A stretch of 64,000 nt of DNA. It comes from Bradyrhizobium sp. GTDB taxonomy: Bacteria; Pseudomonadota; Alphaproteobacteria; Rhizobiales; Xanthobacteraceae. The notes under the pieces are model-generated. The model searched no databases, was not told where the DNA came from, and worked only from the letters and a program-made list of their open reading frames with translations. Of the stretch, positions 1-64,000 are shown piece by piece. Location: positions 3,722-67,721 of the forward strand of contig NZ_JAUYQU010000288.1 in NCBI RefSeq assembly GCF_030697065.1, in the 5' to 3' direction. The position numbers and the translations under genes were made by a program. Position 1 is the first letter of the stretch. Each line of letters opens with the position of its first letter.

Positions 1-995
1 TCGCCGGGGATACCGAACGCCATGATGGTCATCAGCGAGCCGGAGACATTGGCATTGTTGGAGGCTTCCGAGGCGATGATGCCCTCCGGATGGCCCTTGC
101 CGAAACGCTCGGGCGTCTTCGAGAATTTCCGGGCCTGGTCATAGGCCATGACGCTCGACGCGCTGCCGCCGATGGCGGGCAGGATACCGATGATCAGCCC
201 GACAATCGTCGACCACGCCAGCAGGAACGGCCGCTTGAAGATTTCCAGGTTCACCCCGAGGTGCGAGAAGCGCTCGAGCTTGACGCCGACCAGCGACGGC
301 ACCGGCTGGCCGCGCGGCCCATTGAGCTTCTCCAGATCGGTCATGATCTGCGCGAAGGCGAAAACGCCAATCAGCACCGGCAGGAACGGAAAACCACCGC
401 CGACGAATTCCGAGCCGAAAGTGAAGCGCGGCACGCTGCCGATCGGATCGTGGCCGACCACGGTGATCAGGAGCCCGATGGCGGTCGAGAGCAGCCCTTT
501 GAGCAGCGAAGCCTCGGTCAGCCCCGCCACCATCGCCATCGCCAGCACGAACAGCGAGAAATATTCCCAGGGTCCGAATTCCAGCGCGATCGCCGCCAGC
601 GGCCCGGTCAGGAACACGAGGAAGAGGGCGCCCAGCAGGCCACCCCAGACCGACGCCCATACGCCGAGCCAGATGGCGCGGCCCGGTTCGCCGTTGCGCG
701 CCATCGGAAAGCCGTCGAATGTGGTAGCGATCGAAGCCGGCGAGCCGGGGATACCGAGCAGACAGGCGGCGATCAGGCCGCCGGTCGAGCCGCCGACATA
801 GACGCCGGTCATCGCCGCCAGGCCCGCCAGCGGATCGAGCCCGTAGGTGAACGGCAGCACCACGATCACCGTCATGGTGATGGTGACGCCCGGAAGCGCG
901 CCGCCGATCACGCCGATGAAGGTGCCGGCAAACAAGGGCAACAGGTATTTCCACTGCGCGATGTTGACGAGACCGTTCGCGAGCAGATCGAGCAT
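1..995 (-). CDS. tctA: Tripartite tricarboxylate transporter large membrane subunit TctA (3' end outside window)
   Basis: Manual minus-strand translation from ATG at 995: MLDLLANGLVNIAQWKYLLPLFAGTFIGVIGGALPGVTITM...GIPGSPASIATTFDGFPMARNGEPGRA...EASNNA...FGIPGD. These are TctA motifs; the ATG abuts the tctB stop. Absent from the ORF track because it runs off the window. Confidence 0.93.
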   Translation of the reverse strand, partial: MLDLLANGLVNIAQWKYLLPLFAGTFIGVIGGALPGVTITMTVIVVLPFTYGLDPLAGLAAMTGVYVGGSTGGLIAACLLGIPGSPASIATTFDGFPMARNGEPGRAIWLGVWASVWGGLLGALFLVFLTGPLAAIALEFGPWEYFSLFVLAMAMVAGLTEASLLKGLLSTAIGLLITVVGHDPIGSVPRFTFGSEFVGGGFPFLPVLIGVFAFAQIMTDLEKLNGPRGQPVPSLVGVKLERFSHLGVNLEIFKRPFLLAWSTIVGLIIGILPAIGGSASSVMAYDQARKFSKTPERFGKGHPEGIIASEASNNANVSGSLMTIMAFGIPG

Positions 996-1472
996 CTAGA
1001 AGCCCGTCCATGCGCCGCGCGGCAGCAGCACCAGCAGGTATCGCTCGAACACGAAATAGCTCGCCATGGCGGTGCCTAGCGCGATCGCAGCAAGCACGAT
1101 CGATTGCCGTATCGTTCGCGGCTGACCCAGGGCAACCTGCAGCAGGCCGACGAACAGGACCGTCGCGAGGCGAAATCCCAGCAGCGGCAGCAACATCACA
1201 TAGAGGCCGACGATCGCGAAGGCGATCACGACCAGGCGGTAGTTTCGCCGCGGCAACTCGCCCGCTTCGACCGTGACGGGCGCGCGCTTCAAGATATCTT
1301 GCAGCACCAGCAGCGCGCTTGCGACTGCCATGAAGGACAGCACGATGGCCGGGTAAAAGCCCGGCCCGACCGGAACGATGGGAAGGGACGGAAGCTGGAA
1401 CGACTTGACCAGCAGCACCAGGCTGATCGCGAGCAGGACCAGCCCGGCAATTCCGTCGCGGCCTATGCTCAT
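996..1472 (-). CDS. tctB: TctB family small 4-TM subunit
   Basis: 158 aa, four hydrophobic segments, GPGFYP motif and C-terminal F..YL...LP.G; lies between tctC and tctA. Confidence 0.9.
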   Translation of the reverse strand: MSIGRDGIAGLVLLAISLVLLVKSFQLPSLPIVPVGPGFYPAIVLSFMAVASALLVLQDILKRAPVTVEAGELPRRNYRLVVIAFAIVGLYVMLLPLLGFRLATVLFVGLLQVALGQPRTIRQSIVLAAIALGTAMASYFVFERYLLVLLPRGAWTGF

Positions 1473-2431
1473 TTTTTGATCAGGCCGAGATCGGTCATGA
1501 TGGTCTTGCTCTCGCCGTCGATCCTGGCGAGGAACTGGGCATAATCAATGGCGCTGAGGTACGCCACGCGGGTGCCTTGCAACTTCATCGCCTGGGCGAA
1601 GCTCGGCTCCTTGACCGCCTTGGCGCAGGCTTCCTCCAGCTTGGCACGCACCGGCGCCGGCGTTCCCTTGGGCACCATCACGCCGCGCGCCACTTCGTAG
1701 ACGATGTTCATGCCGAGCTCCTTCAGCGTCGGCACATCGGGCGCTTCCGGATCGCGCTTCTCGCTGGCGATCGCAATAAAACGCAGCACGGCAGCCTCGA
1801 CCTTGCCCTTCTGCGTCAGGTTGGAATCGGTGAGGTTGATGTGGCCGCCGAGCAGCGCGTTCATCCGCGGCGCCAGGCCGTCATAGGACACGAATTTGAA
1901 CTTGATGCCGGCCGCCTTCTCGATCATGGCCGGGAAGATATGGCTGGTGGAGCCGAGCGTAGCGCCGACCGTGATCTCGCCCGGTCGCTTCTTGGCGTCG
2001 TCTGCGAGCTCCTGCCAGGTCTTCCACGGCGTCTTGGCGCTCGCAGTCAGCACCGAGGGCGTCGCCGCGACCAGGCAGACCGGCTCGAAGTCGCTGTACT
2101 TGACGTCGCTGATCCCTGCATAGAACGTCAGGTGGATATAGTCGTGCATCGCATAGACCGTGTAGCCGTCGGGCGCCGACTTCTGCGCCTCGCGCGCGCC
2201 GACGGTGCCGGACGCGCCGCCGACATTGGCGATGACGACCGGCTGGCCGAGATGTTTCTGGAATTCGACGGCGAAGGGCCGGAAGATGTTGTCGGTATCG
2301 CCGCCCGCGGCCCATGGCACGATCATCTTGATGGGGCGGTCGGGATATTGCGCCATCGCGGGCCCGGATAAGGCAGCCAGCACACCGGCCAGCGCAGCAA
2401 CGCCGGCCATCGTCACGAACGTCCTTGCCAT
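1469..2431 (-). CDS. tctC: TctC/Bug family periplasmic substrate-binding protein
   Basis: Signal peptide followed by YPDRPIKMIVPWAAGGDTD, NVGGASGTVG, PDGYT and PDVPTLKELG, all typical Bug motifs. Confidence 0.93.
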   Translation of the reverse strand: MARTFVTMAGVAALAGVLAALSGPAMAQYPDRPIKMIVPWAAGGDTDNIFRPFAVEFQKHLGQPVVIANVGGASGTVGAREAQKSAPDGYTVYAMHDYIHLTFYAGISDVKYSDFEPVCLVAATPSVLTASAKTPWKTWQELADDAKKRPGEITVGATLGSTSHIFPAMIEKAAGIKFKFVSYDGLAPRMNALLGGHINLTDSNLTQKGKVEAAVLRFIAIASEKRDPEAPDVPTLKELGMNIVYEVARGVMVPKGTPAPVRAKLEEACAKAVKEPSFAQAMKLQGTRVAYLSAIDYAQFLARIDGESKTIMTDLGLIKK

Positions 2432-2627
2432 TCGTCGTCTCCCCTGTGATTTTCGCGGGCCATTCCGGCTCTCGTTGGGACAATAGCAGCCGAGCCATGC
2501 ATGGGGAAGCCCCGCTGCGACAGCCCCGCCGCGAGGGCATCTCGGTCCTCATCGGGGAATGAGGCAGGTGGCGCGAGGCATCAATATCCTGGCGCGGGCG
2601 ACGCAGCCTTTGATTGATGTTCGAGGT

Positions 2628-2954
2628 TCAGGTGAGGCTGAAAAGGATCATTCCGGCTACCGTAACGATGCGTGCGAGGTCGGCCCAACGGCGCTCGCCC
2701 TCGTAGCGTCCGGCCGATCGCCAGACGCCGACCGTTGCAACGAAATTGTAGGGCACTGAAAGCACGTAACCGACGATAAGCGCCGCGACAATCTGATCGT
2801 TCATGACCAGCACCAGAAACAGGATCGACGTCGTCAGGTTGACCGCAATACCGCCGGCCACCGCCCATTTCCAGAACGCCTGCGGCAGCGGCAGATCCCC
2901 GTTCCAGAGGCGGCGCAAGGCGTTCACGCGGACCGACCCTGCATCGGACGGCAA
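2628..2954 (-). CDS. Small hypothetical membrane protein (~3 TM)
   Basis: 108 aa with LW.G.LPL..AFW..AV and VGVWRSA..Y patterns and three hydrophobic stretches; coding-like composition. Confidence 0.65.
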   Translation of the reverse strand: MPSDAGSVRVNALRRLWNGDLPLPQAFWKWAVAGGIAVNLTTSILFLVLVMNDQIVAALIVGYVLSVPYNFVATVGVWRSAGRYEGERRWADLARIVTVAGMILFSLT

Positions 2955-3133
2955 TGCACCAAAACTGAAAACAGAACGGTGGTCAGCATGATGTGCGCGG
3001 CTCAGTTGAATGGTCCAGAGGTTAGCTTAGCGTCGGACTTTGCGCCAGCGTGCACCACGATGGCGTGTCGGGAGTCTTGTCGCCCCAAAACTTGGCCGTC
3101 GAAAGGGGTATGCCTTTGCGATTCCGCGCGCCT

Positions 3134-3421
3134 TCAGGCGGCGAACTGCCGGGCCCAGAGCAAGATGCTCGGGCGGGACCCAATTTCATTCGCACAGGCA
3201 TCGGCTGCGAGCGATTGAAGCGGCTCAAACGCAGCGCCTGCGGTGTAGACAAGGCCCAGCATCACCGCCGCCAGGATTACTGGTTCCACACAGGAGTGAA
3301 GCCTCCTGCAAGTGCGTTGCCACCATCCCGGCATGGGAAATCGGTGAATTTGCCCATCAGGCGTCACGAGGTCGAACGTCCCGACGACACGAAGCGTTCG
3401 AGGTGCTCTGGTCGGCAACAT
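3134..3421 (-). CDS. Possible small hypothetical protein with one TM segment
   Basis: ATG at 3421 gives MLPTRAPRTLRVVGTFDLVTPDG...VILAAVMLGLVYTAGAAF. It fills an otherwise empty gap; no family recognised. Confidence 0.3.
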   Translation of the reverse strand: MLPTRAPRTLRVVGTFDLVTPDGQIHRFPMPGWWQRTCRRLHSCVEPVILAAVMLGLVYTAGAAFEPLQSLAADACANEIGSRPSILLWARQFAA

Positions 3422-3547
3422 TGGACATACTCCTCGCCCAATCGATCCGCTTTGAATCCTCGGTAATCTAGCATCGCGAGTCCCGGCAAGCCGCGCGATA
3501 CTTCGACGCACGCCGCGGTGAGTTCCATCACAACCCGGCGGGGACAG

Positions 3548-5302
3548 CTAACCGAGGGGCGCTGCGTCACGCCCTTGCCAAGCAAGCAATTGACGGATGA
3601 TTCCGAGTGCGATCTCCCGCTCCCCCATGATGATGAGATCGGCGCCCATGTTTTTCAGATGCTCCACCTCGGCGTCCGAATGAGCCCGTGCGATGATCTG
3701 GATGCCGGGATTGGCGGCGCGCGCCTGCTGCACGATCTGGCCTGCCTCGAATGTCCCCGGTATCGCAATCAGCAGATACCGGGCGGCGCCGAGATTGGCC
3801 GATTTCAGGACGTCGGAACGCGCGGCATTGCCAACGATGGTTTCGAAATTGCTATCCCGAAGCTTTGCCACCACGTTGTCCGCATCCTCGATGATGAGGA
3901 AGGGCCGACGGCTCTTTTGCAAGGCATCCGCTACGATGCTGCCGACGCGGCCATGGCCGACAAGGATGGTATGGCCTGTCAACTGCGTGGCATCGGGCGG
4001 ATCGGATGACGCTTCCGGCGCGGCGACCCGTGCTGTCGGCGCTTCTGCGCCGGGGTGGGAAATGCTGACAGCGCTCTCTCCGGACGGACGCTCGAGGCGT
4101 CGGGCCAGCCAGTCGACGGCGGCGAAGACCAGCGGATTGAGCATGATGGAGAGAATTGCGCCGGCCAGGATGAGGTCGCGTCCTGCCGTCGGCAGCAGAT
4201 TCAACTTGACGCCGAGTTCAGCCAGGATGAACGAGAATTCGCCGATCTGGGCGAGACTTGCCGAGATCGTCAGTGCCGTTCCCACCGGGTGGCGAAAGGC
4301 CAGCACGATGAGGAACGCGGCCACCGATTTTCCGACGATGATGATGAACAGTGTGGCGAGCAAAAGCCACGGCTCGCGCAGCAGGCTCGCAGGATCGAAC
4401 AGCATGCCCATGGAGACGAAAAACAGCACGGCGAAGGCGTCGCGCAACGGCAGTGATTCCTGGGCGGCGCGCTGGCTGAGTGGAGATTCGCTGAGGATCA
4501 TGCCGGCGAAGAACGCGCCGAGCGCCAGCGAAACGCCGAACAGCTTCGCAGCGCCGAACGCCACCGTCAGGGCGATGGCGAGAACGGCGAGGCGAAACAG
4601 TTCCCGCGAGCCGGTGTGGGCGATATAGTGCAGGATCCAGGGGATCACACGCCGGCCCACCACCAGCATGAAGCCGACGAAGACGCCGACCTTGACGAGG
4701 GTGAGCAGCAGCACGCCCGAAAAACCGAGATCGAGATAGGACGCCAGCGGATCCGCGACCGGCGAGTTGCTGCCCACGCCGAACATCCCGGCCAGGGCCG
4801 GTAGCAGAACCAGCGCAATCACCATCGCGAGGTCTTCCACGATCAGCCAACCGACCGCGATGCGCCCGCGTTCGGTTTCCATCAGACGGCGCTCCTGGAT
4901 GGCCCGGAGCAAAACCACGGTGCTTGCGACCGACAGGGCCATTCCGAATACGAGACCGGCACCGACCGTCCATCCCAGCAACAGCGCCAGGCCCAATCCC
5001 ATCAGGGTGGCGACGGCGATCTGGACCACCGCTCCGGGCAACGCGATCGCGCGCACGGACAGCAGGTCCTTGAGCGAGAAGTGGAGACCAACTCCGAACA
5101 TCAGGAGAATGACGCCCAGTTCCGCCAACTCGGTCGCCAGCGCCTGATCCGCCACGTAGCCCGGCGTAAATGGCCCGACGGCGACGCCGGCCAGCAGGTA
5201 ACCAACCAGCGGCGGCAACCGAAGACGATGGGCCAGCGCGCCAAACACGAAGGCCAGTCCGAGACCGGCGACGATGGTGGCGATAAGCGGCGTATGGTGC
5301 AT
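3548..5302 (-). CDS. ybaL: YbaL/Kef-type CPA2 cation:proton antiporter with C-terminal KTN/RCK domain
   Basis: Starts MHHTPLIATIVAGLGLAF (ATG 5302); LAELGVILLMFGVGLHFS, LSVASTVV, QIGEFSFIL; C-terminal ILVGHGRVG Rossmann motif and IIARAH. Confidence 0.9.
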   Translation of the reverse strand: MHHTPLIATIVAGLGLAFVFGALAHRLRLPPLVGYLLAGVAVGPFTPGYVADQALATELAELGVILLMFGVGLHFSLKDLLSVRAIALPGAVVQIAVATLMGLGLALLLGWTVGAGLVFGMALSVASTVVLLRAIQERRLMETERGRIAVGWLIVEDLAMVIALVLLPALAGMFGVGSNSPVADPLASYLDLGFSGVLLLTLVKVGVFVGFMLVVGRRVIPWILHYIAHTGSRELFRLAVLAIALTVAFGAAKLFGVSLALGAFFAGMILSESPLSQRAAQESLPLRDAFAVLFFVSMGMLFDPASLLREPWLLLATLFIIIVGKSVAAFLIVLAFRHPVGTALTISASLAQIGEFSFILAELGVKLNLLPTAGRDLILAGAILSIMLNPLVFAAVDWLARRLERPSGESAVSISHPGAEAPTARVAAPEASSDPPDATQLTGHTILVGHGRVGSIVADALQKSRRPFLIIEDADNVVAKLRDSNFETIVGNAARSDVLKSANLGAARYLLIAIPGTFEAGQIVQQARAANPGIQIIARAHSDAEVEHLKNMGADLIIMGEREIALGIIRQLLAWQGRDAAPLG

Positions 5303-5677
5303 GCTTGATCCCCTGCGGTTCCATCTTCGCCCGCATTTTGCCATGGGCGTTCGTCCACTTCCTGCGACCAAGTGAGGCGGAAAGCGGCCCAGGTTCAGGC
5401 GTCAGCACGTGACGCGATATCCCGGAACGAATGGTTCCGGGTCCGAAACGCGGATCCGGCATCAATATTTCGGGCGATTGGCGCCGCAGCGGCAGACTCC
5501 GTTTCGGTGTTGTCTGCCGTAACCGAAGTTCGAAATGGTGCATTTTCCTGCAAGTTGGATTCCCTATCCCCCGTTGATCTACGGATAGGCAAGTTAACTG
5601 ACGGTTCGCTCTTTTTGACAATCATGCCGTGTGCGGTGCTGCAACCGCGTCCAAATCAATCGATCCGGAGAGAGAAC

Positions 5678-6145
5678 GTGAACAACTGGTCAACGAAGGT
5701 GCTCGTTTCAGGACTTACAGCCATGTTCATAGGCGCAGGCGCCGCCATGGCTGCCGATGGTGCGGGCAAGGATGACGCCATTGCGATGGTCAAGAAGGCC
5801 GTCAGCTTCATCAAGGAAAAGGGCGCCGACAAGGCCTATCCCGAATTCACCGGCAAGGCCGCCGGCTTCGTCGATCGCGACTTGTACGTCGTGGTCTATC
5901 AGCTCGACGGCAAGGTGCTGGCCCACGGCTCCAACGCCAAATTCGTCGGCAAGGACCTGATCGATGCGCAGGACGTCGACGGCAAGCTCTATGTCAAGGA
6001 ACGGGTGGAAATGGCCGCCAAGCAGCCCACGTTCTGGCAGGACTACAAGTTCGTCAATCCGGTCAGCAAGAAGGTCGAGCCGAAGCAGATGTACTGCGAG
6101 AAGGTCGACAACACGGCGGTGTGTGCAGGCATCTACAAGCTCTGA
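5678..6145 (+). CDS. Stand-alone periplasmic single Cache (sCache_2-like) domain protein
   Basis: GTG at 5678 after GGAGAGAG; signal peptide ending AMAA; DLYVVVY..DG.VLAHG...VGKDL....D.DGK..V....W.DYKF.NP..K.V.PK.. The longer ORF-track start at 5372 is an unlikely extension. Confidence 0.8.
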   Translation: MNNWSTKVLVSGLTAMFIGAGAAMAADGAGKDDAIAMVKKAVSFIKEKGADKAYPEFTGKAAGFVDRDLYVVVYQLDGKVLAHGSNAKFVGKDLIDAQDVDGKLYVKERVEMAAKQPTFWQDYKFVNPVSKKVEPKQMYCEKVDNTAVCAGIYKL

Positions 6146-6194
6146 CGCATGACGATCGGTATTGCCACGGCGACCGCCGCCCCGAAGGATTGAT

Positions 6195-7907
6195 ATGTTC
6201 GCCTGGATCAAAAATATCGGGCTGTCCTGGAAAGTTCAGCTCGCGCCGACATTCCTGATTCTGGTCCTGATCGGCGTCGGCGTCTATGCCTTGCAGGCGC
6301 TGCGTTCGAACCAGACCGCGGTCGATGCACTGGTCGCCGGGCCGATGCGGCAATCCGAACTGGCCAGCGAACTCACCACGACGACCTGGATGGCGCATGC
6401 CAGGCTGTACCGACTGGCGGCGACCGCCGCCAATGAGACCGATACCAGGAAAGTCGAGGCCTTCTCCAAGGAAGCTTCCGCGGCCGCCTCGAAGATCTCG
6501 GAAGCCCTGAAGGCGGTCGAAGCCGCCCAGGGCGGAACCCAATCCGGTGGCAAACCGGATGGCCTGCAAAAACTGAAGACGGCCGTCGCCGGCTATCTCA
6601 AGCAGTCGAAGAACGCCATCGAGATGGCCGATGGCGACACCGGGTCGGCGATGATGTTCATCAAGGGCGCGGAACGCAATTTCGCCGATATCGAGAAATT
6701 GACCGACGATCTGATCACACGCTCGATCGACAGCAAGGATCGCGAGATCGCCCGAGCCGGAATCAAACTGGAACAGCAGCAGTTGACGCTGATGGCCGTG
6801 CTGCTGGTGGTGGCCTTCGCCGGCATCGTGGTTTCGTTCCTGATCGGCCGCAACATCTCTCGCCCGGTAGTGGCGATGTCGAAGGCGATGCGCGAACTCG
6901 CGGTCGGCAATTTCGATGTCCAGTTGCCTGGCCTCGATCGCCGCGACGAAGTCGGCCAGATGGCCCGAGCGGTCGAGGAATTCAAGGTGCAGGCCATAGG
7001 CAAGGCCGAACGCGACACCGCCGAGCGCGAGCACAAGAATCGTGAACTGGCCGTCGCCCGCCGCGCCGAACTGCATAACCTCGCCGAGAGTTTCGAGATC
7101 GCGGTCGGCAACATCATCGAAAACGTCGGCGCCGCATCGGGCGAATTGGAAAACTCGGCCGTCATCCTGACCAACAGCAGCACGGCCACCCAGGAGCTTT
7201 CGACCGTGGTAACGGCGGCTTCGGAAGAGACATCTGCCAACGTGCAGTCGGTTGCCTCGGCCACCGAAGAAATGGCCTCTTCCATCAACGAAATCGGCCG
7301 CCAGGTCGCGGATTCCAACAGAATCGCCACCGAGGCGGTCGAGCAGGCGGGAAAGACCGACGCGCGGATCGCCGAATTGTCGCTGGCTGCCAGCCGCATC
7401 GGCGACGTCACCCAGCTGATCACCTCGATCGCGGCACAGACCAATCTGCTCGCGCTCAACGCCACCATCGAAGCCGCCCGCGCCGGCGAGGCCGGCCGCG
7501 GCTTTGCCGTGGTCGCGCAGGAGGTCAAGGCGCTGGCGTCGCAGACCGCCAAGGCTACCAGCGAGATATCGACCCAGATCGCCGGCATGCAGGCGGCAAC
7601 CCGGGACTCGGTGGTCGCCATCAAGGAAATCTACGGCACGATCGGGCAGGTCTCCGAGATCGCCTCGGCGATCGCTGCCGCCATTGAGCAGCAGGGTGCG
7701 GCGACCCAGGAGATCGCCCGCAACGTGCAGCAGGCGGCGGTCGGTTCCACCCAGGTCGCGAACTCGATCGCGGACGTCAACCGCGGCGCCAGCGATACCG
7801 GAACCGCCTCTTCGCAGGTGCTGGCGTCGGCGCAGTTGCTGTCCAGCGAAAACAAGCGACTGAAGACCGAAGTGGTCAAATTCCTCTCCACCGTGCGGGC
7901 TGCGTAG
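6195..7907 (+). CDS. Methyl-accepting chemotaxis protein (TM-periplasmic helical domain-TM-HAMP-signalling domain)
   Basis: ATG 6195; two TM helices; HAMP ([16 protein letters not shown]); signalling hairpin [37 protein letters not shown]. Confidence 0.95.
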
Positions 7908-7973
7908 TCCCGCATCCGGTGCTAGTCTTCGAAAACCGTCGCGCCTCGGGAGGTTGACGGGTTCGGAGTCCTC

Positions 7974-9356
7974 ATGATCTATCGACACGCCATCGACGCC
8001 ACCACTTACGTGTTCGATGATCTGCGCGATCTGCTCGCCAAGGCGACGCCGCCGCGCTCCGGCGACCGCCTCGCGGGGGTCGCGGCCGAAAGTGCCGCGC
8101 AAATGATCGCGGCCCGGATCGCGCTATCCGACGTTCCGCTCAAGCAGTTCCTGCAGGAGACCGTCGTTCCCTATGAAAGCGATGAAGTCACCCGGCTGAT
8201 CGTCGACAGCCACGACGCCGCGGCCTTCGCCGTCATATCCTCGCTGACGACAGGCGGATTCCGCGACTGGCTGTTGTCCGACGCAGCCACTCCGATGGTT
8301 CTGGCAAACCTGTCGCGCGGCATCACCCCTGAAATGGCCGCGGCGGTGTCGAAACTGATGCGCAACCAGGACCTGATCCTGGTCGCGAAAAAATGCCAGG
8401 TAACGTCGGCCTTTCGCAACACTATCGGCCTGCGCGGCCGGCTCAGCGTGCGGCTGCAGCCCAATCATCCCTTCGACGACGCCGGGGGCATTACCGCGTC
8501 GATCCTCGACGGCATCCTGCTCGGATCCGGCGACGCCTGTATCGGCATCAATCCGGCCAGCGACGATCCCGCGGTCATCGGCGGCCTGCTGCGGTTGCTC
8601 GACGATATCATCGCGCGGCTGCAGATCCCGACGCAGGGCTGCGTCCTGACTCATGTCACCACGACGCTCGGATTGATCGACCGCGGTTTTCCGGTCGATC
8701 TGGTGTTTCAGTCGATCGCGGGCACCCAGGCGGCGAACCGGAGTTTCGGCGTCGATCTTGCGCTGCTGCACGAGGCCCATCAGGCCGGGCTGTCGTTGCG
8801 TCGCGGCAATGTCGGCAGCAATGTGATGTATTTCGAAACCGGGCAGGGGTCGGCGCTTTCTGCCAACGCCCACCACGGCGTCGACCAGCAGACCCTGGAG
8901 GCGCGGGCCTATGCGGTGGCGCGCGCCTTCGATCCGCTGCTGGTCAACAGCGTGGTCGGCTTCATCGGCCCGGAATATCTCTATGACGGCAAGGAGATTA
9001 TCCGCGCCGGGCTGGAGGACCATTTCTGCGGCAAGCTGCTCGGCCTGCCGCTTGGCGTCGATGTTTGCTACACCAACCACGCCGAAGCCGACCAGGACGA
9101 CATGGACAATTTGCTGACGCTGCTTGCCGCCGCCGGGGTCACCTTCATCATGGGGGTGCCGGGGGCAGACGATGTCATGCTGAACTACCAGTCCACTTCC
9201 TTTCATGACGCCCTCTATGTCCGCGATCTGTTCGGCCTGAAGCGGGCGCCGGAATTCGACGACTGGCTGGTACGCTCGGGGCTGGCCGGTGAAGACTTTC
9301 GGCTCGCCGGGCATACGGGGCTGCTACCCGATTTTGCATCGCGGCTGCTGGCTTGA
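7974..9356 (+). CDS. eutB: Ethanolamine ammonia-lyase large subunit
   Basis: LLAKATPPRSGDRLAGVAA, RLQPNHP.DD, YFETGQGSALSA, VVGFIGPEYLYDGKEIIRAGLEDHFCGKL, DDVML.YQSTSFHD. Confidence 0.96.
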   Translation: MIYRHAIDATTYVFDDLRDLLAKATPPRSGDRLAGVAAESAAQMIAARIALSDVPLKQFLQETVVPYESDEVTRLIVDSHDAAAFAVISSLTTGGFRDWLLSDAATPMVLANLSRGITPEMAAAVSKLMRNQDLILVAKKCQVTSAFRNTIGLRGRLSVRLQPNHPFDDAGGITASILDGILLGSGDACIGINPASDDPAVIGGLLRLLDDIIARLQIPTQGCVLTHVTTTLGLIDRGFPVDLVFQSIAGTQAANRSFGVDLALLHEAHQAGLSLRRGNVGSNVMYFETGQGSALSANAHHGVDQQTLEARAYAVARAFDPLLVNSVVGFIGPEYLYDGKEIIRAGLEDHFCGKLLGLPLGVDVCYTNHAEADQDDMDNLLTLLAAAGVTFIMGVPGADDVMLNYQSTSFHDALYVRDLFGLKRAPEFDDWLVRSGLAGEDFRLAGHTGLLPDFASRLLA

Positions 9357-9406
9357 GGCGTCAGGACCGCGCCGCAGCGGGCATGCAACCATCCGGCCGC
9401 TGGCGA

Positions 9407-9480
9407 GTTGGGAACGGCCGCGCCAATGTTGAAGAACCCCGCCACAATGTTGAAGAATTTGTAGCCCAGCGTTGAAGCAC
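9407..9480 (+). repeat. Four phased direct repeats, consensus GTTGAAGAAC, 21/21/22 bp apart, upstream of hpnP
   Basis: GTTGGGAAC at 9407, GTTGAAGAAC at 9428, GTTGAAGAAT at 9449, GTTGAAGCAC at 9471. The middle two share CAATGTTGAAGAA exactly (9424-9436, 9445-9457). Confidence 0.75.
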
Positions 9481-9523
9481 GTGCTTAACTTGGCGGCCGG
9501 CAGGTTTACAGGCGTTAGGAAGT

Positions 9524-11113
9524 TTGATGAGGGCTGAAGGCATCGAGACGGTTCGGCGCATCCTGTGCGTATTCCCGCGCTATACTTCGTCTTTCGGCAC
9601 ATTCGAACATGCCTACCCGCTCACGGACGGCGTTCAGGCCTTCATGCCGCCACAAGGGCTGCTGCTGATCGCGGCCTATCTGCCCGAACACTGGCCGGTC
9701 CGCTTCATCGACGAGAATATCCGTCCCGCCTCGCAGGAAGACTTCGAATGGGCGGAAGCGGTGTTCGTCAGCGGCATGCACATCCAGCGTCAGCAGATGA
9801 ACGATATCTGCCGTCGCGCGCATGCGTTCGATCTGGCGGTTGCGATAGGAGGTCCGTCGGTCTCGGCCTGTCCGGAATACTATCCCTCGTTCGACTATCT
9901 TCATGTCGGGGAACTCGGCGACGCCACCAACGAGTTGCTGGTCCGGCTGGCGCGCGATCCCTCGCGGCCCGAGCAGCAGGTGGTACTGAAGACCGGCGAT
10001 CGTCTCGCCATGACCGAATTTCCAATTCCGGCCTACGAGCTCGCCGACGTCAAAAGGTATTTCCTCGGCAGCATCCAGTATTCCAGCGGATGTCCATACC
10101 AGTGCGAGTTCTGCGATATTCCTGGGCTCTATGGCCGCAATCCGCGCCTGAAATCGCCGCAGCAGATCATCGCCGAACTCGACAAATTGCTCGAATGCGG
10201 GGTAACGGGCTCGGTTTATTTCGTCGATGACAATTTCATCGGCAACCGCAAGGCGGCGCTCGATCTGTTGCCGCATCTGGTCGAGTGGCAGAAGAAAACC
10301 GGCTACGTGATGCGGCTCGCCTGCGAGGCGACGCTCAACATCGCCAAGCGGCCCGAGATTCTCGAAAAGATGCGCGACGCCTTCTTCGTCACCGTCTTCT
10401 GCGGCATCGAGACCCCCGATCCCGCGGCGCTGAAGGCGATGCAAAAAGACCACAACATGATGGTTCCGATCCTGGAGGGCATTCACACCATCAACAGCTA
10501 CGGAATGGAGGTCGTCTCCGGCATCATCATGGGGCTAGATACCGACAAGCCCGAGACAGCCGACGCCTTGCTGGCCTTTGTCGATGAATCGCAAATACCG
10601 CTATTGACCATCAATCTCCTGCAGGCGCTGCCTCAGACGCCGCTGTGGGACCGGCTCGAACGCGAGGGCCGGCTGATCCATGACGACGGCCGCGATTCCA
10701 ACGTCGATTTCCGGCTGCCCTATGACCAGGTCGTCAGTTCCTGGCGCAAATGCATGGAGATCGCCTACCAGCCCGAGAAACTCTATGCGCGCTATCAGTA
10801 CCAGTGCGATTACACCTATGCCAACCGGATCAAGGTGCCGGTCACGCCGGAGCAGAGGAGCTGGTCCAACATCAAGCGCGCGCTGATCATGCTGCGCAAT
10901 ATTTTCTGGAAGGTCGGCGTGCTCGGCGATTACCGCAAGGTGTTCTGGAAGTTTGCGTTAGGCCGGCTGCGCCATGGCGACATCGAGGGCCTGATCGCGT
11001 CGAGCATGATCGGACACCATTTGATCATGTTTGCGCGCGATGCCTCGGTCGGCCAGCAGAACGCCTCGAACTACTCGATCCGGCTGCGCGAGGCATCGGT
11101 CCCTGCCGAGTAA
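9524..11113 (+). CDS. hpnP: Hopanoid C-2 methylase (cobalamin-binding class B radical SAM)
   Basis: N-terminal RRILCVFPRY..SFGTF.H.YPL, AFMPPQGLL; B12-binding region; GCPYQCEFC (CxxxCxxC); C-terminal ASNYSIRLREA.VPAE matches HpnP as I recall it; adjacent to the hpn cluster. Confidence 0.9.
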   Translation: MMRAEGIETVRRILCVFPRYTSSFGTFEHAYPLTDGVQAFMPPQGLLLIAAYLPEHWPVRFIDENIRPASQEDFEWAEAVFVSGMHIQRQQMNDICRRAHAFDLAVAIGGPSVSACPEYYPSFDYLHVGELGDATNELLVRLARDPSRPEQQVVLKTGDRLAMTEFPIPAYELADVKRYFLGSIQYSSGCPYQCEFCDIPGLYGRNPRLKSPQQIIAELDKLLECGVTGSVYFVDDNFIGNRKAALDLLPHLVEWQKKTGYVMRLACEATLNIAKRPEILEKMRDAFFVTVFCGIETPDPAALKAMQKDHNMMVPILEGIHTINSYGMEVVSGIIMGLDTDKPETADALLAFVDESQIPLLTINLLQALPQTPLWDRLEREGRLIHDDGRDSNVDFRLPYDQVVSSWRKCMEIAYQPEKLYARYQYQCDYTYANRIKVPVTPEQRSWSNIKRALIMLRNIFWKVGVLGDYRKVFWKFALGRLRHGDIEGLIASSMIGHHLIMFARDASVGQQNASNYSIRLREASVPAE

Positions 11114-11119
11114 CCCGCG

Positions 11120-11920
11120 ATGGCTGTAACGGCGCCGCCGTCCCGTTCGCTGCGCGATTTGCGGAATCTGACCCCGGCGCGCGTCGGGCTCGGCCGGGCA
11201 GGAGCCGGCCTGCCGACCCGGGCGTTGCTCGATTTCACGCTCGATCATGCGCGGGCCCGCGACGCCGTGCATGCCGCCTTCGATGTGCCCGCCTTGATCA
11301 CGGGGCTCGGCGGCCTCGGGCTCGAAGCGCCCAGTGTGTCCAGCTGCGCGCGCGACCGTCGCGAATATCTGAAGCGTCCCGACCTCGGGCGAAAGCTCGA
11401 CCATGCATCGCGGCAGCTTCTGGCGAGCCGCAATGCCGGTACGTGCCGGCTGGCCGTCGTGGTCGGCGATGGCCTGTCGCCGACGGCGGTCAATGCGCAC
11501 GCCATTGCGTTGATGAGCAGCCTGATGCCGCGGCTGGCGGCCGGGCGAATCGACATCGGTTGCGCCGTGGTCGCCTCCGGCGCGCGGGTCGCGTTGGGGG
11601 ACGAGATCGGCGCCATTCTCGGTGCGCGCATGGTCGTGGTGTTGATCGGCGAGCGGCCCGGCCTGTCCGCGCCCGACAGCCTCGGCGCCTATCTGACCTT
11701 CGCGCCCCGGCCCGACGTCACCGACGCTGAGCGCAATTGCGTGTCCAGCATCCACGGCGCCGGGCTTGGCTACGATGAGGCGGCCTCGCGTATTGCCTGG
11801 CTGATCCGCGAGGGCCTGGCCCGGGAAGTCACCGGCGTCGCCTTGAAGGACGAGAGCGGCGGTCCGGCGCATAAGCGCATCGATACCCCTTCAGGCGGGC
11901 ATGAAAAATCCGTGATTTGA
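11120..11920 (+). CDS. eutC: Ethanolamine ammonia-lyase small subunit
   Basis: [77 protein letters not shown]. Confidence 0.95.
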
Positions 11921-12122
11921 AGGCCTTTATGGCCTCATACACGCCGATTTCGTGCCGGGTGTGCGCTTGCGAGATGCCGGACAGACCTGCTACACCTCAC
12001 GCGGCTAATTTACCGCATGATTTCAACGGCTAGCGCCGATCAGACGTGGCCGATTCAGTTTCCCCTCGCGCCCGACGAATCCAAGCTGGCCAGACTGAGC
12101 CGATGTGAGAACTGGACAGGAC

Positions 12123-14471
12123 ATGCTGGAGAGAAACCCGGTCGAAGCTGATGCGCAGACGCTGGAAAAGCCTCAGCTAAGCATCGCGTTTGGCCTCGAG
12201 CGCATGGGCCTCATCGCCATGCGCGCACCCATCCTGTCCTGCATCATCCTGTTAGCGATGGTGATCGGCGCCGTGTTCGGCATCCAGCGCATCAAGATCG
12301 ACGATTCGCTCAGTCAGTTGTTCCGTTCCGACTCCAAGGAATACCGGCAATACGAAGAGGTCACCAAGCGCTTCCCTTCGACCGAATTCGACGTGCTGGT
12401 CGTGGTGGAAGGCAAGACGCTGTTGCAGCGGGAAAACCTGGAGAAGATCCGCGACCTCGTCACGGATCTTCAACTCGTCGAGGGCACGCGCGGCCTGATC
12501 TCGCTGTTCTCGGCGCGTCAGGCGCCGGCGCCGGGCAAGCTGCCCGCGGCGCTGTTTCCGGCCGACCTGCCGAAGGGGGCCGACTACGACACGTTCATCG
12601 AAACCGTCAAGACCAACGAGATCATCCGCGGCAAGCTGTTGTCCGAAGACGGCACGCTGGCCCTGATCGTGCTATCGCTCGAGCCGTCGGTCGTCGGCAA
12701 CAACGGGCTGCAAAAGACCATCGGTGAAATCCGCAAGATCATGGCGACGGATCTCGCCGATACCGGGCTCAGCAAGGAGCTGTCGGGCGTCCCGGTCATG
12801 CAGCTCGAGATCCGCAACGCGGTCGAGCGCGACGGCCTGATCTACAACGTCGCCGGCATCCTGGCGGGATGCCTGATCGCGATCCTGTTCTTCCGCAAGA
12901 TCTCGTTCATGATCGTGGCGGCGTTCCCGCCGTTGCTCGCCATTCTGCTGTCGCTCGGCGCCCTCGGCTGGGCGGGATTCAGCCTCAACATGTTCCTCAA
13001 CGTGATGACGCCTCTGATCATGGTGATCAGTTTCTCCGATTCGATGCAGCTGACATTTGCCGCGCGCGACCGGCTGCTGGCCGGCGAGGATCGTTTTACC
13101 GCCTTCCGCAACGCCGTTCTCGTGGTCGGGCCGGCCTGCGTGCTGACCCATGCCACTGCTGGAATCTCTTTCCTGGCGCTGCAATTCTCGGATTCGGATC
13201 TGATCCGCACCTTCGGTGAAGCCGGCCTTGCGGCCACCATCATCGCGTTGATCGCGGTGCTGTCGCTGGTTCCGGTGTTCGGGGTGCTGCTGGTCCGCAA
13301 CGAACAGGTCTTTGCCGCCAAGTTCAAGGCGGCCGATGCCGGCGTCAACGCGCTGCGCGCCTTCTGCTACTGGATCGCGGTGCGCATGGTCAGCCGTCCC
13401 GGGCTGTTCAGCCTGATCGCGGTGGTGCTGGTCGGCGGTCTGGCCGCGATCTACGCCAATCTCGAACCGCGCTACCGGCTTGCCGATCAGGTTCCCGACA
13501 AGCAGCAGGCAGTGGCGGCCAGCGGCCGGCTCGACGCCAAGCTGACCGGCGCCAACCCGATCGACATCCTGATCGAATTCCCCAAGGGCGCGTCGCTGTA
13601 TGCGCCGGAAACCCTGCAAACCATCGCGGACGTTCACTCCACGGTCGAAAGCCAGGCCGGTGTCGGCAACGTCTGGTCTCTCGAGACGCTGCGACGCTGG
13701 CTGGCTGAAAAGGCCGGCAATTCCGATGTCGCGACCCTGAAGGAATATGTCAGCGTGATCCCGGAGCACCTGGTCCGGCGCTTTATCTCGGCCGATCAGG
13801 ATGCTGTGGTGGTTTCGGGCAGGGTGCCCGACCTCGATTCGAGTGCGATCCTGCCGGTCATCGACAAGCTGGACGGCGCCCTGAACGACGTCCGCAAGAA
13901 ACATCCGGGCTTTGAGATCGCCGTCACCGGCCTGTCGGCAATCGCGGCGCGCAACAGTGCCAACATGATCGGGAAGCTCAACGCAGCACTGACCATCGAA
14001 TTCGCGCTAGTCGCCGTGTTTATCGGGCTGGCGTTCCGCTCATGGGTCGTGATGTTCGCCTCCATCCTGCCCGGTATCTTTCCGGTGGTGCTTTCGGGCA
14101 CGGTGCTGTGGGCGCTGGGCGAGGGGCTGCAATTCGCCAGCGTCGTGGCGCTGACGGTGTCGTTCGGCCTCGGCCTCAGCGCGACCATCCACTTTCTCAA
14201 CCGGCTGCGGATGGAGACCACGCCGGGCATCGATCCGGCGCTGGCGGTCGAGCGCGCGACCGTGCTGGTCGGTCCGGCGCTGATTCTGACCACGCTTGTA
14301 CTGGCCTGCGGCCTTGTCGTGACGGTTTTTTCCGACCTGCCGTCCCTGCGCCTGTTCGGTTGGCTCAGCGCCTTTTCGATGGTCGCGGCACTGGTCGCGG
14401 ATCTCTTCATCCTGCGGCCGACGGCGATGTGGCTGATCAACATGTCGCAGCGGATTCGCGGGACTCGATAG
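12123..14471 (+). CDS. MMPL/RND-superfamily transporter (second hopanoid-locus RND, distinct from HpnN)
   Basis: About 780 aa with two repeats of TM1 + large periplasmic domain + 5 TM; ATG 12123 after GACAGGAC. Confidence 0.85.
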   Translation: MLERNPVEADAQTLEKPQLSIAFGLERMGLIAMRAPILSCIILLAMVIGAVFGIQRIKIDDSLSQLFRSDSKEYRQYEEVTKRFPSTEFDVLVVVEGKTLLQRENLEKIRDLVTDLQLVEGTRGLISLFSARQAPAPGKLPAALFPADLPKGADYDTFIETVKTNEIIRGKLLSEDGTLALIVLSLEPSVVGNNGLQKTIGEIRKIMATDLADTGLSKELSGVPVMQLEIRNAVERDGLIYNVAGILAGCLIAILFFRKISFMIVAAFPPLLAILLSLGALGWAGFSLNMFLNVMTPLIMVISFSDSMQLTFAARDRLLAGEDRFTAFRNAVLVVGPACVLTHATAGISFLALQFSDSDLIRTFGEAGLAATIIALIAVLSLVPVFGVLLVRNEQVFAAKFKAADAGVNALRAFCYWIAVRMVSRPGLFSLIAVVLVGGLAAIYANLEPRYRLADQVPDKQQAVAASGRLDAKLTGANPIDILIEFPKGASLYAPETLQTIADVHSTVESQAGVGNVWSLETLRRWLAEKAGNSDVATLKEYVSVIPEHLVRRFISADQDAVVVSGRVPDLDSSAILPVIDKLDGALNDVRKKHPGFEIAVTGLSAIAARNSANMIGKLNAALTIEFALVAVFIGLAFRSWVVMFASILPGIFPVVLSGTVLWALGEGLQFASVVALTVSFGLGLSATIHFLNRLRMETTPGIDPALAVERATVLVGPALILTTLVLACGLVVTVFSDLPSLRLFGWLSAFSMVAALVADLFILRPTAMWLINMSQRIRGTR

Positions 14472-14485
14472 CGAAAGCAAAAACA

Positions 14486-14518
14486 AAGCCCGGTTCTGAT
14501 AGAATCAGAACCGGGCTT
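14486..14518. terminator. Bidirectional intrinsic terminator
   Basis: Perfect 15-bp stem AAGCCCGGTTCTGAT-AGA-ATCAGAACCGGGCTT between convergent genes; T-rich tail on the minus strand. Confidence 0.85.
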
Positions 14519-14553
14519 GCTGGACGTTCGAGCGAAGCTGGAAGATGCGGCCG

Positions 14554-15072
14554 TCAGCCGCCCTTCGACATCGTGATGGTCACGCCCCTGATTTCGCCCT
14601 TGGAACTGATCTGCACCGTCTGCCTGTTACCGGTGGTCCGCAAGGTCAGATTTGCGGCGAATCCGGAAGCCTCCACGAACACGTCGATCTGGCCGCCGCC
14701 CGCGGTGCCCTGCAGGTTGCCGAAAATATTCCGGCTCTTCTCGCTCCAGTTGCCGGAAATGCGGTCGCCCTGGCTCGTGACATCGCTGCTCAGGACAAAC
14801 TTGTAGCTGTCGCTGGCGCAGTTGAGACTCTGCTTGAGCCCGAGCCCGTTGCCGTTGACCTTGTAGCTGGCCTTGCATCGGATGCGTTCGATCGTGCCAT
14901 CGGACAGCGCAACCGTGCCGTTGCCGCCCCATGATCCTTCGAAGCCGGCAAAGGGCCCCGATTGGGCATGACCTGCTGACACCGACAACATCAGTGCGGC
15001 GCCGATACCGGCAGCCTTGATCGCCTGTCCAAACGAGCCGGATCCGAACAACTTCATCGTGAACTTTCCCAT
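14554..15072 (-). CDS. Secreted hypothetical beta-rich protein
   Basis: Signal peptide ending GHAQ; mature part GPFAGFEGSWGGNGTV...ERIRC.A.Y....LNCASDSY is Gly/Ser/Thr-rich with two Cys. Exact start uncertain (several Met). Confidence 0.75.
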   Translation of the reverse strand: MGKFTMKLFGSGSFGQAIKAAGIGAALMLSVSAGHAQSGPFAGFEGSWGGNGTVALSDGTIERIRCKASYKVNGNGLGLKQSLNCASDSYKFVLSSDVTSQGDRISGNWSEKSRNIFGNLQGTAGGGQIDVFVEASGFAANLTLRTTGNRQTVQISSKGEIRGVTITMSKGG

Positions 15073-15327
15073 CTAAATTGACGTTCTGATACCAGAACCG
15101 TCGCGCCGCATCGAAGTTTTAGTGTCGCCGCAGTATGTTAGGTTCAAATGACAGGCTTGGCTGCTGCCCTGTCGCAGCATCGGTTGCCGGTATCGCTGGA
15201 CCGGCGGCGAAACCAAACGCTGATGATCTCACCAAGATTCGCTCGTGTTCCATGTAACTATTCGCGGGGGTCTCCCGCAACAGTCTATCGCGAAAAATAT
15301 CGGTCAACAAATAGATCATAGATATCA

Positions 15328-15353
15328 AACGGTTATGTCAGCAAATTGGTTCC
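15328..15353 (-). promoter_or_regulatory. Candidate EcfG (general stress response sigma) promoter
   Basis: Minus strand reads GGAAC (15353-15349), 17 nt, CGTT (15331-15328); points toward the 14554-15072 gene. Confidence 0.5.
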
Positions 15354-15512
15354 ATCAAGGCGGGTACAATTCCGAATCTGGCCGCCGCAAATTTGGCCGC
15401 AATTACCAGTGCTTCTGACTTCCTGATGTCGCGGTTCGCTGCGCCTGCGATCCGACCCTCCCGGCTTGTTGCCGGTGGGGATCGGAATTTCCAATCGCCA
15501 CAATGAAGGAAG

Positions 15513-15749
15513 ATGATGCGAAAATTTCTCGTTGCACTCACACTCTTGTCCGTATCGGTTCCGGCAGGCGCCATCGCCCAGCAGCGCGGCGGCACCCCGC
15601 AAGAGCAGGCGGCCTGTTCGCGCGACGTTCAGCGCCACTGCCGTCCGGTCATCGACCAGGGCGACTTCACCATCCTGGCCTGCCTGCAGCAGAACCGTCC
15701 CAAAATCAGCAAGGCCTGCGACCGGGTCCTGAAAAGCCACGGCCAATAA
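15513..15749 (+). CDS. Small secreted cysteine-rich protein
   Basis: 78 aa; signal peptide ending AIAQQ; four Cys (AACSRDVQRHC...ILACLQQN...ISKAC). Confidence 0.8.
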   Translation: MMRKFLVALTLLSVSVPAGAIAQQRGGTPQEQAACSRDVQRHCRPVIDQGDFTILACLQQNRPKISKACDRVLKSHGQ

Positions 15750-15835
15750 AACGGTCCGCGGCTGCGCCAATCGCTCCGCGGGCGTTTGCGGGGCTCGTTC
15801 GGACGCAGCGGAATTTGCGGTGAATCGCAGATAGC

Positions 15836-15864
15836 ATTGGTTTTGGCATCGTATTCCCCTATAT
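15836..15864 (+). promoter_or_regulatory. Candidate sigma70 promoter of the hpnCDE-shc-hpnG operon
   Basis: ATTGGT-N17-CTATAT, matching the rhizobial CTTGAC-N17-CTATAT spacing with a perfect -10; 82 nt upstream of hpnC. Confidence 0.4.
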
Positions 15865-15946
15865 GGGGTTCGCGATCGAGACGCATGAGCCGGCCTTGCC
15901 GGCACGTGCGTCGTAACCATGACCTGATGAATGTAGCCGGTTCCTG

Positions 15947-16825
15947 ATGACCAGTGCGAGCGAACTGCGATCCGGCAAGACTCATCGCGACGAGAACTTT
16001 CCGGTGGCGTCTTGGATCATTCACCCGCGGCACCGGGCGCTGATCCTCGCCTTCTACAATTTCGTGCGAACCGCCGACGACATCGCCGATCATGCGACGC
16101 TCGGCGCGCCGGAGAAGCTCGGGCTTCTCGATCTGCTCGAAGCGGAATTGCTCGGTAACGGCGATACCCAGAACGAGGCCGTCAATCTGCGCCACGCGCT
16201 GGCGGAGCGTTCGATGCCGCCGCGCCACGCCCTCGATGTTCTGATCGCCTTCCGGATGGACGTGACCAAGCTTCGCTATGAAAGCTGGGACGAGGTGATT
16301 CACTATTGCCGATACTCGGCGATGCCGGTCGGGCGCTTCATGCTCGATGTCCACGGCGAGAGCACCTCGACCTGGGCGGCATCGGACGCGCTCTGCGCCG
16401 GCCTGCAGATCAACAACCATCTGCAGGATTGCGGCAAGGATTTTCGCGATCTCAACCGGGTCTATCTGCCGCGCGATGCGCTCGCCGCCGCCGGCGCTTC
16501 CGTCGAGGAACTCGGACAAGCGCGGTCATCGCCGGCGCTGCTGCAGTGCCTGCATGCGCTGGCGGTGCGTACCGAGGCGCTTCTCGACGAAAGCAAATCG
16601 CTCGGCGCCGAAGTCAGGGATTTTCGCCTCGGGTGCGAGATCTCCGTGATCCAGGCGTTCGCCGACAAGATCGTCGGATTGCTGAAGGTGCGCGATCCGC
16701 TCAGCGAGAGGGTACATCTCGGCGCGCTCGAATTGCTCGCCCATAGCATCGGTGGGATCGCCAGCGAGATCAGCCGCCGCGCGGTGGGGCGGCGGCCCGT
16801 TTCCAAACCGGCGGCTGGCGCATGA
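15947..16825 (+). CDS. hpnC: Hydroxysqualene synthase HpnC
   Basis: KTHRDENFPVAS, FVRTADDIADH, YCRYSAMPVGR, LQINNHLQDC..D...L.RVYLP; first gene of the hpnCDE trio. Confidence 0.94.
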   Translation: MTSASELRSGKTHRDENFPVASWIIHPRHRALILAFYNFVRTADDIADHATLGAPEKLGLLDLLEAELLGNGDTQNEAVNLRHALAERSMPPRHALDVLIAFRMDVTKLRYESWDEVIHYCRYSAMPVGRFMLDVHGESTSTWAASDALCAGLQINNHLQDCGKDFRDLNRVYLPRDALAAAGASVEELGQARSSPALLQCLHALAVRTEALLDESKSLGAEVRDFRLGCEISVIQAFADKIVGLLKVRDPLSERVHLGALELLAHSIGGIASEISRRAVGRRPVSKPAAGA

Positions 16826-17661
16826 CGCTCGAGACCACGGCCACCAGCGCCAGTTACGGGACATCGGCGTCCGGCAGTTCGTTCTATGCGGCGATGCGCA
16901 TTCTGCCGCACGAGCAGCGCGAGGCTATGTTTCAGATCTACAGCTTCTGCCGGCAGGTCGACGATATCGCCGATTCCGACGGCCCGCGCGAAGCCCGGCT
17001 GGCCGCGCTGCAGCAGTGGCGCGACGATATCGACGCGCTGTATCAAGGCCAGCCACCGGCGCGGTTGCGCGACTACGTGGCGTCGGTTCGGCGATTTGGC
17101 CTCAGACGCGAGGATTTCCTGGCCATCGTCGATGGCATGGAGATGGACGTTCCGCAGGACATCAGGGCGCCGGATCTTGCGACACTCGATCTGTATTGCG
17201 ACCGCGTCGCCAGCGCGGTCGGACGGCTGTCGGTGCGGGTGTTCGGCCTCGCCGAAGCCGACGGTATCCAGCTTGCGCATCATCTTGGCCGTGCGCTGCA
17301 ATTGACCAACATCCTGCGCGATATCGATGAAGACGCCGGCATCGGGCGTCTCTATCTGCCGCTCGAGGGACTGCTGCATGCCGGCATCACCTCGACCGAT
17401 CCGGCGAGGGTCATCGTCGATCCGGCGCTGCCGAAAGTATGCGTGCCGCTGGTGGCGCGGGCGCGGATGCATTTCGAGAAGGCCGACGAGATCATGCGCA
17501 GCAATCCGCGGCGGGTGGTGCGCGCGCCCCGGATCATGTCGAAATATTATCGCGCGATCCTGGAGCTGCTTGTTGCCAGGGGGTTCGCCGTGCCGCGCGC
17601 GCCGGTCCGCCTCAACAAGATGGCCCGCATCATGATCCTCCTCCGATACGCGTTCATCTGA
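16822..17661 (+). CDS. hpnD: Presqualene diphosphate synthase HpnD
   Basis: SGSSFY.AMRILP, FCRQVDDIAD, YCDRVASAVG, LQLTNILRDIDEDA..GRLYLP; ATGA overlap with hpnC. Confidence 0.94.
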   Translation: MTLETTATSASYGTSASGSSFYAAMRILPHEQREAMFQIYSFCRQVDDIADSDGPREARLAALQQWRDDIDALYQGQPPARLRDYVASVRRFGLRREDFLAIVDGMEMDVPQDIRAPDLATLDLYCDRVASAVGRLSVRVFGLAEADGIQLAHHLGRALQLTNILRDIDEDAGIGRLYLPLEGLLHAGITSTDPARVIVDPALPKVCVPLVARARMHFEKADEIMRSNPRRVVRAPRIMSKYYRAILELLVARGFAVPRAPVRLNKMARIMILLRYAFI

Positions 17662-18914
17662 TGCAAAAGACCGTCCATATTGTAGGCGCTGGAATCTCGG
17701 GCCTGTCGGCCGCCGTGCGGCTGGCGAACGCCGATTACCGGGTGCACCTGCACGAGGCCACGCAGCAGGCCGGCGGCCGCTGCCGTTCCTATTTCGATGC
17801 GGCGACCAACCTCACCATCGACAATGGCAACCACCTGTTGCTCTCGGGCAACCGTGCCGCGGTCGACTACGCGAGGTCGATCGGCACCGAAGCTGGCCTG
17901 GTCGGGCCGAAGCGTGCGCAATTTCCGTTCGTCGATCTCGCGACCGGGCAGCGCTGGCAGCTCGATCTCGGCGAGAGCCGGCTGCCGCTGTGGATTTTCG
18001 ACGAGGCGCGCCGTGTCCCGGATACCGGCGTGCTCGATTATCTGGCATTGATGCCGCTGATCTGGTCAGCGCGGAGCAGACGGGTAGGCGACGCGATCCC
18101 GTGCGAGGGAACGCTCTATCAGCGGCTGGTACAGCCGCTGCTGTTGGCGGCGCTAAACGTCGACCCGCCGGAGGGGTCCGCGGGGCTCGCCGGCGCGGTG
18201 GTGCGCGAAACGCTGCTGGCGGGAGGCACGGCTTGTCGACCCCTGATCGCGCGCGACGGCCTCAGCGCGGTGCTGGTCGAGCCCGCGATCAAGCTGTTGC
18301 AGTCCAAGGGCGCCAGCATCTCCTTCGGGCATGAGCTGCGCGAATTCGCGGTTTCCGCGGACCGCGTCGGTGAACTTAAATTCGGCGCCGACAACGTTGC
18401 GGTGCAGCCCGGCGACGCCGTGGTGTTGGCGGTTCCGCCACGCCCTGCCGCCGCGCTGCTGCCTGGCCTGAAAACCCCCACCAAATACCGCGCCATCGTC
18501 AATGCGCATTTCCGCTTTGATCCGCCGAAGGGTCAGCCGGCTCTCCTGGGTGTGGTCGGCGGAATGGTGGAGTGGCTGTTCGCGTTTCCGCAGCGCCTGT
18601 CGGTCACCATCAGCAATGGCGACCGCCTGGTGGACATGCCGCGCGAGGAACTGGCACAGGCGATCTGGCGGGATATCTGCAAGGCGGCGGGCGTCGAGGG
18701 CGGATTGCCGGCCTGGCAGATCGTGCGCGAGCGACGCGCCACCTTCGAGGCCACGCCGGAGCAGAACGCACTGCGGCCGGGCCCTGTCACGGCCCACAAA
18801 AACCTGTTTCTTGCCGGCGACTGGACTGATACGGGGTTGCCGGCGACCATCGAGGGATCGGTAAGGTCGGGCAACCGCGCCGCCGATCTCGTCCTCGCCA
18901 TGCGCAAGGCCTGA
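17661..18914 (+). CDS. hpnE: Hydroxysqualene dehydroxylase HpnE (FAD-dependent)
   Basis: ATG 17661 overlaps the hpnD stop; VHIVGAGISGLSAA, GGRCRSY, DNGNHLLLSGN, LAGDWT.TGLPATIEGSVRSG. Confidence 0.93.
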   Translation: MQKTVHIVGAGISGLSAAVRLANADYRVHLHEATQQAGGRCRSYFDAATNLTIDNGNHLLLSGNRAAVDYARSIGTEAGLVGPKRAQFPFVDLATGQRWQLDLGESRLPLWIFDEARRVPDTGVLDYLALMPLIWSARSRRVGDAIPCEGTLYQRLVQPLLLAALNVDPPEGSAGLAGAVVRETLLAGGTACRPLIARDGLSAVLVEPAIKLLQSKGASISFGHELREFAVSADRVGELKFGADNVAVQPGDAVVLAVPPRPAAALLPGLKTPTKYRAIVNAHFRFDPPKGQPALLGVVGGMVEWLFAFPQRLSVTISNGDRLVDMPREELAQAIWRDICKAAGVEGGLPAWQIVRERRATFEATPEQNALRPGPVTAHKNLFLAGDWTDTGLPATIEGSVRSGNRAADLVLAMRKA

Positions 18915-18987
18915 GCGAAGGCCTGACCGGGGACGGCATTACCTCGGGTTTCCAGTGAGACCGGGCAGGGCAATATTGAGGTCGAAC

Positions 18988-20952
18988 ATGCATTCCGGCA
19001 ACAAATCAGTTGGCAATGAAAGCGGTGGCGCCCTGGAGGCGAGCATCGCGGCGGCGACGCAGGGCTTGCTCGGCTACCGCCAGCCGGACGGGCATCTGGT
19101 GTTCGAGCTGGAAGCCGATTGCACCATCCCCTCGGAATATGTGCTGCTCCGCCACTATCTCGGCGAGCCCGTCGACCGCGAACTCGAGGGCAAGATCGCC
19201 AACTATCTGCGCCGCATTCAGGGCGCCCATGGCGGCTGGGCGCTGGTGCATGACGGCGCTTTCGAAATGAGCGCAAGCGTGAAGGCCTATTTCGCGCTGA
19301 AGATGATCGGCGATGCTCCGGATGCGCCGCATATGGCGCGGGCGCGCGAGGCAATCCGCTCGCGTGGCGGCGCCATTCACAGCAATGTCTTCACCCGTTT
19401 CATGCTGTCGATGTTCGGGGTGCTGACCTGGCGCAGCGTGCCGGTATTGCCGGTCGAGATCATGCTGCTGCCGATGTGGTCGCCGTTTCACCTCAACAAG
19501 ATCTCCTACTGGGCGCGTACCACCATCGTGCCGCTGATGGTGCTGGCGGCGCTGAAGCCGCGCGCCAAGAACGTCAGCGGCATCGGCATCGACGAGTTGT
19601 TCCTGCAGCCGCCGCATTCGATCGGGATGACCGCCAAGGCGCCGCATCAGAGCGCGGGCTGGTTCTATCTGTTCCGCAGCCTCGACGGCATCCTGAGGAC
19701 GCTTGAGCCGCTGTTTCCGAAGAAGCTGCGCGCCCGCGCGATCGATGCCGCCGTCGCCTTCATCGAGGAACGGCTGAATGGCGAAGATGGCCTCGGTGCC
19801 ATCTATCCGCCGATGGCCAACACGGTGATGATGTATGAGGTGCTGGGCAAGCCCGCCGACTATCCGCCGCGCGCCATCACCCGAAGAGGCATCGACAAGC
19901 TCCTGGTGATCGGCTTGCAGGAGGCCTATTGCCAGCCCTGCGTTTCGCCGGTGTGGGACACCGCGCTGAGCTGTCATGCCCTGTTCGAAGCCGGCAGCGA
20001 AGCGGCGCTGGCGCCGGCCAAGCAGGGCCTCGACTGGCTGAAGCCCCGGCAGGTTCTGGACGTCAAGGGAGACTGGGCCGTGAAGCGGCCGGAGGTTCGC
20101 CCCGGCGGCTGGGCATTCCAGTACAACAATGCCTACTATCCCGACCTCGACGACACCGCGGTCGTGGTAATGGCGATGGACCGCGCCCGGCGCACCAGCC
20201 ACGATCCGGAATACGATGTCGCGATCGCCCGCGGCCGCGAATGGATCGAGGGGATGCAAAGCAGCGATGGCGGCTGGGCCGCCTTCGACGTCAACAATCT
20301 CGAATACTACCTCAACAACATTCCGTTCTCCGATCACGGCGCGCTGCTCGATCCGCCGACCGAGGATGTCACCGCCCGCTGCGTCTCGATGCTGGCACAG
20401 CTCGGCGAGACCGCGCAGACCAGCAAGGCCGTCGCCGACGGCGTCGACTATCTGCGCCGGACCCAGCTGGCGGAGGGGTCCTGGTATGGCCGCTGGGGGC
20501 TTAACTACATCTACGGAACCTGGTCGGTGCTGTGCGCGCTGAACGCCGCCGGCGTCGACCATCAGGACCCCGCGATGCGCAAGGCCGTGAACTGGCTGCT
20601 GTCGATCCAGAATGCGGACGGCGGCTGGGGCGAAGATGCCGTCAGCTACCGGCTCGACTACAAGGGATTCGAGGGAGCCCCCACCACCGCTTCGCAAACG
20701 GCATGGGCCTTGCTTGGTCTCATGGCGGCGGGCGAGGTCGGACATCCGGCCGTCGCGCGTGGCGTGGAGTACCTAATAGGCACACAGACCGAAAAAGGGC
20801 TGTGGGACGAGCAACGCTACACGGCAACGGGGTTCCCTCGGGTGTTTTATCTGCGCTATCATGGCTATCCGAAATTCTTTCCGCTCTGGGCTTTGGCGCG
20901 GTACCGGAATTTGCGGAACACCAACAGCAAGGTGGTAGGGGTCGGAATGTGA
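18988..20952 (+). CDS. shc: Squalene-hopene cyclase
   Basis: Catalytic DLDDTA; QW repeats (Q.SDGGW, QLAEGSWYGRWG, QNADGGWGE); GFPRVFYLRYHGY. Confidence 0.98.
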   Translation: MHSGNKSVGNESGGALEASIAAATQGLLGYRQPDGHLVFELEADCTIPSEYVLLRHYLGEPVDRELEGKIANYLRRIQGAHGGWALVHDGAFEMSASVKAYFALKMIGDAPDAPHMARAREAIRSRGGAIHSNVFTRFMLSMFGVLTWRSVPVLPVEIMLLPMWSPFHLNKISYWARTTIVPLMVLAALKPRAKNVSGIGIDELFLQPPHSIGMTAKAPHQSAGWFYLFRSLDGILRTLEPLFPKKLRARAIDAAVAFIEERLNGEDGLGAIYPPMANTVMMYEVLGKPADYPPRAITRRGIDKLLVIGLQEAYCQPCVSPVWDTALSCHALFEAGSEAALAPAKQGLDWLKPRQVLDVKGDWAVKRPEVRPGGWAFQYNNAYYPDLDDTAVVVMAMDRARRTSHDPEYDVAIARGREWIEGMQSSDGGWAAFDVNNLEYYLNNIPFSDHGALLDPPTEDVTARCVSMLAQLGETAQTSKAVADGVDYLRRTQLAEGSWYGRWGLNYIYGTWSVLCALNAAGVDHQDPAMRKAVNWLLSIQNADGGWGEDAVSYRLDYKGFEGAPTTASQTAWALLGLMAAGEVGHPAVARGVEYLIGTQTEKGLWDEQRYTATGFPRVFYLRYHGYPKFFPLWALARYRNLRNTNSKVVGVGM

Positions 20953-21683
20953 TTTTGGGGGCGGGGGACCACGCGTTCGCGGGCAATTCAAATGATCCGC
21001 GGCCGGTGCTGATTGTGACCGGATTGGTGCAGGAGGCTCGCATAGCGGCCGGCCCCGGCTTGACCGTCATTTGCAGCAGTAGCGATCCCAGGCAATTGCG
21101 GACGCTGCTGACCGTTTTCGACCCGTCGACGATCCGGGGCGTCATCAGCTTCGGAGTCGCGGGCGGTCTGGATCCCAGTCTGAAATCAGGCGACGTCGTG
21201 GTGGCGACCGAGGTGCTGGCCGGCGATACCCGCTGGATGGCGGGTCTGGCGCTCAATGAGGAACTGATCGCCAGCGTCGCGCTCGGGCGCCGGCGCGTGG
21301 TCCGGGGCGGTCTTGCCGGCGTCGAGCGGGTAATCGCCGCGCGGGCCTGCAAAGCCGCGCTGCGCCTGGAGACGGGCGCTGCCGCTGTCGATATGGAAAG
21401 CCATATCGCCGCCGCCTACGCGGCCGAGGCCGGTTTGCCGTTCGCCGCCCTGCGCGTCATCAGCGACCCCGCCAACCGGGCCTTGCCTGCGCTGGCGATG
21501 GCCGCAATCAAACCGAATGGCGATATCGATCTGCGCAAGGTGCTGAGCGGCGTCGCCCGCAACCCGCTGACACTGCGCGCGCTGGTCTCGACCGGGATCG
21601 ATTTCAATCGTGCGCTGAAGAGCCTGCGCGACGCCCGGAGCTTTCTGCTCGGAGGCGAAGGGTTCGCCACGGCGGAGTTCTGA
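20949..21683 (+). CDS. hpnG: Hopanoid-associated nucleoside phosphorylase HpnG
   Basis: GTG overlapping the shc stop; ISFGVAGGLDP.L..GD, AVDMESH, ALRVISDP. Confidence 0.9.
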   Translation: MILGAGDHAFAGNSNDPRPVLIVTGLVQEARIAAGPGLTVICSSSDPRQLRTLLTVFDPSTIRGVISFGVAGGLDPSLKSGDVVVATEVLAGDTRWMAGLALNEELIASVALGRRRVVRGGLAGVERVIAARACKAALRLETGAAAVDMESHIAAAYAAEAGLPFAALRVISDPANRALPALAMAAIKPNGDIDLRKVLSGVARNPLTLRALVSTGIDFNRALKSLRDARSFLLGGEGFATAEF

Positions 21684-21706
21684 ACCACTGAAACGTCCGC
21701 AAAACG

Positions 21707-21740
21707 AAAACGGGGCGCGATCGGCATCGCGCCCCGTTTT
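21707..21740. terminator. Bidirectional intrinsic terminator between hpnG and hpnH
   Basis: AAAACGGGGCGCGAT-CGGC-ATCGCGCCCCGTTTT; perfect 15-bp stem with A and T tails. Confidence 0.9.
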
Positions 21741-21761
21741 GCGTTTCATTGCCTGATCGAA

Positions 21762-22922
21762 TCAGGCGGCGGTCGAGGCCTTCTGCTGCGCCTTGGCGGC
21801 AGCCGCTTCGGCCTCGTCACGGCGGATATCCGACAGCCGCTTCTGCACTTCCGCCGAGAAGATGTACTGCGCCGGGCGCTGGTGATCGAGACTGATCTCC
21901 GGCGCCATCGGACCCGTGGTCCTGACACCGCGCAGCCCCACCCACATCGCCTTCAACGGATTGGCCAGCGCCGCGTTGGCTGCGGTCGGCTCGTAGCCGC
22001 AATGCGCCATGCAGTCGGCGCACTTCTCGTATTTGCCGGTGCCGTAGGTCTCCCAGTCGGTGGTCTCCATCAATTCCTTGAAGGTCTTGGTGTAGCCTTC
22101 TCCGAGCAGGTAGCAGGGCTTCTGCCAGCCGAAAATGTTGCGCGCCGGCATGCCCCAGGGGGTGCACTCATATTCCTGATTGCCGGCAAGGAAATCCAGG
22201 AACAGGCCGGAATGCATGAAATTCCACTTCTTGCCCTTGCCGAGCGCGAACACGTCGCGGAACAGCTTCTTGGTCTTGGTGCGGTTGAGGAAGTGCTCCT
22301 GGTCGGGCGCGCGCTCATAGGCGTAGCCCGGCGACATCGAGACGCCGACCCCAAGCTCGGTGGTGAAGTCGAGGAACTTGGCGATGTCCTCGGCAGCATG
22401 GCCGTCGAAGATGGTGGCATTGACGTTGACTGCGAAACCCCTCGCCTTGGCGGCCTTGATCGCCGAGACCGCGCGATCGAACACGCCCTTCTGCGACACT
22501 GCCTTGTCGTGGTGGTCCTTCAGGCCGTCGAGATGCACCGAGAAGAACAGATAGGGCGACGGCTCGAACAGATCGAGCTTCTTTTCCAGCAGCAGCGCGT
22601 TGGTGCACAACGACACGAATTTCTTGCGCGCCACCAGGCCGCGGACGATCTCGCCGATTTCCTTGTGGATCAGCGGCTCGCCGCCGGGAATCGCCACCAT
22701 CGGCGCGCCGCATTCGTCGGCGGCATCCCAGCATTCCTGCGCCGACATGCGACGGTTGAGGATGGCGTCGGGATAGTCGATCTTGCCGCAGCCGACGCAG
22801 GCGAGGTTGCAGCGAAACAACGGCTCGAGCATCAGCACCAGCGGATAGCGTTTCCGGCCGAGCAGCTTCTGCTTCATCATGTAGCCGCCGATACGCAACT
22901 CTTTGAAGAAGGGTATTGCCAT
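21762..22922 (-). CDS. hpnH: Adenosylhopane synthase, radical SAM HpnH
   Basis: Starts MAIPFFKELRIG; RYPLVLMLEPLFRCNLACVGC (CxxxCxxC); CTPWG.P..N.FGWQKPCYL; KCADCMAHCGYE. Confidence 0.94.
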   Translation of the reverse strand: MAIPFFKELRIGGYMMKQKLLGRKRYPLVLMLEPLFRCNLACVGCGKIDYPDAILNRRMSAQECWDAADECGAPMVAIPGGEPLIHKEIGEIVRGLVARKKFVSLCTNALLLEKKLDLFEPSPYLFFSVHLDGLKDHHDKAVSQKGVFDRAVSAIKAAKARGFAVNVNATIFDGHAAEDIAKFLDFTTELGVGVSMSPGYAYERAPDQEHFLNRTKTKKLFRDVFALGKGKKWNFMHSGLFLDFLAGNQEYECTPWGMPARNIFGWQKPCYLLGEGYTKTFKELMETTDWETYGTGKYEKCADCMAHCGYEPTAANAALANPLKAMWVGLRGVRTTGPMAPEISLDHQRPAQYIFSAEVQKRLSDIRRDEAEAAAAKAQQKASTAA

Positions 22923-22960
22923 TACAAATTTTCTTTCTGGACTTTGGTAGCGAATTTGGA

Positions 22961-23887
22961 TCAACCCGCAGTCAGTTCGGCTGGAAGCCGGAATTCGATG
23001 TTTTCTTCCCGGCCCGGCAGCACCGATAACTTGACCGGTCCGATCCGCCGCAGGGCCTCGATCACGTCGTCGACCAGAACCTCGGGTGCCGAGGCGCCGG
23101 CGGTGATGCCGACGGCTCTGGCGTCCTTGAGCCACTCCGGGTTCAGCTCGCTTCCGTCGGCAATGAGATAGCTGGCGACCCCGACCTCGGTGCCGATCTC
23201 GCGCAGCCTGTTTGAGTTGGAACTGTTGGTGGCCCCCACCACCAGGATGACATCCACGAGCTTACTCAAATCCCTTACCGCAGATTGGCGGTTCTGTGTC
23301 GCATAGCAGATATCCCGGATGTCCGGGCCTTGAATATCCGTAAATCGGGCCTGGAGGGCGGCAATAATGTCCTTGGTGTCGTCCACGCTGAGCGTGGTCT
23401 GGGTAATATAGGCCACCGGGGTGTCGGTCGGCAGCGTCAGGGTACCGACGTCGTCGACATTCTGGACCAGCGTGACCGGGCCGGGAACCTGTCCCATGGT
23501 TCCCTCGACCTCGGGGTGGCCGGCGTGACCGATCAAGATGAGCGCCCGGCCTTTCGACATATAGCGTTTGCCCTGGTTGTGGACCTTGGTAACCAGGGGG
23601 CAGGTGGCGTTGAGCACCGGCAGGCCGCGCACGGCCGCTTCCTCCTCGACGCTCCGTGCGACGCCATGTGCGCTGAATACCGTGACCGCCAGGGGTGGTA
23701 CCTCCGACAGGTCCTCGACGAAGATGGCGCCCTTGCCCTTGAGGCTTTCGACCACGTATTTGTTATGGACGATCTCGTGCCGGACATAGACCGGCGGGCC
23801 GTATTTCTCGAGCGCGCGCTCGACGATCTCGATCGCACGTACCACGCCCGCGCAAAAACCCCGCGGCTGCGCCAGATAAACTTCCAT
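22961..23887 (-). CDS. ispH: 4-hydroxy-3-methylbut-2-enyl diphosphate reductase
   Basis: [66 protein letters not shown]. Confidence 0.96.
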
Positions 23888-24115
23888 GGGATGCCCGTTA
23901 AGCAAATTGCACCAAACTCATTCTTTCTGACCGGTCAATCATCATCACCGGTCCGGGTCCGGTCCACCGGATTTGCAATATCCGCACCACGCCCGGTTGG
24001 TCAGAATTGTCCGACTGCCCAAGTCTATGGAGAGACAGGACTTTGTGGCAAAAAACCGTTGAATAGAAAAGACGTCGTGCAACACAATCATGCAACGGCG
24101 TTAAGCAGCTGAAGG

Positions 24116-24127
24116 GTATTATAATAC
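24116..24127. promoter_or_regulatory. Perfect 12-bp AT-rich palindrome between ispH and hpnN
   Basis: GTATTATAATAC is its own reverse complement and contains TATAAT on both strands. Confidence 0.45.
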
Positions 24128-24283
24128 AGGACCGCTGCGGGTGAGCGCGCAACCTCACTGGTTGGTTACTTTATGGCCGACGGTTCGGACTATATCAGCT
24201 GGCAGCGCAGTTTCGGCTTAATTTGCGCTATTTGGTCATGCACCCACTCAAATGTCCTCAAAAACAACATTAGATCGGCCTGC

Positions 24284-24308
24284 GGAACTCGAGTAGACAG
24301 CGGGCGTT
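24284..24308 (+). promoter_or_regulatory. Candidate EcfG promoter upstream of hpnN
   Basis: GGAAC (24284-24288), 16 nt, CGTT (24305-24308); 33 nt before the hpnN GTG. Confidence 0.65.
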
Positions 24309-24341
24309 TCCGGCACGCGGATAACATCAGAAAGAATAGAT

Positions 24342-26930
24342 GTGCTGACAAGTTTTGTCGTTACGATTGTTAAGGCTTGCACGCGCTTTGCCCTGCCAAC
24401 TGTCCTGATCGCACTCGTCCTCGCGATCGCATCGGGCTTCTACACAGCCCGAAACTTCTCCATCAACACCGACATCAACACCCTGATTTCGCCCGAGCTG
24501 GATTGGCGCAAGCGCGACAACCAGTTCCTCGCGGCGTTCGATCGGGACCGCACCATCCTTGCCGTCATCGAGGCGCCGACGCCGGAACTTACCAGCACGG
24601 CAAGCGCTGCGCTGGCGCGCAAACTCGCGGGCGATACCAAGAACTTCGAATCGGTTCAGCCGCTCGGCTCCGGGGAATTTTTCGAGAAGAACGGGCTGCT
24701 GTTCCTCCCGGTGGACGAGGTCGGCAAGCTGACCAGCCAGTTTGCTTCCGCGGCTCCCCTGATCGAGATCATGGCCGGCGATCCCAGCATTCGCGGCCTG
24801 ACCGGCGCGCTTGAAACCGGCCTGGCCGGCATCGCGCGTGGGCAGGTCAAGCTCGACAGCACCGAGCGGCCCTTCAACCTGATCGCCCAGACGGTCGAGA
24901 ACGCATTGAGCAAGGGTACCGCGACATTCTCGTGGCGTGAGCTCACGAGCGACAAGCCGCTGACCGATTCCGACAAGCGCGCCTTCATCGAATTCAAGCC
25001 GATCCTCGATTTCAACGCGCTGGAACCCGGCAAGGCCGCAACCGACGCGATCCGGCAGGCCGCCACCGACCTCAATTTCGCGAGCGAGTATGGCGCCCGG
25101 GTCAGGCTGACAGGGCCGGTTCCGATCGCCAACGAGGAGTTTGCGACGGTTCAGGAGGGCGCCGTCGTCAACGGCATCGGCACCATACTCGTCGTGCTCA
25201 TCATTCTCTGGATGGCGCTGCATTCGTCGAAGATCATCTTCGCGGTGTTCCTGAATCTCTTCATCGGGCTTGCGATCACCACGGCGGTGGGCTTGATGAT
25301 GGTGGGTTCGCTGAACCTGCTCTCGATCGCCTTTGCCGTATTGTTCGTCGGGCTCGGCGTGGATTTCGGAATCCAGTTCAGCGTGCGCTACCGCTCCGAG
25401 CGCTTCAAGAACGACGACCTGGCGCAGGCGCTGGCAAATGCGGCCGAACGTTCAGCGGTTCCGCTGTCGCTCGCCGCGATGGCAACTGCGGCCGGATTCC
25501 TCTGCTTCCTGCCGACCGACTACAAGGGCATCTCGGAACTCGGCATGATCGCCGGTGCCGGCATGCTGATCGCGTATTTAAGCAGTATCACGGTGCTGCC
25601 GGCGTTGCTGAAAATGCTCAACCCGCCGGGCGAGATGGAACCGGTCGGTTACGCCTTTCTGGCCCCGGTCGATTACTTCCTGGAAAAGCAACGTATCCCC
25701 ATCATCGCCGGCACCCTGTTGCTCGTGGTGGCGGGCCTGCCGCTGCTGTATTTCCTGAAATTCGATTTCAACCCGATCAACCTACGCAATTCGCAGGTTG
25801 AATCGATCGCGACCTTTCTCGATCTGCGCAAGGATCCGAACACCGGCGCCAACGCCATCGACGTGATGACGAATTCGGAAGCCGACGCCAAGAAGATTGA
25901 AGCCAGGTTGGAAAAGGTTCCGGAAGTGCTTCGCGTGATGTCGCTGGACAGTTTCGTGCCGCAGGAACAGCCGGCCAAGCTGAAACTGATCTCGGAAGGC
26001 GCGAAGGTACTGCTTCCCGCACTCAATCCCGATTCGATCGATGAAGCGCCCACCGACGAGGAGAACGTCGCTTCCCTGAAGGGATCGGCGGAAGCCCTGC
26101 GCAGGGCCGCCGGCGACGACAAGGGCCCCGGCGCAACGGCATCGCGGCGGCTGGCCGACGCGCTGTCGAAACTCGCCGACGCGAACGAGGCGATGCGCGA
26201 CAAGGTCCAGGCCATTTTCGTCACGCCGCTGAAGGTGGTGCTCGATCAGCTCAAGAGTTCGCTGCAGGCCGAGCCGGTAAGCCTGGAAACCCTGCCGGCG
26301 GGTCTGGTGGCCGGCTGGAAGACCAAGGATGGCCTGATGCGCGTCGAGGCGCTGCCGCGCGGCGATCCCAACGACAACGAAACCCTGCGCACCTTTGCCA
26401 ACGCGGTGCTGGCCGCCGAGCCGAATGCGGTCGGCGGACCGATCTCGATTCTCAAATCGGGCGAAACCATCGTGAAGGCATTCATCTACGCCGGCATCGG
26501 GGCGCTGGTGGTGATCAGCCTGCTGCTCTGGCTGGCGCTGCGGCGCGTCACGGACGTGCTCAATACCATGGTGCCGCTGCTGGTGGCGGGAGCGGTGACG
26601 CTGGAAATCTGCGTGCTGATCGGGCTGCCGCTCAACTTCGCCAACATCGTGGCACTGCCGCTGCTGCTCGGCGTCGGCGTTGCATTCAAGATCTACTACG
26701 TCACGGCCTGGCGGGCGGGCCGCACCAACCTGCTGCAGACCAGCCTGACGCGGGCGATCTTCTTCAGCGCGCTGACGACCGCCACGGCGTTCGGAAGTCT
26801 GTGGCTGTCCAGCCATCCCGGAACCGCCAGCATGGGCAAACTGCTGGCGATCTCGTTCGTCATCACGCTCGCAGCGGTGCTGCTGTTCCAGCCGGCGCTA
26901 ATGGGCAAACCGCGCGATGTCGGGGAGTAG
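24342..26930 (+). CDS. hpnN: Hopanoid transporter HpnN (MMPL/RND)
   Basis: 862 aa with two MMPL repeats; F.INTD...LIS..L.WR, LFVGLGVDFGIQF..RY, LGVGVAF.IY.V..WR, TAFGSL.LS.HPGTASMGKLL; inside the hpn cluster. Confidence 0.9.
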   Translation: MLTSFVVTIVKACTRFALPTVLIALVLAIASGFYTARNFSINTDINTLISPELDWRKRDNQFLAAFDRDRTILAVIEAPTPELTSTASAALARKLAGDTKNFESVQPLGSGEFFEKNGLLFLPVDEVGKLTSQFASAAPLIEIMAGDPSIRGLTGALETGLAGIARGQVKLDSTERPFNLIAQTVENALSKGTATFSWRELTSDKPLTDSDKRAFIEFKPILDFNALEPGKAATDAIRQAATDLNFASEYGARVRLTGPVPIANEEFATVQEGAVVNGIGTILVVLIILWMALHSSKIIFAVFLNLFIGLAITTAVGLMMVGSLNLLSIAFAVLFVGLGVDFGIQFSVRYRSERFKNDDLAQALANAAERSAVPLSLAAMATAAGFLCFLPTDYKGISELGMIAGAGMLIAYLSSITVLPALLKMLNPPGEMEPVGYAFLAPVDYFLEKQRIPIIAGTLLLVVAGLPLLYFLKFDFNPINLRNSQVESIATFLDLRKDPNTGANAIDVMTNSEADAKKIEARLEKVPEVLRVMSLDSFVPQEQPAKLKLISEGAKVLLPALNPDSIDEAPTDEENVASLKGSAEALRRAAGDDKGPGATASRRLADALSKLADANEAMRDKVQAIFVTPLKVVLDQLKSSLQAEPVSLETLPAGLVAGWKTKDGLMRVEALPRGDPNDNETLRTFANAVLAAEPNAVGGPISILKSGETIVKAFIYAGIGALVVISLLLWLALRRVTDVLNTMVPLLVAGAVTLEICVLIGLPLNFANIVALPLLLGVGVAFKIYYVTAWRAGRTNLLQTSLTRAIFFSALTTATAFGSLWLSSHPGTASMGKLLAISFVITLAAVLLFQPALMGKPRDVGE

Positions 26931-27539
26931 GCAGATATCGCCGATGTCGCCGGGCTGGCCGGCTGCCTGCTTCTGACCGGCTTTGGGAGCCGGGCTGGCC
27001 GCACCTGTGGTCCTGGCTACGGGGTTCGGCGGGGCGGGGCGTGTGGCCTGCGGCGCCGCCGCCCTGACAGGCGTTGCCGCTCCCTTCGGCGCGCCCTTGG
27101 CCATGCTGTTGGCGGGGCTCGAGGGGATCGGGCCCGAGACGCGGGTCCAGGTTTCGCCGCCGCAAAGGAAACCCAGCACGCAGCCTTGTATCTCTATCTG
27201 ATCGGTGCCGACCGGCTTGATCGTTGTGGCGTACATTTGGCCGTCCTTGGCGTTGTAGACTTGGCCTTCCCACTGCTCGACGGCAGGCTTCTTCTTCATG
27301 GCGATCAGGATCGGCATGCCCAAAGTCGGTCTGCTCTGCTTTGTGACATCGGGATTGTTCCTGTCGCGGCCGCCCGGCGTCTTCTCCCAGGCTACCGCGC
27401 CCCACATCTGGCCATTGCATTCGGCAACGCGGATGTTGGCGACACCGTCGGCCACCCGCCAGTCGCCGGTCGGATCTGCGGCCAGGGCCGCTGCAATGCC
27501 GGTCGCCATAAAAAAAGCTGAGAATGCTACGCTACGCAT
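26898..27539 (-). CDS. DUF2147 family secreted protein with Pro/Ala-rich tail
   Basis: Signal peptide; ADPTG.W....G.A.I....C.G..WG; W.GQVYNAKDG..Y; GCVLG.LC.GETWTRV. The 3' end overlaps hpnN by 33 bp. Confidence 0.8.
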   Translation of the reverse strand: MRSVAFSAFFMATGIAAALAADPTGDWRVADGVANIRVAECNGQMWGAVAWEKTPGGRDRNNPDVTKQSRPTLGMPILIAMKKKPAVEQWEGQVYNAKDGQMYATTIKPVGTDQIEIQGCVLGFLCGGETWTRVSGPIPSSPANSMAKGAPKGAATPVRAAAPQATRPAPPNPVARTTGAASPAPKAGQKQAAGQPGDIGDICLLPDIARFAH

Positions 27540-27662
27540 GATTTTTCCTTGGCAGTGCGACATGATTCTAACCTGTGGCTTGCGGTTGATTCGAGCGCTG
27601 TCCAAACGCCAGATCGGGAGTTTTCAGTTGACGAAATGCCCGGCAAACGACCTATGTAGCTG

Positions 27663-29054
27663 ATGATATATCCGAATCTAGACGTTTCCGAGATGTTTGT
27701 GGAGCGCCAGGCACAGCGCGGTTCCATGCATACGCGCCATCTGAACGAGCAACTCGTACGGGTTCTCAAGACCATTGGGTATGACGTCGGCTTTCAGAAA
27801 GGGCAGGGCCAGTACCTGTTCGATCGCGATGGTGAACGCTATCTCGATCTACTGAGCGGATTTGGCGTTTTTGCGATTGGCCGCAACCACCCGGTGCTGC
27901 GCCGGGCCCTGAAGAGCGTGCTGGACGCCGACCTGCCCAATCTCGTGCAACTCGACGTCTCCACGCTGGCCGGCGTGCTGGCCGAGCGCCTGCTCAAATA
28001 CGCGCCTTATCTCGACAAGGTGTTTTTCGCCAATTCCGGCGCCGAGTGTGTCGAGGCCGCGATCAAGTTCGCACGCGGCGCCACCGGCCGGCCCGGCATC
28101 GTGTACTGCGAGCATGCCTTCCACGGCCTGTCCTATGGCGCATTGTCGCTCACCGACGATCCGAATTTCCGCGCCGGGTTCGAGCCGCTGCTGCCCGGCT
28201 GCACCCCGATTCCCTTTGACGATCTCGCCGCCCTCGAACAGGCGCTGTCGTCGCGCCAGGTCGCGGCCTTCATCGTCGAGCCGATCCAGGGCAAGGGCGT
28301 CAACATTCCCGGCGACGACTTCCTGCCCGGGGCGGCGGCGCTGTGCCGCAAATATGGCACGCTGCTCATCGCCGACGAGATCCAGACCGGCATCGGCCGC
28401 ACCGGCAAATTCCTCGCGGTTGAGCACTGGAACGTCGAACCCGACATGGTGCTGCTGGCGAAGGCGCTGTCGGGCGGCCACGTTCCGATCGGCGCGCTGC
28501 TGACGCGCAAGAGCATCTTCGACAAGATTTTCAATCAGATGGACCGCGCGGTGGTGCACGGCTCGACCTTCGCGAAGAACGATCTGGCAATGGCGGCCGG
28601 CATCGCGACGCTCGAGGTGATGGAAGCCGAAAAACTGGTTGAGCAGACGGCGCGGCGCGGCGCCGAACTCAGGCTGGCGCTGAAAGCAATGATCCCGGGC
28701 TATGAATTGATGAAGGACGTCCGCGGCAAGGGACTGATGATCGGTGTCGAATTCGGCCCGCCGAAATCGCTCAAGCTGAAGGCATCGTGGAATCTGCTGG
28801 AGAGCGCGAACAAGGGACTGTTCTGCCAGCTCATCACGGTGCCGCTGTTCAAGGAACACAAGATCCTGACCCAGGTCTCCGGCCACGGCAGCCACACCAT
28901 CAAGCTGTTGCCGCCGCTGACCATCACCGAAGACGACTGCAGGTGGATCGAGACCGCGTTCGATTCCGTTATCGCCGCCAGCCACAAGGTCCCCGGTGCG
29001 ATCTGGTCGCTCGGCAAGACGCTGGTCGACAACGCGGTGCGCAAATCGGCTTAG
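27663..29054 (+). CDS. hpnO: Class III PLP aminotransferase HpnO (aminobacteriohopanetriol synthesis)
   Basis: [55 protein letters not shown]; located in the hpn cluster. Confidence 0.85.
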
Positions 29055-29157
29055 GGCTGCCGAACCGAAAGGACGTTGGCTTCCATCTGCCTCTTTGAAG
29101 CCGCAAATCTGGAAAATGATTAGAGGCAACGGGCTGGTTCCGTCGATGGGGGGACAC

Positions 29158-29565
29158 ATGAGCAACATCACCGGTGGATGTCACTGTGGCGCCATCCGCT
29201 ATCAGGTGGAGGGTGACCCGATCGTTCATGCGCTGTGCCACTGCGGCGACTGCAGGCGTCACGCCGGCGCGCCGATGGTCGGCTGGACGATGTACGCAAA
29301 GGATGCGGTCGAGGTGACGAAAGGGCAGCCGAAGGTGTATGAATCCTCGGAACATGGCCGGCGGCATTTTTGCGCGAACTGCGGCACGGGGCTCTTCTAC
29401 ATCAACGAGAATGTGTTGCCGGGCCTCATCGATGTTCAGAGCGGGACCTATGACGATCCGGATGCCGTTCCGGCCGTGGTGCATATTCAGGTCGCCGAAC
29501 GGCTTCGCTGGATGGAAAGCGCGCACGAACTGCCCAGCTTCGAGCGCTATCCGCCGCAGGCGTAG
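29158..29565 (+). CDS. GFA/CENP-V family Zn-binding protein
   Basis: GGCHCGAIRY, CHCGDCRR, RHFCANCGT; ATG at 29158. Confidence 0.88.
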   Translation: MSNITGGCHCGAIRYQVEGDPIVHALCHCGDCRRHAGAPMVGWTMYAKDAVEVTKGQPKVYESSEHGRRHFCANCGTGLFYINENVLPGLIDVQSGTYDDPDAVPAVVHIQVAERLRWMESAHELPSFERYPPQA

Positions 29566-29663
29566 CGACGCCCTACTGCCGTGGTCGATGACCGGTTCGC
29601 GCGCGGCTCAAGACTTTTGCGCGGGCGCCATTCACACCATAACACGACTTGTAACGGATCCGC

Positions 29664-30653
29664 TCAACCCGCTGCGCCTGCGACCCCGGCGATCAATCGG
29701 TACGAATGCAGCCGCGCGTCGTGATCGAACACGTCGGACACGATCATCAACTCGTCGGCGCCGGTCTCGCTGACCAGCGCGTCGATACCGGCGCGGACGC
29801 TATCGGGCGTTCCGATGATGGTGCGGGCGAGCATCTGCATGGCCTGGGCTTTTTCCATCGGCGACCAGTAACTTTCGATATCGTCGATCGGCGGACGGCT
29901 GAGGCCGCGCGCGCCACGGAAGATATTCGCAAAGGACATCTGTTGCGTCGTCGCCAATCGCCGCGCCTCGCGTTCGGTATCGGCCGCGACGATGTTGACC
30001 CCCACCATGGCATGGGGCCGTGCGAGCTGGGCTGAAGGCTTGAAGTGGCTGCGGTAGATATCGAGCGCGGGCATGAGCTCGGCCGGGGCGAAATGCGACG
30101 CGAAGGCATAGGGCAGGCCGAGCGCGGCGGCGAGTTGGGCGCCGTAGGTGCTCGACCCCAGGATCCACAGCGGGACGTCGGTGCCCGCCGCCGGCACGGC
30201 TTGCACCCGCTGGCCGGGCACCACGGCGGCGAAATAGGCCTGCAGCTCGAGCACGTCCTGCGGAAAATTGTCCGAGCCGCCAAGGGTCCGGCGCAGCGCC
30301 TGGACCGTCACCTGATCGGTGCCGGGCGCGCGGCCGAGGCCGAGATCGATGCGGCCCGGGAATAGTCGCGCCAGCGTTCCGAACTGTTCGGCGATGATGA
30401 TCGGCGCGTGGTTGGGCAGCATGATGCCGCCGGCGCCGACGCGAATGTGCCGGGTGCCCGCGGCGATGTGGGCGATCACCAGCGATGTCGCGGCGCTGGC
30501 GATGCCGGGCATGTTGTGATGCTCGGCCACCCAGAACCGGCGATAGCCCCAGCCCTCGGCATGGGCCGCCAGGTCGCGGGCGTTGTCGAGCGCGCCGCGC
30601 GCATCGGTGGCCTCGGTAACGCGGACGAGGTCGAGAATGGACAGTGCTGTCAT
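29664..30653 (-). CDS. Luciferase-like (LLM) flavin-dependent oxidoreductase, YhbW-like
   Basis: [68 protein letters not shown]. Confidence 0.9.
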
Positions 30654-30752
30654 TGGTGACTTTCAGGTTGAATTTCTATGTAGGTACGACTGGCCCTCAA
30701 AGCCAGCATCTGACGTCGATCCGATGGAGACAGGATTGCGCCGTTTCGGGCC

Positions 30753-30785
30753 GGCAATTATGGTCCGCGTCGGCAGATAATTGCC
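30753..30785. promoter_or_regulatory. Inverted repeat GGCAATTAT-N15-ATAATTGCC upstream of the P450
   Basis: Perfect 9-bp arms (30753-30761, 30777-30785) in the divergent LLM/P450 gap, 22 nt before the P450 ATG. Confidence 0.5.
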
Positions 30786-30807
30786 CGCAGCCGGACAGGA
30801 TCACCAC

Positions 30808-31992
30808 ATGACGACCGCGGGCCTGGCTCCCCTGGACGAGACCATCACGATCGCGGAGCTCACCCGCGATCCCTATCCGATCTACCGGCGCCTGAGACGC
30901 GAAGCGCCGGTGTTGCGGGTCAAATCCGTCGGCCGCACCTTCCTCACCAAGGCCACCGATACCAGGCTCGTGAAGGACAACGCGGCCTTGTTCAGCTCGA
31001 ACGATCCAAACACGCCGATGGAGCGCGCCTTTCTCGCCCGGACGCTGATGCGCAAGGACCACGACGAGCACCGCAGCGAACGCATGGCGATGATGCCGGC
31101 CCTGATGCCGAAGACCATCGAATCGGTATGGGCGCCGCTGTATGAGCAACTGGCCGCGGATTATCTCGACCGGTTGCCGCGCGGCGAGATCGTCGATCTC
31201 TTTCCCGCTCTCGCCGGACCGCTGGCCGCGCGAATTCTGGCGCATGCGATGGGCGTTCCAGATGCGAGCGACGACGACATGCAGCGCTGGTCGCAGACGC
31301 TGATCGACGGCGCCGGCAATTTCGGCTGGACGCCGGGTCCCTTCGAAGCGACCGACATCGCCAATGCGCAGATGGACGCATGTATCCGCGCCAATGCCGC
31401 GCGCGTGCGCGCCGAACCGGATTCCTCGGCGCTGTCGTTCATGGTGAACGCGAAGAATCCGATTCCGGAAAGCCAGATCATCGCCAATGTGAAGATCGCG
31501 ATCGGCGGCGGCATCAACGAGCCGCGCGACGCGTTGCTGACGATCCTCTACGGCCTGCTGACCCATCCGGAACAGCTTGAGGCGGTGCGTTCGGCCGGCA
31601 AATGGCGCTCCGCCTTCGAGGAAGGGGTGCGGTGGGTGGCGCCGATCCAGGTCAGTTCACGGCTGGTGATGGAGGACACGGAAATACGCGGGCACCTGAT
31701 CCCGAAGGGCGATACCGTGATGACGATCCAGGCGTCGGCCAACCGGGACGAGGATGCCTTCGAAGATGGCGAAAACTACAACGCGCTGCGCGACCCCAAT
31801 CCCCATCAGTCCTTTGGCAACGGTCCGCATCATTGCGCGGGTGCCCACCTGTCGCGGCGAACCGTCGGCGTCATCCTGCTCCCCATGCTGTTCGAGCGCT
31901 TCCCCAATATGACATTGCCCGATCCCGCCGGCGTGCGCTGGCACGGCTTCGGTTTCCGCGGGCCTCTCAATCTTCCGGTTCTCCTGCAATAG
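30808..31992 (+). CDS. Cytochrome P450 with atypical I-helix (GGINEP)
   Basis: DPY..Y.RLR.EAPV, EEGVRW (ExxR), ASANRD, FGNGPHHCAG heme-Cys motif; ATG 30808 after ACAGGA. Confidence 0.95.
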   Translation: MTTAGLAPLDETITIAELTRDPYPIYRRLRREAPVLRVKSVGRTFLTKATDTRLVKDNAALFSSNDPNTPMERAFLARTLMRKDHDEHRSERMAMMPALMPKTIESVWAPLYEQLAADYLDRLPRGEIVDLFPALAGPLAARILAHAMGVPDASDDDMQRWSQTLIDGAGNFGWTPGPFEATDIANAQMDACIRANAARVRAEPDSSALSFMVNAKNPIPESQIIANVKIAIGGGINEPRDALLTILYGLLTHPEQLEAVRSAGKWRSAFEEGVRWVAPIQVSSRLVMEDTEIRGHLIPKGDTVMTIQASANRDEDAFEDGENYNALRDPNPHQSFGNGPHHCAGAHLSRRTVGVILLPMLFERFPNMTLPDPAGVRWHGFGFRGPLNLPVLLQ

Positions 31993-32104
31993 GGGCGGTG
32001 CAGATCGGCGCCGTCCTTCTGCGCCACCATGCCAGCCCGGGCTGCACCCAATTTAGCCGCAGCGCCTGAAAAGTCGCCTTGACACTTTCCCGATCGCCGT
32101 ATTG

Positions 32105-32118
32105 ACTAACTAGTTAGT
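32105..32118. promoter_or_regulatory. Perfect 14-bp palindrome, probable TetR operator of the hydantoinase operon
   Basis: ACTAACTAGTTAGT, overlapping TTGACT (32102) and 20 nt before the ATG at 32139. Confidence 0.65.
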
Positions 32119-32138
32119 AATATAAGTTTGAGGGTCGA

Positions 32139-34229
32139 ATGGCGTCGTCGTCGGACAACAGGTTCAGGATTGCGATCGATATCGGCGGTACCTTTACCGA
32201 TATCGCCCTTCTGACCGACGCCGGGCTGATCCACCAGAGCAAGATTTCCTCGACCCCTTCCGATCCAAGCGTCGCCGTGATCGAAGGCGTCGGGCAGTTG
32301 TTGGCAGAGCTGTCGATCCCGCCCGGCGCCATTGCCGAAGTGCTGCACGGGACCACCGTCGGCTCGAACACCATTCTGCAGCGCAAGGGCGCGAAGACCG
32401 GCCTGATCACCACCCGCGGCTTTCGCGATGTGCTGGAGATCGGCCGCATCCGCATGCCCGACATGTTCGACCTGACCTGGGAAAAGCCGAAGCCGCTGGT
32501 GCCGCGACGGCATCGCATGGAAGTCACCGAACGCATGGCGGCGGACGGCTCAACGGTCGAGCCGCTGTCGGAGGCCGGCGTGATCGCCGCGGGCAAGGCG
32601 CTGGTCGCCGAGGATATCGAAGCGGTCGCCATCGCCTTCATCAACAGCTATCGCAACCCGGCTCACGAGTTGCAGGCCGAAGCCGTCATTCGCGCAAATT
32701 TCCCGCATCTGCTGGTTACCACGTCCTGCGCCGTGCTGCCGGAAATGAAGGAATATGAACGCACCAGCACGACGGTGGTGAACGCCTATTTGCTGGCCGC
32801 CATGCGCAGCTATCTGCAGCGGCTCGAATCGGGACTTCGTGCCATCGGCGTCGCGGCGCCGATCCTGGTCATGACCTCGAACGGCGGCATGCTGGCCGCG
32901 AACGTGACCTGCGAAAAGCCGGTGCTGGTGGTGGCCTCCGGTCCCGCCGGCGGCGTGATCGGCGCGGCCAGGCTCGGGGTTGCGCGCAACGACCGCGATG
33001 TCATCGTGTTCGATATGGGAGGGACCACCGCCAAGGCCGTCATCATCGAGGACGGCCGCCCCAGCATGACCTCCGAATACGAGTTTCGCGACGGCATCTC
33101 GACATCGAGCCGCTTCATCAAGGCCGGCGGTTACATGCTCAAGGTGCCCGCGATCGACATCGCCGAGGTCGGCGCCGGCGGCGGTTCGATCGCCGGCATC
33201 GACAAGGGCGGTCTGCTGGTCGTCGGGCCGCAGTCGGCCGGCGCCATGCCCGGACCGGCGTGTTACGGCCTCGGCAATAACCGCCCGACCGTGACCGATG
33301 CCAATGTGGTGCTGGGCTTCATCAACGCGACCTCGCTGGCGGGCGGCAAGCTCCATATCGATCGCGCGCTGAGCGAGCAGGCCATCCGCGTCCATGTCGG
33401 CGATCCGCTGGGGTTGCCGATGCTGGACGCGGCACATGGCATCCGGGCCGTGGCCAATGCCGCGATGGCGCGCGCGATCCGCGCGGTTACCGTCGAACGC
33501 GGGCTGGACCCCCGCGATCTCACGCTGATGGCGTTCGGCGGCAATGGCGGCGTGCACGCGCCCGATCTGGCACGGCAACTCGGGATTCCGCGCGTGGTTA
33601 TTCCGCCGATGTCGGGCATCTTCAGCGCGCTCGGCATGCTCGCCTCCGACATCGAGCATACGGCGCTGAAGACGGTAAGCCAGCGGCTCGACCGGATGAG
33701 CGTCGCCGATCTGCAGGCGATCAAGCAGGAACTGCGCAGGCAGGTCGCCGCGCAGCTCGCGGCCGACGGCTACCAGGCCGAACGCACCGCGTTTCTCTGG
33801 GAAGCGGATTTGCGCCATGAAGGGCAGGCCACCGAACTCACCGTGCCGTTCGAGGGCGAGGATTTCGCGCAGATCCGCGAACGGTTCGTCGCCGAATACT
33901 TCAAGACCTACGGCTATCGCGACTCGACTCCGATGGAATTGATGAAGGTGCGCGTCGCAGGACGTGGCTTGCGCGACAATCGCCTGGACTTCGGCGCCAT
34001 GAAGATCGCCGCGCGGGCGGGGTCGTCCCGGTCCGGCACGCGGCCGGTATCCTTCGCGAGAGGCGAGCCCGCGGTGGCCGTCGCGATCGCAGACCGCAAC
34101 GCGCTGGGCGCTTCACCCCGGCAGGGACCGCTGATCGTCGAGGAGTTCGACGCCACCATCGTCGTGCCGCCCGACGCGAAGGCGCACAAGGATGCGATCG
34201 GCTGCATCGTTCTGGAGTTCGAAGCATGA
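32139..34229 (+). CDS. Hydantoinase/oxoprolinase family ATP-binding subunit (HyuA/OplA-like)
   Basis: IDIGGTFTD, HGTT...N..LQRKG, EYERTSTTVVNAY, SGPAGG, DMGGTT, GAGGGSI, SAGA.PGPACYG, PTVTDAN. Confidence 0.93.
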   Translation: MASSSDNRFRIAIDIGGTFTDIALLTDAGLIHQSKISSTPSDPSVAVIEGVGQLLAELSIPPGAIAEVLHGTTVGSNTILQRKGAKTGLITTRGFRDVLEIGRIRMPDMFDLTWEKPKPLVPRRHRMEVTERMAADGSTVEPLSEAGVIAAGKALVAEDIEAVAIAFINSYRNPAHELQAEAVIRANFPHLLVTTSCAVLPEMKEYERTSTTVVNAYLLAAMRSYLQRLESGLRAIGVAAPILVMTSNGGMLAANVTCEKPVLVVASGPAGGVIGAARLGVARNDRDVIVFDMGGTTAKAVIIEDGRPSMTSEYEFRDGISTSSRFIKAGGYMLKVPAIDIAEVGAGGGSIAGIDKGGLLVVGPQSAGAMPGPACYGLGNNRPTVTDANVVLGFINATSLAGGKLHIDRALSEQAIRVHVGDPLGLPMLDAAHGIRAVANAAMARAIRAVTVERGLDPRDLTLMAFGGNGGVHAPDLARQLGIPRVVIPPMSGIFSALGMLASDIEHTALKTVSQRLDRMSVADLQAIKQELRRQVAAQLAADGYQAERTAFLWEADLRHEGQATELTVPFEGEDFAQIRERFVAEYFKTYGYRDSTPMELMKVRVAGRGLRDNRLDFGAMKIAARAGSSRSGTRPVSFARGEPAVAVAIADRNALGASPRQGPLIVEEFDATIVVPPDAKAHKDAIGCIVLEFEA

Positions 34230-35977
34230 AGGTAGATCCGATCACCTTTGCAGTCATCAAGAGCGGACTGGATTCGATTGCCGACGACATGGCCTACACC
34301 GTGGTCCGGATCGCGCGTTCGGAGATCGTCAAGGATGTGATGGATTTCTCCGCGGCCCTTTGCGCCGGCGACGGCCAGATGGTGGCGCAGGCCAAGACCA
34401 TTGCCCAGCATCTCGGAGCGATCCCGGAGGCCATGGCGTCGGTACTGGCGAAATTCGAGGGCGATCTGCATGATGGCGACGTCGTCATCATGAACGATCC
34501 CTATCACGGCGGCATGCACCTGCCGGACATCTTCATGTTTGTGCCGATCTTCTTTGGCGGCGAGCGGCATGCCTTCGCGGTGGTGATCTGCCATCACACC
34601 GATGTCGGCGGCCGGGTGCCGGGCTCGAACGCGTCCGACTCGACCGAGATCTACCAGGAAGGGCTGCGCATTCCGCCGCTCAAGCTTTACGATCGCGGCG
34701 TTCTCAACACCACGCTCGAGGCCCTGATCAAGATCAACGTCCGGGTGCCGGACCGGGTCTGGGGCGATCTCTCGGCGCAGTTCGCCGCCGCCCAGGTCGG
34801 CAAGCGCGGCCTGGAAAAGCTGTTGCAGCGCTACGGCGCCGCGGAGGTCGATGCCTACATGCAGGAACTGCTCGACTATGCCGAGCGGCTCACACGTCGG
34901 GAAATCAAGACCTGGCCGAAGGGGACCTATCGCTTCGTCGACTACATCGACAATGACGGCTTTTCTGACGCGCCGATCCCGATCAAGGTCGCGATCACCG
35001 TCAACGGCGACGGCACCCTGCTGGTCGACTACACCGGCTCCTCGCCGCAGGTGAAGGGGGCGCTTAATTCGACGCTCAGTTTCACCCACTCGCTGACCTA
35101 TCTGAGCGTTCGCTGCGTGCTGGCCAAGGACGTGCCGAACAATGTCGGCCTGTTTCGATGCATCACCGTCAAGGCGCCGGAGGCGTCGGTGCTCAATCCG
35201 GTGATGCCCGCGCCCTGCGCTGCGCGCGCGCTGACCGGCTATCGGGTGTTCGATACGATGCTGGGCGCGCTCGCCCAAATCGTTCCCGACAAGGTGCCGG
35301 CGGCGGGGGAGGGCGGCAACAGCGTCATCTGCATCAGCGGGCTGCGGCCCAACCGGCAGCCGTTCATCATCGTGGACATGATCTGCGGCGCGTGGGGCGG
35401 CCGGCCCGACAAGGACGGTCTCGAGGCAGTCACCAACGCCTCGCAGAACCTGTCCAACATGCCGGTGGAAGTGATGGAAGCCGAACATCCGGTTCGCATC
35501 GAGGATTACTCGTTTGTTCCCGACAGCTGCGGTGCGGGCCAGTATCGCGGCGGTGTCGGCGTCCGGCGCAGCTATCGCATCCTCGCGCCGGAGGCGCTGC
35601 TGCAGTTGCGCACCGACCGCGTCACGTTTCAACCCTACGGCCTGAACGGTGGCGAACCCGGCGGATCGTCGCGGAATTTCATCGAGATCGGCAATGAACG
35701 CAGCGCGCTGCCGGGCAAGATCACCACGACCGTCATGCGCGATACGCTGATCATTCATGAACAGGCCGGTGCGGGAGGCTTCGGCAATCCGCTGTTGCGC
35801 GAGCCGGAGCAGGTGCGGGAGGATTTTCTCGACGGCAAGATCACAGCCGCGTTCGCCGAGCAGCATTATGCAGTGCGGTTCGGCGCGCGCGGTGCGCTGG
35901 ACGTCGAGGCGACCGCGCGGCTACGATCCGAGCGCGCGGCCTCGGCGGAGCCATCGGGTGCGCGTCATGGAGCTTGA
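34226..35977 (+). CDS. Hydantoinase B/oxoprolinase subunit
   Basis: S.IVKDVMDFS, NDPY.GG.HLPD, HHTDVGGRVPGS, YQEG..IPP, P.EVME..HP, DS.GAG.YRGG.G, GAGGFG.P; ATGA overlap with subunit A. Confidence 0.93.
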   Translation: MKVDPITFAVIKSGLDSIADDMAYTVVRIARSEIVKDVMDFSAALCAGDGQMVAQAKTIAQHLGAIPEAMASVLAKFEGDLHDGDVVIMNDPYHGGMHLPDIFMFVPIFFGGERHAFAVVICHHTDVGGRVPGSNASDSTEIYQEGLRIPPLKLYDRGVLNTTLEALIKINVRVPDRVWGDLSAQFAAAQVGKRGLEKLLQRYGAAEVDAYMQELLDYAERLTRREIKTWPKGTYRFVDYIDNDGFSDAPIPIKVAITVNGDGTLLVDYTGSSPQVKGALNSTLSFTHSLTYLSVRCVLAKDVPNNVGLFRCITVKAPEASVLNPVMPAPCAARALTGYRVFDTMLGALAQIVPDKVPAAGEGGNSVICISGLRPNRQPFIIVDMICGAWGGRPDKDGLEAVTNASQNLSNMPVEVMEAEHPVRIEDYSFVPDSCGAGQYRGGVGVRRSYRILAPEALLQLRTDRVTFQPYGLNGGEPGGSSRNFIEIGNERSALPGKITTTVMRDTLIIHEQAGAGGFGNPLLREPEQVREDFLDGKITAAFAEQHYAVRFGARGALDVEATARLRSERAASAEPSGARHGA

Positions 35978-36650
35978 CGTGGCGTCACGCGCCCCCAAAA
36001 TTGTCCGGAACCCGGAAGCCAGCCGCGCCAAAATACTGGACGCAGCAAGGATCGAATTTGTGACCCATGGCCTGAGCGGGGGGCGCGTCGATCGCATCGC
36101 CGAGCAGAGCGGCGTCAACAAGAACCTGATCTATCACTATTTCGGCTCCAAGGACGCGCTCTACCTGGCGGTGCTGGAGCGGATCTATGCCGATCTGCGC
36201 GCCCGCCAGCAGGACCAGGACTTGCGGGGGCTGCCGCCGGTCGAGGGCATGAAGCGGCTTGTCAGCAATACCTTCGACCACTTCGTCGCCACCCCCGATC
36301 TGATCCGGCTGATGAGCATCGAGAACATTCACTATGCCGAGCACCTGAAGAGTTCGAGCTCGACGAAGGCTTTGTACGGCGGCCTCCTCGACACCATCCG
36401 GATTCTGCTGAAGCGCGGCCAGGAGGAGGGCGTCTTTCGCGCCAATGTCGACGCGGTCGACCTCTATCTGTCGATATCCGGGCTCGCCTATTTCTTTCTG
36501 TCCAATCAGCACACCTTGTCTTGGCTGCTCGACCGCGATCTCGCGGCGCGCCGGCGCGTGCTCAAGCGCCGTCAGCACGTCGTTGAAATGGTGCTGAGCT
36601 ATCTCACGCAAGCTTCGCCGGCTGAAGCCGCCGGCGCCGACCCACAATAA
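35967..36650 (+). CDS. TetR family regulator (RutR/NicS-like)
   Basis: ILDAA..EF..HGLSG.RVD.IA..SGVNK.LIY.YFGSK..LY.AVLE; overlaps hydantoinase B by 11 bp. Confidence 0.9.
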   Translation: MELDVASRAPKIVRNPEASRAKILDAARIEFVTHGLSGGRVDRIAEQSGVNKNLIYHYFGSKDALYLAVLERIYADLRARQQDQDLRGLPPVEGMKRLVSNTFDHFVATPDLIRLMSIENIHYAEHLKSSSSTKALYGGLLDTIRILLKRGQEEGVFRANVDAVDLYLSISGLAYFFLSNQHTLSWLLDRDLAARRRVLKRRQHVVEMVLSYLTQASPAEAAGADPQ

Positions 36651-36669
36651 TCAAACTGGAGATTGGGAA

Positions 36670-37647
36670 ATGAGAAGAGTAATTCTGTCGACCCTGATGC
36701 TTCTGAGTGTTGCTGCAGCCGGGGTTTCATCGGCATCGGCACAGGATAAATTATCCGTCCGGCTCGATTTCTCGCCATGGGGCGTGCAGGCCGCGATGCA
36801 CCTGGCGCAGAACAAGGGCTGGTTCAAGGAAGCCAGGCTTGACATCGATATTCAGGATGGCCGCGGCTCCGGCAATACGATCCAGCTCGTCAATGCCGGG
36901 CAGGTCGATGTCGGCCAGGTGCAGGTCGGCCTGGTCGGGTCGGCGCGCGCCAAGGGAGCCGCCATCCGTTCGATCGCCACCTTTCAGCCCCGCACCGACC
37001 TTTGCATCCTCGTCGACAAGGACTCGCCGATGGCGCGTGTCGCCGACCTGCGGGGCAAGACCGTGGTGGTGTTCGCGGCAAGTCCGTGGGCGCCCTTCAT
37101 CGACACCTATCTGAAATCGGGCGGCCTGACCCGCGATGACCTCAAGGTCGATGTCGTCGATCCCGCGGCCCTCTGGGGAACCTATATCGCCAAGCGCGCG
37201 GACGGCCTGATGTCCACCGTCGGTTCGGCACTGCCGATGGCGGAGCAGCCGCGGCCCTCGAAGTGCCTGCTGGCATCGGATGCCAACATCACCTTCCCGA
37301 GCTATGGACTCGTTGCGCGTGAAGAGGTCATCGCCAGCAAGGGCGACGCACTGCGTCGTTTGATCCAGGTCCAGCAGCGCGCCTGGCAGCATTTGCGCAG
37401 CAACCCGGATGACGGCGTCAAGGCGATGATCGCCGAGCGTCCGGATGCGCGGCTCAATCCAGCCATCCTGCTCAGTCAGATCAAGCTGACGCTGGACTAT
37501 TTCGAAACCCCGGCGACCAAGGGCAAGCCGATCGGCTGGCAGGCGAAAGAGGATTGGGAAGCCGCGCTGAAATCGATGGAAGCGGCCGGCGTCGTCGCGG
37601 CCGGCTGGAACGCGGCCGACTATTACACCAACGCGCTTGTCGAGTGA
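36670..37647 (+). CDS. ABC transporter substrate-binding protein, NMT1/THI5/SsuA-like
   Basis: Signal peptide; VRLDF, AQNKGWF....L, G.GSG..IQLV.AG, DLRGKTV. Confidence 0.88.
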   Translation: MRRVILSTLMLLSVAAAGVSSASAQDKLSVRLDFSPWGVQAAMHLAQNKGWFKEARLDIDIQDGRGSGNTIQLVNAGQVDVGQVQVGLVGSARAKGAAIRSIATFQPRTDLCILVDKDSPMARVADLRGKTVVVFAASPWAPFIDTYLKSGGLTRDDLKVDVVDPAALWGTYIAKRADGLMSTVGSALPMAEQPRPSKCLLASDANITFPSYGLVAREEVIASKGDALRRLIQVQQRAWQHLRSNPDDGVKAMIAERPDARLNPAILLSQIKLTLDYFETPATKGKPIGWQAKEDWEAALKSMEAAGVVAAGWNAADYYTNALVE

Positions 37648-37648
37648 C

Positions 37649-38449
37649 ATGAGCACCGCGGCTCCGGCGATGGCGGCGGTTCCCTACGTTTCGCTGGACC
37701 GCGTGGGCAAGACCTACTTGTCCTCGCGCGGTCCGGTCGCGGCGCTGGAAAACATCAGTCTCGACATCCGTCCGCGTGAATTCGTCAGCGTGGTCGGCCC
37801 GTCCGGCTGCGGCAAGAGCACGCTGCTGAAGCTGGTCGGCGGACTCGAGACTGTCTCGTCGGGACGGGTGGTGGTCGATGGCAAGGTGCTGGATGGTCCA
37901 CCGGACCGGCTCGGCATGGTGTTTCAGCGCGACGTGCTGCTGGACTGGCGCACGATTCTGGACAACGTGTTGCTGTCGATCGAATTCACCCGCAAGCCGC
38001 GCGCCGAGGAGCGGGAACGCGCCATGGCGCTGATCAACCGGTTCGGGCTCGGCGGCTTCGAGCACCGTTTCCCGTGGGAACTTTCCGGCGGCATGCGGCA
38101 ACGCGCGTCGATCTGCCGGGCGCTGCTGGCCGATCCCGAACTGTTGCTGATGGATGAACCGTTCGGCGCGCTGGACGCCATGACGCGCGACGATCTCAAT
38201 GTCGAACTCGCCCATATCTGGCAGGATACCCGCAAGACGCTGCTGTTCATCACGCATTCGATCGTCGAAGCCGTCTTCCTGTCCGATCGGGTGGTGATGA
38301 TGAGCAAGGCGCCCGGCGTCATCGTCGACACCATCGTCATCGATCTGCCGCGTCCGCGCCGGCTCGCGGTGCGCGACAGCGCCGAATTCGGTGCTTACGT
38401 GCACCGGATCCGCCACCACTTCGCCGAACTCGGGATCGTCAAGGAATGA
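37649..38449 (+). CDS. ABC transporter ATP-binding protein (TauB/SsuB-like)
   Basis: GPSGCGKST, LSGGMRQR, LLMDEPFGALD, FITH. Confidence 0.95.
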   Translation: MSTAAPAMAAVPYVSLDRVGKTYLSSRGPVAALENISLDIRPREFVSVVGPSGCGKSTLLKLVGGLETVSSGRVVVDGKVLDGPPDRLGMVFQRDVLLDWRTILDNVLLSIEFTRKPRAEERERAMALINRFGLGGFEHRFPWELSGGMRQRASICRALLADPELLLMDEPFGALDAMTRDDLNVELAHIWQDTRKTLLFITHSIVEAVFLSDRVVMMSKAPGVIVDTIVIDLPRPRRLAVRDSAEFGAYVHRIRHHFAELGIVKE

Positions 38450-39255
38450 TGCGCTTCGTCAGAAAGTGGCTCGGCGGCGACAATGAGACGCGCGACGTCG
38501 TCGTGGTGCTGACGGCGGCCCTGCTGCTGTGGGAAGCCGGCGTCCTGCTCTTCAAGCCGTCGCCCTTGATCCTGCCGGCGCCTTCGGCCATTTTCGCAGC
38601 CTTCCTGGAAACCCCGGGCCTTTTCCTTCGCCATCTCGGCTTCACCCTCGCCATGACCTGCATCGGCTTCGGGCTCGCCGTCGTGCTCGGGGTCGCGCTG
38701 GCGGTCGGCATCGTCTATTCGCGATTTCTCGAGCGCACCATCTACACGCTGCTGGTCGCGCTCAATTCGATTCCGAAAGTGGCGTTGGCTCCGCTGTTCG
38801 TGATCTGGATGGGGACCGGACCGGAGCCGAAGGTCGCGATCGCGCTGATGCTCGCGATCTTTCCCATTGTGATCGACACCGTGCTCGGGCTGCGTTCGGT
38901 CGATCCGGACATGCTGCATCTGGCGCGGGTATCGAAAGCCTCGCCCTGGGCGGTGCTAACCAAGATACGCTTTCCCTGCGCTCTGCCCAGCCTGTTCGCC
39001 GGCATGAAGGTGGCGATCTCGTTCGCGCTGGTCGGCGCCATCGTCGGCGAATTCGTTGCCGGCAGTCAGGGTATCGGGTTCCAGATCCTGGTCGCGCAGG
39101 GCCAGTTCGACACCGTCAGGGTCTTCGTGTCGCTGCTGCTGCTCGGTCTCGTCGGCACCGTGCTGTTCTTTCTGGTCGATTATGCCGAGCGCCTGCTACT
39201 GCCGTGGCATGTGTCGCAGCGCGCCCGTCACGAACGATCCGCCGAGCGGGTATGA
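38446..39255 (+). CDS. ABC transporter permease (TauC/SsuC-like)
   Basis: LPAPSAI, IPKVALAPL..IW.G.G, FP.ALPSLFAGMKVA...A.VGAIVGEF.AG..G.G. Confidence 0.92.
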   Translation: MMRFVRKWLGGDNETRDVVVVLTAALLLWEAGVLLFKPSPLILPAPSAIFAAFLETPGLFLRHLGFTLAMTCIGFGLAVVLGVALAVGIVYSRFLERTIYTLLVALNSIPKVALAPLFVIWMGTGPEPKVAIALMLAIFPIVIDTVLGLRSVDPDMLHLARVSKASPWAVLTKIRFPCALPSLFAGMKVAISFALVGAIVGEFVAGSQGIGFQILVAQGQFDTVRVFVSLLLLGLVGTVLFFLVDYAERLLLPWHVSQRARHERSAERV

Positions 39256-40187
39256 AGGCTGCGCCAAGCTCGCTCGGAACCTTGGCCCTGATCGCCACCG
39301 CCGCGCTGTGGGGCAGCAATCACGTGGTGGCGCGCGCGGCGCGCGAAGCGATACCGCTTCCTTCGCTGGTGTTCTGGCGCTGGCTACCCGCCGCGGTGCT
39401 GTTGACGCTCGTGGCGTTGCCGGCCCTTCGCGAGGCGTGGCCGACAATCCGGCCCCGGCTCGGCGGCTTGATCGTCGGCGGCGCGGTCGGCGTCGGGCTG
39501 TTCTCCTATCTGCTGCTGGGCGGCGCCTATCAGAGCCTGGCCATTGAAGTCGGCTTCATCAATGCCACGACGCCGGTCTGGGTGCTGCTGCTCGGATTAT
39601 GGATGGGCGGCGGCAAGCTCGCGGCGGGCATGAAATGGGGCCTCGCGCTGGCCTTTGCCGGCACGCTTCTCATTATCACCAAGGGGCATCCGGAGGCCTT
39701 GACCGCGCTTTCCTTCAGCCTCGGCAATTTATGGTCGCTGCTGGCGGCGATGGCGTTCGCCTGGTTTTCGATCCGGGTGCGTGACTGGTCCCGCACCATC
39801 GCGCCGCTGGCGCTGACGGTGGTGACGGCCTGGTCGGGACTGATCGTGGTGATGTTGCCGGTTTACGTCGTCTGGATTGTCATGGGTGGGCCCTGGCTGG
39901 TCTGGAACGCCGACGAAACCGGCTTCGCGCTCAAGACGATCGCCTTCATGGCGCTGGGGCCGACCATGCTCGGCAATCTCTTCTATCTCTACGGCGTTGC
40001 CCGCATCGGCCCGGCGCGTGCTGCGGCCTTTCTCTACCTCAGCCCGCTGTTTTCGGCGGTGCTCTCGATCGGCTGGCTCGGTGAGCAACTGGCCTGGTAT
40101 CATATCGCCGGTTTCGCGGCGATCTTCTCGGGATTGCTCGTTCTCGGTTATCCGAACAGCGCGCCAGCGCCGGCTGATCGAGTGTAG
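39252..40187 (+). CDS. DMT/EamA family transporter
   Basis: ATG 39252 overlapping the permease stop; LWGSN..V.R, two EamA repeats, IGPARAA.F.YL.PLF..VL....LGE. Confidence 0.88.
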   Translation: MKAAPSSLGTLALIATAALWGSNHVVARAAREAIPLPSLVFWRWLPAAVLLTLVALPALREAWPTIRPRLGGLIVGGAVGVGLFSYLLLGGAYQSLAIEVGFINATTPVWVLLLGLWMGGGKLAAGMKWGLALAFAGTLLIITKGHPEALTALSFSLGNLWSLLAAMAFAWFSIRVRDWSRTIAPLALTVVTAWSGLIVVMLPVYVVWIVMGGPWLVWNADETGFALKTIAFMALGPTMLGNLFYLYGVARIGPARAAAFLYLSPLFSAVLSIGWLGEQLAWYHIAGFAAIFSGLLVLGYPNSAPAPADRV

Positions 40188-40197
40188 CCGGCTACAG

Positions 40198-41094
40198 CTA
40201 TCGGTGCTTGAACGCCGCCAGCGCCTCGACCACCATCCCCGGCGCTTCCTGCGCCACGCAGTGACCGACCCCCTCGAACGTCCATTGGCTCGCGCCTGGA
40301 ATCAGGGCGACGGCCCTGTCAGACATTTCCTTGTAGATCGGCCAGGATTTTTCGGCGGTTGCAACCCGCACCGGACATTCGATCGCGGACAGCCAGGCGA
40401 AGGGATTGCCGCGTTCATCGCCGGCATAGACCTGCGCCATCGCCTCGAAGATCGGCCCCAGCATAGCGGCCTCGATCTCCGGCGCGCAGAGCAGCCGCAC
40501 CCGGCCGTCCGACTGGGCTTCGAAGCCATGCCGCACATAGGCCCACAGGGCGTGCTCGGACCAGTCGGCGAACGCGGGCGCCGCCCGAAAACGCTGGAAT
40601 GCGGCGGCGGCGCTGTCGAATTCGCGCTGGCGGCGCAGCACGCCCTGCGCATAGGCCTGGCTGTCGCCGCCCGGCGCGCCGCCGGCGGCCGCGCGCGGAT
40701 CCATCACCGTCGGCTCCATCACGAACAGGCGTGAAAATCGCCGCGGCAGCATTTTGGCGGCGAGCAGAAGGTCGGTGGCGCCGGCGCTGTGGCCGACGCC
40801 GAAAATGTCGGTGAGGTCGAGGGTCTCGACCACGGCGCAGAGATCGGATGCGAAATCCAGGAAGTGATATCGCTCCGGCGGCGGCTTGTGGCTGGCGCCG
40901 TGACCGCGGCGGTCGAGGCCGTACACGGTGTATTTGGACGCCAGTTCGCACGCGACCTCGTCCCAGACCTCGGCGACGAAGCCGGTACCGTGCACCAGCA
41001 GCGCGGGCGGCTTGCCGGAATCGCCGTCGCCCCAACGCGCCAGCGCCAGGCGCCCGCCGGCATGGTCGACCCACAGGCGATGCCGGTTCGTCAT
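40198..41094 (-). CDS. Alpha/beta hydrolase
   Basis: LLVHGTG, DRRGHG.S, nucleophile elbow GHSAG, C-terminal GH. Confidence 0.88.
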   Translation of the reverse strand: MTNRHRLWVDHAGGRLALARWGDGDSGKPPALLVHGTGFVAEVWDEVACELASKYTVYGLDRRGHGASHKPPPERYHFLDFASDLCAVVETLDLTDIFGVGHSAGATDLLLAAKMLPRRFSRLFVMEPTVMDPRAAAGGAPGGDSQAYAQGVLRRQREFDSAAAAFQRFRAAPAFADWSEHALWAYVRHGFEAQSDGRVRLLCAPEIEAAMLGPIFEAMAQVYAGDERGNPFAWLSAIECPVRVATAEKSWPIYKEMSDRAVALIPGASQWTFEGVGHCVAQEAPGMVVEALAAFKHR

Positions 41095-42716
41095 GTCGCG
41101 GCGCGCGAATCTTCGAGGATCATCGATGCCCCCTTTTCGGCGATCATCGCCGTCGGCGTATTGGTATTGCCCGACGTGATGGTCGGCATCACGGAGGCGT
41201 CGACCACACGCAGTCCGGCGAGGCCATGAAACCGCAGCCGTTCGTCGACCACGGCCATGGGATCGCTGGCCGTGCCCATCCTCGCGGTGCCGACCGGATG
41301 AAAGATCGTGGTGCCGATATCGCCGGCGGCTTTCGCCAGCGAAGCATCGTCATCGCCGACCGCTGGCCCCGGCAGGTATTCCTGCGGACGATACCGCGCC
41401 AGCGCCGGCTGCTGCATCAGCCGCCTTGTGGTGCGGATGGCGTCGGCGGCAACCTCGCGGTCATCGCCGGTCGACAGATAATTCGGCGCGATCGCCGGCG
41501 CCTCGTCGGCTCTGGCCGAGCGAATCCGCACGGTGCCGCGCGAGGTCGGCTGCAGGTTGCAGGCGCTCACGGTGATCGCGGGAAACCGGTGCAGGGGATC
41601 GCCGAACTTGTCGAGCGACAGCGGCTGCACGTGGAACTGGATATTGGCGCGCTCGCGGCGCGGATCCGAGCGGGTGAAGATGCCGAGCTGCGACGGCGCC
41701 ATGGTCAGCGGTCCGCGGCGGCGGAAGGCATAATCGAGCCCCATCAGGCCGCGCCTCGCCAGCGAGTAATAAGTCTCGTTGAGGGTGCGCACGCCCTGGA
41801 CCTGGTAGATCGCGCGCTGCTGCAGGTGGTCCTGCAGGTTGCGGCCGACGCCTTGGCGGTCGAGCACGGTCTCGATCCCGAGCGGCGCCAGCCAGTCAGC
41901 CGGCCCGATGCCGGAGCGGTGCAGCACCTGGGTCGATCCGATCGAGCCGGCGCACAGGATCACTTCGCCCCTGGCGCGGGCCTCGACTATCTCGCCGCCC
42001 TGGATAAAGCGCACGCCGACGGCGCGGCCCTGCTCGACGATCAGCCGGTCGACCAGCACGTGCTTCTCGAGGCGCAAATTGGGCCGGCTCAATACCGGCT
42101 TCAGGAAGCCCCGCGCCGATGACCAGCGGCGGCCGCGCTTCTGGTTGACATGGAAATAGCCGACGCCCTCATTGTCGCCGGTATTGAAATCGGGAATTTT
42201 CCGGATGCCCATTTCGACCGCGGCATCGCCGACCGCGTCCAGGATGGACCAGGACAGCCGCGGCGCCTCGATCCGCCAGCCGCCGCCGGCGCCGTGATGC
42301 TCGCTGTCGCCGAGGAAGTGATCCTCGAGCCGCCGGAACGCCGGCAGCACATCGTGATAGCCCCAGCCGGTGAGGCCGAGCTGGCGCCAGTGATCGTAGT
42401 CGGCGGCCTGTCCGCGCATCGAGATCATGGCATTGATGGCGGACGAGCCGCCGATCACCTTGCCGCGCGGATAGGCCAGCGATCGGCCGTTCAGTCCGGC
42501 CTCCGGCTCGGTCTTGAACATCCAGTCCGAGCGGGGATTGCCGATCGCAAAGAGATAGCCGACCGGGATATGAAACCAGATCCAGTTGTCGTTGCCGCCG
42601 GCCTCCAGGATCAGGACGCGTTTGTTCGGATCGGCTGACAGCCGGTTGGCGACGATGCATCCCGCGGTGCCCGCGCCGACGACGATGTAGTCGAAATCAC
42701 CCTCAAGCCGCTTCAT
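41091..42716 (-). CDS. GMC family FAD oxidoreductase (choline dehydrogenase-like)
   Basis: FDYIVVGAGTAGC, PRGKVIGGSSAINAM, G.NLQDH, TIFHPVGT.RMG, LRVVDASVMP...SGNTN.P..MIAEK. Confidence 0.93.
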   Translation of the reverse strand: MKRLEGDFDYIVVGAGTAGCIVANRLSADPNKRVLILEAGGNDNWIWFHIPVGYLFAIGNPRSDWMFKTEPEAGLNGRSLAYPRGKVIGGSSAINAMISMRGQAADYDHWRQLGLTGWGYHDVLPAFRRLEDHFLGDSEHHGAGGGWRIEAPRLSWSILDAVGDAAVEMGIRKIPDFNTGDNEGVGYFHVNQKRGRRWSSARGFLKPVLSRPNLRLEKHVLVDRLIVEQGRAVGVRFIQGGEIVEARARGEVILCAGSIGSTQVLHRSGIGPADWLAPLGIETVLDRQGVGRNLQDHLQQRAIYQVQGVRTLNETYYSLARRGLMGLDYAFRRRGPLTMAPSQLGIFTRSDPRRERANIQFHVQPLSLDKFGDPLHRFPAITVSACNLQPTSRGTVRIRSARADEAPAIAPNYLSTGDDREVAADAIRTTRRLMQQPALARYRPQEYLPGPAVGDDDASLAKAAGDIGTTIFHPVGTARMGTASDPMAVVDERLRFHGLAGLRVVDASVMPTITSGNTNTPTAMIAEKGASMILEDSRAAT

Positions 42717-42858
42717 TAGCCACCACCGCGCCGCCCACCATGGGCTCAAAGGCCATACCGTCGCGGCTGCCCGCTGTACAGCGCCGCAGGGCCATTGGGC
42801 GGACCGCCCCTTGCATGCTAGACAGGACCAAATCGCTCCAACCCAACCGAGACACCCC

Positions 42859-44031
42859 ATGCCCATCGTCAATCGCGTCGCCGATCTGCAACCCGATATC
42901 CAGGCCTGGCGCCGCGATATCCATCAGCATCCCGAATTGATGTACGACGTGCACCGCACTGCGGCATTCGTGGCGGACCGGTTACGGGAATTCGGTTGCG
43001 ACGAGGTGGCGACCGGCCTCGGCCGCACCGGGGTGGTCGGCGTCATCCGGGGCCGCAAGTCCGCCGGCGCGGGCGACGTCAAGGTGATCGGGCTGCGCGC
43101 CGACATGGATGCGCTGCCGATCGAGGAAGAGACCAATCTGCCCTATGCCTCCAGGACGCCCGGCAAGATGCATGCCTGCGGCCATGACGGGCATACCGCC
43201 ATGCTGCTGGGCGCGGCCCGCTATCTCGCCGAAACCCGGAATTTCGCCGGCGATGCGGTGGTGATCTTCCAGCCGGCGGAGGAGGGCGGGGCAGGTGCCG
43301 CCGCGATGATCGAGGACGGGTTGATGGACCGCTTCGCCATCGATCAGGTCTATGGCATGCATAATGGTCCGGGCATCCCGATCGGCTCGTTTGCGATCCG
43401 GCCGGGCCCGATCATGGCGGCGACCGATGCGATCGATATCCGGATCGAGGGATTGGGCGGCCACGCGGCGCGGCCGCACAAGTGCATCGATTCGGTTCTG
43501 GTCGGCGCGCAGCTGATCACGGCGCTGCAATCGATCGTCTCGCGCACCGTCGATCCCCTGGAATCCGCCGTGATTTCGATGTGCGAATTCCATGCCGGCA
43601 ACGCGCGCAACGTGATCCCGCAAACCGCGGAACTGAAGGGCACCGTTCGCACCCTGACGGACGAGGTGAGGGAACTGGTGGAGAAGCGGGTGCGCGAGGT
43701 CGTCGCCGGTGTGGCGCAGATGACCGGCGCCAAAATCGACCTGGTGTACGAACGCGGCTATCCCGTGGTGGTCAACCATGCCTCGCAGACCGACTTCGCA
43801 ACCCAGGTCGCGAAGGAAGTCGCCGGCGACGCCAATGTTCACGACATGGTGCCGCTGATGGGCGCGGAGGATTTCGCCTACATGCTGGAGAAGCGTCCCG
43901 GTGCGTTCATTTTCTGCGGCAACGGCGACAGCGCCGGACTGCACCATCCCGCCTACAATTTCAACGACGACGCGATCGTCTACGGCACCTCGTACTGGAT
44001 CAAGCTGGTGGAGAACACGCTGGCGGCGTGA
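42859..44031 (+). CDS. M20 family amidohydrolase (HipO-like)
   Basis: RRDIHQHPEL, LRADMDALPI.E, MHACGHDGH, FQPAEEGG, MGAEDF, LHHP.YNF. Confidence 0.94.
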   Translation: MPIVNRVADLQPDIQAWRRDIHQHPELMYDVHRTAAFVADRLREFGCDEVATGLGRTGVVGVIRGRKSAGAGDVKVIGLRADMDALPIEEETNLPYASRTPGKMHACGHDGHTAMLLGAARYLAETRNFAGDAVVIFQPAEEGGAGAAAMIEDGLMDRFAIDQVYGMHNGPGIPIGSFAIRPGPIMAATDAIDIRIEGLGGHAARPHKCIDSVLVGAQLITALQSIVSRTVDPLESAVISMCEFHAGNARNVIPQTAELKGTVRTLTDEVRELVEKRVREVVAGVAQMTGAKIDLVYERGYPVVVNHASQTDFATQVAKEVAGDANVHDMVPLMGAEDFAYMLEKRPGAFIFCGNGDSAGLHHPAYNFNDDAIVYGTSYWIKLVENTLAA

Positions 44032-44043
44032 GGCGTTTCACCT

Positions 44044-44173
44044 GTGTCCGGGCGCGGCGCAGCGCTCCCGGGCAGGTGCCGCGGAGCCGGGCAAACGTTG
44101 GTACGCTTCAGCTTTACAGGATGGGACCCGGGTCCCGTGCCGCAAGACCGGCACGCTACGCGGCGTCCGGGGC
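44044..44173. repeat. Intergenic palindromic REP/MITE-like element
   Basis: Imperfect terminal IR TCCGGGCGCGGCGCAGCG (44047) / CGCTACGCGGCGTCCGGG (44154-44171); internal perfect palindrome GGGACCCGGGTCCC (44123-44136); hairpin GTGCCG-N6-CGGCAC. Confidence 0.6.
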
Positions 44174-44285
44174 TAGGGTCGCTACGCAACGCGCCGGACT
44201 TGAGAACCGACGGCACAGTAATGTCACAATTAAAGGTTGTGCAACGAAATGTCAAATCCTTCTGCTGACTATCCATATGAATGGG

Positions 44286-45734
44286 CTACGCCTCTCGCGC
44301 CGATTTCCGCAGGATTGCGGACGCTATCCTGAGGTCATCGACGAAGCGTTGATATTCCAGCGCTTTTGCGTCCGCGTCTGGTAGCCGCAACAGATAGGAC
44401 GGATGCACCGTAGCGAGGGCCTTGGTGCCGTTATCGAGATCGAGCAAGCGGCCGCGGGTCTTGTTGATCCGCATGATCCTGCCGAACACGGTTTGCGCCG
44501 CGGTGGCGCCCATCGCCACCACCAGGTCGGGTTTGATCGACGCAAGTTCGCGTTCGTACCATGGCCGGCATGCCCTGATTTCCGACGCACTCGGTTTCTG
44601 GTGCAGGCGGATTTTTCCACGCGGCACGAACTTGAAATGCTTGACGGCATTGGTGACGTAAACCTTGTCGCGCGCGATGCCGGCTTGCTCCAGAGCCCGG
44701 TCGAGCATCTGGCCGGCAGGTCCCACGAACGGCTTTCCTGCAAGGTCTTCCCTGTCGCCGGGCTGCTCGCCGACCAGCATCAAGGTTGCCTGCCGCGGAC
44801 CTTCGCCGAACACGGTCTGGGTCGCGTCTTTCCACAGCGGACAGGCGCGGCAATCGGCGGCCTCCTCGCGCAGCGTCGCGATATCGCCTGATGGGATTGG
44901 ATGTTGACGCGGCACGGCTGGTTCCGGCCGCTTCTGCGGCTTGTGCGGCGCAGTTGCGGCATTGGCGATCATGGCGCCTGTCAGGCGTTCCGCGCCTTCG
45001 ATCAAGGGCTTGATCAGCGAAGCCTCCGGCAGGTTCCGCCAATATTTCTTCGGCATCTCCTTCTGCATGGCCTTCGCCTTGAGCCGCGCAGGGTTGAAAA
45101 TGCTGGCGTAATAACGCCGCCAGGTTTCTTCCAGCCGGTCTTCCGTCGGCGCGTCGGCCCTGGATACGCCCGGCGTGATCGAGATGGCATGCCCGTCCCA
45201 ATGCGCGCACGCTTCCGGCGTCAGGATCGACCACGCCATGTCGGCGAACCGGCGCGCGAAAAACGGCGCCGCCAGTTCGACGATGTGATGCTCCGGCTCG
45301 AACCAGGCCACGTAATGGGAATTTTGCTCGCGGCCGATTGCACGGAAGCGGACGAAGGCGTGCATCTTGTGCTCGTCGCGGTGTACGGCCCGGGTCATCG
45401 CCATGACCTGCGCGACGTCGGGATCGGTCGCGACATCGAGCAGATCGTGATTGCGTGGCAGCCGCCACAGCAGGCGGTAGAGCAGCGCAAACCGTTCGGG
45501 ATGGCGGTGCAGGATCGCCGATTGCGCGAGATCGACGAATTTGGCCGGTACGCTGAACGTGCCTGATGGGGTTTGCAGCGGCTGTGCGTCGTCAGGCGGC
45601 TCGAACAATTCGGGCTGGCCGCCGCGCACGCACCATGTCACCTCTTCCGGCTTGACCTCGTTCAGCACGAGCGCCCGCGCCGCTTGCCGCCAGCCGTCGA
45701 AATCCGTTTCGCTGTCGAGCGTGATGTGCCTCAA
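44286..45734 (-). CDS. DUF4130 (TIGR03915-like) fused to a UdgX-type family-4 uracil-DNA glycosylase
   Basis: N-terminal V.RD.HKMHAFVRFR, WFEP.HHIV...APFFARRF..M.WSILTP, WRRYY.SIFNPARLK..AM..EMPKKYW.NLPEA. C-terminal CRACPL, TQTVFGEG, GEQPGD.ED..G.PFVGPAG, TNAVKHFKF, RGKIRLHQKP, HPSYLLR. Confidence 0.9.
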   Translation of the reverse strand: MRHITLDSETDFDGWRQAARALVLNEVKPEEVTWCVRGGQPELFEPPDDAQPLQTPSGTFSVPAKFVDLAQSAILHRHPERFALLYRLLWRLPRNHDLLDVATDPDVAQVMAMTRAVHRDEHKMHAFVRFRAIGREQNSHYVAWFEPEHHIVELAAPFFARRFADMAWSILTPEACAHWDGHAISITPGVSRADAPTEDRLEETWRRYYASIFNPARLKAKAMQKEMPKKYWRNLPEASLIKPLIEGAERLTGAMIANAATAPHKPQKRPEPAVPRQHPIPSGDIATLREEAADCRACPLWKDATQTVFGEGPRQATLMLVGEQPGDREDLAGKPFVGPAGQMLDRALEQAGIARDKVYVTNAVKHFKFVPRGKIRLHQKPSASEIRACRPWYERELASIKPDLVVAMGATAAQTVFGRIMRINKTRGRLLDLDNGTKALATVHPSYLLRLPDADAKALEYQRFVDDLRIASAILRKSAREA

Positions 45735-46969
45735 AATCCAAACCCCAGTTGCGTCGCCTTCGGCTTGAATCGCTCCGCCAGCCGTGCGCCATCCAGCAGA
45801 TTCGGTGACGGCCGGTGATCGCTGAGAACAATGAAGGGCAGGGCCTTGTTCCGGGGAATGTGCAGGCGGGCGAGATCGGCAGCACGGATTGATGTGATCC
45901 GCCTTGTGGCGATGATGCGGTCCACCGCCCTGGTGCCGAAGCCGGGGACGCGCAATAGGTCCTCGCGGCTGGCGCGGTTGACGTCGAGCGGAAATCGCTC
46001 GCGATGCCGCAGCGCCCAGGCCAGTTTCGGATCGATGTCGAGCGACAGCATGCCGGCGGTTTTGTCGACGATCTCGCCGACATCGAACCCGTAAAACCGC
46101 ATCAGCCAGTCGGCCTGATAAAGCCGGTGTTCCCTGATCAGTGGCGGCGCGCTCAGGGGCAGAGCGTGACTGGCATCGGGGATCGGGCTGAACGCGGAGT
46201 AATAGACCCGCTTGAGCTTGTAGGAGCCGTACAGATTGGCGCTGGTGTTGAGGATGGTCTGGTCGTTGGCGGAATCGGCGCCAATGATCATCTGGGTGCT
46301 CTGGCCGGCCGGCGCGAATTTCGCTGCGGTGTTGCCCTTCGGCGTAACCTTGCGGCCTTCGCGTGCTTCATCGAGCCTCAAACGCAGCCGGCCCATGGTG
46401 CGGCGGATCGCGCGCACGTCTTTCTCCGGGGCGAGCCTGGCGAGGCTGGCTTCTTCCGGTACTTCGATATTGATGCTGAGACGGTCGGCATAGTGGCCGG
46501 CTTCCGCGATCAGCGCGTCGTCGGCTTCCGGAATGGTTTTGAGATGGATGTAACCGCGAAAATGATGTTCCTCGCGCAGCTTGCGCGCGACGCCGACCAC
46601 CTGCTCCATGGTGTAGTCGGCACTGCGGATGATGCCCGAGGAAAGAAACAATCCCTCGATGTAGTTGCGACGATAGAAGTCGAGAGTCAGTTTGACGACT
46701 TCATCGACGGTGAAGCGGGCGCGCGGCACGTTGCTGCTGGCGCGGTTGACGCAATAAAGGCAGTCGTAATTGCAGGCGTTGGTGAGCAGGATCTTCAGCA
46801 GCGAGATGCAGCGGCCATCCGGCGCGTAGGAATGGCAGATGCCCATGCCCTCGGTCGAGCCGACGCCCTTGCCATCGCGGCTGTCGCGCCTTTCGGTGCC
46901 GCTGGACGCGCAGGACGCGTCATATTTGGCAGCATCCGCCAGGATCTCCAGTTTACGCTGCACATCCAT
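45731..46969 (-). CDS. Putative DNA modification/repair radical SAM protein with HhH motif (TIGR03916-like)
   Basis: KL.ILADAAKYDASC.SSG, GICHSY.PDGRCISLLKIL.TN.C.YDC.YC, NYIEGLFLSSG, REHRLYQADWL.RFYGF, VN.A.RE.LLRVPG.G; ATGA overlap with the UDG fusion. Confidence 0.92.
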   Translation of the reverse strand: MDVQRKLEILADAAKYDASCASSGTERRDSRDGKGVGSTEGMGICHSYAPDGRCISLLKILLTNACNYDCLYCVNRASSNVPRARFTVDEVVKLTLDFYRRNYIEGLFLSSGIIRSADYTMEQVVGVARKLREEHHFRGYIHLKTIPEADDALIAEAGHYADRLSINIEVPEEASLARLAPEKDVRAIRRTMGRLRLRLDEAREGRKVTPKGNTAAKFAPAGQSTQMIIGADSANDQTILNTSANLYGSYKLKRVYYSAFSPIPDASHALPLSAPPLIREHRLYQADWLMRFYGFDVGEIVDKTAGMLSLDIDPKLAWALRHRERFPLDVNRASREDLLRVPGFGTRAVDRIIATRRITSIRAADLARLHIPRNKALPFIVLSDHRPSPNLLDGARLAERFKPKATQLGFGF

Positions 46970-47050
46970 CCGAAATCCCTTTGATTCCATTCATGAATCG
47001 GCTGGATGCCGATCCTGATTGACTCTCTCGTCCCTATTAGCTTTATATTA

Positions 47051-47065
47051 GAACATATCATGAAC
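47051..47065. promoter_or_regulatory. Alphaproteobacterial LexA (SOS) box
   Basis: GAAC-ATATCAT-GAAC (GAAC-N7-GAAC; GTTC-N7-GTTC on the minus strand) in the 156-bp divergent gap. TTGACT (47019) and TATATT (47044) lie just upstream on the plus strand. Confidence 0.9.
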
Positions 47066-47125
47066 AAATGAGCCAGCTTCTGGTTCTCTCGAACCAGTGA
47101 CGGCCACCACCCAGGGGAACGGCGC

Positions 47126-47950
47126 ATGACCGGCGCACGCACGAACACGCTTGCGAGTTTGCGCGGCAGCATCGAGCGCATCGAGGCGCATGCCGACGCG
47201 TCGGCGCCTGCGCGCGTGGCGCTCGGGCATGCGGAGGCCGATGCGACGCTGCAGGGCGGTCTCGCGCCGGCCGCGGTGCACGAGGTATTTGCCGAGGGAC
47301 GGCAGAGCGCCGCGGCGACCGGGTTCATCGCAGGCCTTGCGGGACTCGCCAGCCTCGTAAGCCACGCGGGGCGCGCGGGCTACGCGGCGGCACGGCGGCC
47401 CCTGGTGTGGATCCGGCAGGATTTTGCCGAGATCGAATCCGGCGCGCTGTCGATGGCCGGCCTTGCCGAACTCGGCCTCGATCCGCGCCGCGTGGTGACC
47501 GTGCGCGCCGCCGACGTCGACGCCGCGCTGCGGACCGCCGCCGACGCGCTGGCCTGCGATGCGCTGGGCGCGGTGGTGCTGGAAGTCTGGGGCGAAGCCC
47601 GACAGTTCGATCTCGTCGCCAGCCGGAAGCTGACGCTGGCGGCGCAGGCCTCCGGCGTCACCGGATTGTTGCTGCGGGTGGCGGCGCAGCCCCAGCCCTC
47701 GACGGCGGAGACGCGATGGATCGTGCGCGCGGCACATTCGCCGCCCGCCTCGGTCGGGAGCGCGTGGGGCGCGCCGGTGTTCGACGCGCAACTCGTCCGC
47801 AATCGTCATGGCCCTGTCGGGCGGTGGATCATGGAATGGAAATGTGATGAGTGCCTTTTCGCGAAACCGTCGGCGTATCCTCAGCCTGTGGCTGCCGCGC
47901 CTGCCCATCGACCGCATCAAGCGCGCGCGCCGGAGCGCCGCGCCGGGTAA
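47126..47950 (+). CDS. imuA: ImuA (RecA-like mutasome accessory)
   Basis: LGH...DA.L.GGL...AVHEVF, LVWIRQD, GLAELGLDP.R, ALAC..LGAVVLE.WG, SRKL.LAA..SG, STAETRW.V.AA.S; first gene of imuA-imuB-dnaE2. Confidence 0.88.
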   Translation: MTGARTNTLASLRGSIERIEAHADASAPARVALGHAEADATLQGGLAPAAVHEVFAEGRQSAAATGFIAGLAGLASLVSHAGRAGYAAARRPLVWIRQDFAEIESGALSMAGLAELGLDPRRVVTVRAADVDAALRTAADALACDALGAVVLEVWGEARQFDLVASRKLTLAAQASGVTGLLLRVAAQPQPSTAETRWIVRAAHSPPASVGSAWGAPVFDAQLVRNRHGPVGRWIMEWKCDECLFAKPSAYPQPVAAAPAHRPHQARAPERRAG

Positions 47951-49505
47951 CCATACGAACACTGCGCCCCCTCTCCCGCTTGCGGGGGAGGGCGGGGGTG
48001 GGGGTGCCGCCGCGAGTCCTGAAGACGATCCATGCATCGTCGTCGCCAAACAAAACAACGCGCTGCAGATTTTCGCGCTCGATGACGCCGCAGCGCGTTT
48101 TGGTCTTTCGATCGGCCTGCCGCTCGCCAACGCCCGCGCCATCTGTCCGCAATTAAAAGTGTTCGATGCCGATGAAGCCGCCGACGCCAGGGCATTGAGC
48201 GACATCGCCACCTGGTGCGACCGCTTCACCCCGCTGGTGGCGCTGGATCGCCCGCATGGCCTTTTTCTCGACATTTCCGGCTGCGCCCATCTGTTCGGCG
48301 GCGAGGCTGCGCTGATGCAGATGGTATGCGGCGCGCTGACCCGGCAGGGTTTTGCCGTCAGCGCCGCGATCGCGGGGACATCGATCTGCGCGCGCACCAT
48401 GACGCGTCATGTCTCCGGCCGCATCGTGCCGGATGGCGGTGAGGCCGAGGCGGTAAGGCCGTTGCCGGTCGCAGCACTCGGCGCCGATGACGCCATCACC
48501 CGCGGCCTGCGCCGCGCCGGGCTGAAGACCATCGGCGATGTGGCGTCGCGCGCCCGCCACGAAATCACGGCGCGTTTCGGCGATGATTTTACGGTCCTGC
48601 TGGAGCAGGCGCTGGGGCAGGGCGACGCGCCGATCAGCCCGTTGAAACCGCTGCCGGATTTCATCGTCGAGAAGCGGTTTGCCGAACCGGTCGCCACCGA
48701 AGGCGTGATATCCGCGACCCTGTCCCGGCTGGCTGGAATGCTGGTCGTGGCGATGGACCGGCAGGGCAAGGGCGCGCGGCGGCTGGAGGCCCATTTCTTC
48801 CGTACCGACGGCGCGGTGCGCGCGATTGCGGTCGACACCGGGCAGCCCGTCACCCGGCCCGAGGTGATCGACCGGCTGTTTCGCGAGCGGCTCGATGCGT
48901 TGCACGATCCGCTCGATCCCGGTTTCGGCTTCGATCTAATTCGCCTGTCGGCCAGTCGCGTCGAGATCGTGGTGCAGCAACAGCACGATCTCGATGCCAA
49001 TGTGCACGACAATGACGAGTTGACGGCCCTGATCGATCGCATCGCCGCGCGGATCGGCGGACAGCGCGTGGTCGTGCACCTGCCCCAGGACACCCATATT
49101 CCGGAACGCGCGGTAAAGGCTGTGCCGGCGCAGCATCATCTGGCCGCGGCGCGGCAGGCGGCGTGGCCGGCCCGGGAGGAGAGCGAACCGCCGTTGCGGC
49201 CGCTGCGGCTGTTCGCGCGACCGGAAGCGATCAAGGTGATCGCGGAAGTGCCGGATGGCCCACCGGCGTGGTTTCAGTGGCGGCGGGCGTCCCACACGGT
49301 GATGCGCGTCGAGGGCCCGGAGCGCGTCGCCATGGAATGGTGGCGATCGCCGGAAGCGATGCTGACGCGCGATTATTTCCGCGTCGAGGACGAAACCGGC
49401 CTGCGGTTCTGGCTCTACCGCGACGGTCTGTACGATCGCGAGATCGCGCAGCGCGAGGGCGAAATCGTTCAGCCGAACTGGTTCGTGCACGGGCTGTTCG
49501 CATGA
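47847..49505 (+). CDS. imuB: ImuB (Y-family polymerase-like, catalytically inactive)
   Basis: RILSLWLP.LP.DR, G....ARA..P.L, L...CDRFTPLVA.D...GL.LDI.GC.HLFGGE, RPLRL..RPE, GPER...EWW, RDY..VED..G.R.WLYR, W..HG.FA. Confidence 0.92.
   Translation: MSAFSRNRRRILSLWLPRLPIDRIKRARRSAAPGNHTNTAPPLPLAGEGGGGGAAASPEDDPCIVVAKQNNALQIFALDDAAARFGLSIGLPLANARAICPQLKVFDADEAADARALSDIATWCDRFTPLVALDRPHGLFLDISGCAHLFGGEAALMQMVCGALTRQGFAVSAAIAGTSICARTMTRHVSGRIVPDGGEAEAVRPLPVAALGADDAITRGLRRAGLKTIGDVASRARHEITARFGDDFTVLLEQALGQGDAPISPLKPLPDFIVEKRFAEPVATEGVISATLSRLAGMLVVAMDRQGKGARRLEAHFFRTDGAVRAIAVDTGQPVTRPEVIDRLFRERLDALHDPLDPGFGFDLIRLSASRVEIVVQQQHDLDANVHDNDELTALIDRIAARIGGQRVVVHLPQDTHIPERAVKAVPAQHHLAAARQAAWPAREESEPPLRPLRLFARPEAIKVIAEVPDGPPAWFQWRRASHTVMRVEGPERVAMEWWRSPEAMLTRDYFRVEDETGLRFWLYRDGLYDREIAQREGEIVQPNWFVHGLFA
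47967..48005 (+). repeat. Palindromic REP-like half-element inside the imuB coding sequence
   Basis: CCCCCTCTCCCGCTTGCGGGGGAGGGCGGGGGTGGGGGT; 11-bp stem 47969-47992 (one G-T); translated in frame as PPLPLAGEGGGGG. Confidence 0.65.
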
Positions 49506-52500
49506 ACGGGCCTGACGCCATGGCCTATGCCGAGATCGGAATCACCACGAATTTCTCGTTCCTGCGCGGCGGATCGCATCCGCAGGAATATGTGCGGGAG
49601 GCGAGCGACCTGCGGCTTGCGGCCATCGGTATTGCCGATCGCAACACCTTGGCCGGGGTGGTGCGGGCCTACAAGGAACTGGAAAACCCCGAGCTCACCT
49701 GCAAGCCGAAACTTCTGATCGGTTCGCGCCTCGTCTTCATCGACGGCACGCCCGATATCCTGGTCTATCCGCGCGACCGCGCCGCCTACGGCCGGCTATG
49801 CCAGTTGCTGACCCGCGGCAAGCGCGGCGGCGATGCCGACAAGACCGAAAAGGGCGAATGTCGGCTCGGTCTCGACGATCTCCTCGAATTCGCCGCAGGG
49901 CAGCTGCTGGTTCTGACGCTGCCGCACCGCTTCGAGCCGGAAAATACCTTCAAAATTCTGGACCGGTTGCGGCGCAGCCGCGCCGATGGTGTGTGGCTGG
50001 CAGCCAGCCTGCTGTACCGCGGCGATGACAGGCGCCGCCTCGCGCGGCTGCAGCGGATCGCGGCCACCGCCGGGGTACCGCTGCTGGCGACCAACGAGGT
50101 GCTGTATCACCATCCCGCCCGGCGTCCGCTGCAGGATGTTCTCACCTGCATCCGCGAGAAGGCCACCATCGAGGTTATTGGAAAGCGGCTTGAAGCCAAC
50201 GCGGAGCGCTATCTCAAGCCGGCGCACGAAATGGCGCGGCTGTTTCGCGACATGCCGGAGGCGCTGGTGGAAACCATGCGGTTCGCGGACCGCATCGATT
50301 TCTCGCTGGACCAGCTGAAATACCAGTATCCCGACGAGCCGGTGCCGCCGGGCAAGACCGCGCAGCAGCATCTGGAAGACCTGACATGGGCCGGCGTCAG
50401 GCAATATTTTTCCGGCGAGATTGACGACAGGCTTCGCGCTACCCTTCGCAAGGAGCTCGACCTCATCGCCGAACTGAACTACGCGCATTATTTTCTCACC
50501 GTGCACGACATCGTCCGGTATGCCCGAAGCCAGCACATCCTCTGCCAGGGCCGGGGCTCGGCGGCCAATTCAGCCGTCTGCTACGTACTCGGCGTCACCT
50601 CGGTCGATCCGACCAAGGTCGATCTGCTGTTCGAGCGGTTCATTTCCAGGGAGCGGCTGGAGCCGCCCGACATCGACGTCGATTTCGAGCATTCGCGGCG
50701 CGAGGAGGTGATGCAATATGTCTACCGCCGCTATGGCCGCCATCGCGCCGCGATCATTGCCACCGTGATTCATTACCGGCCGCGCAGCGCGATCCGCGAC
50801 GTCGGCAAGGCACTGGGGCTGACGGAAGACGTCACCGCCGCGCTGGCCGATACCGTGTGGGGCAGCTGGGGCAAGGGTCTCAACGACATGCAGGTGCGGC
50901 AGGCCGGGCTCGATCCGCAAAATCCCATGGTCGGGCTCGCGGTCGAACTCGCCACCGAGCTGATCGAATTTCCGCGGCATCTGTCGCAGCATGTCGGCGG
51001 CTATGTGCTGACCCAGGACCGGCTCGACTCCTATGTGCCGATCGGCAATGCCGCGATGGACGATCGCACCTTCATCGAGTGGGACAAGGACGACGTCGAC
51101 GCCCTCAAGATGATGAAGGTGGATGTGCTGGCGCTGGGCATGCTGACCTGCATCCGCAAATGCTTCGACCTGATCGCCGATCACAAAAGCGAGCATTGGG
51201 AACTTGCGTCGGTTCCTCAGGATGTCCCTGAAGTCTACGACATGCTGTGCCGGGGCGAGTCGCTCGGCGTCTTCCAGGTCGAGAGCCGCGCCCAGATGAA
51301 CATGCTGCCGCGGCTGAAGCCGCGGACCTTCTACGATCTCGTCATCGAGGTCGCGATCGTGCGGCCTGGCCCGATCCAGGGCGACATGGTGCATCCCTAT
51401 CTCAGACGACGGAACGGCATCGAGAAGGAGAATTATCCTTCGCCGTCGCCCAATCACGGATCTCCGGATGAGCTCTACAAGGTCCTGCACAAGACGCTCG
51501 GCGTACCCTTGTTTCAGGAGCAGGCGATGCGTATCGCGATCGAGGCGGCAGGGTTTACCCCGGAAGAGGCGAACGGATTGCGCCGTGCGATGGCGACATT
51601 TCGTAATGTCGGCACCATCGGCAATTTCGAAGAGAAGATGACCGGCAACATGATCCGGCGCGGCTACGATCCGGAGTTCGCGAAGAACTGCTTCAACCAG
51701 ATCAAGGGATTCGGTTCTTACGGTTTTCCGGAAAGCCACGCCGCGAGTTTCGCCCAGCTGGTCTATGTCTCGTCATGGCTGAAGCATTTCCACCCCGACG
51801 CGTTCTGCTGCGGGCTTTTGAACTCGCAGCCGATGGGCTTTTACGCCCCGGCGCAGATCGTCGGCGATGCCCGCGCCAACGGCGTCGAGGTGCGCGAGAT
51901 CGACGTGTCGTTCAGCCACGCGCAGAATACGCTGGAGGAGAAAAGCGGCGAGTATTGCGCCGTGCGACTCGGCTTCCGCCAGATCGACGGCTTCAAATGG
52001 GTTGATCCCGATGAGGAACGGTTGAAACAAATTCAACCGTCATTCCGGGATGCGCCGCTTGGCGCAGACCCGGAATCTCGAGATTCCGGGTTCGTCGCTG
52101 TCGCGACGCCCCGAAATGACGGCAATTCCGGCGACTGGGCCGAGCGCATCGTCGCCGCCCGCGCGCGCCGTCCCTTCACCACGCTGGAGGATTTCGCCCG
52201 CGATACCGCGCTCCCAAAGCGCGCGCTGATTCTGCTGGCGGATGCCGATGCGTTCCGTTCCATCGGGCTCGATCGCCGCGCCGCCCTGTGGGCGGTGCGA
52301 CGGCTGCCCGACGACGTGGCGCTGCCGCTGTTCGAAATCGCCGCCGCGCGCGAGCAGCCGGACGAGAACGCGCGGCCGCTGCCGGAAATGCCGCTGTCGG
52401 AGCAGGTGGTCGCCGACTATCAGACCGTCCGGCTTTCGCTGAAGGGCCACCCGATGGAATTTCTGCGGCCGATGCTGACGCGGGAGCGTGTCGTCGCCTG

Positions 52501-52945
52501 CAGGGATGTCTGCCATGCCAACGACAGAAAGCGTGTCCGCTGCGCCGGCGTGGTGCTGGTGCGGCAGCGGCCGGGCAGCGCCAGGGGCGTGGTGTTCATG
52601 ACGCTGGAGGACGAAACCGGCATCGCCAATATCGTGGTGTGGCCGCAGGTGATGGAAGGCTTCCGCAAGGAGGTGATGGGCGCGCGGCTGCTGCTGGTCG
52701 AGGGCTATATCCAGAGTAGTCCCGAACAGGTGACGCATCTGGTCGCGCAACGCCTGACCGACCGCTCCCACGATCTGGTCGGCCTCGCCGAAGACGCGCT
52801 CGGCCGCAGGCATGCCGTGCCGGCCGGGCCCGCGCTGATCGAGCCGCTCAACGACGACCGTCGCGAGCATTCGGACAATCCCGCCCAGAAAATCCGCCAT
52901 CCGCGCAATGTACGGATACTGCCGCCGTCGAGGGATTTTCATTGA
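49502..52945 (+). CDS. dnaE2: Error-prone DNA polymerase DnaE2/ImuC
   Basis: PHP domain (TNFSFLRGGS.P.E), GRGSAANS.VCY, EPPDIDVDFEH, KVDVLALGML, YGFPESHAASF, OB fold (RQRPG.A.GV.F.TLEDETG), C-terminal SRDFH. Confidence 0.97.
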   Translation: MNGPDAMAYAEIGITTNFSFLRGGSHPQEYVREASDLRLAAIGIADRNTLAGVVRAYKELENPELTCKPKLLIGSRLVFIDGTPDILVYPRDRAAYGRLCQLLTRGKRGGDADKTEKGECRLGLDDLLEFAAGQLLVLTLPHRFEPENTFKILDRLRRSRADGVWLAASLLYRGDDRRRLARLQRIAATAGVPLLATNEVLYHHPARRPLQDVLTCIREKATIEVIGKRLEANAERYLKPAHEMARLFRDMPEALVETMRFADRIDFSLDQLKYQYPDEPVPPGKTAQQHLEDLTWAGVRQYFSGEIDDRLRATLRKELDLIAELNYAHYFLTVHDIVRYARSQHILCQGRGSAANSAVCYVLGVTSVDPTKVDLLFERFISRERLEPPDIDVDFEHSRREEVMQYVYRRYGRHRAAIIATVIHYRPRSAIRDVGKALGLTEDVTAALADTVWGSWGKGLNDMQVRQAGLDPQNPMVGLAVELATELIEFPRHLSQHVGGYVLTQDRLDSYVPIGNAAMDDRTFIEWDKDDVDALKMMKVDVLALGMLTCIRKCFDLIADHKSEHWELASVPQDVPEVYDMLCRGESLGVFQVESRAQMNMLPRLKPRTFYDLVIEVAIVRPGPIQGDMVHPYLRRRNGIEKENYPSPSPNHGSPDELYKVLHKTLGVPLFQEQAMRIAIEAAGFTPEEANGLRRAMATFRNVGTIGNFEEKMTGNMIRRGYDPEFAKNCFNQIKGFGSYGFPESHAASFAQLVYVSSWLKHFHPDAFCCGLLNSQPMGFYAPAQIVGDARANGVEVREIDVSFSHAQNTLEEKSGEYCAVRLGFRQIDGFKWVDPDEERLKQIQPSFRDAPLGADPESRDSGFVAVATPRNDGNSGDWAERIVAARARRPFTTLEDFARDTALPKRALILLADADAFRSIGLDRRAALWAVRRLPDDVALPLFEIAAAREQPDENARPLPEMPLSEQVVADYQTVRLSLKGHPMEFLRPMLTRERVVACRDVCHANDRKRVRCAGVVLVRQRPGSARGVVFMTLEDETGIANIVVWPQVMEGFRKEVMGARLLLVEGYIQSSPEQVTHLVAQRLTDRSHDLVGLAEDALGRRHAVPAGPALIEPLNDDRREHSDNPAQKIRHPRNVRILPPSRDFH
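52037..52122. repeat. 86-bp palindromic RPE/MITE-like element inserted in frame in dnaE2
   Basis: Terminal IR CCGTCATTCCGGG / CCCGAAATGACGG (1 mismatch); central perfect 24-bp palindrome ACCCGGAATCTCGAGATTCCGGGT (52068-52091); side hairpins TGCGCC-GCTT-GGCGCA and CGTCGC-TGTC-GCGACG. Confidence 0.85.
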
Positions 52946-53103
52946 ACCTCTGCGCCGCGAGATTAAGACGCATGTCTGGAGACATGGCGTTGAAGGAGCC
53001 GTAGAATGGTCGGGCTTGACCAGACTTGACCCCGCCATCCACCGGGCTAGATGGATAGGCAGGTCGAGCCGCGTGTGACGGCGTGGAGAACCGGGAAGTC
53101 CCG

Positions 53104-54501
53104 ATGCAAAGCCCTCGCGAAATTCTTGCCGACGTCTGGACCCAGGCCGGCGGCGATGCCGCTGCGCTCGACGACGTCACGCTGAGCGGTGAGGAGCCGC
53201 AACTCCCGTCGTCGTTTCGTGTCGCCGCCGCGGCGCAGGCCGGCGTCGCCGCGGCTGGATTGGCCGCCGCGCAGATCTGGCAAATGCGCAGCGGGCAAGG
53301 CCAGCGCCTCGCCGTCGACATGCGTCACGCCGTCGTCGAATGTCGCAGCGAGCGCTATCTTCGGGTGAACGGCGAGGGCTCTCCGATGATGTGGGACGCC
53401 ATCGCCGGGATCTACAAGACCCGTGATGCGCGCTTCGTGCGGCTGCATACCAATTTTCCGCATCACCGCGACGCCGTCTGCATGGTGCTGAATTGCAGGG
53501 CCGAACGCGACGACGTCCAGGCCGCGCTGATGCAGTGGGATGCCGAGGCGTTCGAGACCGCGGCCTATGCCGCAGGCGGCGTGGTGGCGATGATGCGCTC
53601 GCGCGAGGAATGGCTGGCGCACCCCCACGCCCGGGTGCTGGCCGAACACCCTCTGGTCTCGATCGAAAAGATCGGCGACGCCGCGCCAAGACCATGGCCC
53701 GGCGGCGAACGCCCGCTAGCCGGGCTGCGCGTGCTCGACCTGTCGCGGGTGATCGCGGGTCCCGTCGCCGGGCGCACGCTCGCGGCGCATGGCGCCGACG
53801 TGCTGCTGATTTCCGGACCCGACCTGCCGTTCATTCCCTGGCTCACCATCGACACCGGTCGCGGCAAGCTCACCAGCCTGGTCGACCTCAAGCGCGAGCA
53901 GGGGCGGGAAACGATGCGGGGCCTGCTTGCGAGCGCGGACATCTTCTCGCAAGGCTATCGCCCGCGCGCACTGGCGACGCTCGGCTTCTCGCCGCAAGAC
54001 GCGGCGAAAATCAACCCCGGCATCGTCTATGTATCGCTCGCGGCCTATGGTCATGCCGGGCCATGGGCGGAGCGCCGCGGCTTCGACTCGCTGGTTCAGA
54101 CCGCGACCGGTTTCAACCATGCCGAAGGCGAGGCGGCCGGGGTCGAAGGCCCGAAGGAATTGCCGGCGCAAATTCTCGACCACGCCACGGGCTACCTGAT
54201 GGCGTTCGGCGCCATGATGGCGAAGGCACGCCAGGCGCGCGAAGGCGGTAGCTGGCACGTCCGGGTATCGCTGGCGCGGACCGGGCAATGGCTGTGGAAT
54301 TTCGGCCGCGTGGTTGACGGTTTCAGCACGGAGGATTTGAAGGGCGACGCGGTGAAGCCGCTGATGGAGGAGATTCCCTCCGGCTTCGGCTCACTGCGGT
54401 CGGTCAGGCATTCGGCGGTCCTGTCGAAAACGCCGGCGTTCTGGCTGCGACCGGCGATGCCGCTGGGCAGTCACCCGCCGCAATGGCCGCCGCGTTCCTG
54501 A
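53104..54501 (+). CDS. CaiB/BaiF (family III) CoA transferase with degenerate N-terminal repeat
   Basis: LPSSFRV, YKTRD.RFVRLH.NFPHH, PLAGLRVLDLSRVIAGP..GRTLA.HGADVL, GK.....DL, RRGFDS.VQ.A.G, LDHATGY. Confidence 0.88.
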   Translation: MQSPREILADVWTQAGGDAAALDDVTLSGEEPQLPSSFRVAAAAQAGVAAAGLAAAQIWQMRSGQGQRLAVDMRHAVVECRSERYLRVNGEGSPMMWDAIAGIYKTRDARFVRLHTNFPHHRDAVCMVLNCRAERDDVQAALMQWDAEAFETAAYAAGGVVAMMRSREEWLAHPHARVLAEHPLVSIEKIGDAAPRPWPGGERPLAGLRVLDLSRVIAGPVAGRTLAAHGADVLLISGPDLPFIPWLTIDTGRGKLTSLVDLKREQGRETMRGLLASADIFSQGYRPRALATLGFSPQDAAKINPGIVYVSLAAYGHAGPWAERRGFDSLVQTATGFNHAEGEAAGVEGPKELPAQILDHATGYLMAFGAMMAKARQAREGGSWHVRVSLARTGQWLWNFGRVVDGFSTEDLKGDAVKPLMEEIPSGFGSLRSVRHSAVLSKTPAFWLRPAMPLGSHPPQWPPRS

Positions 54502-54709
54502 CGAGGCGAACGACCCGAACAAACCATTGTTGTCTCCGGCCAGCCCGGACATTCTCGCGCGTATAACAGCTACAGACCGACGTGCCCTGGCGTTGCGGGG
54601 CAATTCCCCGCCGCAACCAATACGGCCTGATGGGATTATACCAGGTTCAGACAGTCGAATCGTTCAGCCGGCCCGCGATGTGGCCGGCATTTTTCCCGAT
54701 GGAATCCCG

Positions 54710-56572
54710 ATGCTGATGAAATTCACCGACCCCGATGACATGGCGGAGCACATCATCCGTGATGTCGGCACCAACCTGGTGGTCGGGCTGCCGCTCGGGC
54801 TTGGCAAGGCCAACCATATCGCCAACGCGCTCTATGCGCGCGCCGCCGCCGACCGCGCCATCAACCTGACCTTCTTCACGGCGCTGACGCTGGAAAAGCC
54901 GAGGCCGAAGAGCCTGCTGGAACGCCGCTTCATCGCGCCCGTCATCGACCGGCTGTTCGGCGGCTATCCAGATCTCGCCTACGCCGGTGCGCTGCATGCG
55001 GATGAGCTGCCGCCTAACGTCAAGGTGATCGAATTCTTCTTCCTGGCGGGAAAATGGCTGCACGCGCCGTTCGCACAGCAGCATTACATTTCCGCAAATT
55101 ACACCCATGCGTCGTCGTATCTCCTGGCGCGCGGGCTCAATGTCGTCACCCAGCTGGTGGCCAAGCGCGTCGTCGATGGCGAGACCCGCTATAGCCTGAG
55201 CTGCAACACCGACACGACGCTGGACCTGCTGCGCGCCCGGGTCGAAGGGCGCGCCGCCTTCAAGATGTTCGCGCAGGTCAACTCGGAACTGCCGTTCATG
55301 CCGGGCGCGGGCGACCTTGCGGCGACCGAGTTCAGCGCGGTGCTCGACAGTCCCGAAACGGATTTTCCGCTGTTCGCCCCGCCGGCCGAGCCGGTCAGCG
55401 ACACCAAATACGCCATCGGTCTGCATGCCGCGACCCTGGTGCGCGACGGCGGCACGCTGCAGATCGGCATCGGCCAGATCGGCGACGCGCTGGCGCAGGG
55501 GCTGATCGTGCGCCACCGCGACAATGCACGGTTTCGCGAGATCATGCAGCGGCTGTCGCCCGGCGCGGAACAGCTCCCGGCGCTGGGGGCCGAGACCTTC
55601 GAAACGGGACTCTACGGCGTCAGCGAGATGCTGACCGAGGCGTTCATTCGCCTGATCGAGGCCGATATCCTCAAGCGCGAGGTCGATGGCGTGGTGCTGC
55701 ATGGCGCCTTCTTCCTGGGGCCCAAATCGTTCTATCGCGCCCTGCGGGAGATGGCGCCGGACGCGATCGCCCGGATCCAGATGATGCCGGTGTCTTTTAC
55801 CAACGAGCTTTATGGCAACGAAGCCGCCAAGCGGCGCGCCCGCGTCGATGCCCGCTTCATCAACAATGCGATGATGGCGACCTTGATGGGAGCTGCGGTT
55901 TCCGACGGCCTCGAGAACGGACAGGTCATCAGCGGCGTCGGCGGCCAGTATAATTTCGTCGCGCAAGCCTTCGCGCTGCAGGGGGCGCGCGCCATTCTCA
56001 CCGTCGAAGCGACGCGGCAGGCGGGAGCCAGGGCACATTCGAACATCCGCTGGACCTACGGGCACCAGACCATTCCGCGCCATTTGCGCGATGTCACCAT
56101 CACCGAATATGGCGTCGCCGATCTCCGGGGCAAATCCGACGCCGACGTGATCGCGGCGTTGCTCGCCGTGGCGGACTCGCGCTTTCAGGGCGAACTGGCA
56201 CGGCAGGCCAAGGATGCCGGCAAGCTGCCGAAGAATTTCGAAATTCCGGCGGACCGGCGCGAGAATTTTCCCGAACGCATCAAGGCAGCCTTGAAGCCGG
56301 CGCGCGATGCGGGGCTGCTGCCGTCATTCCCGTTCGGCAGCGATTTCACCGACACCGAGCAACGGCTGATTCCGGCGCTGCAGGTCCTGCAGCAAGCGCT
56401 GCATACGCCGCTGCAACTGCCGGGGCTGTTGTGGCAGGGTTTGACGCGCACTCCCGATGCCGCCGATGACGAATGCCTGGCGAGGCTCGGCCTCGACAAT
56501 CCCAAAACGTTTGCGGAACGCGCCTATCGCGCGCTGGTCGGCGCGGCGCTGGCGCGGAGCAGGGCGCAATGA
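54710..56572 (+). CDS. Acetyl-CoA hydrolase/transferase family protein
   Basis: VVGLPLGLGKAN, SANYTH, YSLSCN.D, V.DGGTLQIGIG, FINNAM..TL.GA.VSD, ISGVGGQ.NFV, PRHLRD..ITEYGVADLRG. Start approximate. Confidence 0.85.
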   Translation: MLMKFTDPDDMAEHIIRDVGTNLVVGLPLGLGKANHIANALYARAAADRAINLTFFTALTLEKPRPKSLLERRFIAPVIDRLFGGYPDLAYAGALHADELPPNVKVIEFFFLAGKWLHAPFAQQHYISANYTHASSYLLARGLNVVTQLVAKRVVDGETRYSLSCNTDTTLDLLRARVEGRAAFKMFAQVNSELPFMPGAGDLAATEFSAVLDSPETDFPLFAPPAEPVSDTKYAIGLHAATLVRDGGTLQIGIGQIGDALAQGLIVRHRDNARFREIMQRLSPGAEQLPALGAETFETGLYGVSEMLTEAFIRLIEADILKREVDGVVLHGAFFLGPKSFYRALREMAPDAIARIQMMPVSFTNELYGNEAAKRRARVDARFINNAMMATLMGAAVSDGLENGQVISGVGGQYNFVAQAFALQGARAILTVEATRQAGARAHSNIRWTYGHQTIPRHLRDVTITEYGVADLRGKSDADVIAALLAVADSRFQGELARQAKDAGKLPKNFEIPADRRENFPERIKAALKPARDAGLLPSFPFGSDFTDTEQRLIPALQVLQQALHTPLQLPGLLWQGLTRTPDAADDECLARLGLDNPKTFAERAYRALVGAALARSRAQ

Positions 56573-56597
56573 AGGGTCCCGGAGGCGGTGCTGCGTT

Positions 56598-57377
56598 CTA
56601 CTTGTTCTTGTTCACCGGCTTGCGCTTCTCGATGAACGCCGCCATGCCTTCGGAACGATCCTCCAGCGCGAAGGTCGAGTGAAACAGGTTGCGCTCGACG
56701 TTCATGCCTTCCGCCAGCGGCGTCTCGAAGGCGCGGTTGATGGCTTCCTTGGCCATCGCCGCCGCGGGGCGCGACATCGCGGCGATTTTTTCCGCCGCCG
56801 CCATGGCTTCCGCCATCAGCTTGTCCGCGGGCACGACGCGGCTGACCAGGCCGGAGCGCTCGGCTTCGGCGGCATCCATCATCCGCCCGGTGAGGCAAAG
56901 ATCCATCGCCTTGGATTTTCCGACCGCGCGGGTCAGCCGCTGGGTTCCGCCGATGCCGGGAATGGTGCCGAGCGTGATTTCCGGCTGGCCGAACTTGGCG
57001 GTGTCCGCGGCGATGATGATGTCGCACATCATGGCCAGTTCACAGCCGCCGCCCAGCGCATAGCCGCTGACGGCGGCGATGGTCGGCTTGCGGCAGCGCG
57101 CGACGCGGTCGCCGCCGATGGCGGTGAAGTCGCTGGAGAACATGTCGATGAAGGTTTTCGGCTGCATTTCCTTGATGTCGGCGCCTGCCGCAAAGGCTTT
57201 CTCGCCGCCGGCGAGTAGGATGCAGCCGATCGCGTCATCGGCCTCGAGATCGTCGACCGCCGCGGCGATCTCCCGGAATACGCCGAACGACAGCGCATTG
57301 AGCGTCTTGGGGCGGTTCAGCGTGATAATGCCGACCGCGCCTTTGCTTTCGACAATGATGTGTTCGAACGTGCTCAT
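56598..57377 (-). CDS. Enoyl-CoA hydratase
   Basis: [57 protein letters not shown]. Confidence 0.95.
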
Positions 57378-57496
57378 GATTCACCCCGGCGTCAGATTGC
57401 GCCGGCAATGTGCCCGTTGGCGGGATGGGCTTCAAGTGGGGTGATGGATGCCGTATCCCGGGCGCGAGCAGGGCTGCGCTGAGTCCGGGGCATCAA

Positions 57497-58171
57497 TCAC
57501 GCCATGAACATGCGCGCGGCGGAGGCCATCGTCAGCAGCGCGCCGAAGGCGATGAAGATCTTGCCGATCAGCGAGGTCTGGTCCCAGGCGGAATCTTCCT
57601 TGCTGCGGGCCACGACAGGCGCGGCAGGGGCGGGCGGCGCCTCGGCCGACGCCAGCGTCAGGATTGGCGCAGCAGGCTTGGCTTCAGAATTGGCCTCGGA
57701 TTTGGCCTCTTGCAGCGCGCGGTCGAGATCGTTGAGCTGATCGGGGGCCACGACCCCGGGCTCGGCGGCCGGCTGGCCGTCAACCGGCCTGTCCGCGGCG
57801 GTCTGCAGCATCGTGCCGGCTTGCGCCGACATCGCCTTGGCGCTGCCGGCGGGCGGCTCGGCAGCGGGCAGTTGCGCGTTGGCATTGGCGATCGACGGCG
57901 CGATCTCGGTCGAGCCATTGCCGGTGTCCTCGGTCACCTTGCCGGCGGCCTGGGATTTCAGCGCCTTGCTGGATTTTCGCTGCGCGCTTTGTTTCGATTG
58001 GCGTGGCTTGGGGGATTTGTTGAGCGCCATCGGCGCTCTGGAGGTCTGTTGGGATTTCGGGCTTGCGGTCGCGGTGTCGCCATCTGGCGCCGCCTGCGAT
58101 GGACCCGCGAAACACACCAAGAGCGCTGTCACCACGATCAATGCCGAGCACCCGCTGGCTTTGATGATCAT
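57497..58171 (-). CDS. Exported low-complexity protein with C-terminal TM anchor
   Basis: Signal peptide ending PSQA; Ala/Pro/Lys/Ser-rich middle; VV..DQLNDLDRAL; C-terminal WDQTSLIGKIFIAFGALLTMASAARMFMA. Confidence 0.7.
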   Translation of the reverse strand: MIIKASGCSALIVVTALLVCFAGPSQAAPDGDTATASPKSQQTSRAPMALNKSPKPRQSKQSAQRKSSKALKSQAAGKVTEDTGNGSTEIAPSIANANAQLPAAEPPAGSAKAMSAQAGTMLQTAADRPVDGQPAAEPGVVAPDQLNDLDRALQEAKSEANSEAKPAAPILTLASAEAPPAPAAPVVARSKEDSAWDQTSLIGKIFIAFGALLTMASAARMFMA

Positions 58172-58400
58172 TTGGCAATCTCCCCATTTTGCCCGTCCCC
58201 GGGAGGGAAATGAGACCCCACCGCGTGGCCGCAGCACGGCGGAAAAAGGGAATCTTCGGGCGAGACCGGGCGAAAGCAGGGCAAGTTCTACCCGGCTGGC
58301 CGATGCGGTGGGTGTCAGCGCAAGCGATCGATGTTATGAGCCTGCAGAACGAACCCGCTGACGCGATTCCCGAAGCCGATGCGAGATTCTCAAGGCCGCC

Positions 58401-58435
58401 GGAGCGCTGATCACGACTTCGTGATTAGCCGCTCC
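58401..58435. other. Long hairpin just upstream of the ECF promoter
   Basis: GGAGCG-CTGATCACGA-CT-TCGTGATTAG-C-CGCTCC: 16 pairable positions with one G-T and one bulge. Confidence 0.45.
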
Positions 58436-58439
58436 CGGG

Positions 58440-58465
58440 GTAACAAATTGAAAGATCGAACGAAT
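58440..58465 (+). promoter_or_regulatory. Candidate autoregulatory EcfF/SigF-type (ECF16) promoter
   Basis: GTAACA (58440-58445), 15 nt, CGAA (58461-58464); about 19 nt before the sigma GTG. Fits the GTAAC...CGAA motif known for this group. Confidence 0.6.
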
Positions 58466-58483
58466 TGCAATGTGGGAGCGCGC

Positions 58484-59029
58484 GTGCGCGAACGTGAGGA
58501 CGAATGGACCGGCCTGATGCGGTCGGCCATTTCAGGCGACGATGCGGCGTATCATCGCTTGCTCAGGGCCGTCACGCCGGTGCTCAGGGCCGCGGCTCGC
58601 CGCGGCCTGACGCGGGCCGGGCAGCCGCCCGATCAATCCGAGGACATCGTGCAGGACATTTTGTTGGCGGTGCATCTGAAGCGGCATACCTGGGACGCGA
58701 ACGCCCCGTTCGCGCCATGGCTGTTTGCGATCGCCCGCAACAAGCTGATCGATGCGCTGCGCCGGCGCGGCCGGCGGGTGTTCGTCAACATCGACGATTT
58801 CGCCGAGACGCTGCCGGGCGAGCCGGCGGCGGAGACCGTGCCCAGCAGCGAGGTCGCGGCCCAGTTGCAGTCGCTGCCGGCGCGACAGCGTGACGTGCTG
58901 CAGTCGATCGCGGTCGATAGCGCATCGATCCAGGATACCGCGAAGAAATTAGCGATGAGCGAGGGCGCGGTGCGCGTGGCGCTGCATCGCGGGCTGGCCA
59001 GCCTCACCGCGAAGCTACGGGGACAATGA
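58484..59029 (+). CDS. ecfF: ECF sigma factor, EcfF/SigF-like
   Basis: W..LM..A..GD.AAY..LL, EDIVQ.ILLAVH.KRHTWD...PF.PWL.AIARNK.IDALRRRG, region 4 SI...A..L.MSEGAVRVALHRGL; followed by a DUF1109 anti-sigma. Confidence 0.75.
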   Translation: MREREDEWTGLMRSAISGDDAAYHRLLRAVTPVLRAAARRGLTRAGQPPDQSEDIVQDILLAVHLKRHTWDANAPFAPWLFAIARNKLIDALRRRGRRVFVNIDDFAETLPGEPAAETVPSSEVAAQLQSLPARQRDVLQSIAVDSASIQDTAKKLAMSEGAVRVALHRGLASLTAKLRGQ

Positions 59030-59031
59030 GA

Positions 59032-59670
59032 ATGGAGACCGATCAGCTCATTCGGACCCTCGCCGCCGATAACGCGCACCGGGCGCGGCCGGTCGGGTTC
59101 GCGCTGGCGCTGGCGCTGTTGCTGGCGGCGCCGGTTTCGATCGCGCTTTTCATGGCCGAACTTGGGGTCAGGCCCGATGTCATGACCGCGATGCGCAATC
59201 CGTTTTTCGACCTGAAGTTCGTCGTAACGCTGGCGCTGGCGATTCCGGCCATCGCCATCAGCCTGCATCTGTCGCGGCCGGAGGCCTCGCTGCGGGGCTG
59301 GGCATGGCTGCTGCTGATTCCGATCGGACTTCTGGTCGCGGGGATCGGCGGCGAAATGATGATGCCGCAGCGGCCGCCGATGATGAAGCGTTTGATCGGG
59401 AGCAATGCGTGGAATTGTCTGACCTGGATTCCGCTGATGGCGCTGCCGCTGCTGGCGGCGGCGCTGCTCGGCTTGCGTCACGGCGCCCCGACGCGGCCCG
59501 CCACGGTCGGCGCGATCGCCGGGCTGCTGTCGGCGGGTCTGGCAGCAACGCTTTACGCATCACATTGCACCGACGATTCACCGCTGTTCGTCGCGACCTG
59601 GTACACCATCGCCACCGCGTTCGTCGCCGCAATCGGCGCGTTGGCGGGGCCGAAGGTGCTGCGGTTTTAG
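59032..59670 (+). CDS. nrsF: DUF1109/NrsF/OsrA family membrane anti-sigma factor
   Basis: METDQLIRTLAAD; about 6 TM; Cys at 129 (NAWNCL) and 179 (YASHCTDDS) counting from ATG 59032; LRHGAPTRP; F.A.WY. Alternative start at 59026. Confidence 0.85.
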   Translation: METDQLIRTLAADNAHRARPVGFALALALLLAAPVSIALFMAELGVRPDVMTAMRNPFFDLKFVVTLALAIPAIAISLHLSRPEASLRGWAWLLLIPIGLLVAGIGGEMMMPQRPPMMKRLIGSNAWNCLTWIPLMALPLLAAALLGLRHGAPTRPATVGAIAGLLSAGLAATLYASHCTDDSPLFVATWYTIATAFVAAIGALAGPKVLRF

Positions 59671-59680
59671 CGTGATTGGC

Positions 59681-60790
59681 CTACGTCGGTGCGGCGGCGG
59701 TCTGTTGCATCCGGTGGAAGCGCAGGACCTGCTGGGCGGTTGAGGTCCGCAGCCGTTCATAAGTGGCCTTGCACGCCGCAAGATCGGTCGGCTCCAGGCC
59801 GGAAAGTTCGTCGCGCATGTCGATGATCGCCTTGACGGTCGACCACGACATGGTCGCGACCTTGGCCAGGATCATCACCCCCTCGGCACGGGTTTCCAGC
59901 ATCATGTTCTCGGCGATCGACACCGGCACGCTGGCGAGGGCGGCGAGCGCCGCATTGGCTTCGTCGAATTTGCCGGCCTCGGCGAACGCCGCTACCTGGA
60001 ATTCGTCGAGCCGGCCGTCTTCGTAGAGCGATTTGACCAGCGCGTGGGCGATCGCGGTTTCCCTGGTGATGGCCACAGGCGCGGAGCGCGCCAGCCGGCT
60101 CGCTTCGCGCACGGCGGTCGGCACTTCTCCGGCCTGCTGCGGATGAGCGGCCTCAAGCCGCTCCCGAACCGTTGCGGACGCCTTGGCGATCAGTTTGAGG
60201 TAGAGGTGCCGGGGCAGCGTCGGACGCAGGCCGACACAGGTCGCGAGGCTGTCATCGCCCTCGGCGCGATGGATCAGCCGGGTGAAGCCGCGCTCGGAGA
60301 ATTCCGCGCCGGGATTGTTGACCGTGCTCTGGACCACCTCGTCATTGCCGCGCAGTACCAGTACGTCGGTCACAGCGCCGCTCAGCACCCTTCGGAGCGA
60401 GATCGCCATCAGATGCGCCTGGCTCTTGTTGCGCGCGGTCTCGATCAGCACCTCGTCGTCGAGCCGTTCCGATCGCGACAGCACCGGTGCTGCCACCTCG
60501 ATCAGCTCGTCGTAGGCCAGCGTGCGAACGGTAAGCGGCGGGGCAGTGTCGATCGGAGCCAGACGATTGGAGAGCAGCGCCCTGGCGGAGGTCTCGATGT
60601 GTTCCATCAGGCACTGGAACACATCGTCGAACACCCCCACCTGCTCGTCCGAGTAATCCACCGCGCCGTTGATGAAGAGGTCGGTGACGCGGCGCAGGGT
60701 CTCGACCCGGCGCGCGACGGTTCCATGCGCAAGCGTGGTTTGCAGCTCGTCGAGCAGACTTTCGGTACTGGCGGCGGATTTCGAACTCAT
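59681..60790 (-). CDS. DUF2336 family protein
   Basis: RRVETLRRVTDLF, FDDVF..L...IE..ARA.LS.RLA....AP, VA.PVL.RS..L.D..LIE.A...SQ.HL.AIS.R, VTDVLV.RG...V, N.GA.FS..GF..L. Confidence 0.85.
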   Translation of the reverse strand: MSSKSAASTESLLDELQTTLAHGTVARRVETLRRVTDLFINGAVDYSDEQVGVFDDVFQCLMEHIETSARALLSNRLAPIDTAPPLTVRTLAYDELIEVAAPVLSRSERLDDEVLIETARNKSQAHLMAISLRRVLSGAVTDVLVLRGNDEVVQSTVNNPGAEFSERGFTRLIHRAEGDDSLATCVGLRPTLPRHLYLKLIAKASATVRERLEAAHPQQAGEVPTAVREASRLARSAPVAITRETAIAHALVKSLYEDGRLDEFQVAAFAEAGKFDEANAALAALASVPVSIAENMMLETRAEGVMILAKVATMSWSTVKAIIDMRDELSGLEPTDLAACKATYERLRTSTAQQVLRFHRMQQTAAAPT

Positions 60791-60871
60791 GACTCTATCC
60801 TGGAATCCTGGAGCATTCGGACATCTGCGCCGGCGACGTTTCTTCGTCGTCCGGAAGCGGCGGTGGTCGGA

Positions 60872-62020
60872 TCAAGCGCTGGCGATGCGATTGCGTCCCC
60901 GTGCCTTGGCTGCGTAAAGCGCGCTGTCGGCGCGCGCGAGGATGAGGTCGGGCGTCTCGGCCGGCTTCAGCGTCGCTATACCGGCCGAAATCGTCACCTG
61001 CATGCCGGGCGAGAACGCGCTCCAGTCGAGATCGGCGATGATCGCGCGCAGCCGGTCGAGGATGCGCGCGGCGCCCTCAGCCGACGTGTCGGGAAGCAGC
61101 AGCAGGAATTCCTCGCCGCCATAGCGGCCGAACTTGTCGATGGGACGGATGTTGGCGAATACGGTAATGGCAAATGTCCGGAGCACCTCGTCGCCGGTAG
61201 GGTGGCCGTAGGCGTCGTTGATGCGCTTGAACCAGTCGAGGTCGATCAAGGCGACCGAGCAGGGTTTCCGGCTGCGATGGGCGCTGGTAATTTCGTCGTC
61301 CAGCACGCCCATGATGCAGCGGCGGTTGAGCGAGCCGGTCAGCTCGTCGAGCTCGGCGAGTTCTTCGATGCGCTTGTAGGCTTCCTTCAGCTCGACCCCG
61401 CTCCTGTAGAGCGACTGACGCATCGCGCTGGAGAAGATCCCGATGAACATGCAGCGGCCGATGGTCAGGACGAACACCGTCATCGTGGCGAAGCGTTCGA
61501 TGGGATTGCCGTGCGGCATTGCAATCGGCTTGTCGGTCAAGAGAAACAACCCGGCAAGACCCAAGGCCATCCCGGTCCAGATGATCGCCGTCTGTTGCGG
61601 CGTCGAGCGCAGCGAGCCGAAACTGAACACGACAAACAGGGTGCACAGGAACATGACGCCGACTTCCGGCGCGATCCAGGTGAAGGCGAGCATGATCACC
61701 ATGTTGATGATCGACTGCGGTGCGACCAGATAGTGATCCCTGAACCGCTCGTTGAACCCCATTTCCGAGACCGCGATCGAGCCCGCGACAAAGATCAGAC
61801 CGCAGGCCGCAAAGGCCGGCCCGATCGTCACCGGTATCGTGCCGGCATAGGCATAGATCATCAGGACGGCGGCATCGATGATATAGCTGGCACCGATCAT
61901 GACCAGAATCTGGCGGCGCTGCCGCGCCCGACGGGCCAGCGCTTTCGCCGTCGGCTTGGGGCCCACGCCTTCCAGTTCGGCCGCAATCGGGTTCAGGAAT
62001 GAGGACGCAGCGGTGCCCAT
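60872..62020 (-). CDS. Membrane-anchored diguanylate cyclase
   Basis: N-terminal multi-TM region; DELTG.LNRR, DLDWFK.IND.YGH..GD.VL, RPID (I-site) followed by KFGRY-GGEEF. Confidence 0.92.
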   Translation of the reverse strand: MGTAASSFLNPIAAELEGVGPKPTAKALARRARQRRQILVMIGASYIIDAAVLMIYAYAGTIPVTIGPAFAACGLIFVAGSIAVSEMGFNERFRDHYLVAPQSIINMVIMLAFTWIAPEVGVMFLCTLFVVFSFGSLRSTPQQTAIIWTGMALGLAGLFLLTDKPIAMPHGNPIERFATMTVFVLTIGRCMFIGIFSSAMRQSLYRSGVELKEAYKRIEELAELDELTGSLNRRCIMGVLDDEITSAHRSRKPCSVALIDLDWFKRINDAYGHPTGDEVLRTFAITVFANIRPIDKFGRYGGEEFLLLLPDTSAEGAARILDRLRAIIADLDWSAFSPGMQVTISAGIATLKPAETPDLILARADSALYAAKARGRNRIASA

Positions 62021-62406
62021 AATCTCGCCGGTAATGAACTAAAGTCTCGGGAATCTAAGTGGGAAGCCTTTAGGTTTGGTATCTTTCGTGCTGAATCCGG
62101 ATCTTCGGCAGTGCTATTGCCTTGCTCGGCAAGGGAATTTGTCGGAACCCGATACCGCGCAATCGGAACAGACCGAGAGGAACCGGTTAACGTGGACACG
62201 GTAAGCAAGTGCTACTTTGTGTCACCCCGGCGAGGACCACCGGTGCGAACAATGGATTTCTGTATTAAGATACCATTTGTACGTTCGTACCCGCGACTGT
62301 GGGGTAGATCACACATGAAATTGCGGGCTTGCGATAATTTCAAGAATCTTGCCTTTCCCATCGAACCACCCGCCAATCCCATCCGACCAACCTTGCGAGA
62401 CGGCCA

Positions 62407-62976
62407 TTGAGTGCGACACAGGCGGCTACGGACGATGTCCTGATCGCTCGGATCGCTCAAGGCGACCGGCTCGCCATGCAGGTGCTGTACGGAAGGCACC
62501 ATGTCAGGGTGTTCCGCTTCGGGCTTCGGCTCGTTCGGGACGAACAGGTTGCGGAAGACCTCATTAGCGAGGTTTTCCTGGATGTCTGGCGGCAGGCCGG
62601 CAAGTTCGAAGGCCGATCCGCCGTTTCCACCTGGCTCCTGGCGATTACGCGGTTCAAGGCCCTGTCTGCGCTGCGGCGCAGGAAGGACGGCGAACTGGAC
62701 GACGAGGCCGCCAACGCGATCGAGGATACGTCCGATGATCCCGAAGTGGCGGTGCAGAAGAAGGATACCAGCATCGCGTTGCGCAAGTGCCTCACCGCAC
62801 TCTCGCCAGAGCATCGGGAGATCGTCGATCTCGTCTACTACCACGAAAAATCCGTGGAAGAGGTCGCTGAAATCGTCGGGATACCCGAAAACACCGTGAA
62901 GACGCGCCTGTTTTATGCGCGCAAGAAATTGGCCGACCTGCTGAAGGCAGCCGGCATAGAACGAGGTTGGCCATGA
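62407..62976 (+). CDS. ECF sigma factor (second)
   Basis: D..LI.RIA.GD..A...LY.RH, AEDL.SEVFL.VWR.A..FEGRS.V.TWL.AI.RFKA, LS..HRE...L.YY...S..E.A.I.GIP..TVKTR.FYARKKL; TTG start. Confidence 0.9.
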   Translation: MSATQAATDDVLIARIAQGDRLAMQVLYGRHHVRVFRFGLRLVRDEQVAEDLISEVFLDVWRQAGKFEGRSAVSTWLLAITRFKALSALRRRKDGELDDEAANAIEDTSDDPEVAVQKKDTSIALRKCLTALSPEHREIVDLVYYHEKSVEEVAEIVGIPENTVKTRLFYARKKLADLLKAAGIERGWP

Positions 62977-63671
62977 TGGCAGCGAGCAAGAAAGTGCTGG
63001 ATCAAGAACCCAGCGAAATCGAAGTGCTGCTGCCCTGGCATGCGGCCGGCACCCTGAACGCGCGCGATACCCGCCGTGTCGATGAAGCGCTGGCGCGCGA
63101 TCCTGAACTGGCCAGGCAATATGCCGTGATCCGGGAAGAGTACGCCGAAACCATCTCGCTCAACGAAAGCCTCGGTGCTCCCTCCGCCCGCGCCATGGCG
63201 AAGCTGTTTGCAGCGATCGACGGAGAACCTGCGCGCGTGCCGTCGGGATCGCTCAATCTCCGGGCTAAGATCGCGGAATTTTTTGCCGGTCTGTCCCCGC
63301 GGACGCTGGCCTGGTCGGCGAGCCTTGGCGCGCTGGCGCTGCTGCTGCAGGCCGGTGTGATCGGCGCGGTGCTGGTGAAGAACCAGACATCGTCATTCCA
63401 GACGGCCTCGCTGAGCACCAACGCGCCCGTCACCCGCGACCTCGGTGCGGCGGCAGCGCCCTATGCGCTGGTACGGTTCGCGCCGGAAGCGCGCGTTGCC
63501 GATATCACCGCACTGCTCGACAGCTATCAGGCCGTCGTCACCGACGGCGCCAAGGGCGGGATGTTTCGGCTGCAATTCGGCAATGGTGCGATGAGCAAGG
63601 ACGAAGTTGCCGCTCTGCTGAGCAGGCTGCAACGCGAAAAAATCGTCAGTCTCGCAGTGGCTGCGCCGTAG
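62973..63671 (+). CDS. Putative anti-sigma factor (cytoplasmic ASD, one TM, periplasmic domain)
   Basis: ATGA overlap with the sigma gene; IE.LLPWHAAGTL......V..AL..DP.L; single TM ALALLLQAGVIGAVLV. Confidence 0.75.
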   Translation: MMAASKKVLDQEPSEIEVLLPWHAAGTLNARDTRRVDEALARDPELARQYAVIREEYAETISLNESLGAPSARAMAKLFAAIDGEPARVPSGSLNLRAKIAEFFAGLSPRTLAWSASLGALALLLQAGVIGAVLVKNQTSSFQTASLSTNAPVTRDLGAAAAPYALVRFAPEARVADITALLDSYQAVVTDGAKGGMFRLQFGNGAMSKDEVAALLSRLQREKIVSLAVAAP

Positions 63672-63710
63672 GCCCGCGCTTTCGCCGGCTTGCGTAAAAC
63701 CCGAGGCGTC

Positions 63711-64000
63711 ATGATGCACGATCTCGCGAACTGGTTGATTGGCATACGGCGTGCGGCGTTGGCGTTGACGGCCGCCACGGCGTCGTTCGTGTGCCCCGAT
63801 ATACCGGCAGCTCACGCGCAGAATGTGATGCGCTCGCCCAACCTCAACATCCAGTCGCGAATGCCTGCCATCAATCCGACCATGGCGCCGCGGATCAATC
63901 CGAACGTCGCGGGCGGGGCGGCCGCCATCGGCAGAACGCCACCCGTCGGCCAGAGAGCCCGTATCGGCGTGACGTCGACGCTTCCGAATGCGCGCTTCTC
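63711..64000 (+). CDS. 5' part of a secreted protein (truncated by window); possibly an S8 peptidase by context
   Basis: Manual translation from ATG 63711: MMHDLANWLIGIRRAALALTAATASFVCPDIPAAHAQNVMRSPNLNIQSRMPAINPTMAPRINPNVAG..., open to the window end. No catalytic motif is visible in the window. Confidence 0.5.
   Translation, partial: MMHDLANWLIGIRRAALALTAATASFVCPDIPAAHAQNVMRSPNLNIQSRMPAINPTMAPRINPNVAGGAAAIGRTPPVGQRARIGVTSTLPNARF

Follow-up and report, generated by a model that had tools for sequence, protein, structure and literature searches.

Radical SAM (rSAM) proteins of the TIGR03916 family end in a predicted β-sliding-clamp-binding motif (QLSLF-type; QLGFGF here), and this conserved clamp-docking peptide is a new testable clue to the function of the radical SAM enzyme. 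The member described here comes from a 64 000-nt stretch of Bradyrhizobium sp. (contig NZ_JAUYQU010000288.1), which was analysed as a whole and is called the window below; the gene lies in what is, judging from its sequence, a locus under SOS (LexA/RecA) control that is transcribed divergently as two units. The leftward unit would be a coupled pair, encoding an enzyme of the rSAM/HhH family (TIGR03916) and then a DUF4130-UdgX fusion. The reading that we favor as the most likely, and hold to be probable, is that this pair, induced in the SOS response and tethered to the clamp, processes lesions as an accessory to the translesion mutasome encoded by the rightward unit. The genes are:

44286..45734, minus strand: DUF4130-UdgX fusion gene, 482 aa (TIGR03915, TIGR03914, PF13566, PF03167)
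45731..46969, minus strand: rSAM/HhH-family protein TIGR03916, 412 aa (TIGR03916, PF04055; start from relatives)
47126..47950, plus strand: imuA, 274 aa, RecA-fold accessory protein (weak model match, position, orthologues)
47847..49505, plus strand: imuB, Y-family-like, non-catalytic (PF00817, PF11799, weak DUF6504; codon-position GC)
49502..52945, plus strand: dnaE2 error-prone polymerase, 1147 aa (NF004225)

The original prediction placed these five genes around a perfect GAAC-N7-GAAC box at 47051–47065 in a 156-bp divergent spacer, and the sequence confirms this arrangement, together with the starts given for the rSAM gene (46969, minus strand) and imuA (47126, plus strand), which lie 81 and 60 nt from the box, respectively. 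An alternative longer rSAM open reading frame begins at ATG 46990; because relatives align from residue 8 (length 413 aa), we take 46969 as the conserved start. The proposed pairing of an rSAM protein with a DUF4130/UDG protein also holds, with all HMM scores above the curated cut-offs: TIGR03916 for the rSAM protein (570.9 bits, cut-off 343.5; PF04055 also matched), and TIGR03915/DUF4130 (233.9 bits, cut-off 112.25) and TIGR03914 UdgX (336.5 bits, cut-off 189.95) for its partner. The TIGR03916 gene adjoins and overlaps the TIGR03915 gene, which is the pairing criterion of the family; the reverse pairing fails within the genus, where five genomes have TIGR03915-UdgX without any TIGR03916 gene. 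The DUF4130-UdgX gene starts at a TTG that shares bases with the rSAM stop codon (TTTGA), an overlap suggestive of translational coupling. The locus is flanked by GMC oxidoreductase, M20 peptidase, and CoA-transferase-family genes.

Regulation of the rSAM/UDG pair by LexA or DNA damage has been published for several phyla. LexA control of the COG1573-COG4277 pair in Caulobacter, Verrucomicrobia, and Bacteroidetes is among the work cited in PMC8565304, and DUF4130/rSAM/UDG were tied to SOS mutagenic operons in 2013 (PMC3765255); these reports refute the description of the locus as an undescribed system. Co-regulation has thus already been reported, and the original interpretation, partly supported here, is only partly new. 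Those COG4277-COG1573 operons comprise the same two families in rSAM-first order with a box directly upstream, which in Alphaproteobacteria is the GAAC-N7-GAAC motif found here, whereas in the present operon, which lies head-to-head with imuA, a box is missing from the usual position; it is therefore plausible that one box must serve both arms. Among rSAM genes from other alphaproteobacterial families, 15 of 18 have their own perfect GAAC-N7-GAAC 7–59 nt upstream of the start, whatever the neighbouring genes. By this comparison, the rSAM pair belongs to the LexA regulon on its own account in most alphaproteobacteria, and the same evidence bears out the prediction of SOS control for both arms. 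The spacer features are:

46983..46999, no strand assigned: GATTC-N7-GAATC palindrome (two GANTC sites), conserved in the genus
47019..47048, plus strand: predicted imuA promoter, TTGACT 47019–47024, 18-nt spacer, TTATAT 47043–47048 (conservation)
47051..47065, plus strand: LexA box GAACATATCATGAAC, GAAC-N7-GAAC, covering the predicted imuA transcription start

The sole GAAC-N7-GAAC box in the 156-bp spacer is GAACATATCATGAAC, and its form, a direct repeat (GTTC-N7-GTTC on the other strand), matches the alphaproteobacterial LexA operator, as had been proposed. The bare pattern is not rare: the window has 2 occurrences where 1.66 are expected, and the genome has 164. We do not regard this box as a chance match, because it is intergenic with an AT-rich spacer, because recA, radA, ssb, and uvrA of the source genome are preceded by boxes of the same type, and because it is invariant in all of the genus genomes with a readable spacer (23/23), in which the sequence between conserved blocks varies. 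A 41-nt block (GTTAGCTTTATATTAGAACATATCATGAACAAATGAGCCAG) is invariant across the genus. The TTGACT and TTATAT hexamers are invariant across the 23 genomes, with a variable spacer between them; from this sigma-70-type TTGACT-N18-TTATAT promoter the rightward unit imuA-imuB-dnaE2 would be read, and the LexA operator, 2 nt past the TTATAT −10 hexamer, would cover the start site. A consensus promoter scanner did not call TTGACT-N18-TTATAT, so we infer the imuA promoter from conservation.

The prediction that one box drives both arms is not supported as stated, since no leftward promoter for the rSAM/UdgX arm was identified in the spacer and since the head-to-head pair of Methylopila has one separate box per arm. 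Repression of both arms by the single box is plausible, and the leftward pair most probably shares this operator with the imuA arm, because the operator adjoins the spacer's AT-rich −10 region. We consider it rather unlikely that the box controls imuA only, the operator of the rSAM/UdgX arm having degenerated into GATTC-N7-GAATC, with that arm constitutive or otherwise regulated and the adjacency a historical remnant. The palindrome does sit where other alphaproteobacteria have the rSAM gene's own LexA box, 7–59 nt upstream (Methylopila, too, keeps separate boxes), so that two conserved GANTC sites have taken the ancestral box position; it adjoins AAAGGGA, the leftward operon's ribosome-binding site, is kept at a fixed distance to the −35 in rSAM-positive and rSAM-less genus genomes alike, and is not a genome-wide motif. 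The GAAC of the spacer's single box also reads towards imuA, whereas at most other loci the rSAM box points to the rSAM gene. Boxes of the source genome do vary in orientation, however, that of uvrA reading away from its gene; moreover, the box in the spacer is 2–3 nt from the only AT-rich −10-like stretch there, which a leftward promoter would need too, and the invariant block is longer than the imuA promoter requires.

The synteny survey called for by the original prediction was run, and the adjacency is present in related genomes. The rSAM-imu link takes two independent forms: Bradyrhizobium and Methylopila have the head-to-head arrangement, and Erythrobacteraceae and a Cypionkella MAG have the pair embedded before dnaE2 (imuA-imuB / box-rSAM-UdgX-dnaE2). 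The embedded layout has the five gene families and the LexA motif in common with the locus here, which implies an identical functional link, although that layout has two boxes and a dnaE2 co-transcribed with the rSAM pair, as against one box here and a pair on the opposite strand. Presence of rSAM is enriched in dnaE2-positive genomes (11/16 versus 108/284, p = 0.018). The arms are separable: the rSAM gene is missing in 12/25 genus genomes (and split in two more), and the 10 rSAM-less genomes with a readable spacer have whole or partial DUF4130-UdgX beside imuA in place of the rSAM gene, intact in five and only pieces in five. With dnaE2 missing in 5/16 rSAM-positive alphaproteobacteria as well, the notion of a single five-gene module stands as far as the linkage in two gene orders goes and fails as an obligate association; we read the left arm as accessory to the mutasome rather than as one of its obligate subunits.

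The same rSAM losses, with truncated or split DUF4130-UdgX in several genomes, could be taken to mean that the rSAM/UdgX arm is a decaying relic in the Bradyrhizobium lineage that contributes nothing in the source genome. This seems very improbable, given that both open reading frames are intact here with all catalytic motifs present, that orthologues are 82–93% identical, and that the dN/dS of DUF4130-UdgX within the genus (0.17–0.33) indicates purifying selection. Barely credible is a role, in place of chromosomal repair, in warding off foreign DNA (such as uracil-containing phage DNA crosslinked by UdgX) upon induction by damage: UdgX does form irreversible DNA–protein crosslinks (PMC4787834), and in Moraxellaceae the DNA-damage and anti-phage regulons overlap and include the rSAM/UdgX pair, but the flanking genes here are unrelated to DNA metabolism or defence, and the pair, with its ties to dnaE2 operons and a host clamp motif, is chromosomally stable in many lineages.

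For the favored reading of a clamp-tethered accessory, the relevant features of the two leftward proteins are:

46751..46774, minus strand: CX3CX2C radical-SAM cluster motif CNYDCLYC, with C66, C70, C73 in the 412-aa numbering (alignments)
45734..45751, minus strand: QLGFGF, predicted β-sliding-clamp-binding motif of the hexapeptide QLxLxL class (family conservation)
45021..45716, minus strand: DUF4130 / TIGR03915 domain, residues 7–238 (HMM)
44325..45017, minus strand: UdgX-type family-4 UDG domain, residues 240–470 (phmmer against PDB 6ajo, 6ail)

The cysteines C66, C70, and C73 are invariant in alignments of 19 and 58 sequences, and three more invariant cysteines N-terminal to them (C20, C45, and C54) are candidates for an auxiliary cluster. 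For the C-terminal helix-hairpin-helix (HhH) DNA-binding region expected in the family, no Pfam match was found in the protein here at E ≤ 0.001; PF14520 is recorded for many homologues of 88–93% identity, and the AF2 model (pLDDT 85.9) has short helices at residues 335–368. The extreme C-terminus is QLGFGF, a non-canonical variant. A QLSLF/QLELF/QLxLxF-type motif occupies the last 12 residues of 79/96 relatives versus 4/3768 background open reading frames (0.1%), and it is retained even where the downstream gene is not adjacent; distant TIGR03916 representatives, two of them named as archaeal, have a PIP-box-like tail in its place. In the β-clamp clients Pol II, Pol IV, UmuC, and Hda (QL[SD]LF/QLxLxL) a short motif likewise stands at the extreme C-terminus, and in the rSAM protein it follows a low-confidence segment (AF2 pLDDT falls over the last ∼20 residues, with the tail below 50), with family-wide conservation and the PIP-like box of archaeal-named members. 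Unlike those clients, the carrier of this predicted clamp-binding motif is a radical SAM enzyme. The literature searched yielded no paper linking radical SAM enzymes to the sliding clamp, and no description of a clamp-binding tail on the rSAM (COG4277) protein.

We find it improbable that the left arm is instead a direct-reversal repair enzyme of the spore-photoproduct-lyase (SPL) kind, independent of the mutasome and sharing its SOS timing. The rSAM partner has been termed an ‘SplB-like radical SAM photolyase’ (PMC3765255), and the pair is present without dnaE2 in the 5/16 genomes mentioned above. Foldseek with the rSAM model, on the other hand, returned generic radical-SAM similarity only (best MiaB, HydE, PFL-AE, and viperin, TM 0.3–0.4), with no SPL in the best 50 matches; the PDB sequence search gave no match to any solved rSAM, and no SPL. 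SplB (COG1533) is moreover treated as an SOS gene separate from COG4277 (PMC8565304), and the independent fusions into dnaE2 operons suggest more than common timing.

The UdgX domain matches 6ajo and 6ail over its whole length (phmmer, E = 1e-61), and its motifs are intact: GEQPG (motif A), the KIRLH loop, and HPSY (motif B HPS). Its His378 (codon 44601–44603, KIRLH loop) aligns with the crosslinking His109 of Mycolicibacterium smegmatis UdgX (6ajo). GEQPG, the loop His (KRRIH there, KIRLH here), and HPS are common to both proteins; unlike the M. smegmatis protein, the domain here is fused to DUF4130, has a loop two residues shorter, and is SOS-boxed. According to the prediction in a 2026 preprint, DUF4130 binds its rSAM partner and forms a narrow nucleic-acid channel. 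With these elements, the clamp-tethered accessory might work as follows. DNA damage would lead to LexA cleavage and so to induction of both units; the rSAM protein would dock on the β sliding clamp via its C-terminal QLGFGF, presumably on clamps that remain at gaps or at stalled primer ends, and DUF4130 would provide a single-strand nucleic-acid channel. The UdgX domain would excise uracil and cap the abasic site via His378, and the radical-SAM domain would perform a radical reaction on the DNA lesion, while lesions that could not be removed would be bypassed by ImuA-ImuB-DnaE2. We infer, in short, a lesion shielded or processed by the left arm and then bypassed by the mutasome, an order of events read from sequence throughout.

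In the rightward unit, the probable imuA scores below the cut-off of its equivalog model (NF033429, 35.3 bits against 150, E = 1e-8) and is named only from its position before imuB, its size, and within-clade orthology (orthologues 69–85% identical). The imuB gene, which may start at 47808 or at 47847, overlaps the 3′ end of imuA; its IMS and IMS_C domains are above cut-offs (PF00817, 42 bits; PF11799, 24 bits), its DUF6504 match slightly below (22.7 bits, cut-off 24.2), and a simple pattern search found no canonical clamp-binding motif in ImuB here. The ATG of dnaE2 overlaps the imuB stop as ATGA, and NF004225 scores 1568 bits (cut-off 939), with the match beginning at residue 119 of the long open reading frame. 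The imuA-imuB-dnaE2 cassettes of Caulobacter crescentus, Pseudomonas, and Mycobacterium share with the rightward unit the three genes in identical order, their overlap or coupling, and a LexA box that covers the promoter. Unlike those cassettes, the locus here has no attached lexA gene, is divergently paired with an rSAM/UdgX operon, and has a REP-like insert in dnaE2:

52037..52122, plus strand: 86-bp REP-like palindromic element in dnaE2 (inverted repeats)

This element interrupts a variable linker of dnaE2 without shifting the reading frame. It is absent from L050 and L052, and L053 carries a different insert there; across the genome, blastn-short finds 275 full or partial match segments of it.

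The divergent spacer reads as the original prediction had it: a single LexA box of the form GAAC-N7-GAAC (GAACATATCATGAAC, 47051-47065) lies between ATGs at 46969 (minus) and 47126 (plus), 81 nt from the start of the radical SAM (rSAM) gene and 60 nt from that of imuA, in a spacer of 156 bp. Family scans described the leftward arm (rSAM and DUF4130-UdgX) and the rightward arm (imuA-imuB-dnaE2) as follows.

Start 46969, minus: rSAM gene; TIGR03916, 570.9 bits against a cut-off of 343.5
Minus, overlapping the rSAM stop: DUF4130-UdgX fusion gene; TIGR03915/DUF4130, 233.9 bits, and TIGR03914 UdgX, 336.5 bits
Start 47126, plus: imuA; 35 bits against a model cut-off of 150, named from position and orthology alone
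Plus: imuB; ImuB-like, with IMS and IMS_C domains
Plus, overlapping the imuB stop: dnaE2; NF004225, 1568 bits

The ORF list also holds a longer rSAM frame beginning at 46990; relatives align from residue 8 (annotated length 413 aa), which marks 46969 as the conserved start. The TTG start of DUF4130-UdgX overlaps the rSAM stop (TTTGA) and the dnaE2 ATG overlaps the imuB stop (ATGA), so that each arm looks like one translationally coupled unit. The neighbours are metabolic (a GMC oxidoreductase, a convergent M20 peptidase and CoA-transferase-family genes), which limits the locus to these five genes.

The UdgX domain matches the Mycolicibacterium smegmatis UdgX structures at E = 1e-61, and its His378 aligns with the crosslinking His109 of that enzyme, in a loop two residues shorter that reads KIRLH for KRRIH. 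UdgX excises uracil and then remains covalently attached to the abasic site (PMC4787834). The rSAM protein has a CX3CX2C motif and three further invariant Cys in an N-terminal extension. These are C20, C45 and C54 (residues 20-54, window 46808-46912), invariant in 58 relatives and candidate ligands of an auxiliary Fe-S cluster; residues 20-54 are also the lowest-confidence region of an AF2 model that is confident overall (pLDDT 85.9, pTM 0.87). A Foldseek search with that model retrieved generic radical-SAM cores only (MiaB, HydE, PFL-AE, viperin and LipA, TM 0.3-0.4), and a PDB sequence search gave no meaningful match and no solved homologue. Together these leave no chemistry assignable to the protein, and any specific proposal for its reaction is unlikely to be correct. 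We rejected the label “SplB-like photolyase” (PMC3765255) because the structural matches are generic and spore photoproduct lyase is not among the top 50. A 2026 preprint predicts that DUF4130 and rSAM form a tight complex with a narrow channel fit for single-stranded nucleic acid.

The rSAM C-terminus was more informative about where the enzyme may act. An initial homologue search had little breadth, yielding only near-identical proteins of Bradyrhizobium and Tardiphaga. The comparison of true C-termini covered 96 relatives, drawn from Alpha-, Beta- and Gammaproteobacteria and from Verrucomicrobia. A beta-sliding-clamp-binding motif lies within the last 12 residues in 79 of the 96, and at the very end in 49. 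The commonest tails are QLSLF (17), QLELF (10) and QASLF (7), followed by QLDLF, QLSLL, QMALAL and others. QLGFGF is the ending of the window protein and of its close relatives, and the 17 misses are mostly near-variants such as QPSLF, QGGLF and QPDLF. As background, 4 of 3768 long, high-GC3 ORFs of the organism's own genome (0.1%) have one of the motif patterns in their last 12 residues. The motif is kept even where the DUF4130 gene is not adjacent, and is thus not a by-product of gene overlap, while the low model confidence of the tail is as expected for a flexible tether. Simple pattern searches for the motif found none in ImuB, ImuA, DnaE2 or DUF4130-UdgX.

A profile search of 1.84 billion representatives retrieved 1338 rSAM relatives at E <= 1e-30, and tails were typed in 44 near-full-length representatives that are pairwise <50% identical. 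A beta-type motif is present in the last 60 residues of 18 of the 44, and a motif resembling the PIP box, the PCNA-type counterpart, in 8 (QKTLGKWW, QASLKRWF, QLKLGEFY and similar), five of which carry it at or next to the extreme C-terminus. Only 2 of these 8 are named by a source, both as archaeal: the QASLKRWF protein as Candidatus Woesearchaeota, and one with a weaker variant, QTRIEEHI, as Asgard archaea. Four of the distant representatives (P0251, P0228, P0253 and P0272; of these, a source names only P0251, as Candidatus Woesearchaeota) end in Q-x-x-L-x-x-W/F-F/W, not in the QLSLF type. To judge from these sequences, the type of rSAM tail appears to follow the type of host clamp. Full-text literature searches, of incomplete coverage, found no paper tying radical SAM enzymes to clamp-binding motifs. 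On balance, we favor the view that the rSAM protein genuinely docks on the clamp.

The bare GAAC-N7-GAAC pattern is not beyond chance in the window (2 matches against 1.66 expected) and has 164 matches in the whole 5.27-Mb assembly. Only about 25 genome-wide have an AT-rich spacer; these include sites upstream of genes scoring as recA, radA, ssb and uvrA, so the pattern behaves as the SOS operator of this organism. The second window match (15616-15630, minus), whose spacer is GC-rich, was discounted as probably due to chance. Elsewhere in the genome, at C249:10414-10446, two adjacent LexA boxes in opposite orientation stand ahead of a hydrophobic ORF of 32 codons (MLKTFVEEAAALASLTLFVGMIAVWAQLIPQL), which itself lies just before dnaE1 and is a candidate for an SOS-induced small membrane protein of the SidA kind.

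Alignment of the spacer from the 13 rSAM-positive genomes of a 25-genome survey of the genus reveals two invariant blocks, with the sequence between them free to vary. The first is TTGAC (TTGACT in all but one of the 13), and the second is a 41-nt block, GTTAGCTTTATATTAGAACATATCATGAACAAATGAGCCAG, that is also kept in 10 further genomes of the genus without the rSAM gene. From this we infer an imuA promoter consisting of TTGACT (47019-47024), an 18-nt spacer and TTATAT (47043-47048). A consensus promoter/terminator scan of 46800-47300 called nothing, including no leftward promoter, so that the imuA promoter is drawn from conservation and a leftward one is not assignable. The box begins 2 nt past the predicted -10 hexamer and would therefore cover the imuA transcription start; SOS control of imuABC is almost certain.

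For the left arm, we turned to other genomes. An even sample of 300 alphaproteobacterial genomes contains TIGR03916 in only 16, and these loci were surveyed together with 2 from the same order. Of the 18 loci, 15 have a perfect GAAC-N7-GAAC no more than 60 nt ahead of the rSAM start, and one more has a single mismatch; about 0.003 matches per 100 bp are expected by chance at the genomic pattern density. No imu gene occurs within 8 kb in 17 of the 18. With so many loci boxed and nearly all far from imu genes, the rSAM operon can be regarded as an SOS operon independently of the imu genes. Published work points the same way: PMC8565304 refers to Erill 2016 and da Rocha 2008 for reports that the COG1573-COG4277 uracil-glycosylase system is under SOS control in Verrucomicrobia and Alphaproteobacteria, and adds Bacteroidetes, “a radical SAM protein” of unnamed family belongs to Gram-positive and Balneolaeota LexA regulons (PMC7739468), and rSAM and TIGR03915 genes are in the DdaA damage regulon of Acinetobacter.

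The rSAM boxes of other genomes mostly read towards the rSAM gene, and Methylopila shares the head-to-head layout but has a separate box for each arm. The window spacer has only one box, its GAAC reading towards imuA, and a search for a second, degenerate box there found only weak matches with one or two mismatches beside the imuA start. The only AT-rich, -10-like stretch of the spacer directly adjoins the box, which makes it plausible from the sequence that this one box drives both arms, and we consider it likely that the left arm is damage-induced under SOS control at this locus. At the position of the rSAM box of other genomes, Bradyrhizobium has a different conserved element beside the leftward RBS, a GATTC-N7-GAATC palindrome (46983-46999 in the window), whose distance from the -35 does not change even in genomes that have lost the rSAM gene. 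We rejected it as a regulon motif, as it is not widespread in the genome (5 copies against about 1.8 expected). The 156-bp spacer has three conserved GANTC (CcrM-type methylation) sites, where we estimate about 0.5 from base composition; two form this palindrome, and the third (47021-47025) overlaps the imuA -35 (TTGACTC). These sites may provide an input from methylation or the cell cycle, or be what is left of an ancestral rSAM LexA box.

The head-to-head adjacency is conserved, with rSAM opposite imuA-imuB in all 13 rSAM-positive genomes of the genus. Among the 80 best rSAM relatives in species-representative genomes, this layout recurs in Bradyrhizobium and Methylopila, and imuA lies 7-9 kb from rSAM in two Hansschlegelia genomes. 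A second layout runs on one strand, as imuA-imuB, LexA box and rSAM-DUF4130/UdgX-dnaE2; gene order there places dnaE2 transcription behind the rSAM pair. It is complete, with five genes, in Porphyrobacter and one genome of the alphaproteobacterial sample, and partial (owing to contig ends or undetected imuA-imuB) in two Erythrobacter loci, a Cypionkella MAG and one proteobacterial MAG. By gene order, then, the rSAM pair and the error-prone polymerase cassette have come together on at least two independent occasions, which argues for a functional link. DnaE2 scores above cut-off in 11 of the 16 rSAM-positive genomes of the sample, as compared to 108 of the other 284 (odds ratio 3.6, p = 0.018). 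The original prediction of one five-gene damage-tolerance module thus gains an argument for a functional connection, but not an obligatory one, as 5 of the 16 have no DnaE2 above cut-off and most beta- and gammaproteobacterial and verrucomicrobial rSAM loci have no imu gene within 10 kb.

Within the genus, 12 of the 25 genomes have no TIGR03916 match anywhere. In the 10 of these with a readable imuA upstream region, imuA and DUF4130-UdgX, whole or in part, are immediate divergent neighbours with the same regulatory block between them. In one, the opening codons of rSAM (MDVQPKLEIL) survive as a fusion to the DUF4130 frame, which identifies deletion as the origin of the rSAM-less state; deletion junctions vary between lineages. 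In five of the 10, DUF4130-UdgX is full-length and retains GEQPG, the His loop and HPSY; in the others the gene is split (two) or reduced to its DUF4130 part (two) or UDG part (one). In a clade with one common deletion junction, DUF4130-UdgX has a dN/dS of 0.17-0.22 at a dS of 0.27-0.56 and is therefore under purifying selection without its rSAM partner, which contradicts the family description of the two as always paired. The left arm is thereby shown to be modular and dispensable, unlike imuA: 24 of the 25 genomes have it, along with imuB in every case where the contig is long enough.

Sequence and comparison establish that a LexA box lies over the predicted imuA promoter, that both gene sets belong to the SOS regulon, that the catalytic motifs are intact and that the clamp-type tail is conserved. 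In the mechanism that we propose, damage would derepress both transcription units, and the rSAM/DUF4130-UdgX complex would be recruited to beta clamps left behind at gaps or at primer ends where synthesis has stalled. UdgX would there excise uracil, which arises readily in exposed single strands, and cap the abasic site; the radical-SAM domain might then run some radical reaction on the lesion or adduct, and ImuA-ImuB-DnaE2 would extend past whatever remains. More generally, and tentatively enough that we would sooner expect it to need revision, TIGR03916 enzymes may be clamp clients in Bacteria (through the beta motif) and Archaea (through the PIP box) that, with DUF4130 and, where fused, UdgX, act by radical chemistry on lesions of the template strand within single-stranded gaps before the clamp-bound primer end is passed to ImuB-DnaE2. 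If true, this would explain why the rSAM pair has been wired twice into mutasome operons.

The original prediction saw here an undescribed system, a view we do not uphold, as both operons, their LexA control and their loose association have already been reported (PMC8565304, PMC3765255). Particular to the window locus is the single box in a head-to-head layout, conserved through the genus. Apparently new for the TIGR03916 family are the clamp/PIP tail, the selection on DUF4130-UdgX without rSAM, and the count of independent mutasome fusions. The TIGR03916/TIGR03915 pair is found in roughly a fifth of prokaryotic genomes (NCBI family description) and is damage-switched in several phyla. The conserved tail places the rSAM enzyme probably at clamps on damaged DNA, and makes a family long listed under “unknown function” more directly testable, with a possible way into both its biochemistry and its effect on stress-induced mutagenesis.

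Two further features of the right arm concern its reading frames. The 3' end of imuA and the 5' end of imuB overlap by ∼100-140 nt in different frames (47808-47950), both conserved in relatives, with candidate imuB starts at 47808 or 47847. In dnaE2, an 86-bp REP-like palindromic element (52037-52122) is inserted in-frame in a variable linker and adds ∼29 residues; it has inverted repeats of 13 nt at its ends and a perfect palindrome of 24 bp at its centre. It is missing from two Bradyrhizobium relatives, and in a third another insert occupies this site; in the organism's own genome, blastn-short matches the element in 275 segments, full or partial.
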